Below are positions 1 through 64,000 of a DNA stretch of 64,000 nucleotides, one piece after another. The notes below the pieces were generated by a model. It saw nothing but the letters and a program-made list of their open reading frames with translations, made no database searches and had not been told where the DNA came from. Source of the DNA: Octopus vulgaris. Taxonomy: Eukaryota. Both the position numbers and the translations under genes were made by a program. Each line of letters opens with the position of its first letter. The first letter of the stretch is position 1. The DNA is taken from NCBI GenBank assembly GCA_951406725.2, contig OX597816.1, forward strand, positions 142,290,001 to 142,354,000. Reading direction: 5' to 3'.

Positions 1-384
1 TTGTGTGGACAGTTGTATGAAGTATTGTATAAGTATGGGATGTATTGCAAAAGGAATGATTTAGTAGCAACAGTTATTAATGAAAATTAAATGATTGTGG
101 CACTACTTGTTTCACTTGAATACAAACTCATTTTGTAATGTCACACGTGCACAAGATTCAACTAAATATGCCCTCTGACCTAAGGACATTTTCATTCAAG
201 TAATTCAACTGTTGTTCTTCCTCATTTCTTTGTCAGAAGAGATTAGTTATTAGATTAGCAATTCATATTTGTAATCATCATTACTATTGTTATTATTATC
301 ATCATCATTATTATTATTATTATTATTATTACTACTACAACTGCTGCTGGTGGTGGTGATGATGGCGGCGGTGGAGGAGGAGGA

Positions 385-1300
385 GGAATTGCCAGAGCTT
401 AAGTATTTCTTCTAATTCTTTGTTCTGATTTCAAATCCTACCAAGGTTAACTTTAACTTTGCCTTGATTGATAAACTAAAGTACCAACCCATTATATTCT
501 GAATTCAGATTCTGCCAATGCTGACTTTACTTTTCACTTTACAGGATCGCTGAAGTCAATGTGATTGACTCAGTCCCTCCTTCAGAATTGCAGGTCTTGT
601 GCTAAAATTTGAAAATATGAATATTATTATTGCTATAACAGCAATGAAGTTGCTGAATGTTAATCAAAATACTATTCATTCCAGTTCTTTACATTCTAAG
701 TTCAAATCCTGCCAAAGTTAACTTTGCCTTTCATTCCCACGGGTGTGGATCAATAAAATATAATTCCAGTCAAATATTCAGTGATATAAACTAACCCCTC
801 TCCTTAAAATTATTGGCTTTGTGCCTAAATCAGAGACAATTATTATTGTGGTGGTGGTGAAGGAGGAGGAAGATTGGCAGAAGTATCAGAACATTGAACA
901 AAATGTGTTTCACTACAGCTCTTTATGTTCTATCCTGCTGAGGTCAACTTTACCTTCCCGTCCATTCAGGGTTATTAAAATAAAGTACCAATTAAGTATT
1001 GGGTTGATGTAATTGACTAACCCCTGCCCTCAAAATTGCTGGCCTTGTACCTAAATACCTAAATTACAAATTATTATAATGGCAGTGGGTTGGCAAAATC
1101 ATTAGAGAATTGGATTGGATTAGATTGGACAAGATGTTTTGCAGTATTTAGTCCTCACTCTTGACATTCTGAATTCAAGTCCACCAAAGTAAAGTTTGCT
1201 TTTCATCCTTCCAGAGGAAATGTTATTAAAGTAATTTTCAAATATTGGGTCTAATGTAATTGACTATCTTCTCCTCCTACCCATATTGTTAGCTTTGTTA
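385..1300 (+). mobile_element. Head-to-tail cluster of degenerate tRNA-derived SINEs (family A)
   Basis: Repeated units with B-box-like TTCAAATCC, core ACTTTGCCTTTCATCC...ATAAAATAAGTACC and tail AAAATTGCTGGCCTTGTGCC, separated by (ATT)n. Confidence 0.8.
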
Positions 1301-1597
1301 GAAATGATTATGAGCATTAGTGAAAGAAGTGGGGGCTGTGATATATTAATGAGCATTAATTGAAGATGAACTGAATAATTGTCTGATCATTTTGGTGCCA
1401 TAAACATTGGAAAATATGCATTTGTATTTCAATTTCCAATTTTTACATTTTACAAACTGATGAACTGATGCTTTAAAATTTTTTTTTTTTTTTTAAGTTT
1501 CAGCTCAGAGCTGCAGCCATGCTGATGCACCGCCATTGGCCATGCTGATGCACTGCCATTGTCTAAGATATTTTTCTAGGACCTCATTACTCTACGG

Positions 1598-1991
1598 CAG
1601 AGGTTATCAATGTTGGTGGCACTGCCCGCAAGGGTGTACTGGGCATGTTGAAGGGGGCAGTGAGGGAGTATAATTAATATACTAAATTTTATTATAGTAG
1701 TAATTAAATTGTACATGGTAACACTAATAATGGTTATTAAAAAAAAAAGGAAATCTCACCAGAAACAGAGAAGTCATTAACTTCCATTGTATAAACTAAA
1801 TTTACAACTTATCATTTCACTGTTAAAAGCTTATACAATCCATTTTTAGAGTAAAATTTATAATTTATCATCGATGTTAAGATAGTTTAGTTGTGAGACC
1901 TCAATTGCCACTTAGGTGGGTACTAGGCATGGCAACTATTTCAAATAGTTTGCTCCAAAAGAAAAGAAAATATGGGGGTTAAGAACCACTG
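1598..1991. mobile_element. hAT (Charlie-like) non-autonomous element
   Basis: TIRs CAGAGGTTATCAA...TTAAGAACCACTG; 8-bp flanks CTCTACGG / CTCTAGAG resembling the NTCTAGAN target. Confidence 0.7.
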
Positions 1992-2226
1992 CTCTAGAGT
2001 TTTTCTCTAACCCTATAATTTCTATCTTCTAAACAGGTAAACTTCGTTAAAATATTTCCAGCTTACTGCCATCTTATAATAAGTGTATAGTACATCAAAT
2101 TATGTATAGTGCCCCAGTCATAAGCAATTACCTTCCTTTATCACCTTGAATTTTCTCAGTATGTTTTCTGTACAGCCAGATCTACTATTTGTTATTTTAC
2201 GTCATAGTTATCTCACTTCACAGTCA

Positions 2227-2282
<56 letters not shown>

Positions 2283-4904
2283 TCCCTCCCTCTCACTCTC
2301 TAGTTGTGTGCAACATGGGATAACTTTTCCACCTTTCGTACACTAGTTACCTTTCACCCTTTAAAGTATTGGTGCAAGAAATATCATTGATCTTAACATG
2401 AGCAAAACCTTCAGTCTTGTCTGACATAATTACCCCCGGCTAAGTTCTCACCTAAGTGCTCCATCTATCCATCTCTCATCTCTTTGATGAAAAATTTATT
2501 GGCTACTCAATTACAGTGTATTAATTAGGCTTTCTCTCCATCCTACTAACTTTGGCATGCTCCATCTTTTGATTATGTCCCTCACACTCTTCTTTCTCTA
2601 TATCAATTGCTCTCAACTATTTCTAGCTAAACACACTGATACAAATTTTATTTGTGATTCATGTATTTACCTTACTTCTTGTCTTGTCTAGTATCTAACT
2701 TCTAAAATTGCACCAAAAACTGCAATTCCCAGAATGCAACTCTTTGGAACCCCACCCCTTTTCTTTACATATGTACTGCTAAATCATTAGTCTGGGAGAG
2801 GTCCTACTCTCCAAATGATTATGGAAAAAGAAAATGTTTAAATAATTCAGAATTTTGAAGAGGTTTTATTTATTGCTTATGATTTGGGTTTCAGAACTTA
2901 AAAGTTTTTTACATCTTTGATGGAACTTTTGCCTACGAAGTCACATATTATTTTCTTGACCTCAATTTAGATATGAGCAATTCTATATGGTTGGTCTGTT
3001 GTTGCTTAGTAATGATCAGCTCTAATTGAGCAGACCAGCAATTACCATCTCCCCGTTTTATACAACCAGAACTACATTGTCCAATGCATCCTTATTTTTA
3101 AGATGATGGAGTAAATTTAGAGAGAATTTAGTTGTTATTTCTAACAAGTCAAGCAATTTCATAGGGGCTCTACCCCAATCTACATTCTAGTGGATTGGTA
3201 ACATAGGACAAAGGTTAATCTGAGATGGATTTGTAGCTTGGAACCAAAATCAGTCTGAATTGAATTAACAATGTTTATTCTGGTCTTAACATAGATTTTT
3301 AGATAATTTGATTTTCAAAGCCTTATTGGTTAGATGTAAAACAATATTTGAGTTTTTGAGCAATGTAAGATAGATATAACACTGGTGATGGAGTTAGAAG
3401 TTTGTCATCAATATTTTCAATATTATACATTATTTTTAAAGTTTGTTTTCCATGGCTTAGTCAGAGTTAGAAGGGCAGCATTCATGGCCCTCTTTTCCAG
3501 GGCTTTCAGGACTGACATAAGAAAGGGTGTAAGCTGGGTTTAAGATAATGAATGTGCATCTCACCTATACTTTACTTGTTACTTACACTTAAATGATATA
3601 TGCCTTTCTGTATAATATGTCAAAATGCAAGATTGGTATATCTTAGAAGTAAGTCTATTTATCTGTCTTGAAAATTATGTGGGTTGCAAAAGAAGGATTT
3701 ATGATGAAGCAAAAAAAATATCAACTAATACTTTCAAATGTAGCTGCTGATGTCTTTGGAAACTATTACCTAATGCCTTTAAAGTCCTGCCAGATTATGG
3801 TCATCAAAAATATCTAGCACTCAAAACTTGCACATAATCAATTCAGGTAAAATCTTTAATATCATCAACATTTTACATCCACTGTTTCCTTGCTTGCATT
3901 AATATTTGTTAATGCTGGAGAACTATTAAAGAAATAAAGGGAGGAATTGGACCCCTTTAAGTTTTCTTAATAAAGGAGTAATGTAAAACAAAGAAATAAA
4001 ACTTTTGAAAATAATAGCTAGTCAGTGATTTTAGCATGTCGGTGAAGGAATCTTGAATATTTAATAAAGGGGATTCTATCAATTAATTAAGCCTGGACAA
4101 ATTTAAGTTAACAGCTATTTTCAACTTCATAGGTGATTTCAGTATTATCCACTTTCCATTTTAGATGCCAAAATTCTCATTAATGTAATAGCTTGGCTTG
4201 TTTATATAACAAACAATAATTTGCTTCTTTCCTGGTGTAGATACTTTCAACTATTGGTAGCTAAAAGAGAATTCCCTCATGTCAAATAGAACTGGAAGTT
4301 TTATGCTTAGTATATTTTACTTTTCATTATTCCAGATACTTTTTTTATTCAATATTCCGGAACTATAAAATGAATCCTTTCAAGAACATTACCTAGATAA
4401 TAAAATTCAGTGAAATACATTAAAATGCCAGATATTTAAAATACTACATATAAGTTATCTCAAAGTAATCATCACAATAGTTTTCTCAGTGTGAGCTCTG
4501 TGATAAAACATTTTGGTATATGGACTTGCAGCTGTACTGTGTAATTTAAGCACATTTTCAGTAAGAAAGTAGCTATTTACACCATATCTCTTAAATGGTA
4601 GCTGTGATGGGATTTGTTATCTAGAATAGCACACCAGAGCTTACCATTTTTAAAGAATTCATTATTTTTCAACTTATAATCCAGAACCTAAAATTTTGTT
4701 TATTTAATAAAATGGATAGTATTGAGATATTTTCCAGTCTTTCACTTCAGTTGATTTGAGAGCATTAAAATATATTCCCAAAATGGAATTGGTTTGATTG
4801 AATGTCAGTAATAAAACAAGAAGGCCAAGTAATGTTTAAACAATTTTAAAATGCAGTTACTATTTTTGGATAGCATTGGTCAAACATATTTCATTGAATA
4901 TCTC

Positions 4905-5060
4905 ATAGTAGTGCATTCAGATTAACTGGTTTTTATTTTATCAACCTTGGAAGGGTGAAAGGCAAAGTCACCCAGTATGGGATTTGAACCTAGAAAGTAA
5001 AGGTTTGCATTTTGTGCAGTTTCTGACTGACAATTTCACTTGCGAGACTTTGGCCAGTTT
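4905..5060 (-). mobile_element. tRNA-SINE family A copy
   Basis: Reverse complement of the core: GGGTGAAAGGCAAAGTCA...GGATTTGAACC. Confidence 0.7.
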
Positions 5061-5995
5061 GAGGATGTGGTAGAATATTACTTTCCCAAGATATCATAAG
5101 GTGGATTGAACTAGGAGCTACAAAATTGCATAGCAAACATCTTAACCCACACAACCATAATCTATATGTTTTACTGAATGTCCCACTATATCGAATTGTG
5201 TAACTCATTGTTCCCTAAAGAAAAGGCTTTTGCTTTTCCATTTGAAAGTATTTGCATAGAAACTCCATATTTGCTTAAAATGCTTTATATTATAGCTTGT
5301 TAAAACCATATTCTGAAGTGAAAAAAAATAGATGTATCCAAAAGAGCTGCTATATAAATTGATATTAATGTTTCTGCTGTGGGTGAGGAGGGAGTTATCT
5401 GTTGTATTGTTGAATATATTTGCACTGATTTAATAAATTCTATTTAGCTTGCTTTGGGCATATGTTTCAGCTTCAAGTGTATATCATGTACTAGTCAGTT
5501 ACAGAAAACCATTAGGATCAAGTCAATGAGGCAACTTCTATGTAACCACTTAACTTACTAGAAAGAACAGCCAAAATCTTAGTCAAATTATACCCAATGA
5601 TCATCAAAAATGGAAGAAACTATTTTGGGATGTGCTCTTAGATTTTCTGTTTGCTAAAATATGATAGGTTATAATGTGTAAATTGCTTTTTATTGTAGGT
5701 GCGAGATTATCTGCAGATAAACAACTATATGTAGATGACATATTCCCTCTATTTGTCAAATCTGTTGTACCTTCATTTTGAATGCAACAAATGTTTGCAA
5801 ACACATCCAAATACTTAAAAATACAAAGAATTTATACTGTTCATTTTTATTACTTTTCCATTTACTTTCTTGTATGGTGAAATCATTTTTGTTGGTTTTG
5901 CTTTGGTTGGGACAGTTGAAACTAGATGTGCTTTCCACTGCTAACCATTTAACAATGAAGCAGAAAGTAGAACCAGTTTTGTCAGTTTGGCAAGT

Positions 5996-6340
5996 TGGAG
6001 TGAGCAGAATTATGTTCTTAATTAAGGTCAGCTGTGTGGTCAAGAAGTTCATATCCAAACTGTGATTTCAGGTTCAGTCCAATTGCACAGCACCTTGTGT
6101 AAATGTCTTCTATTATGGCTCCAGGGGTGCACACTCTCCTACCCTGATGTAATCTCCAGGGATACAGGCATCCAGCAACAGGACCTCCGTAATGCCATGA
6201 TGGACCATGAAGTCTGGCGTAGCATGGTAAATTCCATTGTCTCGACCACGGTCGAACAATGATGATGATGATGGCTCCAAGATGAAAATCTTTTGGGAGG
6301 GGATTTGGTACACAGAAACTGAAAGAAACTTATTATAAAT
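5996..6340 (+). mobile_element. tRNA-SINE family B 5' part, interrupted by a LINE fragment
   Basis: GCTGTGTGGTCAAGAAGTT...GGTTCAGTCC...CACCTTG...GGATTTGGTA...GAAACTGAAAGAA, homologous to 47145-47555 (minus). Confidence 0.7.
6124..6270 (+). mobile_element. 5'-truncated RTE-type LINE 3' end with target-site duplication
   Basis: Encodes ORF2 C-terminus TLSYPDVISRDTG...MMDHEVWRSMV*; (TGA)n tail; 9-bp TSD ATGGCTCCA at 6115-6123 and 6271-6279. Confidence 0.85.
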
Positions 6341-6677
6341 ATGTGTGTTTACCTCATGTTCTCTGGTTTATAAGCAGTGGCTTTCTACTAATGTCATTAT
6401 CTTGATATATCTTGACATTTTGCATGATCTTTGTAAACAAAAGCCTTGTTTATACAATGTTGTTTGTTTCCAGTTCTCTACGTAAACATATCCAGGCTGT
6501 TTTTTGCCTGATAGACTGGTAGATTATTACTTTGCTTGGAAACAAGTGAAGGTTGGTGACAGGAATACTGACTGTAGAAAAACTCTGCCCCAATATGACC
6601 CATGCAAGTATGAAGAAGTAGATGTTAAAATTTAATGTGTTTCTTTGTTGGCATAGGTTGGTGTGTGTGTGTGTATT

Positions 6678-8390
6678 TATCATCATAATTTTAACATCTC
6701 CTTTCCATGCTGGCATGAGTTGAACAGTTTAACTGAGGACTGGCAAGCCAGGAGGCTGCACCAGATTCCAGTCTGATCTGGCAGAGTTTCTACAGCTGGA
6801 TGCCCTTCCTAATGCCAACCACTCAGAGTGTAGCGGGTACTTTTTATGTGTCACTGGCATGGGGTCCAGTCAGGCAACACTGGCAATGATCGCACTCGAA
6901 TGGTGCTTTTTACATGCCACTAGCATGGGACCAGTCTGGCAGCACTGGCATTGACCACGCTTGAATGGTGCTTTTTTATGTGCCACTGGCACAGGTGCTA
7001 ATCAGGTAGTACTGTCATCAGCCAGTACTGTCATCAGCCATGACAGCAACTTCACTTGCCTCAACAGGTCTTTGCAAGTGCAGTTTATGCCCAATGATTG
7101 AAGGGTACTCATAAATAGGCTGTTTATGCTGCACTGGCATAGACCACTGTTACGGTCTCACCTGGCTTGCCGGGTCTTCTCAAGCACAGCATATCTCCAA
7201 AGGTCTCGGTCACATGTCATCACCTCGGTGAGGCCCAACATTTGAAGGTCGTGCTTCACCACCTCATCCCAGGTCTTCCTGAGTCTCCAGCAGAGCGTAC
7301 TAACTTCATTCCTTGAAGGTTTACACATGTCCTCAGCAGTCACAGCCCATGTTTCACTGCCATGTAGCATGGCTGTTTGCACACATGCATAATAAAGTCT
7401 ATCTTTTATCTGAGTGAGAGGCCCTTTGTCACCAGCAGAGGTAGAAGCTCTCTGAACTTTGCCCAGGCTATTCTTATTCTAGCAGCTACACTCTCAGCAT
7501 CCATCCCTGCTACTGACTTGGTTACCTAGGTAATGGAAGCTATCAACTACTTGTGGTTTTCCCCCTGGAATGCGACGGAAACTGTTTTCTGCACATTTTC
7601 AGTGTTTATTGCCCCTGAGCATCTGCCACACACAAAAACTATCTTCCCAGTTAGCCTTCCTTTGATATTGCTGCACCCCTTATGTGTCCATAGCTTTCAC
7701 TGGGTACATCTTACGAAGTTTCTAACTATGCCATTTTCTACAGATCAAGGAGGGCAATTTACCTGAAGGGATTTGTGGTTTGTCTGCCTTCCTACTTATT
7801 AAGACTTTGGTTTTTGCTAGATTGACTTTAAGGCCCTTCAATTCTAGGCCTTGCTTCCACACCTGAAACTTCTCCAGTTCTGATAGTGACTCAGCTATGA
7901 GAGCAAGGTCATCAGCATAGAGAAGCTACCATTGGCATCCTGTCTTGAATTCCTCTATTATTGCTCGGTGGACTATGATGAATAAGGGGGGGGGCTGAGG
8001 TTTGATCTTTGGTAGACTCTTACCTCTATATGGAATTTTTCACTGTACTTATTGCCAACCCTCATCTTACTGACAGCGTCCCTGTACATGACTTGTACAG
8101 CTCTCACTAACCACTCATCTATCTCTAGTTTCCATATTGACCTCTAGATAAGGGATCAGAGGACCCTGTCAAAAACTTTCTCCATGTAAACAAAAGCCAG
8201 CTACAGAAGTTTAATTTTGGCTTAGTATTTCTCCTGCAGCTGTCTTACCAGAAGTATAGCATCAGTAGTGATTTTCCCTAGCACAAACCCAAACTGCATC
8301 TCATCTAGACTGACTCTCTCCCTAATTAGTTGGGCTATGACCCTCTCCATGACTTTCATTACCTGATCCAACAACTTGATACCTCTGTAC
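6678..8390 (-). mobile_element. RTE-clade LINE, degenerate 3' ~1.7 kb (RT remnant plus 3' UTR)
   Basis: Minus strand LLYADDLAL near 7900-7925; AMLHGSETW...RKTWDEVVKHDL...DRDLWR (7158-7382); internally repetitive 3' UTR and (TGA)n-type tail. Confidence 0.9.
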
Positions 8391-8520
8391 TTTATTTACC
8401 TTATTTACATTTGATGGATATTTGTCCTCATCTTGTTTGTTGTTACGGCTGATATACCCTCCAGCCTTCATCAGGTGTCTTGGGGAAATTTCGAACCTGG
8501 TTTCTCATTCCTAAGGTATT

Positions 8521-8715
8521 ATCCAAGGGAAAGGCAAAGACCAATACAGCTTGGCACTTGTGACGTCGCAACTCATTTCTACAGCTGAGTGAACTGGAGC
8601 AACGTAAAATAAAGTGTCTTGCTCAAGAAAACAAATTGCAGCCAGGTCTGGGATTCGAACTCACAACCTCATGATCGTAAGCTCGACGCTCTAACCACTG
8701 AGCCATGTGCCTTCA
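8521..8715 (-). mobile_element. tRNA-derived SINE with CORE-like domain (family C)
   Basis: Minus strand TGGCTCAGTGGTTAGAGC (A box), GAGTTCGAATCCC (B box), CTTGAGCAAGACACTT (CORE-like). Plus-strand homologue at 24308-24635. Confidence 0.85.
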
Positions 8716-8751
8716 CACACACATACACACACACATATATATATTTAGATA

Positions 8752-9071
8752 CTCTATTCCCTAATTTGGGATTTTTATTCACATACACAGCAACCCCAGG
8801 TGCTAATTGTAAACTATAAAATAACTTTTTGTGTGTGTGTGTGCAAAGGTCAGATCCAAGGATCAAGATGTAGGAAGTTTGTAAGCTTCAAACAGTCCAT
8901 AGAAGGTATAAAAAACAACTTTCAGGTGCATCAGTGGTTTATTGATGTAAAAGGTTGTAAATTTTCCCAATGTCGAAGTTCAATAAGATGAAAAAATATA
9001 TTTTATAGTTCACAGTTAGCCCTTGGCGTTGCTGTGTATCTGAATAAAAACCCCCAAATTAGGGAATGGAG
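8752..9071. mobile_element. Tc1/mariner-type MITE with ~70-bp TIRs
   Basis: CTCTATTCCCTAATTTGGG...AACTATAAAATA is the reverse complement of TATTTTATAGTT...CCCAAATTAGGGAATGGAG; TA at both ends. Confidence 0.85.
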
Positions 9072-9096
9072 TATATACATATATACATACATACAC

Positions 9097-10190
9097 ACAG
9101 GATCTTATTGGTAAATTGAGACAGTTTTTACAATGCATAAAACTGGTTATAAATACTAAAATAATGGTAGTAGACAGATATAATTTTAATATAACATTTC
9201 TTACAACAAAACATTTATCACTCAATATGGCCACCCTTTTGGGCAATTACTACCTCCACATGAAAATGAAAGTTTTTTTTGCTGCTGTCGCAACCTCTGC
9301 TTATTTGATTTTGCATGGTGCTTGTATGATGCAGGTCTTCAAACTATTGACACTCAAGTGTGGTGAAGCATTGGTCCTTGCTTGAAGCACACCCCATAAA
9401 ACATAATCCAGAAAGTTGAGATCTGGGCTATCACTGGGCCAGATGTTAGCCTTCACAAAAAATGGCACCTTCTCACCAGAATGCCTGTGTTGCTTCTGAT
9501 CCATGACATGGTGCAGAATCCTGGATACGCACCACATTGTCAAGCCCAAATTTCTGCTCTATCCAAGGTAACGGACAATTCTTCAGGATATCCAGATCTT
9601 CAAACCAGACTCAATGAAGTGTGGATTTATGACACTTCCATCATTCACCACGGCCCCAAATAACATCACAGAGGCAGGGTTGTTTGTCTCAAACATAGTG
9701 GGAATGTCAGAAGGGTTGTATGCAATCACTCAAGAATTTCTGCGATTCAGTTCAGCATTCACAGTGAACTTCTAATCCACAAGTACAAGAGTTCTTCTTG
9801 TACCTTGATGCTTGGTGAATGACATAAGCTTTGGGCATCTCTCCATACTGATTGCTTTAGCATTGGCTGTTAGAAGGTGACAGTACTATTGAACATAGCT
9901 AGTCATGCCAAGGTTTCTGTTCACAGCTCTGAATACTGTGGAAAGGAACACATTGCATTTCTTTGCAAGAGTTGTCATGGATGTGAATGGATTGGCTTCA
10001 GTCAAGCATTTGAGGCCAGTGAGAAACTTTGGATTGTGCTTGGAATCACTTCAACTCTTGTGTTCTTTTCTATCAGTCTTTCCCTCTTTTTTAAATTGCT
10101 TATAGCAAGCAAAGTTTTATCAAAAAATGAAATGCTAAATCCACTAAGTCAACTGTTTAAAATTGGTCTCAACCTGCAAGACCTATATGT
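9097..10190 (-). mobile_element. Degenerate Tc1/mariner (maT/DD37D-like) transposon
   Basis: Minus-strand fragments NPASVMLFGAVVNDGSVINPHFIESGLK and WPSDSPDLNFLDYVLWGVL; stops and frameshifts; TA-repeat flanks. Confidence 0.85.
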
Positions 10191-10204
10191 ATATACCTTT
10201 TTTT

Positions 10205-10529
10205 TTTTTATCTTTTACTTGGTTCAATCAATAGATTGTAGACATGCTTGGGCACCATCTTGAAGAATTTTTAGTCGAATGAATTAACCCCAGTGCCTTA
10301 TTTTAAGCCTACTACTTATTCTATTAATCTCTTTTGCCAAACTGCTAAGTTATAGGTACATAAATACATCAATGCCAATTGTCAAGCAATGGTGGAAGAC
10401 AAACACAGACACAAAGATACACACACTTGACTGAACTTGACATACTTGACATACATACACACACTTGACTGAACTTGGAACCATGTAGTTGGGAAGCAAG
10501 TTTCTTACTACACAGCCATGCCTGCACCA

Positions 10530-10530
<1 letters not shown>
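10205..10530 (-). mobile_element. tRNA-SINE family B copy
   Basis: Homologous to 47145-47555; 5' end GGTGCAGGCATGGCTGTGTAGTAAGAAACTTGCTTCCCAAC on the minus strand. Confidence 0.8.
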
Positions 10531-10566
<36 letters not shown>

Positions 10567-11429
10567 ATACATACACACACACACACACACAATGAAAAAA
10601 CAGCATTGTAAGCAAAAAGTATTCCCAAACAAATGAAGATAAGACAAAATTGAAAAATAATCTCTACTCCAAATCAAACTCACCAGTGAAGACATTGGCA
10701 ATTTTCAGAACTTTCATTATGAAAAAAATTGCTTTTGGATACCTCTGACATTTCATGTTTGCATTTTATATATAAATATAATCTTGACATCATATTACAT
10801 AGCTCAGAAAGGGTTATGATAAACTGCTAGATCTAGTCTTGGATCCTCTGACTATTTTTATTGTAGAACAGATAACAAGATGTGTACTGTAAGTTAATTT
10901 AATCAGTAAATCTAATCAGATCAATGTGCACTTGGTTAATTATATTTATAATCTGGAGGAAGAAGAAAGAATGATGAATGAATAAATAAATATAGTTTAT
11001 TACCTACAATTAAAGCCTATTGCTTTGTAGAAATATAAAACAGTAAGAGGATTCACTATCATTATCATTTTGTGGTTGCTTTTCCATACTAGCATGGATT
11101 AGATGGATTGTTACAGTCTGAGTCAAATTTTATTCAAAGTTCCTAGCCTCCTAAACAGGTCAGTAGTGGTAGCTTTCTCCTATATTACATTTCTTGACAT
11201 AGTTTCTGAGGTTAGATGCCCCTCCAGTTTGTTAGGTGCAATATGTCATGGCACCAGCACTAGAGATTCTGTCTTGTTCCTAACAAGCTCAAAAAGTTCT
11301 CTCTATATTAATTGTCTCTGTTTATATGTTTAGTCACTTGCATCAGAGAAGTTGTTTTACCCTTGACATGACAAAATACTCCCCTCTTTTTGCATTGTCA
11401 TCATTCATTTGTTCCTTTCCTTCCATTAC

Positions 11430-12280
11430 TTCTGGGTAGAAAGTGAGCTAACTAGAGCAAGGTGATTGTAGACTGAATTAGAAGAGAACCAGCTTGGAAG
11501 CAGTGAAAGAGTGAGAGAAAAGAGAGTAATAGAAAGCTCTGTAATGGTTAAATAGAAGAAATATGATTGAGAGGATTCTAGGAGGAGGATTGATGGAAGA
11601 AAACAAAAGAGAGTCAAGGTGATAGAATCAGAGTAATAGGAGAGAGTGAGTAGATGGCTGTGGAGAGAAAGAGTGTGATAGAAAGCTCTATGATGGATAT
11701 TGGTAAACAGATTAAATAGAAACAGCATGAGTGGGAAGTTTAAGCATATATATATTAAACATCTATCCTAGCTCCTTGGCCATACCCAATAATTGACTCA
11801 AAATTGAGGGATAAGCGGGAATGTTAGGAGAGAGAGCGAGAATGATGAGAGGGAAAGGGGATGATGGATGTCTGTAATGAGTGATAATTTAGTGGATAAT
11901 GTGAGAGTGATAGAAGAGAGACAGGGTAATGTAAGTGGGAATAATAGGAGGGAGAGAGAGAGACAAATGTCAATGATGAATGACTGAAGAGGGAGTAATT
12001 TGTATGTATATGAGAGAGAAAGAAAAGAATGAAGATAGTAATGAGAGTTAGAAAAGAGAGATAGAGGACTGAAAGAGTGATGGTCATGGATATGGAAAGA
12101 TAAGGGGAAGGATTGAATACGATATGGGAAGGTTGATAATAAGAGGTAGGATTGAATATATTATCATCCCTTGTTGATGGGAAAGAGATAATAGAAAGTG
12201 GAGGAGAGTAGAAGGTAGTGGCAAGATTACTTAATGCAAACTTGATAGATGTGAAAGACTTAAATATAGATATTCTCCTC
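11430..12280. repeat. Degenerate purine-rich (GA/AGAT) low-complexity tract
   Basis: Strong G+A strand bias over ~850 bp; explains the spurious Ser/Leu-rich minus ORFs. Confidence 0.75.
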
Positions 12281-12569
12281 AACTTCCATCACCACCATCT
12301 TATCATTCTTACATTTGTTTTTTTCATGCTTGCATGTACTGCATGGTTCTTCTCCTGCATAGAGCTTCACCACTTGTTACAATCCTTTGTTATCTCCTTT
12401 GTAGTGTTCATTTTCTTGATTCATATAATGTGGAAATACAAGCTATATAATAAAAAAAAGAATTTTTAAAGTAGTGGGATTTCACAACAGAATGCCTTCT
12501 TACTATATAGCAGAAATTAAAACTTTAAAGAATGGGAAAATATACTTTGAAAAAGAAACTAATGTATCC

Positions 12570-13580
12570 ATTTACATTTGGAGTTCAAATCTCACTAGGA
12601 CTGCCTTTGATTTTTGTCCTGATGAAATCAATATAAGTATCTTTAAATTATTTGGTTGATTCAACTAACTACAAACCTTCTTCAAAATATATACTTTGGC
12701 AACTTAGATTTTTGTTTTTCACTATTTAGACCAAAATGTAATTTTCACTTAATCATTATTAGTAATGCTATTATTATATGAAGGCAGTTGACTGACACAA
12801 TTAGTGGATTGCTCAACAAAATGCCCTATTATAATTAGTTATATTTTTGCATTTTGAGTTCAAATCTTGCCAAAATCAGTCTCAGTATAGTTGATAAAAT
12901 AGAGCACTTGCCATATATACTATAAACAACTGTTCCTTCCTCCAAAATGGCTGGCCTTGCATCCACATTAGAAATTATTATTACTATTTTTATTCTTATT
13001 ATTAAGGCAATGAGCTGGCAAAATCATTAGCATATTGGGCAAAATGCTTCATGGTATTTTATCTATCTTTACATTCTGAGTTCAAATCCTGCCAAGGCCA
13101 ACTTTGCCTTCCATCCTTTCAGAGTCAATAAAATAAGTACCAATCAAGAAATGGGGTTGATGTAATTGGCTTACTCTCTGTCTCAAACCTGCTGGCATGG
13201 TGCCAAAATTTGAAATCATTATTGTTGTTATATTTTAGGGTAGTTAGGTGATGAGCTGGCAGAATTATTTGCATGGCACACCAAATGCTTAGCAGCATTC
13301 CATCTGTCTTCACATTCTGAGTTAAAATTCTGCCGAGGTCAACATTGCCTTTCATCCTTCCACAAAGAATTATATAGGACAGTAGTGTGGCAGAAACCAA
13401 AGAGAGCATTGAACACAATGTTTTAAGCAGCTTGTGTATTTTCTAAATTCAAATCATACTCAGTTTAACTTTGCTTTACACCTCTGTAATTATGGAAAAT
13501 GCACAAGTATTGTTATAAAGTGAATATAATCAACTACAGCCTCCCTCAAAATTCATAGCCTTGTATCCTCTTCCAATTTA
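12570..13580 (+). mobile_element. Head-to-tail cluster of SINE family A
   Basis: About five units with GAGCTGGCAGAATC..TAGCA, GAGTTCAAAT and ACTTTGCCTTTCATCC, with ATT-rich spacers. Confidence 0.8.
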
Positions 13581-15208
13581 AGGAACTATTTCATCATCAT
13601 CATCATCCTCTTAACATCCATTTTCCCATGGTTGCATGCATCAGGCAGAATTTTTACAGCTGGATGCCTTTCCTGGTGCCAATCATCACCTGCTTTCAAG
13701 CAAGATAATATTTTCCCATAGCCAGATATGTTCTCATAGATTATTGGAAATGAATGACGCTTATATGACAAGGACAATAATTTTACAACTGTCATGTGAT
13801 GTCAAGAAAAGAAGATACACACACACACATACATTCAAGACTTTCTTTCAGTTACCATTTACCGAATCCACTCTCAAGTTTTTGGTTAGGCTTAGGCTGT
13901 AGTAGAAGTCACTTGCTCAAGGTACCACGCAGTCGGATTGAACCTAGATCTCTGTTGCTGAAAAGCAAACCTCTTACTACACACAGCAAAGTCATAAGTA
14001 TAAGTTAACCATTATTGACCAATATTATATTATGAAATAAAATAAAGTGGGAACTTCTACATGGTCACACAACCAGCTTAAAAATCACTGCATATCAGCT
14101 TAAAAATGAAAAAGACACGTTAGACCATACACACCACTAAAAAGATGGGTTAATCACAGCTAGAATGGCTTTTATAAGAATTGACCTGAGGTTGAACAGT
14201 AACAACTATTGTTGACACTTCTTATTTTTGGTATAAATTATCTAGGGAAATTGTATAAATTCTTAAAATTTTATGAGATGCCATATGTTTTGAGAACTAT
14301 AAATAGAAAACGCTGTAAAAGTTGCAAGGTTACTTTCAGATTTTAAATCTATAATAATCTTCCACAGTTATGCACTTAACTATGCAATGAAATCAAAGCT
14401 GTAATTCAGTATACACACAAATAATGTTTATATTATTCATAAGACAATTGGCTGATCAACTCTGGAACAAAATCAAAAGCATCATCTTTAATAGACACAA
14501 TATTTATATTATGTGTAAGACAATCAACTAGGAAATAAACATTTTAAATTATAAATTTTTAGAATCTTCAGCTTTGTAAAGCAGCAAATGAACTGGGACT
14601 ATGGGGTCAAATCCAGCCATATGTATTTTTCTCTAATGTGAAAATAAGGATGTAGTACAACTTAAGATTCATTAAAGAATTACCAGAAATAACCACATTG
14701 TAACAAAACAGTATTGTAGGTAGCCTATATCTTCAATTTCATTTCAAAGTTAACATTTTTAAAGCATATTCAATGGTTTTAATTATCTAGTTACAATGGA
14801 AAGGCAAAGAAAGCCCCAGCGAATGAAGTATGGTAGCTGCTAGACAGAGATGTAGATTCTAAAAATATATAATTTAAAATATTTCAGGACAGTTTTCTTA
14901 CAAATGCAATAAATAGTATAAATGCTATGCCTATAATAGATTATATCTTTGATTTCATATTTTCTAATGGACAATTCTATGTAGCTCTTTCTTGACCACA
15001 TTCACTTCGTATCTAATGATGGACAAACCTTCAATGACAATGATTATATGAAGGATCCATTCTACGGAGACATCAGGATAGCTTTTAACAGGACATTCAG
15101 CAATCTCATTGTTGCCAATGATTGGAATGCCTGCTCAAGTGCAGCAGATTTAAGCAATAGATGGATCTTCAGTAAATTCATGGTTGATAATCATTGTACT
15201 AATGGGGG

Positions 15209-15364
15209 CACTAGCGTAGTGGGGAGAGGGTCCATGCCTGGGCAACACTTTTAAAGGGGGTGGTACTTTTGGGTCTGCTGTAAGCAATATGTTTTTTTTG
15301 TGGGGTCCAGGGTAGGCAAACAGAAGGGCCACCCCAGGTGGCACAAACTCTAGCATTGCTAGTG
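15209..15364. mobile_element. hAT-type MITE (156 bp)
   Basis: Perfect 8-bp TSD AATGGGGG (15201-15208 and 15365-15372); termini CACTAGC...GCTAGTG. Confidence 0.8.
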
Positions 15365-16725
15365 AATGGGGGACACTTATTAAGCTTTACTCTTGCAAAC
15401 CAATTAATGATAGATAATATCTAGTTTGCACACCTCAGTAGCATCTTATCACATGGTACTCAGATGCTGTCTTCATGGCCAATGAAATGAATTTTTTTTT
15501 GTTTGATATCACTGGTCCACTTGTGTATGCAACTTTCACTCATATGGTGGTGAAGCTGGTAGCAAGAATGGCTCAAATTCCTTTCCGGTACAAGCAACAC
15601 TTTATATAAAGCTGAGGACCAACAAATTGTTCAAAAGTTGACCAAAACATATTGTAAAGCTAAAATGCAGTAACACCGCAATGTGTTTCTTACATTGCAA
15701 AACTGCTTCAATGGCTTGGATACACCATAATGAACTAAACCTTAGGCTGAGAATGAGTGGCACAACCTCAGTTATCATTTGCAAGAAGCAGCAATTCATT
15801 TTTCCTTTTCCTTCTCACCCTCAAATCCTATACTAAATTCACTCTTTTCTCTTCAGAACTGCAATTCTCTGAAACTGCCTCATTTGCCACACTTTTCTAT
15901 GAGAAATTAATCTTCAGATGTTTGAGTTAAACACCAACTATGTTAACTTCAGCAGTATGATAAAGCTTGCAAATGTTGGCTTTAGTAATCAAAAAGCAAT
16001 CCTATACTAGAATGATAATTTCTTTTCATTTCAAGTTCAAAAATCTGTATAGGTCTTTATTATAATTAGCATCTTGATTTTAATTAGCAGAAGATTGCAA
16101 TGTTGTTTGTAATGATTACGTTGATTACCATGACATCATTGTAGTTTGAGTAGATTTCTCTCTATTCAGTTTACCACTAAATTGCAACATGCTCACTGAT
16201 GCTTTTCACCTTTTCTGAGTAATTTAAGGTACCAGACAATTACTTGGAGCAACTCTTTGCTTCTGTTCTCTCTCTCTCTCTCTTATTTATGCATTGGATT
16301 AACTCTTTGGTAGACTCGATGGAAGCAGATGCCAATGAACCAAGCAGCATCTCTAGAAGCCATTTTTTGTTATTATTTTAAAGGCACCATACCATCCTCA
16401 TGAACGGTATTTTAAGCTGTAAGAATAACCAAAGATATTTCCAGTTTAATGATTATACTTTGATTAGTAAAAAACTGCTTTAATTTTGTTTAGATAATAG
16501 TTGCTGGTTTTATATTGTTGACTCTTGTTTAACTTTGGCTGTAAATGGAAGTGACATAGATGATCTCAGGGTTTATTAGGACTAAAAGATAAGTGCTTTT
16601 AAGTGGGTGGGAAAAATTATACTTTAAACATATTATCCATTGTGATTGCAAGGCTGAAAGTGTTTATTCTTGTTGTTAGCTGTTTTATTATTAATCTAAA
16701 ATTATTTCCTTTCATCCTATTACAG

Positions 16726-16953
16726 GTGTGGATATTGCCCAGACATCAGTTGGCCACAACAGTGAGAATGAAATATTGGTAAATGGCTACAAGGAACCAG
16801 GTTCCTATGTACGGCACGTCCGTTATGATACAGGAATTTTAGAACTTGAAGCATTAATTGAACGAGCGACATCCTGTAAACAGTTAATTAGGTACAAATG
16901 CAACAATTCTCTTCTACTGGCTAATTGGGTAACTTTGTTATTCTGGGTAACAG
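16726..16953 (+). CDS. Nrx-IV: Duplicated variant copy of a Neurexin IV/CNTNAP exon (fibrinogen-like region); use in mRNA unknown, could be a pseudo-exon
   Basis: Acceptor tacag|GT at 16725/6 and donor CAG|gtaggt at 16953/4. Near-identical to 17632-17835 apart from a synonymous C/T (16817 vs 17723) and 25 nt (16926-16950) replacing one C, giving ...LLLANWVTLLFWVT instead of ...LLLANP. Confidence 0.55.
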
Positions 16954-16989
16954 GTAGGTGCTTTATTAATTTAGTTAATAATTATTTAT

Positions 16990-17529
16990 CTTCTGGGAAA
17001 GTTTATCCAGTTTCTTCAGAAAAATCACCGAAAGAAACAGTTTTTAAATTTTCACTCCATTCAGGTGCCAAATCATTTTCTTTATCGCTGTCGGAGCTCT
17101 TGGATTCACTGTTTTCACTTTCGGAAAATGAAACATCAGATTCATTATCAAATACCACATGCTTTTTTTTTTCAGTCATAGAGTTAGATTTATGAAGGTC
17201 TTCAGTAGAAAATCCTTCGAATTCTGACTCGCTGCTTGATATAATGAAATTCGTATCCCTTTTTTGTCAGAATTACAAATTTTGAAAACACAATAGGAAC
17301 AAATTTCGGAAAAAAATCTCCCATAATTCACGGAATTAAAATTACACTTCGATTTTTGTACAAAACTGTAGTTGAACTGTTTACAAAGTATAATACGTGT
17401 TTTCACGAATGTACTAAAGAGATTTACTCTGATATTCTCATTTAAATATGAATAGGTAAATTCGGGCGGTTTGGGGCGGCTTGGTCACATTAACCAAAAT
17501 TTTTTTCGGGCGGTTTGGTAACGAAAGGG
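16990..17529 (-). mobile_element. Truncated 5' end of a piggyBac DNA transposon
   Basis: Ends in ...GAAAGGG|TTAA (17530-17533), i.e. TTAA-CCC on the minus strand. Subterminal repeat TTCGGGCGGTTTGG at 17461 and 17505. Minus-strand acidic transposase N-terminus remnant SSSESEFEGFSTEDL...SESENSESKSSDSD...PEWSENLKTVSFGDFSEETG*. No second TIR. Confidence 0.85.
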
Positions 17530-17631
17530 TTAAACATATTATCCATTGTGATTGCAAGGCTGAAAGTGTTTATTCTTGTTGTTAGCTGTTTTATTATTAA
17601 TCTAAAATTATTTCCTTTCATCCTATTACAG

Positions 17632-17835
17632 GTGTGGATATTGCCCAGACATCAGTTGGCCACAACAGTGAGAATGAAATATTGGTAAATGGCTACAAGG
17701 AACCAGGTTCCTATGTACGGCATGTCCGTTATGATACAGGAATTTTAGAACTTGAAGCATTAATTGAACGAGCGACATCCTGTAAACAGTTAATTAGGTA
17801 CAAATGCAACAATTCTCTTCTACTGGCTAATCCAG
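17632..17835 (+). CDS. Nrx-IV: Neurexin IV/CNTNAP internal exon, fibrinogen-like region (204 bp, phase 1-1)
   Basis: VDIAQTSVGHNSENEILVNGYKEPGSYVRHVRYD...LEALIERATSCKQLIRYKCNNSLL resembles Drosophila Nrx-IV (V-G-x-x-EPGS...EALL-R---C-Q---Y-C). Sites tacag|...CCAG|gtaggt; splices in frame to 27337. Confidence 0.95.
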
Positions 17836-18914
17836 GTAGGTGCTTTATTAATTTAGTTAATAATTATTTATTTCCAATGCCCTTTCTTATGTAAGAGATG
17901 CATGTAGTTTGTTATGGGGGTTTTTCTCTCCAATAACCAAATATTACATTTCAGTTGTGTTTTATTTGCTAACTTGCCTGAATAAATTATTAAACACTGG
18001 AAGTATGTTTCATTTCCCTGATTCTACATGAATATCCTGTTGCTACGATGATGAAGGGTATTTAAAAAAAGAAAACAAAAACCTTACCTCTTCTTTAGGT
18101 TTTTACCTCAGACAATCAAGCTTTACCTGCCAGTTGATTCTGCAATTAACTGGTTAATGTATTCACAACCCACCACTACATTGAAGTTTAATCAACACCA
18201 GTGAAACATCTTTGTTACTATTTCATTGGTACAAAAGTATTAAATAAAACTACCTTTTTTTTTTTGTTCTTTTTCATTGTCCCCTATCCTTCTTAGCTCT
18301 GCTGAGGATTGAGAGGAATTTCAATGATATTGATACAATTTATTTGGTGTTTGCAATGTTTTCTTCCTTTGTAGCTTTAAAGTAACCCTAGCTTTTCTTA
18401 AGCAGTCTAACTGTAAGTAAAGGAAAATAATAAAGAAGTTTAACTGAATTGTCAGGAATTAAGCATGAGTTAATCCAAAGTGGAAGTCATTGGGTGATGT
18501 TTTTGATTCTAATAAAGAATTAAAAGTTTGAAGATTTTATATCATTTCAGTATCACAGCAGTAAGATTCTGTTCCACAAGAAAATAATGTACATTATAAA
18601 AGAAATTTATTTAGCACTGATCAAATATTGATCTAATATTTACATTAAGAAAGCTGCTCAACTGACTGCTCAATTTTTCTCTCATTGGCAACTTTCACAT
18701 CCTCGCACAGCAATGTGTTATATCTTCGGTCTCTTCTCTTGGTGGTACAATAGATTTAACTATTTTAAACCTACTGAGCATTTCCTATCTACTACCACCC
18801 AAACTAACTTGGTTCCCTGTTAAATAATAGAATTTTTTACTTAGAAGACTATTTTCCTAGGAATTCCCACTAAATATCAACTTCAGCAATTTTTAGACAC
18901 CCTTTTACACTTTT

Positions 18915-19220
18915 ACATACCGGCATGGGTTGGACAGTTTGACTGAGGGCTGGCAAGCCAGAAGGCTGCACCAGGCTCCAATCTGATCTGGCAAAGTTTC
19001 TACAGCTGGATGCCCTTCCTAATGCCAACCACTCCAAGTGTGTAGTAGATGCTTTTTATGTACCACCAGCACAAGGGCCAGTTTAGTGGCACTGGCATCG
19101 ACCACGCTTGAATAGTGCTTTTTATGTGCCACCAGCCTGGGAGCCAGTCAGGCGGCACTGGCAACAACCATACTTGAATGGTGCTTTTTATGCACCAGTC
19201 AGGCAGTACTGTCATCGGCA
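18915..19220 (-). mobile_element. RTE LINE 3' UTR fragment
   Basis: Highly similar to 6710-7020 (GCTGGATGCCCTTCCTAATGCCAACCACTC). Confidence 0.85.
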
Positions 19221-19581
19221 AACAATAGTAATAGCTGTAGCAATATTAGTTGTGGCATTTTTGGTATTATTAGCAACATTGACTAAATTATTAGTAATAC
19301 TTCAAACGTAGTAATTAAAGGAGCTGTTTATTGCCAGTATAAGAATATATATTTCAACAACCATAATGATAATGCTAATTATTGCAATTAGTGTAAACAA
19401 GATACTTGTTAATACTGTATTAATAAAAAAGAAAAATTTTAAGTTACAATTTAATTTGAAATTTTGGGCACTTTGACCCAAATTATCAACTTAAGAAGAC
19501 AACTTTCAGTGAGTGTCTCCTACAATAGCCCCCAGATTAACCAAAGCTGTCTAAGTGGATTTGATAGACAGAAACTAAAAG

Positions 19582-19770
19582 AAGGCGGTGAGCTGGCTGA
19601 ATCATTAGCACGCCGGGCAAAATGCTTAGCAATATTTCGTCTGCCATTACGTTCTGAGTTCAAATTCCACACTGTTACGCACTGGGGTCATGTAATCGAC
19701 TTAATCCCTTTATCTGTCCTTGTTTGTCCCCTCTATGTTTAGCCCCTTGTGAGCAAAAAAGAAATAAATA
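19582..19770 (+). mobile_element. Relatively young SINE family A copy, internally deleted
   Basis: GGCGGTGAGCTGGCTGAATCATTAGCACGCCGGG...GAGTTCAAATTCC; tail matches the reverse complement of 44656-44760. Confidence 0.85.
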
Positions 19771-19782
19771 TATATATATATA

Positions 19783-20400
19783 CTAGATGTACCCATGACT
19801 CGTTGGGACAGAACCATTCCAAGCTGAAAATGTCAATGCACGGTGGCAAAGGAAAAAATATTTCAAACTTCGTGCAATAAAATTCTTAAATAATACAATA
19901 CTCCTACCTTTAGTTTGACAACATAAACATGACCAAGTGTTTCTTTGAAAACATTCAGATGGCCTTCAACTTTTTTTTCCCTGCCCCTTTTTTTGGGGGG
20001 GGGGGGGCATTCTTTGTTACTACTATTCTAAGTGAAATACATGGGTACTTCAGTATAAAGTAATGTTTTTGCAAAGTCATCATTGATGCACAATGAAAAG
20101 AATGCTGTCAATGTTGTTCTCATATGTCATTAATTGACAGTCAGGTCCTCATTCTTTCTGAGCAATATTCTTTGTTCATCTTGTAGATGAACTTGTAACC
20201 TCACTATTGCAGGTGCTCTTTCATGAAAGTTGTATAAATGATTAAGAGAAGAAAAAAGGCCAGGTGGTAGTAGCTGCGATGGCTCTTTGAAGTGTTACCA
20301 TACATTTTCAACTTGAATTTTCTTTTCTTAAATGGGGAAATGACAGTTTTATTTGTAATCTTTATCATCTTAATCAAAGTGCAGGAAAATAAACTTTGAG

Positions 20401-20430
<30 letters not shown>
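19783..20430 (-). mobile_element. Non-autonomous Helitron with a RepHel remnant
   Basis: Minus-strand 3' end CCCAACGAGTCATGGG hairpin followed by TACATCTAG|T; peptide HERAPAIVRLQVHLQDEQRI (20161-20225) resembles a Helitron RepHel motif; (TA)n 5' region. Confidence 0.75.
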
Positions 20431-20432
<2 letters not shown>

Positions 20433-22103
20433 ATTATTGAACCCATACTAGCATGGAACATGGACATTAAGTGATGATATGAATATGCAAAATAGACTGC
20501 TAATCATATTTTTGAAATTCCAAGTAGCCATCACTCTCTCTCTCTCTCTAGACACATGTATGTATGTAGATTGATAAATAGATAGACAGGCAGGCAGACA
20601 GATAGATGTGTGTATATTTTTAAAATCAACTGCAGTGTATTTGTGATACTATAAATAAAATTACAACTAATATAATTTTAGAATTGAAAATTTTTATTCC
20701 AAAACTAAGTTTTTTTAAAAATTGTATTATTACAAGTATAGAAAGCAAAATAAATAGTTTTCAAGATGCATAAACTCTGGCAAAATATAGAAGACAAAGC
20801 TTCAGTATTGATTAACCTTTGGCATAAATTTTCATGGAATATTTTGCCATTTTATATACCCTACATTTTTTTTTCTTTTTATAAATTTTGGTCTCAATGA
20901 ATTTGCCTTAATTTTAGTTCTTGTGAAAAATAATGTCACTGAGAGTAAAATGAGCTGAAATTAGTGAAGAATAAGGTAACAAAGAAAAATACATACCTAG
21001 AGGGATCCAATTTGATCTCATTTGATTTTTTCTCTCCCTCCCTCCCTCTCTCTCTCTTCTTTAGTTCAAAGCAATGCTGCGTGTCTTGTAGGTAATTAAA
21101 TGCCGAAATAGGCAACCATGAATAGTACAGTGTTTCATGCTACTCAGATTTGTAATAGAATTTGATGTACTGCAAATCTATCAAGCCGACATTATATAGA
21201 TATACTATATTCATACATTATTGTTGTTGTTGTTATTGATCTTGCCGTTTTCTGTTTTATTCATTAAATAATTCTACCTTCGGCAGTTTAAGTGGAGTTT
21301 TTCTTATTCTAGTTCTGATTTCACCTACTTTTATGAGCATGCATGCATTTTACAAAAATGCAACCAATTGTAAAAGCATTGTAAAACTTTTCTATTTCAG
21401 GCTCCTTTGTTTCATTCCCAGTTAACCACTGATCCTTGTATAGAAATTTATCTCTATCAACACATAGCCATTTTAATTCTCCAAAAAAAAAAATATGAGA
21501 CAGATTTTGTTTTATCTGATGATTGTTTTTTTCTTTTTTTTTGGTGTTTTCCTTTCTACAGATAAATTTAAACAAAAATAAAATATGACTTTTAGATTCT
21601 TATTTATGAATTAATACTAAATTTATTTTATTTCTGCATTCCTAAAGTATATTTTTTCCTCATAATTTTGAAATCTAATGTAGATTTTCCCTAAAATTTA
21701 TAAAACTCAGAAAATGCTGAAAATATTTTTAAAAAATGGTTTCTATTTACATTATTTTTGCTCTCTTTCTAAGATTTTCTATGTGAGCATGCTTTCCTAT
21801 GTTAACTTAGATCTATGTACACATTTCCTAGGGTTAGCATAAAAAGGAGTGGGGTTTAACTCTATTATGACTAATATAATTATTCCACTGGCTTAAAAAA
21901 GCATTACATGATTTTTGAATTTATTGGGTATTTCTTTTTAGGAGAACTGATGGCATTAAAAAACATAAGAATATGATGAAAATAAATTTTAATAGATATT
22001 TTTATTAATGCTTTTTTCCTAATAACACAGAATTAATTTCTTGTTCCATTATAATACTGAATGTGTATATTTGTTTATTACATTCATTTTTTCATGCTAA
22101 CAT

Positions 22104-22145
<42 letters not shown>

Positions 22146-22389
22146 CATGGAAAGTGGACGCTGAATGATGATGATGATGATATATATATATATATATATG
22201 TATGTATATGGGAAAGAGAGAATTATTGTGGATGTATGTGGGTATGAATGGGTGTATATTTATATATATATGTTTTGTGTATGTGTGTTTGTCAGAGAAT
22301 TGATTTATGTGACATGCAATTTGGTTTCTGTTAGGACATAATGTCACCTTAGCCCTCTTCGTAATGTGACTACTGAGATGAATTTTATG

Positions 22390-23040
22390 CTTAAGAATAA
22401 TTCAATAAACATAACCTTCATTGGCCTACAGAAAGGCTTCAACAAGATACTATGATTTGTTGTCTGGTAGTCTTTAAAGAAACTAGGTATAGATGACTGA
22501 TTTGTGAGAGCCATTGAGGCCATGTACAGAGATGCAACCAGGAGGATGAGGTTTAGTATTGAGTTCAACAGGTGTCCATCAAGGCTGTTTTCATACTCTT
22601 CAAGGTCATATGAAGAGGAGTTTAAAGCAGGCTATCCCTGGGAACTCCTGTATACTGATGACATATTGAAGAATCAGAGAAATTCTGAGAATGGAAATAA
22701 AGGCTAGAATCAGTGTATAAAATTAAACCTGATATTCTGTTCAGCAGATCAAAAAATTCCAGAATTATCTAGGAAGTGATCATAGTTTATATGCAGAAAA
22801 ATAGTGGGCAGGAACCCCAGTGAAAACTGTGACTGCACAGTAGCATTACAAGCAGAACATTGATAGAGAAGAACACTTTATATTGCAGATTCACAGAAGC
22901 AGCTAACTGTAAGAGTATCTTTCAAGTGTCCGGAAAGCTCACTTGAAGTAGGTGGTAGTTTCTCTTACCAAGGTGGCCTTAGCAGTGAAGCTGAATGTTA
23001 TGAAAGCCTACCAGCTACAGTAAAAACAGGGTGGGAGTGA
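22390..23040 (+). mobile_element. Old, highly degenerate RTE LINE RT fragment
   Basis: EEFKAGYPWELLYTDD, homologous to the LLYADD region at ~7900. Confidence 0.75.
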
Positions 23041-23143
23041 AAACTCTGGAATGCTATATTTACTGTATATATGTCTATACATATATATACCTGTGTACAT
23101 GTGTGTGTGTGAGTCGGTGCATATATGCATACGTGTGTACATA

Positions 23144-24264
23144 TCTAGTATATATAAATCACAGTATGTGCATGTATAATGACTAATGCATACATTTCCA
23201 CAATTCTCAACTGATTTTCACCAAACTTTACACAATCATTACTTATGTCCTAAGGATGGTTATGCACTAAACATTTTGACCAGTGCTCCTGTATAAATGG
23301 ACCTAAATGGGCATAGTTTTTTCTTTGTAGGATCTTCCATACTTTCTCAATCTTTTTAATTAAAGTGAAAGGATTTTGTCTATTCATTTCCACTGTCCAC
23401 TTGCCAGGGTGATTAAATTGACTAGGAACATTGTATGTGATGAATATCCAATACCAAACAATCTTAATCTCCATATTTAAACTACATTAAACTTTGGCAA
23501 GCTTATCTTTACCTATTCTGAGTTACTTGAAAGGTGATGTTCCATTCTCTTTCTTCTACTTGTTCATACCTTTGTTTACCTACCAATGCATTGTTTCACT
23601 TTAAGGATGCTTATTTACCCATCTATTATGAGATTTCGACTGTTGTCTATTGTTTCAAATACTTTCTAGCATTGTTGTTCTAGACTTTTTTAAACAATCA
23701 CATATGATTCATCCCAAAGAATCAACTTTTAAATAAGAGTTTTACTTCCACTGGCAAAAGCTATACATATCTTTCAAAAAGCTCCATACCAATTTAACTT
23801 TATGCAACATTCACTGTTAGTTTATATGCAGGCTACGTGGGAAGATAGAATAAAGGAGCTTTTGTTAGCTTATCTCTCCAAAAAAAATAGCTCCCTTTGC
23901 TGTTGAAAAAAATAAACTTGCAGAGGGGTAGTTACAATGTCTTCCTTCAATTTCATTACACCATTTATGTGGTTGTTTCTCACAGGATATTTCACTTTCA
24001 TACTATATTTTGTAGTCATTATCCATAATCTATTCCCTAAACACTTCAGTAGCTCTACTTTGCATCACTTGCAAACTTGTTCTATGATCATTAAAGTGCA
24101 ATGACCTCCACAATAACCAGCTTTCAATTTGATTTTCCATTCCGAGGCTAATCAGAAATATAGATTGCCATGCTACTCATAAACCTTCTTGGTAGTTCAA
24201 TTATTTGGTGAAAAAATACCACCAAAGTAACTTATGCCTTCCAAAGGACAGGTGCATTTTCTAG
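23144..24264 (+). mobile_element. Probable non-autonomous Helitron
   Basis: Starts A|TCTAGTATATATAAA...ACTGATTTTCACCAAACTTT; ends with a weak hairpin and CTAG|T; no TSD. Confidence 0.55.
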
Positions 24265-24307
24265 TATATATATACTAGTATATATATACACACACACACA
24301 CATACAG

Positions 24308-24635
24308 GTAAAGTTGCATGGTTCAGTGGTTAGAGCACTGGGCTCACAATCATGAGTTTGATTCCCAGACCAGGATGTGTATTGTGTTCTTGAGCAAGAC
24401 ACTTTATTTCACATTGCTCCAGTTCACTCAGCTGTAGAAATGAGTTGCGATGTCAGTGGTGCCAAGCTGTATTGGCCTTTGCCTTTCCCTTGGATAACAT
24501 TAGTGGCATGGAGAGGGGAGGCTGGCATGCAACGGTGAGTGCTGGTCTTCCATAAATAACCTTGTCTGGATTTGTGCCTCGGTGAGGAAATTTGTAGGTG
24601 CAATCCTATGATCATTTATGGCCAAAGGGGGTCAT
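24308..24635 (+). mobile_element. CORE-like tRNA-SINE (family C), near full length
   Basis: TGGTTCAGTGGTTAGAGC, GAGTTTGATTCCC, CTTGAGCAAGACACTTTATTTCAC. Confidence 0.85.
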
Positions 24636-25014
24636 CTATATATAGACATGCTCCACACATGTACATGGGCATATTTGCATATATATATATATATATTCAT
24701 GTGCACATATGTATATATTGTTCAGATATGTCACTGGCAACTCTGTGTCATTTCCCTTGGCTCATTTTTATTTAAATTATGCAAATTACCTCAGTCATAA
24801 GTATTTTACTTTTTTTTTTATAGATGTCTATATCTCTTGACTACTGGAAATAAAGAGGATAGCTGTGCTGGTGTTGCCTATTGAGGCAGGAACACTTGTC
24901 AACAATTCTCTTATCTTCAGATAATAAGTCTCTCCTTTTCTTTAATGGCACTTCAGCTTTGGAGGATTTTTGATTTTTGAGGTTATCTTTCTTTCTCATA
25001 TTGAGGTGGAGATA

Positions 25015-25235
25015 ATATTGATTCCAAATTTTGGCTCAAGGCCAGCAGTTTTGAGGAAGAGGATAGGATGATTACATCAACCCCAGTGTTCCACTGATAC
25101 TTATTCTGTTGACATCAAAAGGATGAAAGACAAAGTTAACCTTGGCAGAATTTGAACTCAGATCATAAAGATGGACAAAATACTGCCGAGCATTTTGCCC
25201 AGTATGCTAGCAATTCTGCCAGCTCACCGCCTTTA
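25015..25235 (-). mobile_element. SINE family A copy
   Basis: Reverse complement of a full unit ending TCTGCCAGCTCACCGCC; flanked by GGTGGAGATAATATT on both sides (TSD). Confidence 0.8.
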
Positions 25236-27139
25236 GGTGGAGATAATATTAACTCAAGAATATGTAGTGCATCTGTATCTATCTATGCTATTCATGTGTT
25301 TGTATATTCACACACAAACACACACATGTGCAATATGTGCATGTATATGTGTGTATGCGTTTCTTAATACTGAGAAATTTGTGGTTTTGGAGTGTTAACT
25401 CCTATTTCAAGCAAGTGGTATTCTGGTACCCTAACTTATATACATATGTATGTATATATTTAAGTAGGTGAATGAATTATCCCGTGTTTATCGTCAGCAT
25501 GGAAAATTCGTTTAATGCACCCTTTATTCCTTTGGAATGAAAACATGCTGTCTTCAAAACATATGTCGAGAGTAAAGGAATTTTGTTAACATCTTCGTTC
25601 GACTCATTCTTTCCTTTATTCATATGTCCATTCTTTCTATATATATATATATACATATATATACATATATATATGTACTGATATGTTTCATATGTGCAAG
25701 TCTACATAGTCTTTTTTGTGTGTGCATGCATGTGTGTGGACTAGTGTTTTCTTGTGTGTATACATACAAGTAATCTACTACCATCACCTTACTTATCCAA
25801 TTTTTTTTCCTTTTTCACCTCCCCTATTTTTTCCCCATATGAGCTTTTCTTACTTATATTTATCTATCCTAAGCAATAAACATCCCAGCTTTTGGTGCAC
25901 TGGCTGCCCGTTATTGATGCCACATATACATTGGAATTATAACCTACTGCAGCCATTACAATAGCTTGAGTATGCTGATAACAAAATGAAACCATACCAC
26001 TATCTATTTCACTAAAGTAATCAGTGATTAGGGGATACCATCAGTTCTTTACTGTGTCCAGTATCCACTCACACATTTTTTATTCTTTCTGCTAGCCCAG
26101 CTTTCTTTTTCATTCACCATTATGGCAGACTATTTTCAACTAAACAGTTGTATGTGAACCTGGTGGAAAAGTACACCTGATGGCTACAAGATACTCATGA
26201 TAGGTAGGATGAACCCAATGTGCTTTTGAATCAGCTGTAGCACTTGACTTCCATGCCTTTTATTTGTAGGTTTGATTATCACATTATAAGCAATGTTTGT
26301 TGCTTTCAAAATAAAGTTGTATAGTATCTATCATCTGATAGGAATTTTGTATCTAATATAGATGTGGGACAGACTGTATTTGGTGCATAGATTAATAATC
26401 ATCAGTTATTGAGCAGTCTGTATTTTCTATACAAGCCATGTTTATGCCTTTTTACCACAATCACTCACCTGATCCTATTACATTATCATTATGTATGTAT
26501 ATATGTATAGATGTGTACATGTATGTTTGTATACATGTGTGTTTATATATGTCTGTGTGGGTGTGTTATATGCGAAGATGAGTTTGTCAGGCACCTGCAT
26601 TATATTAGCTGAATTATTACAAACTGTTGATCTTGCTGTGCTAAATAGCAAGGTAGATGAAGTATATTCTTGTAAATTACAGCTAAAATGACAACATTGA
26701 ATGTTAGATAATTGCACATTTTGAAGTGTTTGATTTTTCTGTATTAAATGGAGGAAAACTGAAATACATCAATATTATTTTGATAGTTTATGAATAATTG
26801 GTAAATTTACCAGAATCACCATAAAAGAATTTGCTAAATCCTTTATAGAATTGCTCTTCAATATATGAAAAATACATAATGATATTTCTGATGCACACAC
26901 ACATATGCATGATCCCTCTTTCTCACTTTCACTCTCTCACTCTCTCTTTCTCTCTCTGTTTATAAGCAATGAATGTTTGTGCTAATTTTAACCCAATTAT
27001 CTTTAAGATTTCTATTTGATCTTCATAATTAGAGACTTTAGTATTCTTGGGTTTCAATTATATATATAGAATGTTTGACACTTTTTAGTCCCAATTTGTT
27101 TGGTATTTTTTCCTTTCTTCCATCTCTTTCCCGCCTTCC

Positions 27140-27177
<38 letters not shown>

Positions 27178-27336
27178 TCTACAAAAGATGTCTAGTTTGT
27201 TATAGATGATACCTATTCTTAGTTATAGACTCATTCTAGTGAGTGTTTCAGTCGCAGTTTAATATATATATATGTTGTATAATTTTATTTTCAGTCAAAA
27301 ACATTTATTCAGTTTTGTTTGCATTTTGTCTTTCAG

Positions 27337-27636
27337 AGGATGGTGTACATGAGACGTATGGATGGTGGGTTGGCAGGACTTACCAGCCAATGTATTATTG
27401 GGGTAAAGCTGCACCAGGTTCCAGAAAGTGTAACTGTGGGCTTGTTGTCAATGGCTGTGCTGGTAAAAGTACTACTTGCAACTGTGACTCCAATTTACCA
27501 GATCAAACAGATTCTGGATACCTTGAACACAAAGACTACCTGCCTGTTCTGGAAATGCATTTTGGTGACACTGGTACTGTGACTGACAATAAATTTGGCA
27601 AACATAAACTTGGAAAACTCATGTGCAAGGGTGACA
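27337..27636 (+). CDS. Nrx-IV: Neurexin IV/CNTNAP internal exon, Cys-rich end of fibrinogen-like region (300 bp)
   Basis: EDGVHETYGWWVGRTYQPMYYWGKAAPGSRKCNCG...CNCDSN...YLPVLEMHFGDTGT...LGKLMCKGD. Acceptor tttcag|, donor A|gtaagt. Confidence 0.97.
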
Positions 27637-27734
27637 GTAAGTGTCATTTATTATGTACTTCACTATAAGTTTCACCATTTTAGCTTAAACTTTAAAAACA
27701 AATTTTTTGATATTATGTATACTATTTTTATTAG

Positions 27735-28010
27735 GTTCATGGCTTAGTGGTTAGGCTATTCAGCTAATGATCATACGGTCATGAGTTCAATTCCTAGCGA
27801 TGTGTTGTGTCCTTGAACAAGACTCTTTATTTCACATTGCTCCAGTCCACTCAGCTGGCAAAAATGAGTACTACCTTGTCACACTCTGTATCATGCTGAA
27901 TCTCTCTGAGAACTATGTTAAGAGTACATGTTAAGAGTACATGTTAATTTCATGAGCATGTTCTGTTGATCAGATCAACTGGAACTCTCATCATCGTAAC
28001 CAACAGAGTA
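27735..28010 (+). mobile_element. CORE-like tRNA-SINE, variant tail
   Basis: TGGCTTAGTGGTTAGG...GAGTTCAATTCC...GTGTCCTTGAACAAGAC; homologue at 31105-31415. Confidence 0.8.
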
Positions 28011-29152
28011 TCAATTATATTGGTTAGATTAGTGTCCTCATTTTGATTGTTACTTTCACTATGTTCCAACCTTCTTCAGAGTTCTTATATTGAACTTGGT
28101 TGTGTTGTATTGGAATTTTAAACCTAGCACTAGATTTCATCTACAGAGGTACACTTTGCTTATTCTGCTCTCTGTGTTTCATGAATTTTTTTTTCCTTCA
28201 GTTGATTTATGTGACTGTCCTTAATGTCTTGCCTAAGATTGAACTCAGAAACTCAGTGTCTTTATCTAGTAGTAGATTAAGGCATTGGTTAATGCAGTAC
28301 AGTCACCTAGAGGTTCTGAGTTCAATCCCAGGCAAGGCACTCATATAATTCACATAATTCAATTGAAGCAAAAATATGTCATGGAATGCAGAGAGTGGAA
28401 TGAGAACAAATAAAGGGTTAGGTTCAAAATTCCAATACAACAACCAAATTCAACACAAGACACCCAAAGAAGGCTGGAACATGCAACAGCCAAAACATAG
28501 CGAAAGTAACAATCAGAATGAGAATACCAGTCTGACTAATATAGACAGTACAAATAATATATTGTTTATCATTATTCTGAGACAGTGGTTCTTTGAGATC
28601 ATTGCTAAAATAAGGTTTGACATTGTTCACTAATAAAAGATAAATAAGGAAAACAAAAATTTTCATCTAGATTCATGCAGTAGTTACATTTTATTGATTT
28701 TTATACTGAACTAAATGCATTTCATCAAAATTTCTAGTTTCTAACAGGATTAGTAGATTTATATAAAGAAAGCATGTCAGAAATTTAGGAGTTAAGATGT
28801 TAGAGACAAGTACCAGATCATGTTTGGAATGTTACTTGAAATAAATCAACATTCTAACCTTTTCACACCATGAAATTGGTGAAAGGCATTGGCAGTTAAG
28901 TTCCTTGGGGTTTAAGACATATTTACATTATATTGGCTCCTATTTTACACACCAAGTTCAATGCCTCCTTGCTAAATTACCATTCATCTAGTATCATCAG
29001 GATGTACAATCTTTCATACATTTATCTAAAACTGTTACATAAATTGTTGATAGCTTTCTTTTTATGTGAAAATGTTTTCTTTGATATAGATTTCCATTTG
29101 GTTGTTTTTCATGATGATGAGATGTTAAAGTTTTATTGCTTTTAATCTACAG

Positions 29153-29323
29153 ACTTATTTGATAATGTGATAACTTTCCGCAAGGTTGATGCTATCATTA
29201 AACTAAACACCTTTGATGCAAAGAGCTCAGGAGATATTTGGTTCCAGTTCAAAACTACTGCCCGAGATGGTGTCATGATTCACTGTGTTGGTTCACTAGA
29301 CTATATCAAGGTTGAGATTTTTA
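29153..29323 (+). CDS. Nrx-IV: Neurexin IV/CNTNAP internal exon, start of LamG domain (171 bp; not in the ORF track)
   Basis: NLFDNVITFRKVDAIIKLNTFDAKSSGDIWFQFKTTARDGVMIHCVGSLDYIKVEIF. Acceptor ctacag|, donor A|gtaagt; phase-compatible with both neighbours. Confidence 0.96.
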
Positions 29324-30184
29324 GTAAGTAATATATTTATTATTGTTCTATGACAGACAGAATTCCTTGTGATATTTAGCTACACCTCTTTAGTAAATGA
29401 CTATTAATCCCACTAGCATTGACTTCATTTTTCATCCTTCAGACATCAATAAAATAAAGTATCAGTTACATGTTGAGTGTACATAACTATATGACCCCTA
29501 CAAATTTGTGGCTTTGTGCCTTTGTTAGTAAACATTATTTTGAAAGCCTCATGTGAGTTCCTGCTTCGTCACCAGGTGCAAGGCATGTGCAGCCTTATGG
29601 TTTTCAGATCGTAGACCCATCTTTGTACATTGTATCTGTTTTTGTTTTTCTATAGAGTTTGATTTATTCTTTTTGGTGCTATTTTACTGTTTCCTCTGTT
29701 GTGTAAAATACATGCAATTTTTGTAGTGTCTTGTCAGGTGGTGAATATGTGTTATGGGTTACAATATCAGACAGTTATTCTATATCATATCTGGTGTGTG
29801 GTTTGTCTGGCATTAATGCATTACAGCTGGATGGAATGTGAGTTGTGTAGACTTATAGTGCCAGGTATTTTGTAATTACATGAGCATGAAAGGTAATATT
29901 CTTAAGATTATAAACCTGGAAAAGTACAGGACAAGTTATTACACCTGGAAAAGTATAGGATAAGTTATAGACTCCTGTAATGCAGTGTGTCTCTTTGTAG
30001 ATTCCATACTTTGCTGAGTTAAACATTGATTGGGGATTGCAGTGGCTAGAATAAGGGAGAAAACAGAAATCCTCTATATGGGAGGGGGGAGATCTAAATT
30101 ATATTTATCTATGTTCAAAAATGTTATCGAGTTTTTGCTAGAAATCCTCACTTATTTTTATTGGGATTTTCCTATCCACAAATC

Positions 30185-30405
30185 TGCTGTTGTTTAGCCC
30201 TAGGTCAACCCTCATTAAACAGACCTGTGATAAAAGGTGTTCCAATTATGACCATCTTATCTTTACTTTTTTTTTTTCAGACAGAGTATCGAGAACTATC
30301 CAGTATAACCTTCCTTCTATACGATATGTTGTGATGATTTAAGGGAGAGTTGGCTCCTATTTCAACTAAATCAAGTGACCACATATAAGTTCTCTCATTA
30401 GTTTA
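30185..30405 (+). repeat. Old dispersed ~220-bp repeat of unassigned class; other copies near 3000, 31490, 43950, 48905, 50270, 62240
   Basis: Shared GTTGTTTAGCCC..GGTCAACCCTGAT..AGCAGACC...TGATTT.AGGGAGATTT.GCTGCTATTTCTA. Confidence 0.65.
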
Positions 30406-30409
30406 ATAA

Positions 30410-30705
30410 AGACACCCTTGTTGACTCTATTAAGTTTCCTTTCACATTAGCTGAATGGAGACGCCTTTGTTGGCTTAATGATGGCTGCACCATTGGCCAA
30501 ATGGAAACTCAATCATGGAGACTTCTTTTGTTGACTCATTGGAGGCCTCTTTGTTGGCTTTGTGGAAAATTCTCTCAATAACACAATGGAGGCTTCCCTT
30601 GATAGCATATTGAAGGCTTCTTTTGTTGGCTCAGAGGGAGCTTCCCACATTGGCTCAATGGAGGCTTTTCTTGTTGGGTTGATGGGGGACTTCCTTATTG
30701 GCTCA
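30410..30705. repeat. Degenerate minisatellite, unit ~24-25 bp (approx. TTGTTGGCTCAATGGAGGCTTCCCT)
   Basis: Recurring TGGAG(G)C / TTGGCT motifs at ~24-25 bp spacing, about 11-12 copies. Confidence 0.75.
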
Positions 30706-31104
30706 TTTCAGTAAACAGGAAGTCTTTGTGATGCAGAATGTGTGGAGCCAGTCACATTCCAGAGCAATATAATTTGCTTCTAATTGCAGACAGCAGCTAG
30801 ACTGAAAGAACAACATATACATTTGTTAGCAAATTAGAAAAGATATTTATAGATTCTTGTATTTCATTTTGTCAGATTATTTTATTTCTTGTTTATAGGA
30901 TTTTCTTAAGGATGCATTATTTTGTTCATTTGTTTTATGTCATTTAATTTTATATATATACAAAAATTAACAGTTGCTTCGTTGGATAATTCATCTCAAA
31001 GAATTGTTTAGTTTTTTCTTTTTTTTTTCTTTTGAAGGAGCAGATAACAGGTGTTTGTACTTTGTTGTTTAATGTCTGTCTATTCTATATTGAGTTGGGG
31101 GCGG

Positions 31105-31415
31105 GGGGACATAGCTTAGTAGTTAGGGTATTTGGCTCACAATAATGTCAGGAGATTGATTCCTTGAAGTGTGTTGTGTCCTTAAGCAAGACACTTTATT
31201 TCATGTTCCAGTCCACTCAGCTGGCAGAAATGAGCTATACCTGTGTACCAAAGGGCCAGCCTTGGCATACTCTATGTCTCGCTAAATATCTCTGAGAACT
31301 GCATTAAGGGTACACATGTCTGTGGAGTGCTCAGCCACTTGCACATTAATTTCACAAGCAGGCTGTTCTGTTGATTGGAACAGCTGGAACACTCGTTGTA
31401 ACCAACAGAATGCCA
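31105..31415 (+). mobile_element. CORE-like tRNA-SINE, variant tail
   Basis: Homologous to 27735-28010. Confidence 0.8.
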
Positions 31416-34400
31416 TTTATTATTTCATGTTTAGCTACATTCCTGGTTCAGATAGAATCTAATTAAGAGTTTTTACCCCAGTTTTTGTTGTTGACTCTTA
31501 GTTCATCCCTGATTGAGCAATCTAAAGCTCAGAAGTATTCCAGATATTATCTACCACATTTCTAATTTACTTTTATTCAGATATTGTATATCTTAGAGTA
31601 CATTATCTAATGTGTCTTATTTTAAAACAGTAGGATGTAATTTAAGGGGGATATGGATGTTATTTTTAGCAGGTTGTGCAATATCACTGAGATTTCTTGC
31701 TTTCTCGAGTTTGTGATGCAGTAAGAAGGCGGCTACTTGTAGCTTTTTGTGTACTTACATTTGGTCTTGCAAAAATAAGCTTTACACTATTCGTGTTAAA
31801 AACTTTTCATAATTTAGTATTTATGATTAATTGTAGTTACTTTTTTATATTCCATAACACCTATAACTGTTCTTCCCATTGCCTCTTCTTCTGTCCATGG
31901 AGTTATTTTTTATGGGTAGATATTGTCTTGAATATTCTATGATTAATCTATATAATATAATGTATTATTTAGTTTCATAAGTAAATTCTAAAAGAATTTT
32001 GAAATCTTTTTTTTTTATTTTTTATTAGCTATTTTAATACATTATAGTCTTTGATATCTTAAAGTTTCAAATTTATATGTCTTATTAACTTGATGTCATG
32101 ACACAAGTATTGTTGTATATATCTTGTTTTCTTAACAGAAAATAAATGGATTTTTAAGAAAAATTCCCCAAAAACCTATTTTTGTATACTCTTTATCATT
32201 TTCTGAAATAATCTAAAATATGTCAGATAAATCAACTACAATGCTTTTATTTGTTATAAAAAAAAAAAAAGAAAATCCCAAATTTATGGTTATATTTTTA
32301 TAGGATTACTTCAAGTTTGTGTTCTTAAATATAAAGTCCATTAAAGCTCTAGCAATATACTTGCTATCTTTTAAAAGCAGACAGATATATTATCTAGTTC
32401 TAGTGTTATGAAATATTTCTTCAGAAAATTCTAGTAAAAAACGAATGTTAAAATAGTGTCTGTCAGATCTATTGATTTTGATACTGTGACAGTGTAGCCT
32501 GAGTTTATAAGACAATTAATTAAGAATAAATAGCTGTCATATAGATCTAGTTTTACATCTTCTCAGGTGTACTCTAAAGTTCATTTGTGTCCCTCATATT
32601 CTTTCTGCTGTACATTGCACTTTCTGTTCTCTAATGTTAGACAACACTCAGTTAAATCTAAGTCATTAGAAATGCTAACCTCGTAATCACTGATGATCTC
32701 TCCTGAGAATTTCACATTCCCAACATACCAAAACCTATGACCTAAAGACAAGCCTCCTTTAGAGCTAGTAAATACTTCAGCCCCAAATAGTAGCTGACTC
32801 TTAACAAAGCTGAGCTGTAACCCACAATGAAATACTGCTCATAAATGTGTTTATACTGCTGCTACACATATGAACATCATAGGCCACACTTGAAGTGATT
32901 GGTAATGACACCCTCACCAGCATGTTCCAACCACTAGGCCATAAATCCATTTTCTTTTCACTCTGTTTTTTCTTCCATTACTACTACTACTACAAAGTTC
33001 TCTACTTCTCAGAAATATCTAGATTTACACCATCCCCATCCAAGCCCATCTACCATACTTGTCTCTCCATCTTTTCTCACCCATAACTATCTACATTCAC
33101 CCCCACTTTAACCACCACACATAACCCTTCATCTCCAGAACATTGAACCCTTTGAAATTCCATCCCCACCAGTGTCATCTCAGTTATTATCAATTTGCTG
33201 ATCTGCAGGCTGAGCATCAACTACATTAGGGATAAAGTCCTCTTCCTCTTGAATAAATCTAAAAGGAAAAAAAGATTCTGATAAAGATTGCAATTATTTC
33301 AACTTTGTGATTAATCTAATTATGCTTTAGATATATTTGTTAACAATTTTACATATATTTGTTAACAATTTTACATTTTATTTTATTTGTTGATCCAGAA
33401 AGTTTTGCTTGTTTTTGGTTTTGTTTATTTAGATGGGTAGTGTTAAGAATTTTTTTCAGGCCTTTCCATATTCTAATTATTTGTCTCATAAGAAGCAGAG
33501 CCTAGAATCTTTTCAGGCCTTAATATATTATAGCATAGTTATTGTTGGCTGAAGTTAATACGCTAATGCACAGTTGAACTTTGCAAAATTCAGTGTTAGA
33601 TATTCAAAAGACTTGTTATTCTGTGGGCGAAAAAAGAGAAATGTTTAGCTCATTGATGGAAATAGAGATGTATGCCAGGGAATAGTGTTCCCCTCCTTTT
33701 TCAGCTTACAGTGGAGGGTTCTTTATAATATCTAACCCTATTCCTTTCCAGTCTTATCCTCACAGGCTTTTGTATACTGCTTGTTCCTAAAACCTATTTC
33801 CATCATTGATTTAACTGATTAGTTTATCATGAATATCACCATTAGATCACCAATCTATGTGATGAATTAAATTTTAGTTAAGTATGCTTTTCTAAAATTT
33901 AAGAATTATAAGTAAGAATTACACACACACTGAGTCTTTGATAGGTGAGACAGAATCATCTCACTGAAGAGTGGTTATGACTCAAGAAAAGATAGATCTA
34001 GCAGTTTCAGAGTAGCTTAAGTTATATATATTAGGTTAGGTGTGGTCTATAAAATATTAATATAGCAACTGAACTAGATGAACAGTTAGTCACTACATTA
34101 AAATTACTTGCCTTTTGCAGTAAGCAAAATCAATGTGTTGTTGATTTGTTCAGACAGATGTGACAATATGACAGAGTTAAATAGATTTTGTGTTTTGTTT
34201 ATCAACTCCATTTAATTATGAAGTTGTGAAGTAGATGCTTAAGCTAAACAAAGCTAATCCTTTACTTAAAACATCTCATGGGTAATACTAAAGAAGGCAT
34301 TATAAAATGTGGAATTTAAATGAAGGAAAAGAACTTATTGATTCTACACAAATTAACTGTAGGTGCCAGGTTCTGTGATTTCTTAATGACATCGTCTTAA

Positions 34401-34532
34401 AGACTTTTGTTATTTTTGCTGTCATTTTATCTATAGTTGCTTTTCAGACATACTATTTAACTCTGTTATTCAAAATGTATAAATTACATTTGTAATATTT
34501 TATTTTTAAAACCTTCTATTTTCATCAATTAG

Positions 34533-34754
34533 ATGGTAACACAGTGAAATTCCAGTTCAATGCAGGTGATGGTGAAAGGGTATTAGAGGCTAAGACATCA
34601 GCTGGATTGAATGATGACCGTTGGCATACTGTACATGTTGAGCGAAATCGTAAACAGGCTTGGCTTAAACTTGACACTCAAGGTGAAAAGGTTTGGAATG
34701 AACCACCTGAACAAGGACCAAGAACATTAGATCTTACATCCGCATTAATTGTTG
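34533..34754 (+). CDS. Nrx-IV: Neurexin IV/CNTNAP internal exon, LamG domain (222 bp)
   Basis: NGNTVKFQFNAGDG...LNDDRWHTVHVERNRKQAWLKLD...LDLTSALIVG carries the LamG LND-xWH-V motif. Acceptor attag|, donor G|gtaagt. Confidence 0.97.
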
Positions 34755-34768
34755 GTAAGTATACATAA

Positions 34769-34804
<36 letters not shown>

Positions 34805-36069
34805 TTTTTGGCCGGGGGAAGAGACATAAATCCAGAGAAGAAGCATACTCTAAGAAGTAGAGCAGTCTATGTTTATTACTGGTGAAGGCCAGTAATATCG
34901 CTAACAGGTCTTAGGGTTGGAAGATATGCCATAAAGGTACCCTTTATGGCAAGAAACCTAGGGTAACCCTATAAACCACCCTTCACCAGTAATAAATACA
35001 TAGATACACACACACACACACACACACATACATATATATATCTGGTCCTCATGGAGGCAAAGTGGTCAAGCTCTTTTTGAGTGTTAATCCTCACAGAGTC
35101 AATGACCAAGACCTTTGGCATTATGTCATGCTTGAGAAGAAGACCCCTTCCAGCATGCCAGCCCAGTCAAGCCATCCAACCCATGCCAGCATGGACAATG
35201 GACATTAAATGATGATGATGATATATATAGAGAGAGTGAGATAGAGATACACATAACTATATACATATATATATTATGATTTTTCTTAAGCATACTGGTA
35301 CTAATAAGCTGTTGTTAGAACTCAATGTCCTAATGCTTTAGAATAAAGTGTCAGGAGAGTACAGGGCATAATATCAATTAATGAATTAGAAAAGAATAGG
35401 AGTTACACAATCATTTTTATTAACTTACAGCTATTTCTGCGATAAGAAACAGTACACTCAGAGCTGAGTGCTTGTATAACATCCTATAATTTATTTTGAA
35501 CCTTTAAAATGAAGCGTATGTTTATTTCAGAAAGCTGTTAAATATACGAGTATGTTGTATAATTAACTGGTTGAGTATCCCATCATCGCAAGGCAATTTT
35601 CACAATAGAATATCTTTATTTCAATTTTATTTGTTCTATGTAAGATCATGTCTTCTCCAATGGATACTCCTCTTGATCAGGACAGGTTTCTGCATTATTA
35701 TATTGTATTGATAAGCTAAGTTTTTGTTTTTCCATTTGGTGCATAGATGTAATGATTTTTCTTAGCTCACTGCTTTCGACTCTATCACCCTAATGATATT
35801 TGTTACACACACTGTCATACACACACGCACACTCTCTCACATTCAGCATGAACAATATACATATACAGAGAGTTAGAGCAAGTATGATGACTATATATAG
35901 AGAGGAGGAAGTTTACAATGAGAAAAGTATAAATGAAAGAGATAGTCAAATAAAGAGATCTTTTCTGTTGCTGTCACAAATTTTGGAATTTTAAAATTAA
36001 GTGAAAATTTTCAAATCTGATTTTGTGATTAATTTATTCTAGAAAAACTTTAGAAAAATTTCATGGCTT

Positions 36070-36505
36070 GCAGGATGGCCTGCTGTGCTTACCTTGGATC
36101 GTAGGACAACCTGCTGTGCTTGAGGAGACCTATTGAGTCAAGTGCATCAACATCAAAATAAAAATCAAATGGAAATTGTAGTTGTGATACCTGTGCCAGT
36201 AGCACGTAAAAAGCACCATCCGAATGTGGCTGATGCCAGCATCGCCTTGACTGGCATCCGTGCCAGTGGCACGTAAAAAGTACCAACCGATCGTGGCTGT
36301 TGCCAGCCTCCTTTGACCCCTGTGCCAGTGGCTTGTAAAAAGCACCCACTACACTCACGGAGTGGTTGGCGTTAGGAAGGGCATCCAGCTGTAGAAACAC
36401 TGCCAGATCAGACTGTAACCTTGTACAGCCTCCTGGCTTCCCAGACCCCAGTTGAACCATCCAACCCATGCTAGCATGGAAAACGGACATTAAACGATGA
36501 TGATG
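36070..36505 (+). mobile_element. RTE LINE 3' UTR fragment
   Basis: Reverse complement of 6680-7070; ends CATTAAACGATGATGATG. Confidence 0.85.
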
Positions 36506-37189
36506 TTATGGAGTTTTAAAGTTTGATCATTTTTACCCAGTCAGAAAACAGGATTTGGAAGGTAGCATTTCCTGCATGATAATTGTCTATCATAAAATGA
36601 AAGTAAACATTAAAAGATGAAGTTTTAAACAAAATGAAAGCACTTACATTTCATATGAAGAGAGGAGCATGAGAGACAGCTTGTGTGAAAGATATACATA
36701 TACAGTCAGAGAGTGATAAAGAGTGAGGTAAATATATATAGAGAGAGGGAAAGGCATAAAAGAGAGAGTCTAATACAGACAGATAGAGAGTGGGAGATTT
36801 GTATATCTAAAAGTTGAGTTATTTCTTGTTACAAATTATGTTTTTTGATTAATTATAATTGATTATCTTCCCATTGAGAGGCAGATTTCAGAAATCAAAT
36901 CCATTTTTCTCGAGGACATGCCGATTCTGAGCCTTTGGGGCTATACATGCATACATTCTCATTTATATAGTAGATATAGACTAAGTATTTTGTCCAAGTC
37001 TTGATCATTCATGATGTTAAATTAAATTACCAGAATTTTCTAACCACCCATCCATAAAATAATATAAAGTTCTTTTATTTTACTGACACTCTATTGATAA
37101 AAAACTCACCTCTGTCAATTAGCCTTGGTCAAAAGAGAAATAGTGCTGGCAAAATCTGCATTCTCAAAATTGTATAACTTCTTGAGAAA

Positions 37190-37630
37190 ACATATGAATG
37201 TTAATGTATGGAAGTGTGACATGGTCTATAACATCAGGAATGAGAAAGTGCTTGGAGAACTGTAAAATGTGGTTTTTAAGGAGAATATTGAAGATAGCAT
37301 GGACAAAGTATCTAATGAAGAAGTGATGACCCAGGCTACAGTAAATAGGAAACTGCTTTGAGATAAGGGCCAAACAACTAAGATTTCTTGGTCATGTGAT
37401 GAGGAAAGCAGGACTGGAGAATTTAGCATTGACTAGAAAGATCGAAGGGTTAAAAAGCAGAGGAAGGAGAAATATGATATGAATGTCAAGTTTGACAAAC
37501 AAGCTGGAAGAAAGAGGCATTAAACATCAGGAAATGGAACTGTTACAGAAAACAAAGAGCAGAGAATTGTGGCAGGACATGATTGCCTATGTCCTACATT
37601 CTGGACATGGTGCCTAAAAAGAAAAAGAAA
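37190..37630 (+). mobile_element. RTE/BovB-like LINE 3' fragment
   Basis: QLRFLGHVMRKAGLENLALTRKIEGLKSRGR...RELWQDMIAYV; A-rich tail. Confidence 0.8.
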
Positions 37631-37819
37631 AATATCTTACTTAACATGGATATACTGTAAGAAAGCCATAAAACCACAGTATTTCATCTCAGTAATTTAG
37701 ATATTTATTAAATTCTTTGTTTTGAATCAAATTGTTCTTGTAAAATATTTTGCTTTCAACAGAACTTCACTGCTTGAGTGAATATCAATGTGTTCTTGAA
37801 AGCAACCAGTACACTCCAT

Positions 37820-37972
37820 TATATGGTTGATGTTAGGAAGGGCATCCAGCCTTAGAAATCATGCCAAAACAGACATGGAGCTTGGGCAGCTCTTCAACAG
37901 GTCAGCTCCTGTCAAACCATCCAGTCCATGCCTGCATGAAAAATGAATGTTAAATGATGATGATAATGATGA
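37820..37972 (+). mobile_element. RTE 3'-tail fragment
   Basis: GTTAGGAAGGGCATCCAGC...TTAAATGATGATGAT. Confidence 0.8.
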
Positions 37973-38315
37973 TCAAACCAATTGGCAAAATGGATATGAA
38001 GCCAATCTATGTTCTACATGAATCCACATTATATTTATGGTAATACTCAAGAAAATTAAGCTACTAATAACTAATAATTGGGATTCTGAATGTGCATCTG
38101 TATTTTACAAGTCATCATTTGGCTGTTTACACTAAGAGATGCTATCTGTTAATGGTGGCTTAATGTAATATTTAGTAATTAAATGTATTATTTTGTATTC
38201 TTTAATTTCAAGCAATTGTTAACCACATTTCCTAAAGCAATCATGCTTTATTTTTCACTTTAAAACCAAATGCTCAAGCTACTTCAAATACATTTTTGCC
38301 ATTTTTTTAAACTAG

Positions 38316-38438
38316 GAGCTGCTGTTGGTTACCATAGTGGTTTTGTTGGTTGTATCCGTGGATTAATGGTAAATGGTGCTATCATGGATCTTCGAGGAAT
38401 GGTAGCACGTGGAGTAGTAACCTATGGTGTCTCAGAAG
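38316..38438 (+). CDS. Nrx-IV: Neurexin IV/CNTNAP internal exon, end of LamG domain (123 bp)
   Basis: AAVGYHSGFVGCIRGLMVNGAIMDLRG...YGVSEG carries the LamG GFxGCIR motif. Acceptor actag|, donor G|gtttgt. Confidence 0.96.
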
Positions 38439-41400
38439 GTTTGTATTTTGATTGGCTGATGATTTACTTTGAACAAGCATGTAATAAGATTTTTTTCTTT
38501 CTTTTTCTTTTTTCATTATTACAAGTCGTAATTCCAATACAGTCAATATGTTTTATTTTTAATGCTGCATTAATTTGATAGGTTTTCTTTTTTCTTTTTA
38601 TAGTTTTTATTTTGGGTTTAGATCAGAGCTGCTTTGTAGTTTCTTTCATCAAATAGAATGTTTTTTTAGGTTACTCCCTGTGGTTACTTGAAATGATTTC
38701 AACTTTTGAAAAATAGTTTTATACAGCATTTGATGCAGTTTAGATGTACAATTAAACAATATTTAAATAGGATTTTTGTCACAGTCTCTCTTGTTTTCTC
38801 AGTTAAGAAGCACTACTTGTAAATGCAAACTCATTTGTAATGAGCCTTTGGTCCATATCTAAATGGCATTTAAAATCAAATGTTCTTCCTATATTTAGCA
38901 AGTCATTTTCTGAATTGATTGCTTGTCTTCAACTCTACAGTTTTTTACTGTAGTTGATTCAATTTCAGTTGAATCTTATGAACCATTCATAAAACTGTTT
39001 GTTTTAACAACTCATATTCATGATACTGAAATTAGTTGCTTTTACTATTTTCTAAAGATTCATGTCTGCGTGCATGCGCGTGTGTTTGTGTGTATGTGAG
39101 TGTAATCAAGTATGTGAATGATGGTGGGTGGATGGATGCACATGATCAGCTATGTATACTGAGGATGGGCATTATATATGTGTGCATGTGAGTGAGCATG
39201 TGTGTATGTTTGTAACATGAAGGCAGATCATAGATTCTTAATCTATAATTAATTAGACAATATTGTTATTTTTTAAAAACTCTGATCAATATATTTCTTC
39301 GATACTTACTTATCAATATCTATAAGTCACTGATTATATCAGCTAGAGAATATCAATAGAAGTATGACTTCATATAGTTTATAGATCAATGTTCTTGTTA
39401 GAGTTGTCTTAAGTATTTTCAACTTCCACTCGTAACTCACTCAATGTTGTTCTCCCACACATTTTCTAATTCATTTATTATGTAGAAATGTCATGAATTG
39501 CATGTTAATTGAGAATTTTACCTCAAGTAATATTGTGTGCAGAATTTTGGTTTAAAAAAAAACATTTTGTTAAGTTCATGATTTTAAAAATGAGGCAGCT
39601 AGTCAAAAAACCATGCGACTGTATTTTCTTGCATAATTTTTATATTCATTTATAGATTGTAATGGAAAAACGCATATACATGTGTGTGTGTTGTGAAAGA
39701 AGAATAGTTGATACTAGAGCTTTGTACATATGACTATTTTAAGTACAAGTACTCTGAGTCTCTTAAGGAAAGCAAAGGAACTTGCTTGTTATTCTTGAAA
39801 TATCTCTTCATATTCAGTGATGCCCTTATTTCAATAATGGTAGAATCACTTGACAAAAGAGGAGAAAATATATTTTATGAAGCATCATTCTTTTGTTTCT
39901 TAAATGTAGGAGTCCACTTTTACTGATAGTCTAATAGAAATTAAGGATCAAAGGATGCTTATTTCAATCTTTGATATTATTACATGGCCGACTTTGACAA
40001 CTGAAGGTTGTGTTGCTGTGTAAAGCAGATCTAATTTAATTTTGCTTATAGTTCCCCTCACCGTTAATCATCGTGGTGTAGAGAAAATGAAGGAAAGATA
40101 ATCTTTAATTCTCTGTAGAATTTAATCAATTAGAAACAACAAAATGGTGTAATGATGATAAAGAGGTCAGGAAAATATTTTTAAAAAATACAATAAATCT
40201 TATATACAGAAGAAAGTCTGCTGTGCATATTGAGAGTGGGGAATGGATTTTGTCAGTCTAAATTTGTTAATCCATTTTCATTGTTGAATTCAAAACAAAA
40301 AGAAGATTGATACTTTCTAGAGTTGAGGATGGTTTTGCTTAAGAATTTTATTCAGACCTTTAGCATGAAGTTCTTTTATTTTCCTTTCTATTGTATTTTG
40401 GTCATTATTGGGGTTTCTAATCAGTGAAGAAAATGTTATTAGTCATATTCTCTCTCTCTCTCTCTTCCAGCAATATCTTTTCTACATTCTTTACATTCAG
40501 CCAACATACAATTAGTATATTTCTATCAGTTGTGAGGTATAACCAATCATTAGTTACATATACATCTCTTGAGGGAATTCGATACAGTAATTCTAGCATC
40601 CAATTTGTCATCATCTTATAATCAATGCTTCTGCATAATAAGGAATGGTTTCTTTTGAGAAGATTTATTCTTGTTGGGTAGAAACAATTTATACCCATAC
40701 ATGCATGTTTACACATTCTCAAACACTTTTTCTTACTTTCCCTTTCTTCTTCACTACCTCTATTGCTTGCACACATTATATAACTATCTGCCTCTTGATA
40801 TATATATATACACACACTTTCCCTTTCTCAATCTGACACATGCTTACAAACATGTATTCCTCGGTTGTAATGTTTATTTTGAATAGGCTTCTAAAATGAA
40901 ATCTCTTTTAAAGCAAATATCTCTTAATACAATAGAATATCACTAGTGTTTAAATTTTTTTTCCTCCTTTGAAATTACAGTACATTATACAGTAATCATT
41001 ACTAATCCTCTCCTTCTCAGTTGGAGTATAAGACTTAGACAATTCAGTGCCATTCAGACTGATCTTTAGCAACTCGCACTTCCTTTTGCCGTGTTCTATG
41101 CCAAGTGTCGTTTGGCCAGCCTGGCTTTCAGTTTTCAGGTGTTGTCCATCTTAATGTTATCTTTCATATCTTTTCCTGGTCCATTCTATATACAGCTAAA
41201 AATTATTTTTGCTATAAAATATTTGATGGCAATGATATTTTACTGTTATTTACTGAATGCTACTAATTGTATTTAAACATAACTTTGTTCTCAGTTTTAT
41301 TAAGACAATTGTCATATGGATTATTTAGCTAATGGTAAATCATGACATCTCAAAGATTCTTTTAACATTACTATGTTTATTAGCCTTTACTCCTTTTCTT

Positions 41401-42567
41401 CCCCCTTCCTCTTGCACATCTTTTATTTCTCTTTCTCTTCTTAAATTTTAACTTTTCCCTGTATCTCCTCAAATTTTCATTGCTCTGAACCTATTATTCA
41501 TTCTTCTTAGATGTGTCTGCTCATATTAAGAACTGATTCAGTGAAACATCTCTACTATTCAAAAACCTCATGAGCTTCATTTCTAAAATTCTGTATATAT
41601 ATCTGTCTTTCACTTCTGATACCTTCCTAAAAAAAGTCAATTCAGAAAGCTCAGTCTGCAACATTTAATACAATAGTAGTTTTCCAAAATTAAACAGTTT
41701 GCAGTGGTTTGTCTTTGTATATAATAGACTATGCTCGAATGGTCATCATCTACGATGTCAGAGTTTTTACCCTTAACATGTTGATTACTCCAAGCCTCTG
41801 TAATCAGTCATGTACTTCTCTGTAGTTAAACTTGTCTTCACAGACTTTATTTTCGTGATTTTCACTTCGGTACATCTAATTACCAACCTTGGAGCCATTC
41901 CCCGTCTTCCTTTAATATAGAACACATGGAGAGGATTTACCTGTCACCATAAGCATTAACAAATGAATAGATTCTGCATTTAACTAAAATCTAAAAAGAA
42001 AAATAATAAAATGAAATATTTTTTCTCATAAGCAAGGCAAGATCATTATTAAAACTGTCCCTCTAAACAGCATAAATATAAAAATCTTTCAAACAACAAA
42101 AATAGTTTTGCATTGTGTTTAATCATAAATATATGATTTTATGCAATCAGCTACTTCTGCACTGCTCTACCGATGAAATATAAAGTGCCTTACCTTTGAT
42201 CATCCCAAAGTTTTTGTCATGGTTTCCAGAATTAGCTATTCTTTTGTTTATATCCTCCAAACAGAACCAAATACACTAACACTGAAAATCTGTTTCACTC
42301 ATATTGATTAAATTGTTTTTTTTTAAAAGTGCATCCAGCACATTGGTCTAACTACATATATTTTTGGTTTTGACTTACAAGTGTATCAACTTTCTTGACT
42401 GATCTTGTCCAATCTGCCCTCAGAGACTATTTCAAACATTCTTTTTTCCTTATTTCCTGTTATTGATTTCTTTGTTTTCTTTCTTTCACATACATGTGCA
42501 AATGCATGTTTGTAGTTATACACAATGCTGCAAATATTTTTAGATATTTTCTTCATCTCTTTCTCAG

Positions 42568-42687
42568 GTTGTGTTGGCAAATGTATGAGTAATCCATGTT
42601 TCAACGGAGGGACATGCTATGAAGGTTACTCTCATTATACCTGTGATTGTTCCTATACTCCTTTCAGAGGTTGGATGTGTGGAAGAG
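42568..42687 (+). CDS. Nrx-IV: Neurexin IV/CNTNAP internal exon, EGF-like domain (120 bp)
   Basis: GCVGKCMSNPCFNGGTCYEGYSHYTCDCSYTPFRGWMCGR. Acceptor ctcag|, donor G|gtaagc. Confidence 0.97.
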
Positions 42688-42723
42688 GTAAGCTCTTAAC
42701 TCTCTCTCTCTTTCTCATTATAT

Positions 42724-42950
42724 ATCATCATCATCTTTTATCATCCGTTTTCTATGCTAGCATGGATTGAATGGTTTGACCATAGCTGTCAAGCAGGAGA
42801 ACTGCTCCAGGTTCTAGTCTGATTCAGCTTGGTTTCTATGACTGGATGCCCTTCCTAATGGCAACCACTTTACAGTGCTTCTGGGTGCTTTTTGCATAAC
42901 ACCAGCACAAGCACCTTTAAGTGATGCTAGCATGAGCATTTTTGATGTGG
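42724..42950 (-). mobile_element. RTE 3'-tail fragment just downstream of the EGF exon
   Basis: ATCATCATC...CTGGATGCCCTTCCTAATGG. Confidence 0.8.
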
Positions 42951-44429
42951 CACTAGCACACACATATATTGTATATAGCAAATTTAAATTCAGTAACAAA
43001 GATAGATTCACTTTCAGTATCTGTAAATATTATATCATTGTTTTTTTAGCAACAACATGATTGAAAAAAAATGCCTTAACCTAGCTTTTGAATTGGTCAT
43101 AACAAGGCCAGACATTTTACCTGTTTTATCTTCAAACCAACCAGGATCATGCTTCTCACGTCTACCCTATAATGTCATTCTAAAAATAGACAGTCACATC
43201 ATTGAAATCTCAAAGCTATGAGATAATGCATTATTAATTTAAAACGATATGAATAAATAAGCATTACATTTGATAGAGTACTCTGAATGCATGCAAAATA
43301 CAAATATAGTGGAGTCTCAAATGAATTGAAAAAATTATACTTAATTGAAAAATATACTGAATTGAAAAAACAATAATTAACTATCAAATTTGTAATTTGA
43401 TAGCAAAAACTTTATCTAGATGCTTTTTGTTGTTTTTTCTGATAGCATTAAGATCAGTTAAGTGAAAATTTGGAAAATATAGAGAATGCAAATTTGAGTG
43501 GATTTGGTCTTTAAAGCTTTCTAGTGAAAGCAGCAAATATGTTTCAGTCTTGTATGGTAGAGGTGGTGATGATGATGATTCTTTTTAATCTTCTCATTAC
43601 CATGTGTATCCTAGTTTTAGAATAAGTATACTGTGTCTTTTCTTGTGATACAAGGCAGCTGAAAGAATTAATGAGAAGAAGGGCAGTTAGCTATAAAACA
43701 CTATCTTGAAAAACCAATTCAATCCATGTCAGCATAGAAAAGCAGATAGATGACAGTAACTTTTAGTCTTGCCTACTGAGTAGAACATTCCTTGCTGAGG
43801 AGATCTAATAATATTAAAGCATCTGTGGCTTTAGAGATAAGCATCTATCACACATGTAAGGTACATGCCTTAAATCTGCATTATCTGTGTTGTCCAACAG
43901 TTTTGATCAACCTGTTTCCTCTGCTTGTTTTGGGCCAACCATGAAGTTTTGGGTCAACTATGATCCATTTGATTTTTGATTTAAAGTGCTACAGCCATAA
44001 ACAAACATCCCATTTTCTTTTTTCAGAAATAGTATATCTATCTACATCGCTAAATGTGCTATTTATTTTATGTTAAGATGTGATAGTTTGAGCATAAAAA
44101 TGGCTGTTGAATAAATTAAAATTAAAATTCACTTCTATATTAATATAATTTGGATTTCTTATTTAGACACAGTGCTACAAATTTATGTGGAAGAGGGATC
44201 AGACTCTGTGACATTGAATACCTATCTCTTAAAGACATTAGTGACCTAAGTAAAGTAAAGTTATTTTGTGAACTCAACTTCTCAGGAACTAACTTTGACT
44301 CTGTTACATGCCTTTTGAAAATACTTTCTGACTTAGGTAAAAGACCATCAATAAATGAGATAGTCAAGACCATCAACCCCATTACTAGACAGCCATCTGA
44401 AAATAACAAAATGCATTCTTTATGTCTAG

Positions 44430-45845
44430 CTTAATGTGGATGTTTTGTTAAAGTGCCATATACTACCTTATTTACCTTTGGAGAACCTCTGCATAAAAGT
44501 ACACATATTTAGATCATTGGCAAATGGGCATCGTCAGCTATTGGTGCATGAACTACCAGACCATATGACTTCATAATACCCCATCTCCTCAGTGGTAGGC
44601 ATTCACTCACTGCATATCAGTTAAATCTCGCTGCCAAATGATATATACAGTTTCATATTTCTTTATCGCCCACAAGGGGCTAAACATAGAGAGGACAAAG
44701 AAGGACAGACAAAGATATTAAGTCAATTACATTGCCCCCAGTGCATAACTGGTACTTAATTTATCAAAGGATGAAAGGCAAAGTTGACCTCAGCGGAATT
44801 TGAACTCAGAACGTAAAGACAGACGAAATTCCACTAAGCATTTCGCCTGGCATGCTAACGTTTCTGCCAGTTTGCCGCCTTTATATATAGATATATAGAG
44901 TTTCAGTGACTCTTCAAGCACTGATGATGCAAATAGCCAGCAGGCTTATTAAAAAATAATTATTAGTGACAGAAGCACTATTAATACCAAAAGGCAATCA
45001 TTATATCCAATTTAACATGAATGTTTCGTGAGACTGCTTAATACTGCATTATTAACCTTGAGGACTCATATGGATGCATGGCACAAAAAACACACATTAA
45101 TATTGTTGGCATTCCAGAACCATCTGTTACAGGTGCCAAACCTCCCTGATCATGTGATTTCGACATACCCCACTTTCTCAGCAGCAGATTTCCCTGCAAA
45201 CCAGCCAAATATCACTGCTAACAATATATAAAATTTTAGTGTCTCTTCAAGCACTGATGTCACAAATAGCCACTGAGGAGATAGTATGTCAAAATCATGT
45301 GATATGACCATTCCAGCACCCATAACAGACAATTCTTTTCTACCAATGATATGAATATGTATGCTTTTATGCACCATGCATCCATATGAAAGTTCTCTCA
45401 GGGTAGATTACATGGTATTAGGCATTCTAACAAAATACCCCCATTAAGTTGGGTATAAAGATTGCTTTTTGATCTTAATAGTGCCTCTGTCACTCGTAAT
45501 TACTTTTTAATAAGCCTGCTGGCTATTCAAATCAGTGCCTGAAGAATCACTGAAATTCCATATCTCACTTGGCAGTGAGACTTGGCTGGTATTCAGTGAC
45601 TGGACATCTACCAGAAAGGGTATTTTGAAATCATGTGATCTGGTAGTACCTGTGCTCATAACAGATGATTCTAATCTGCCAACAATATAAGTATATGTGC
45701 TTTTATGCACACCATAAACCCATAAGAGGTTCTTCCCAGGTAAATAAAGCAGTATTCAGCATGCTAACAGTGCATTCACATTAAGTTGGACATAAAGATC
45801 ACCTTTTGGTACTAATACTACTTCTGTTGCTAATAATTATTGTTT
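44430..45845. repeat. Diverged ~335-bp unit repeat: about two forward units then about two inverted units
   Basis: CTCTTCAAGCACTGAT at ~44910 and ~45243; ATTAAGTTGG at ~45444 and ~45780; AATAGCCAGCAGGCTTATTAAAAA (44933) is inverted as TTTTTAATAAGCCTGCTGGCTATT (~45504). Confidence 0.85.
44656..44881 (-). mobile_element. Full-length SINE family A copy with TSD
   Basis: Complete unit; flanking ATATATACAGTTTCA (44641) and ATATATAGAGTTTCA (44891). Confidence 0.9.
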
Positions 45846-47144
45846 TAGCAAAAAACTGAGCATAATTATAATATTTCTGAATGACTGTGGTTATTTTAAG
45901 AAATTACAATAAAAGATACCCAAGTGGCATTTATATTTTACTACATTGATTCTTCATTAAATAAATATTCTGAAGACTGTGCTTCTGAAAATGTAATCCC
46001 TAATCTAGTAAGCTAAAAGAAATGTACACGAAATGTCAAGCAGATGTAAAAAGTCATTGATTTAAATTCTGAAATATTTAGACATGATCTGCTGTGAGCA
46101 GAATCATGTCTAAATATGTTTGAAATCCAGCAACCAAAATTTGTTGGAACTGCATATAACTAGCATTTATTTTTTATAAAGTATTAAAATAACCAAGAAT
46201 TATGAATAAAATTGCAACCTAAACAAAGAAGGTGACATGACTCAATTGCAGGCAAGCAATCACAATGTAAGTTAGAAATTATAAAAGAAAATTTTCATCT
46301 ATATAAAACATGAATAGATTATAGAATAAATATGAATTTAGAATATCAGCTTTTTTATTCCATGATTGTAAATGCTTCTGTATAATAGCGGGCAATATTA
46401 TAATAATGACTTTTTTGTAACTATGCACTGCCATATAGTTTAGAACTACAAAGATTGTGAGAAAAGGAATGAATTTTTTTTTTTTTGTTTTGAAAGACAA
46501 ATTTTGATACCATGTTCTGATATTTCCTATCATCACAAAATGCATCTCTTCGATATCCTTTTCAACAAAGATTTTCTATTTGGAAAGGTTATTCTAATAA
46601 AATGACTTTCAATATGTTCTCTTTTTTAACACCAGTTTTCTATCTATATTTATTGCAATCCTGTGTTTTGCTTTAATGTTAGCAGTTGGTTCAATAGTCC
46701 TCAGGCTATTTCTATTAATCATACATGTGCAAATTATAAACAGTATATTTTATTTTAGGTGATATTTGCCTCTTAAGAACAGAGTTAAATGTTTTCCATT
46801 TCTGCTGTATGTGATTAATCTGCTCTCTCGCCATGAACGACTATTACATAGCTAATATACAAATGCTACAAGATCTGAATTCTTTAAATAAGGAGACCTT
46901 ACAGTATATGCATTGCATGAATTTTATCAGGCATGTACCTTACATGTGTGATAGATGCTTACTAAACATATCCTTTATGGTAAGCTGGTATTTAACACAA
47001 AGAAACCCATACATTTCAGCTTAAAATAGCAAATTCAGAGCTGTAGCTATGATTTGGCACATTCTGGTATACAAAATATCCATTTGCTACAAGCCAGAAT
47101 GGAACAGCCATATATGTGTTGTATAAATGGTTTATATTGAATAC

Positions 47145-47368
47145 TCTTTTTTTTCTCTTTTACTTGTTTCAGTCATTTGACTGCAGCCATGCTGGAGCAC
47201 TGCCTTTAGTCGAGCAAATTGACCCCAGGACTTATTCTTTGGAAGCCTAGTACTTATTCTATTGGTCTCTTTTGCTGAACCACTAAGTTACGGGGACATA
47301 AACACACTACCATCAGTTGTCAAGCGATGTTGGGGGGTACAAGCACAGATACACAAACATATACACAC

Positions 47369-47410
<42 letters not shown>

Positions 47411-47555
47411 GCATACATACATACATATATATGACAGGCTTCTGTCCACCAAACTCACTCACAAGGCCTTGTTCAGCCCAAGGAGCCACGCAGTGGGAAT
47501 GAACCCAGAACCATGTGGTTGGTAAGCAAGCCACCCACCACCCAGCCATTCCTGC
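47145..47555 (-). mobile_element. Full-length SINE family B with internal (TA)/(CA) microsatellite
   Basis: 5' GACGCAGGAATGGCTGGGTGG...GGGTTCATTCCC; 3' CAAATGACTGAAACAAGTAAAAGAG. A partial plus-strand copy is adjacent at ~47615-47930. Confidence 0.85.
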
Positions 47556-47987
47556 GTCTAAATGTTTATATTAAATGTTTATATCAAAATTCTAAAATAA
47601 TGCTGTTAAATACTGTGTGACACCTTGGGCGTTTTCTACTATAGCCTTGGGCTGACGAAAGCCTTATGAGTAGATTTGGTAAATGGAAACTGAAAGAAGC
47701 CCAATTATATATATATATACACACACACACATAATCATCATCATCATCGTTTAACACCCACTGGTGTCACCACCATCACTTTACAACTGGTTTTGGTGTG
47801 TTTGCATCCCCATAGCTTAGCAGTTTGGCAAAATAGACCGATAGAATAAGTCCTGGGATCGATTCATTCAATGAAAGATTTAAAGCAGTGCCCCAGCATA
47901 TCTGCAGTCTAATAACTGAAACAGATAAAATATATATATAAGGATTTAAAACTTTTTGTTTAATGCTTACAATTGTTTCTGTTACAG

Positions 47988-48173
47988 AGGTCGGTGCCAA
48001 TATGCTACCCAACTATATGATATCCTACAAATTTGATGAATCACAGGGGCTTTCTGCTTCTGATTTCAACACAGCAACTATTGGTTTCTCTACTGCAAAG
48101 AAGCAAGGTATTCTTATGCAGATAAGCAATAAGGAGAATACTGAATATATATCAGTTGAAATTAACAATCACG
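47988..48173 (+). CDS. Nrx-IV: Neurexin IV/CNTNAP internal exon, start of final LamG domain (186 bp)
   Basis: EVGANMLPNYMISYKF...IGFSTAKKQGILMQI...EYISVEINNH. Acceptor ttacag|, donor G|gtaaat. Confidence 0.95.
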
Positions 48174-48258
48174 GTAAATAATATTCCTTTATTCAAATAT
48201 TCTCTCCCTCTCTCCCCTCTCTCTCTCTCCCCTCTCCCTCTCTCCCCTCTCTCTCTCT

Positions 48259-48301
<43 letters not shown>

Positions 48302-48315
48302 GTTTTTTCCACTTT

Positions 48316-48537
48316 TTCACCCCTTGCGGACTGGAAGTGGTACTGACTGCATGGAAGCACTGTGGGTGTGAGCAATGCAATGTCTTGCTCTGTGCATGTT
48401 TTCAAATACACCACACTGAGAAGAATCTGTAAATGCACTGTAAAATTCCTTGTATGAAAAGTTATGTAGTAACTGAACAGCATAATACCAGTACACAGCA
48501 CAGACCGTCAGTACTAAATTTGTCTGCAAGAGGTTAA
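48316..48537. mobile_element. Possible piggyBac-type MITE
   Basis: Degenerate TIRs TTCACCCCTTGCGGAC / GTCTGCAAGAGGTTAA. Confidence 0.45.
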
Positions 48538-49739
48538 AATGAGGTATTTCAGCCAATAATATCTGCTAAAAAATGTATTACTTCAAACAAATATTGTTTG
48601 AATTATAAGTATATTTAGTTTTTTCTTCTATTCATTTCTTATATTTATTCCTTCCAACCCATGCCAGCATGGAACATGGACATTAAATGATGATAATGTG
48701 GAGGATTTTTGTTATTAACCAATATTTTTCTAAATATTTACGAAAGTCATTCCCTCTGTTTTATGAATTGTATTACTTTTTACATTTTAATAAGCAGTAT
48801 ATATGCTGATGTGGACAGATGATAAGCACAGACTAGAATATTAATAAAGAAAGTACTGCTTGTGTTTTCTATTTGTCTAATATATTGCTAGTTGTCATAT
48901 CTATTTGTTGTTGCTTTACTCCAGATCAACCCTGATCAAACAGACTTATAGTCAATGGCATCTCTCAGGCATGAATATTCCATTGTTTTAGATTTATCTA
49001 CGACTGTATTACCTTGTATCCTTTCTTTTAAGATGATAGGATGTGATTTTAGAGAAATTCAGCTGCTATTTGTAGCAAGTCAAGGGGTTGCGTAAAAGTT
49101 CCCTTAGTTGCCTTATTTGTCATGTTTATTTTTTACTTTGTTAAAATCTATTTCTCTATAATACAATACTGGGAAATTTTAAAACAATTTTTATCGCTTT
49201 AGTTATTTCACTTAGAAGCTTCAAAGAAAATTTTTTGATGAATTATTTCCAAATCTTCCATTTGCTAAAATGCCTTACTTAACATATTTGTGTAAAACCT
49301 TTTTTGACAACCTAAAATTTTGGTTTTTAGTATTTATATTGATCTTGAATATCATTAGCTTTCTGGTGACAAAAGTGTAGCATTATAATCAAATTTTATT
49401 GGGAAATGGTTTGAATAAAAATGATAATTGTTTTCACTAAAGCACAAAAAAGAAGAGTTCTTTTTTTTTATATCTTTATAATGCTAACTCTTGACTATTG
49501 AACAAATATAAAATCAAATTAATGATTCTAATTTTCTGAAAGATTTTTAAAAAATTCTATTTATAGGGAAATCCAGTTTTTAACAAGTTGTCTATACATA
49601 TTAATAATATTCAAAGTATGAAGTCGATAAGACCATTCCAAGGTCTTCATCAGTAAGACAGAGTTAACGATAATTACTCTAATAAAAGAGAAATTATGCA
49701 AAGCTAAATAAATATAGAGACATGTCTGTACTAGCGCAT

Positions 49740-50045
49740 CTGTTACATGCATTGGTGTGGATATGTCCTCCATCTCCCACTAGATCATTCTACCAGGTTT
49801 TTACTCTCATTCAATGCAGCAGCTCTAGGCTGGAAGAGGCCTCAAGGCAAGTCCCACACCATATGACTGGACATGATTAGGGAAGATCTCCAGAGGCTCA
49901 ACATCACCATGGAAGATGCAAAGGAGCTGGCATGAGATCACCAGCAATGGAGAGCACTGGTGGGCCTGGCCAGCTCTACACATGATGACACCTCTGGAAC
50001 CGCTAACTTGGAATGACCTCAGCCCCATCAAGCAAGAGCAGGAAG
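49740..50045 (+). mobile_element. RTE-like LINE 3' fragment
   Basis: GWKRPQGK...LDMIREDLQRLNITMEDAKELA*DHQQWRALV. Confidence 0.7.
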
Positions 50046-51310
50046 CAATGTATTAAGAAATAAACAGAGATCTATAAGATCTGAATTATTCTCAAAGTAC
50101 CTCATGGTGATGAGAGTTAGTATTTACAGGAGAGATCAAAATTAGAAATGATACAGTTGCAATAGAAATGTCACAAGTTGTTTATTATTGCAAATGTTAT
50201 TGAAACAGAAGGCTTTGGTTTTCTCTACAGTAGACCATGGCATCCACAAGAGTTTGATATTGAATTTTAACCTCAGATCAGACTTGATCTAGCAGACATA
50301 TGATTAAAGGCATTACAACTGTGATCATTCAATCTTTTTTTTAGCCATGGAAAAATGTGGTCCTAGATATTATTATACATGTTCCTTTTTTTCTTTTTTT
50401 AGAGGTTACAGGGAGTGATCCAGTTGTTGCTACTAGCAGATCTAGTAGTCATGTAGAGGCTCCATTATTGGTTTGCCTATGAGAGTTATTTCTTCTTATC
50501 AGTACATGGAGTATACATAAAAGAAAAAGTTTACAAGCAGCTGAGAAAATTGCAAACTGATTGAGTATACAAATGTTTCCAAACAGAGAGTGAACAAACT
50601 ATGCCAATGTTCGTTGATATATTTAACTGGATACTAAAAAGAGAAAGTGCATGTAGAGAGTACTTTCAGTGAAATGGGTCAATATGGGAGGGTTTATTCG
50701 AGGATACATCATCACTCATCTCTTTTCAGAGGTAGTAGTATCAGATGCTCTTGAAAACTTGTAGCTTTAGCAGGTGGCACTATTGAGACATGGTCTGAGC
50801 CACTAATAATCAAAATTTACCAAGAGAATCAACCTTTTATAGAATGGAAAATGAGAGCTAGCTCAGTACAAAAAAAAATTAAGGGAGGGTTCGTGGAGTT
50901 ACTCAATAAAATCCTGACTAAATGTTAATTCATTGAATTCATTTCTTACATTATGAGAAACAGCTTGAAAGTATTTCATTACTTATAGTTTTGTTATTTA
51001 CTACAAGTCATTACAATTGTAGTTAACTGTAATTTAACATTTTTTCCATATGGTTATCTGATCCAAGTCTATTTTTTCAATTGCAATTGTAATATCTTGC
51101 TCATAGTAGCATATCTCCTGTGTTACTATCACCAACAAGATGAAAGCAACAAGTGGTAAGATATGCTCTGAGAGCATATATTACCACTTTTGGGTGTTTT
51201 CTTCTACCACAGATGTCCTACACTGTCAGCCAATTTAGCCACCTTTCTCCCCTAATCATTCTTCATCCATTCACTGCCTCCATACTTGCAGTACACATAA
51301 GCTGATAGGT

Positions 51311-51531
51311 TTAACCTTTTAGCATTTAAGCCAGCCACATCTGGCCAGGATATTCTACTTGTTTTCTGTTCAAGCTAACCAGATCCAGCTTCTCATACCA
51401 ATCCTACAATGTCACTCTAAAAGTAAACCATCACCTCATTAAAGTCACCAACCTACAGCATAATGCATGATTATTTCAAAACAATGCATAAATATTACAT
51501 TTTATGATTAATTTGAATGCTAAAGATTTAA
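51311..51531. mobile_element. piggyBac-type MITE (TTAA ends); related copies at ~43075-43300 and ~62600-62745
   Basis: TTAACCTTTTAGCATT...AATGCTAAAGATTTAA; shared internal CCTACAATGTCA.TCTAAAA in three copies. Confidence 0.7.
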
Positions 51532-52646
51532 TGCCCAGCTACCCTCTCAATTGATTTCTCCTCTACCTTTTATGTGGATTAACATACACATCTAATAGTT
51601 CATTGCTCTTGTTTCTCTCTAGCTTCTAAAAATCTTTCACCTTTGGTGCTGTTCCATGCCTTACAATCTTTCCATTCCTTCCTTACTCTAGCTATTATAA
51701 CTTCCACTACAGCTTAATTGGGTCACATAGGTAACTTAACCTATTAAGTGCATAAAAGTATACTGGAACATCACCACCTTTAGCAGAAGCAGTTAATTTT
51801 TTACGAAAGTAACAGTTCATTAAGAATAAATCAAAATAATCCATTATCTATTATAAACTTTTTATCAAACACCTTCATATTGTTTTGGAATGTACCAAAA
51901 TTATTTTTGTTCCCAGCTGAAACAAAACTGGATTGTTTTCCACACCTAGAAGCCATTCTATAATACAATTTACAAAACATCTTTCATTAGAATGATAATT
52001 TGTAACTATGCTGTTGCTTGGCCTGCTACAATAGTTATCAAATCTCCTTCAAAACAAGCCATGATCTTAAATAAAAGAGGGTACATTGGATGATGTAGAC
52101 CCTTATATACTCATATGATAACAAGCAAAACTGTTTTATGGCCACAAATAGATAAAAGAACAGACATTAGATTGTTGTTTTCTTTTTCATGTGTGTGTGT
52201 GTGTGTGTATGATGTTGTAGATGACAGTTGAAGTTTCTGCAATTACTTGCTGAACAACCTGCACAGATGATATGATCTTGCAATTACTAGTGCAACACCC
52301 TAACCACTAGGCTATGTTCTCTGTGTTGCCACTATAAGGCCTTCTCACTCCTGTTTACCTGCCTCTTATGCTCATTTGATTTTTTCCTTTGTTCCCTAAT
52401 AAAACTATAAAAGGCTGTCACCTCATGGTTCCAATAAGGTAGTGTTACACCTAGGAAATTGGATAATAAAACAAACCCAGCAGTATACAGAAAGTGTTTC
52501 TGCTATAATTGCAGGAGTTGTAGACTTCCCAAGCCATATAGAAGAAAAAACATCTATCTGAGTGTACTACTACTAGTTCTTTAGAAACATACTTTCTTTA
52601 AATATTTCTTTTTGTCCATTTTCTATTAATGTTTTCAATCTTACAG

Positions 52647-52786
52647 GTGGTGTTAAAATGGCATTTGATGTTGGCTTTGGTCGTGATGAACTGAACACAA
52701 AGAACCAAGACATAGATTATACTAATAATCAGCAGCATGTAGTGAGCATCAAAATTTCTAACAGAGGGCGGCACATAAGAATGCAG
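52647..52786 (+). CDS. Nrx-IV: Neurexin IV/CNTNAP internal exon, final LamG domain (140 bp, phase 1-0)
   Basis: GGVKMAFDVGFGRDELN...YTNNQQHVVSIKISNRGRHIRMQ. Acceptor ttacag|, donor CAG|gtaggt. Confidence 0.95.
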
Positions 52787-53901
52787 GTAGGTCTTAGTTT
52801 TGAACTATTCTGTAATCCATCAAAGGATGGTTTGCCAAGAATTGGTGATATTTTGTTCCATTACTTCATCAACCATATCTTAAAAATGGTTTATTTTCAT
52901 TGTTTTACCACATTGAACTAATGTCATCCCTATATTTCTCTTGTATTTTCTTTTTCTGTTTTTAATAAGAATCATCATCAACAAAACTTAAACATCTATT
53001 TGACAAATCTGCTCTTAGTCCACCCCACTCCCAAAAGGTAGTTACAGACCTATGATTTTGATGTAGTTAGTATTTTACTTGAACTTCTATTGAAAAATTC
53101 TTGGACAGAGAGGAGGTTCCAGAGTAAACTGCCTTCTGAGAAAAAGGGCTTGGGAGAAGTGTTTAGTCTGGGGTATGAGAGGTGAAACAGTAAAGTTAAC
53201 AGTAGGAGGTTAGATGAATAGAATTTGTGGGCCTAGATAGAGAAAGTGTACAGCTGGTTAGTTCATATTCAAGGCCACATTTAATTTCTTAAGAAATATT
53301 TGACTATTATGTTTCATTTAAGATGGCAAGACTGGTCAATATGATCTATCATATTTGATTCAGTTTAGTTGCACATTGAGATATTGATTTAATTGTATGA
53401 ATTACTAAGTAAAAGTACAAGGTATGCGATAGCCCAAAGTCACTTATGTTCCTATTGATAAATTCGTATTCTCTGTTACATGCTCTGTAGGTAAAACTAA
53501 CAAATGACTTCCAGTGCAGTTTTACAAATTCTATGTGTTAGTAATATGAAGATATACTTTAAGTTGGATATTGAGAGCAGCTTCTGTAGGAGTTGATTAG
53601 ACAAAAATTGTTATAAAAGTAGTTAGTGATGAACTTAGGAACCTAGGTTCCATAAATAAAACAAACAATGGGCAAAATCACAACCAGTAGAGGAACTTAT
53701 TCTGTTGCTCAACCTACGAAGCAGCAGACTTGACTTAGCAGTGACAATTGTACAAGGATAGGGAGAACACAAACTGCCTTTATGCTTTGGACCATAATGT
53801 CTCATAATTATTCATAATCAGTGTAGAGTGTTACTGAAATGATTTTTTTTTCTCTATATTAGAGGTAACCAAAATGTCAATTTACAGCAATGCAAAGTTT
53901 T

Positions 53902-54133
53902 TGCTGCTGCTGCTGCTGCTTTTCTTCTTCTTCTTCTTCTTCTTCTTCTTCTTCTTCTTCTTCTTCTTCTTCTTCTTCTTCTTTTCTTCTTCTTCCTCTT
54001 CTTCTTCTTTTCTTCTTCTTTTTCTTCTTCTTTTCTTCTTCTTTTTCTTCTTCTTTTCTTCTTTTTCTTCTTCTTTTTCTTCTTCTTTTCTTCTTCTTCT
54101 TCTTCTTATTCTTCTTCTTATTATTATTATTAT
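53902..54133. repeat. Compound microsatellite (CTG)n-(CTT)n-(ATT)n
   Basis: Read directly; about 200 bp of mostly CTT. Confidence 0.95.
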
Positions 54134-55416
54134 TCCCTCTCCACAACTTACTAGCTTTGTATCAAAATTTGAAACCATTATTATTAAGGCAGCAAGCTGG
54201 CAGAATTGTTAGCACACTGGGCTAAATGCTTAGCAGCATTTTGTCTGTCTTCATGTTCTGAGGTCAGCTTTACCTTTCATCCTTTTGGGGTTAAAATAAG
54301 TACCAATTGAGCTCTGGAGTTGATGTAATCAACTTAGTCCCTCTCCCAAAACTGCTGGCCTTGTGTCAAAATTTGAAACCACTATTGTTGTTGTCATCGT
54401 CTCCTCCTCTGTCACCTCTTCAAAACATTGCAGGCAAAACATAGGAAATATTAGAATAAGTTTAGAAAAACATTAGTGAGAAAAATCTATTTAAAAACTC
54501 CACATTGACAATGGAATTTTATTGATGTACCTCATAAATATCAATTATTGGATTAATTTTGATTAGAGATGTTGGTGTATTTCTTTTGATATTAAATTTT
54601 AACGCACACATGCAGCTACTATATTTATGCAGCTTCAGCTACTTAATGTATACACACATCATATACACACACACACTCATTTACAAACATGCAGCCACAT
54701 CTTAGATACTCATGTGTTGTAACATACAATTGAATATGCACATATTCATACAGACACATATCTATACATAAAGATGTTTTCACACAGATACCCACCAACA
54801 ACTTGAAGTTGAGAATTTTAAGTGTTGTGTATATTTTATATGCTTCAGTAGATTTATTTGCGTTTGTGTGTTTATGATGATGATGTATGTATATAGATGC
54901 ATGTTGTGCCTATGCGTGTATCTGTGTACACACACACACACACGCACGATTAACATTATCATCATTTTAATGTCAATTTTTCCATGTTTGATGAATCAGA
55001 CAGAATTCATTGAGGCAAATTTTCTATAACCATATACCCTTCCTGTTGACAACCTTCACCTCTTTCTAAGAACATAATGTTTCTTCAAGGCAATGCCCCA
55101 GCATAGCTTAAACAAGTAAAAGGATAAAAGAATATATATATACGTGTATATGTTCCTGAAAAAAGGAGATATGAAAAGATCATCAGATTTAGACTGAACA
55201 TCCTATATAATATATGTATCATCATCATTTAATGTCTTTTTCCATGCTGGCATGACAGGGGCTAGCCAGCCTCCAGTTGTCAGTTGTGGCATGGCTTCTA
55301 TGGCTGGATGCCCTTCCTAACACCAACCACTTTATAAAGTGTGCTGGTGCAGTTTGTGTGCCACCTGCACAGGTAGGTTAATGCAACACTGGCACGAGTG
55401 CATATATATATATATA

Positions 55417-55472
<56 letters not shown>

Positions 55473-55891
55473 CATACACACACATATACAGACATGCATA
55501 TTTAATACATCTTTGATTAAAATCAAAGTAATAATGATGGAATTGTGTACACATTTATGATGAGGAATATGATTTTGTGTATGCATGTGTACACTTCTAT
55601 GTATATGTATATCTGTGTGTTTGTATGTATATATATATAATTCACACACACACTCACTCAGTTGGTAATGAACACAGGATCATGTTTGTATGCATATTTA
55701 TAAAGTCTTGTGCTCAGTTATATACAATACAGCTTTCATATTCACCCACATACAGAGATGATTTAATTAATGTGTGTGTATTGTTTATATCATGGAGCCA
55801 AAGTGAGTTGTTTTTGTCCCATCTATTGTCTGCTACAAAAGATAGGTTTACTGATTGGTTTTCTTGCTTTTTTTTTTGCTTTTTTGTTTAG

Positions 55892-55988
55892 GTGGATAAT
55901 TATGAACCTGCAATTTTTAAAGCAAATGTGGGAGACCAAGTTGACTCTATTCTTGACAAACCAGCTATCATGTACATTGGCAGAAACA
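55892..55988 (+). CDS. Nrx-IV: Neurexin IV/CNTNAP internal exon, final LamG domain (97 bp, phase 0-1); next exon lies beyond the window
   Basis: VDNYEPAIFKANVGDQVDSILDKPAIMYIGRN matches Nrx-IV VDNYEP...MYIGKN. Long polypyrimidine tract plus ttag|, donor A|gtgagt. Confidence 0.94.
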
Positions 55989-56711
55989 GTGAGTTTCATA
56001 ATGTATTAGTATGAATGTGGACTGTAGTTGGCTGAGGTGATGATGTTGGTAGTTGTATTGCAACTAGTTTTGAGTGCACATCTCTTACATGGAGAGCTAC
56101 TCTTTAAATCTGTGAAATTAAATGTCATGGTTATTCCAGTAATGATGTTAGATATTTACCTAAAAATAGAATTGGTATTTTCTGCAAGTTATATTGCTTC
56201 AATAAACTTGATGGATCTGAGTGAAAAATAGTTTCAAACATGACATTCCTCAAAAAAAAAAAAAAAAAAGATAGATTGATATATAAAGCTGCTTTCTGCA
56301 GTTAAGGGTAATGTAATTTTGAGTGGATATATCTGATATATGGGTACAGAAAAAGATGGAGATGATAATTGTACTTGGTAGCAGAGTGAGTGGTGGTATA
56401 GTCTCATATTGGTATGGATGGATTGAGGATGATACCATTGACAGGAGTATTGATGTTGATTCTGAGAATGGTAGTTTTGTAGATAGAGATGAAAATGTTA
56501 GAGATGCTATTTCTGTTAGTGTGTGGGTGTAGGTGCTGTGCAGGCTGATGGGTTTCTTTGTGTCTAAATGTTTGTAAATATGTCACTTTAATTAAACTGT
56601 AGCAACATAAATAAGTGGAGAGAGAGATGGATATTTAGGCTTAAAGATATAAAGAACAGCAAACAGAAAAGATTTTATCAATTTTTATCTCAGAATAATT
56701 TACATTTCCAG

Positions 56712-56768
<57 letters not shown>

Positions 56769-57371
56769 TTACACCATGGTCACTGTGATTCAGTAAAGCA
56801 TGAATTCATTAAACTTCATCAGAGAAGAAATCACTGTGTCAATGTTGTAAGAATACAATACAAATTAATATAAGTATACAATATTCTGTTTTTAATATTG
56901 AGTTCATTCTTATTTGTGAACTACTACACTGACAAGAATAGAAATATATGTGTATGGTTCTTCTAATTTGTGTCTTCCTTTGCTTTTAATTTCATGATTG
57001 TGATCATATAATAATGATTATCATCATCAATATTATTATCATTGCTGTCATTTTTATAATTATTTTCATCACAGTCTTTGTTCTCATCACATTATTCCTG
57101 TCATGGTCATTATTCTCATCTTAATTATAATTTTCATCACACTGATCATTTAATATTCATGTGACAGAGAGACAAACAGATATAACAATAGTGAATATAT
57201 TCTTCACTTAAAATGAAACAACCCATTATGATTTTGCCCTTGGAAAGAATCTGCAGATCCTATAACCAGTCTGATGTCTTGTGATTTCAGCCTAGTTGGG
57301 TATCATCACTCAGCTTATTCAAATATGAATGCTCTTACAGTACAGATATATATATATATATATAAATAAAT

Positions 57372-57604
57372 AAATACAAAATGGGACAAGTACGCAAAAC
57401 ATTCAAATAGATGATACAAAAAACGGACGGGTCATTCGAACCCTCTAATCTTCAGTCAAGAACCGGATCATCCTCGCAATTTCGGCTGATTCAAAATTGC
57501 TAGGATGATCTGGTTCTTGACTGAAAATTAGAGGTTCCGAATGACCCGTCCGTTTTTTGTATCGTCTATTTGAATGTTTTGCGTTCTTGTCCCATTTTGT
57601 ATTT
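57372..57604. repeat. Near-perfect ~230-bp palindrome embedded in (TA)n
   Basis: ~110-bp arms with about 7 mismatches and a ~10-nt loop at ~57483-57493. Confidence 0.95.
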
Positions 57605-57645
57605 TTATATATATATATTATTGCAGCATACGTACACCTTATTCT

Positions 57646-57679
<34 letters not shown>

Positions 57680-58907
57680 CTCATGTCTGTAATTATCAAC
57701 ATCTAGAATATATCACATGGTGGTTCAGTGCATGGATATCATCATACAAGAAACCATCAAGCAAAGTTATATTTCTTCTAAAAATATTTGTGTATCTATA
57801 GTTCTTACTTTGTCAATAATGAGTTCACATACTTTCCACATGCCATTGTTAGCATGTCGAGCGAAATGCTTAGCGATATTTCGCCTGTTGCTATGTTCTG
57901 AATTCAAATTCCACTGAGGTCAACTTTGCCTTTCATCCTTTCAGGGTCGATAAGATAAATACCAGCTGTAGGCTGAGGCTGTTGTAATCGACTCATCCCC
58001 TCCCCCAAAATTGCTGTCCTTGTGGGAAAATTTGAGACCATTATTATTATTATAACAATAAAGACAGCTAACTGGCAGAATCAATAGCATGCCAGACAAA
58101 ATGCTTAGTGGCATTTCATCCATCATTACTTTCTGAGTTCAAATTCCACCAAGGTCAACTCTGCCTTTTATCCTTCCAGGGTTGATGAAATAGGTACCAG
58201 ATGAGCACAGGGGATCAATGTAGTCAACTCTCTACTCCTCCAAAATTTCTGGTCTTGTACCTATAATAAAAAGGATTCTTCTTCTTGTTATTATTACTAC
58301 TAAGGCAGAAAACTAGCAGAATCATTAGCACACTAGACGAAATGCTTAGCAGTATTTCGCCCATCTGAGTTCTGCTCTGAGTTCAAATTCTGCTAAGTTC
58401 GACTTTGCCTTTCATACTTTTGGGGTTATTATTACTACTGCTACCACTGCAAAGGTGGCAAAATAGCAAAATCATTAGCATACCTGACAAAATAATTTGT
58501 GGCATTTCATCCATCTCTATGTTCTGAGTTCTCATTCCACTCAGGTTGATTTCACTTTAGCCAAGTACTGAAGTTAATGAAATTCACTTACCCGCTCCCC
58601 AAAATTGCTGGCCTTGTACCAAAATTTGAAATTATTGTTATTATTATTACTACTACTTCTACTACAAAGATGGCAAGCTGGCAGAATCGTTAGCATGCCT
58701 GGCAAAATATTTAGTGGCATTTTACCCGTGTTTATGTTCTAAATTCAAATGCTGCCAAGGTTGGCTTTACCTTTCATCCTTTCAGAGTCAGTAAATTAAG
58801 TATCACTGAAACACTGGGGTCGATGTAACTGACTAGTCCCTTCCCCACAAATTTCAGGCCTTGTGCCTTTAATAGAAAGGATAATGATTATTATTATTAT
58901 TATTATT

Positions 58908-59190
58908 GTCTTTGCAAAGCTTCTAACACTGGAGATGTACTACAGTGTCAGCTGTTCACTACCAGTGAACTAAGGTAACACCTCTTATTTTTCGAGCACC
59001 TTTCAGAGTATTCAAGTGGTTCCAAGCAGTGCTGTTTTGTGCGAGTGCTCCACCCTTGTTGCAGCCTCTATTTGTTCCATGTACTTCTCAAGATTTTTGC
59101 TCACTGTTCCCAGGGCTCCAATAATTATTGGTACCACTACCACCTTTTTCATCAACCAAAATTGCTTAACCTCTCAAGCTAACCTGTCAA
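58908..59190 (-). mobile_element. R4/Dong-like (RLE) non-LTR retrotransposon 3' end
   Basis: Minus strand VVPIIIGALGTVSKNLEKYMEQI...KTALLGT..IL.KVL; flanked by (ATT)n on both sides. Confidence 0.8.
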
Positions 59191-59209
59191 ATCTATATTA
59201 TTATTATTA

Positions 59210-59242
<33 letters not shown>

Positions 59243-59994
59243 GCAACATTTTTTTCTGACTTTACATTCTGAGTTCAGATTCCACCAATGCCAAATTGGC
59301 CATTCATTCTTTTGGGGTCAATAAAGTATGTGCCAGTTGAGTACTGGGGTTAATGTAATTGACAACTCCCTGCTCCAAAATTTGAGGCTTTGTGCCTATA
59401 GTAGAAAGAATTATTTTTATTATTATTGAGTGAGAGAGCAATGCATGCCATCAAAGTGACACTGGAGTAAAATATACGATGCCCAGTATACCCATCATAA
59501 CTACCCGTCTGATAAGGGTACACTAGGCACATGCATCACAACCATATGTTTATCATATCAAGATAAACAGCACATGACCTTGCAGGTGAGGCCCAGTTAG
59601 AATTTTCTTCTGGTCAAGTAATCCATCCCGCTCAAAAGGTCCCTGAATAAGGGTTGTTTAAGGATGTTGAACAAAACACCCATGTTTCCAGAGGTGAATT
59701 ATTCAAACTCCAAAGAATCCCTCTCAACACATGGCTATGATGCTCCCCCACTACTTCTGCTCGTGATCAGAGATGCACATATCGTCAGCCACTAAGGGAC
59801 ATGCTCAACTGGTTACGGTCAAACAACTGACAAGCAAATCTGTGGTATTGAGTAGAATATTTGCTGTAGCCCATCTTTTATACCAAGACAAAACAATGTA
59901 CATGATAACACTTCCAATCAGTTAAGATCAGAAGCCACAAGAGCCACTGTGTGGTACTGCATCAGGGCATTTATTATTATTATTATTATTATTT

Positions 59995-60878
59995 TACTTC
60001 TCAGAACTCTTGGTCTTACTTGCTCTGCTTGATTCTTTGAGAGCAGGCAGCAACCTATTGTCAGAGTTCTCACAGGGTCTCTTTCAATAAATTATAAGCT
60101 TTGGTACTTGGAAGTTAACTTATTGTGGAAGACATTCAACACCCGAACACCTATCTCAGAATCCTAGGTGTCCCCAGTAGAGGAGTTTTTTGGGGCCTGC
60201 TCTGCCCTCATGTCAATTCCAATTTCTCAAACCTGGTTGATAGTGCTCCACTTATCCCTACAACTACTGGGATAACAGTTACTCTCTTCATTGCCCACAT
60301 TCTTGCAACTTATCTTTTAGTAGTTCCATCTTTTCCAGCTCTTTGTCATCTATGCATGCATCCCCAGGTATAGTAGTATCTATGATCTTGGTTTCCTTTT
60401 TTCTTTTATCTGCCACTATTGGGGAGTCACATCGGATTTTAAAATCCCACAAGATCTTATATTCATTGTTCTCAGTGGTGCCCTCTGGTTCATGTTTGTA
60501 CCATTTCTGTGTTGTATCCAGACTGTATTTTGCTTACAGCCTCTAGTAAATAAACTTAACCACATTATCATGCCTCCCTTTGTAGAGTTTTTGGTCCAGC
60601 TTGCTACACTCCCTCACAATATGTGAGATAGTTTCATTTTTGCTGCCACACATCCTACAAAGGGTGATCCACTCTCTTATGTATTTGGAATTTGGTGTAA
60701 GTAGTTCTCAAGTCTTGTTCCTGGGCACTGCACATCAGTGCCTCAGTGCATCCTTTCAGATCACTTTTTCTTAACCATTTCCAAGTGTTGGTCTTGTTTT
60801 TCCCTTCTATTTCCCTGAGGTATTGCCCATGCATTGTTTTCATTTTCCAGTTGTTTATTCTTTGTTCTTCATCTTGTT
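59995..60878 (-). mobile_element. R4/Dong-like (RLE) non-LTR retrotransposon 3' fragment
   Basis: KTMHGQYLR...TWKWLR...TEALMCSAQEQ, zinc knuckle CRMC...ETISHIV.EC, RHDNV, ILWDF; 3' end abuts (TAA)n. Confidence 0.88.
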
Positions 60879-63800
60879 AACACTGGGGTCAATGTAATCA
60901 ACTAGTCCCTTCACCCAAAATTTCAGGCCTTGTACCTTTAGGAGAAAGGATTATTATTATCAAGGACATTGATTTAGCAAGATTGTTAAAGTGATGGACA
61001 ATATTCTTTGTGATGTTTGTTCCAGCACTTTATTTGTAAGTTCAAATCCCATCATGGTCAACTTTTCATTTCATCCTTCTAGAACTGATAAAATACCAGC
61101 TAATACAAGAGTTGCTATCGTAAATTGCTCCCCCACAACCTAATTTTCTGACAAAGTTTGAACTCTCAGCCATGTGTTCAGTACTGTAACCTGTTAACCT
61201 CCAAGCCATTATACCATTTATTTTCAGTATATCTAATGTATATCTCATGCCCTTCAATTCTTGTTCTTATTTTATACCACAAAATTATAGTTTATTCATT
61301 TCTCATTAGATTCTGAGTTATAATGATGAGAGCCTCTGACACTGATATATAATTTCCAGAATATTTGTTGCAGCTATTAGTTCTGTTTTTCTTTCACAGG
61401 ACAAAATTTAATTTTATCAGATTAAGTAATAATGATGATAGAAATAGAAATAATAATGATTTTCATGATGCGATGGTGATAGCTAAGAAAAATTATTTGA
61501 TTTTTCATCATCATCGTTTTGTTTTTATTGTTGTTATTGTAGTTAGTGTTGATGGTAGTGTTCTTATTTATTCATTTTTATGCCTAGCCAATTCAGTTTC
61601 AAGCATGATCATTTATCATCCCATTAAATGAGTGAATCTGTGAATACAATTCTTGTCCATGTGAACATTAGTCAGTTAAAAAAAAAATACAAAAATGTTT
61701 ATGAAGATTTTTGTATTTTAACAGAAATCAATGAGATGAGAAAAATCTTAATTTGTTTTTAATGCCAATTAAGGTAGAGAGGTTGTGAGTTAAAGATACT
61801 ACGCTATTTACCACAAGATCATGATTTTAATTCTGCTATATCTTTGGAAGTGCTTACTTATTTTGAAGATTTTTTATGCAAATATAGAAATACACAAAAT
61901 TCTGATAGTTTGTCAATTTTTACTATTGTTAACAGCTTTCTTAACTTCGCTTATGTAAGAACAAATATCTTCTTGTATAATAAGGTTGTAGGGGTGCTAA
62001 AACTGTAATTAAAGATTGCTGATAATTATCTTTGCAATGTAATGTAATTCCAAGAATATCAATGTAATGTAATTCCAGAATGTCAGAGAAAGAAGCGATT
62101 TACCTCTTTTTTCTAAACAGTAAAATTAGATTTTTAAAAAGGAAAAATACAAATAAACACTATCCTTCATAAAGCTTCTTAAAATTCTTGGAAAATATTA
62201 AATTGTTCCAAATTTGTTTATCCATCCCATTAACTGTGTTTTTAAGTCCCAGCAAACCTAAGATCAAAGACAATTCCATTCATGGCCATCCTACCTTTTT
62301 ATAGGTTTCTGAGACAATATTATTTAATGTCCTCATGATCTTTTAAGGTGACAGGGTGTGAAGTGAGGGATATTTAGCTGCTATTTCTAACAGGCTGTAC
62401 AGTCATTTAGAAGCAGTCCCACATTAGCTTACTCATGACTATGTTGATAGAATATTTAGCTATTAGCTCAAAATTTACACCTTATTATCCAGTCCCCATT
62501 TACATCTAAAATAGCTCTAACTGTAAATAGGTATTACCTGGCGATACAGTTCATAAATCCAAATAACTCATATATCACTGACTGTTTACTCATATCAGTC
62601 TCAGCATTTTAACCAGCCATATTCAGCCCAAATATTCTACGTGTTTTATGTTCAAACCATCAAGATCTAGCCTTTCACACCTATCCTACAATGTCATTCT
62701 AAAAATAAACAATCACGTCAAAATCTCTTAATGTTAAAAGGTTAAGCCAAGAGAACTACGAAAAGCCTTCACTCCCACCTCTCTTTTATTAATCATCCAT
62801 ATTTGAAACACTGGGTTCTCTGCATCAGTCTGTTATACAACTCAGGAGAGTTAGTGTAAACATGTTTTCATAAGCTACAGTTATCTGGACTGTGTGGTAG
62901 CATTGTTCCAGCAGCAAAAGATGCTTATACAACTGAACTCCAGCTACCCAATATGTCACCTTGTGTTTCCATATCTCTGAAATAGAGGTTTTTTTTTTTC
63001 TTCCTTTTTCTTCTTTGTCTTAAACATGGATTGAAGTACTCAGGTAGTATAACTGGGCTTGCAGTGCAAAGATATCTCTTGAATGCATCATTTGTCTGCC
63101 AACTACCAGTTTTGAACCAAGGATAAGTAGTTTACTAACAAACACTTCTACCACGACTTCTTTACTTATATTTCAACCTCTGAAAAATCAGCAACTTCAA
63201 TAGCAGATTATCAAGTTGACTGCAATAGTATAGAATTGACATTTTATTAATTTTCGGCTGTACTTGTGGATATATTTTCGACAAGAACCAACCCTACCAT
63301 GCTGATTTTTCTAGATACACTATATAAAGACAGTTTTTAGTGCTACCCAGTATCACCTCAGCAGTGATAAAACTCATCATAAGAATCAGTTAATAGGTTA
63401 GGATTGAATGAAAGCTCTATGAACTGTCCTATACAGAGATCTCACATCATTTACAACAAATAAAATAAGCAACTAACTTCAACTCGTTGGCAGATACATA
63501 GATTGCCACTTGTGAACTTTCAGACAGACCTTCTTGCAGTATAATGGATGATACCTGACATCTCATACCACATAGTTAACTAATAGTATTGAGTGACATT
63601 TAAAATATTCAGGCTTTTGAGAGGGAGAGGTCACTTTATGCTGTGTTGAAAGACTAAAGTATGATAGAGAGACAAGCACACATGTCTTGTTGTAGAGAAG
63701 ATACATGGCTACCCAACACTATATGGGGCTGGATGGGGAGTAATAGTGAAGGGGATAAAAGAAGGTAGTGGTAGAGTGCTAGTGCAAACTCAAGATAAAA

Positions 63801-63953
63801 GGTGAACATGAAACAGGATATGGACAGTGAGTGAGGAGAAGAAAGTGTGTATATGTATGTGTGTGTGTGTGTGTGTATATATAGACTCATGTATGCATAT
63901 ATATATATATATATATATATGATTACCAAGATTCAATAACCATATGTGTGTGC

Positions 63954-64000
<47 letters not shown>

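Follow-up and report, generated by a model that had tools for sequence, protein, structure and literature searches.

The window, the whole stretch of 64,000 nucleotides that was analysed (Octopus vulgaris, assembly GCA_951406725.2, contig OX597816.1, positions 142,290,001 to 142,354,000 of the forward strand), harbors part of a neurexin-4 gene, including two near-identical copies of one coding exon that are separated by the remnant of a piggyBac transposon (Table 1). The first-pass annotation had named the gene Neurexin IV, and this identification holds: exon copy 2 is 100% identical at the protein level to the corresponding part of Octopus sinensis neurexin-4 (P0001), and nine later neurexin-4 exons map in order across the window. 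The discoidin, laminin G and EGF domains recognized by Pfam place the protein among the Neurexin IV/Caspr orthologs, while the duplicated exon by itself gave no Pfam match. The proteins of Argonauta and O. bimaculoides have one exon copy, which ends like copy 2, and copy 2 is therefore the ancestral form. A literature search yielded no paper on exon duplication in octopus neurexin.

Table 1. Features of the duplicated neurexin-4 exon and its surroundings, in window coordinates
Feature	Position	Strand	Basis
Copy 1 (new copy), starting at TTAA, with 102 nt of intron before the exon and 36 nt after it	16624..16989	+	alignment; genome-wide match search
Neurexin-4 exon copy 1, 228 nt, phase 1-1; residues about 633-699, with WVTLLFWVT replacing Pro700	16726..16953	+	
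Patchwork templated insertion from element nt 728-780 (the half lost here), in the orientation of the remnant	16926..16950	+	
Left junction: intron to element nt 549 with 1 common base; element nt 525-535 replaced by 3 nt	16989..17005	.	
Remnant (nt 1-549, the 5' half) of a non-autonomous 1.08-kb piggyBac, with an intact 5' terminal repeat; its 3' half, including the 3' terminal repeat, is absent	16989..17529	-	family comparison
Copy 2 (ancestral position), begins at the target-site TTAA 17530-17533	17530..17871	+	
Neurexin-4 exon copy 2, 204 nt; protein identical to O. sinensis residues 633-700; carries T17723	17632..17835	+	
Next neurexin-4 exon; splice partner of the single ancestral exon in RNA-type contigs	27337..27636	+	

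The duplication is confirmed at the level of the assembly; the duplicated allele was seen in no raw read and in no contig from other runs. Pairwise alignment of the two segments agrees with the earlier description of near-identical exon copies that start at TTAA and have intact splice sites: TTAA forms the first bases of both, each has the same lengths of flanking intron, and both exons lie between AG and GT, in frame and in phase 1-1. The duplicated segment has two matches in the 2.8-Gb genome, both in the window. Two differences appear in the alignment, a single substitution and an indel of net 24 nt. The former, C16817/T17723, is synonymous (His) and lies at a CpG, as had been noted; what had been taken as a simple indel proved to be the exchange of 1 base for 25 nt derived from the transposon in copy 1.

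In a public O. vulgaris gene model (P0003), the two copies follow each other in frame, with 76 additional residues. This model is a prediction likely derived from the same sequence and is not independent of the assembly. It also departs from P0001 elsewhere, in that it is without 24 residues near 908-931, has 5 extra ones near 1194, and differs at its C-terminus, where the usual terminal motif is missing. By these sequence features, it looks like an imperfect gene prediction.

The spacer between the copies had been read as the 5' end of a piggyBac terminating at the second TTAA. Family copies and a transposase-bearing relative agree with this reading: the remnant, part of a young element, lies on the minus strand and ends at the TTAA of 17530. 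Its family numbers at least 40 copies, 95-97% identical, out of 2222 candidates. TTAA target-site duplications are found on both sides of 15 of the 16 family copies with a detected right end (of 19 loci), and short terminal inverted repeats starting with CCC are found at both ends of family copies, of which the window keeps the 5' one only. A locus with a PF13843 hit and the same terminal repeat (L048) matches element nt 1-750 at 88% and nt 749-1070 at 94%; since it matches both arms, the 1.08-kb element is an internal deletion derivative of a piggyBac element with a DDE_Tnp_1_7 transposase. The remnant differs from the family majority by 4 substitutions in 524 nt, compared with 0-10 in 19 other copies. 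For O. vulgaris, 474 recently active piggyBac insertions have been reported, and the repeat library of that study may already name the 1.08-kb family; by its calibration, the 0.8% divergence of the remnant would correspond to approximately 2 million years, which can serve as a rough upper guide only (PMC13282606). Both ends are retained in all 39 other family copies examined, and self-comparison of their flanks (88% cut-off, positive control detected) revealed no abutting duplication at any of these 39 copies, which were picked by likeness to the 5' half and not randomly.

Several other repeats were observed. Three copies of the 1.08-kb family stand out individually: L011 has lost internal sequence, L041 carries an insertion close to its 3' end, and L010 has another element end nearby. 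A second piggyBac family, represented by L044 (953-3575), L045 and L047 (C15, C4 and C29 of G000), has terminal repeats at both ends and long uninterrupted transposase frames, of 571 aa in L044 and 544 aa in L045, and is a candidate for continuing activity in this octopus. Another piggyBac (L046, G000:C13:40974350-40978390) has a 488-aa open frame, and its first 12 terminal bases are those of the 1.08-kb family; judged from this terminal identity, it is a possible transposase source for that family. The window also contains an inverted repeat at 57358-57618 (125-nt arms, 92% complementary, 11-nt spacer), likely a small foldback element or a MITE, and many copies, in both orientations, of a dispersed repeat of approximately 200-240 nt (13004-13333, 19582-19670, 25014-25233 and 54186-59361), which is presumably an octopus SINE.

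The 25 nt that distinguish copy 1 can be traced piece by piece to the element. The last six exon bases shared by the two copies equal element nt 790-785, providing a 6-base microhomology as entry point. The 9-mer 16923-16931 then corresponds to element nt 780-772, the stretch 16926-16936 to nt 738-728, and the 18-mer 16934-16951 to nt 748-731. The patch is followed by 39 nt of the gene (16951-16989), by element nt 549-536, by three untemplated bases and by the element from nt 524 onward; the left TTAA site has no element end. Among the family copies displayed (17 of 19 loci), all 17 have the 18-mer, 16 have the exon-end hexamer just upstream of it, and 14 have the 9-mer bridge. The probability of a chance match is about 1e-7 for the 18-mer and 1.3e-8 for the 19-mer made of the 18-mer and one further base, and the patch sequence occurs once in the genome. 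On sequence grounds, the 25-nt block is a patchwork of pieces copied from the element half absent at this locus, which is new relative to the first-pass annotation. Such a patch implies that more of the element than remains here was available during repair, and that the growing strand switched templates several times. Microhomology combined with a locally templated, iterated insertion is the junction type attributed to polymerase theta, and it is found here. Copying from the element via microhomology argues for aborted repair synthesis closed by microhomology-mediated end joining, a route by which tandem duplications are known to arise, and against an assembly error.

Other animals were surveyed in 8 of 24 listed runs, all compared as contigs, which show presence and not absence. 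The ancestral form was found in six of them, three genomic (X5, X6 and X7) and three of RNA type (X10, X12 and X16), and the duplicated allele in none of the eight, among which X1 and X3 did not cover the unique sequence. In X5 (organism B, 76% read), one contig runs over TTAA and the exon with no insert and continues into the intron behind copy 2. Similarly, in X7 (organism C, same study as X5), one contig spans TTAA and the exon and has no insert. In X6 (organism B, 80% read), two contigs are unbroken where the graph of a carrier would branch, and their depth ratio is 0.92, the values expected for zero, one and two duplicated alleles being 1.0, 1.19 and 1.36, respectively. One X6 contig ends one base before 16817, which hints at a branch there; as a variant at 16786 would interrupt the contig at this very point, the break was given no weight. 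The share of words ranges from 0.72 to 0.84 among the seven best-matching runs, where 0.92 is expected for a run free of the allele, so that carriers are not separable from non-carriers by this measure; with a best value below that expectation, no indexed run clearly contains the allele.

The RNA-type contigs come from three studies; in them, the preceding exon is spliced to one exon only, which has C16817 and lacks the insert, and this one in turn to 27337. Their RNA status is a guess, no listed run being recorded as RNA, and they are probably from non-carriers. The search for the insert of copy 1 in transcripts, which had been proposed as a check, returned the ancestral exon only in these three runs. 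C16817 had been proposed as a further RNA marker of copy 1. This base is present in all five other runs that cover the site, and T17723 was not seen in other runs; since C is the common allele, it cannot mark copy 1, which only the insert or the joint between the two exons can do. A synonymous T/C polymorphism was also observed at 16802, with C in X5 and X7 and T in both window copies, X6, X10, X12 and X16. The presence of T in both copies, together with the split among other runs, places the event within standing variation. Most likely, the duplicated allele is rare and neutral to harmful, rather than a demonstrated alternative exon. The public two-copy model P0003 is to be used with caution, as it differs from the single-exon form found in every other informative run.

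The locus is probably best explained by a young tandem duplication in which an in-frame second copy of a neurexin-4 exon took the place of the 3' half of a piggyBac residing in an intron. The likely route is homology-directed repair that started from a break at the element end, was aborted, and gave way to microhomology-mediated end joining; the result would probably be a rare, neutral-to-harmful allele and not a working alternative exon. The starting point would have been a full 1.08-kb element in TTAA, 102 nt upstream of the exon, with a break at the element end adjoining the upstream intron. The broken end might then have been extended by approximately 300 nt on an element-free template, via TTAA and the exon. 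Short-homology switches to element nt 790-772, 738-728 and 748-731 would have followed, then a return to the gene for 39 nt, and finally passage to element nt 549 and 524; these switches can be read in the sequence, and the enzyme performing them is putative. The break might be due to the transposase or to fork collapse, and the template might be the homolog, the sister chromatid or a copy in cis.

Element-free, single-exon alleles exist, as seen in X5 and X7 and, in two pieces, in X6. A precursor that is filled and not duplicated was found in none of the eight runs compared as contigs, a format that drops variants, with two of the runs giving no cover. Break repair between a piggyBac-filled and an empty allele had been suggested as the origin of the duplication. 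The break-repair part of that proposal is strengthened by the element-templated patch, while the empty homolog becomes one candidate template beside an element-free sister or cis copy.

Comparable repair products have been described. In C. elegans (helq-1), tandem duplications of 0.1-10 kb arise when a template-extended end does not anneal and polymerase theta joins it instead, and they bear microhomology and patchwork templated insertions, a failure of synthesis-dependent strand annealing (SDSA) (PMC8654963). The octopus locus shares with them the direct repeat of the copied stretch, the size range, the microhomology and the patchwork insertion. In contrast, it is a natural case in which the enzymes are putative, the duplication is bounded by a piggyBac target site, half an element lies between the copies, and the patch is in frame within a coding exon. 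End joining after aborted SDSA has also been reported following P-element excision in Drosophila, where a DNA transposon break similarly leads to partial copying and templated insertions (PMC2895639). That assay restores parts of the element, whereas at the octopus locus flanking host sequence was copied in place of half of the element.

Replication slippage on one filled chromosome, by fork stalling and template switching, would yield the same product with neither a transposase cut nor an empty homolog: synthesis would pass from the first TTAA to the second, copy the exon and return into the element. This origin is unlikely, though it deserves some weight. TTAA offers four bases of homology at either end of the element, the copies differ very little and both carry T16802 where X5 and X7 have C, and template switching at elements with terminal inverted repeats (TIRs) is a model for the formation of Pack-TIRs (PMC8277862). 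On the other hand, patchworks that repeat the same few bases have been described for end joining (PMC8654963), and the common C16817 in copy 1 facing a T unseen elsewhere in copy 2 fits two haplotypes, although later CpG decay would explain this difference equally well. As for Pack-TIRs themselves, single-copy members formed by gap filling resemble the octopus locus in that part of a TIR element has given way to host sequence from its vicinity and the breakpoint shows microhomology (PMC8277862). Membership of that class was rejected, as the host sequence is not enclosed by both ends and the 3' terminal repeat is absent; with one terminal repeat lost, the captured octopus exon, unlike the cargo of Pack-TIRs, is immobile as a unit. 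The main text of the Pack-TIR study contains no mention of piggyBac (PMC8277862).

An assembly artefact, in which a filled and an empty haplotype would have been merged into a chimera, is improbable. It would account for the lack of the insert or junction in all eight runs and for a best share of words that lies below the value expected even for non-carriers. However, a haplotype merge would join at shared sequence and would not create a 25-nt patch, found once in the genome, out of three overlapping pieces of the deleted half together with a second altered junction. Least probable is alternative transposition, by reversed-ends or hybrid-element insertion as for maize Ac. It produces tandem duplications and composite insertions (PMC4270019; PMC3744419) and shares with the locus a duplication boundary placed exactly at an element end, but it requires two element ends and a new target duplication (PMC4270019). 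Here, the new junction lies inside the element and not at a terminal repeat flanked by a newly duplicated TTAA, and the surroundings of the locus contain no other element end; alternative transposition is largely refuted by this junction structure.

Turning from origin to expression, the strong donor common to both exons, scored against the U1 consensus, matches 8 of its 9 positions. The insert adds two weak donors to copy 1, after 16928 and 16946, with 6 of 9 and 5 of 9 matching positions, respectively; both are out of frame and lead to stops. The intron between the exon copies is 678 nt long, the exon lengths of 228 and 204 nt are both multiples of 3, and the GT-AG sites are identical. Steric hindrance, frameshift and U2/U12 incompatibility are listed as mechanisms of mutual exclusion (PMC5740500). 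None of these blocks on double inclusion was found, and the intron length, the frame and the identical sites make all three mechanisms inapplicable. Inclusion of both exons, with 76 additional residues, is therefore the default prediction for carriers.

At the protein level, double inclusion would place these residues, with two extra cysteines, inside the fibrinogen-like domain. The native region has a confident predicted fold (mean pLDDT 95.3), and its model resembles a fibrillar procollagen C-propeptide (E 2e-8, TM 0.59), which is in line with the fibrinogen-like domain described for Caspr proteins (PMC6236484); no solved Caspr fibrinogen-like domain was among the best 60 of 93 structure matches. 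In the model, the exon supplies four strands and a helix in the middle of the domain, and both of its borders lie in loops. AlphaFold2 predicts, for both exons together, one intact domain built from copy 2, with copy 1 looped out or disordered (pLDDT 33-63), a result biased by an alignment that put conserved columns on copy 2. Copy 1 by itself would carry nine mostly hydrophobic residues in a loop of variable length, in place of a proline that 21 of the 24 aligned proteins retain. Caspr2 is sensitive to changes in its ectodomain, with retention in the endoplasmic reticulum (PMC6236484), and harm from the duplicated octopus exon is thus plausible.

It had also been proposed that the duplication may be a new alternative exon at birth. 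Under this reading, carriers would splice in either copy, and the isoform made with copy 1 would have nine residues of piggyBac origin in a loop of variable length. Tandem homologous exons of equal phase, as in mutually exclusive pairs, are indeed found here, both copies keep their splice sites and frame, and the insert falls between two strands of the model, in a loop that varies in length among homologs. In Drosophila, Nrx-IV has mutually exclusive exons 3 and 4 (PMC3245913). These fly exons lie in the discoidin domain, a placement on which a literature search gave nothing relevant. The octopus pair is similar in that it belongs to the same gene family and duplicates an extracellular-domain exon; in contrast, the Drosophila pair is old, regulated and functional, whereas the octopus copies are near-identical, lie in the fibrinogen-like domain and represent a candidate only. 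Many human mutually exclusive exons are also free of steric or U12 constraints (PMC5740500). Against the proposal, intron length, frame and splice-site type do not force exclusion, the RNA-type contigs of three studies, from probable non-carriers, hold the ancestral exon only, and copy 1 both replaces the conserved proline and gains the two cryptic donors. The proposal is improbable and gained no support from the comparison. There is likewise only a slim chance that, on a segregating allele, a single event of transposon-break repair gave a neural-adhesion exon its second copy and also diversified that copy, through in-frame piggyBac letters, into a usable isoform, so that a mutually exclusive pair was born within the species. 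If carriers were found, they would offer a direct view of how the spliceosome handles an exon duplicate that has just arisen, a stage that is usually deduced from old pairs.

Under the preferred reading, in which aborted repair of an element-end break produced the duplication, the locus would be an unusually legible natural record of a DNA transposon seeding an exon duplication, in which each switch point can be read and in which the repair itself wrote new in-frame codons out of transposon DNA.
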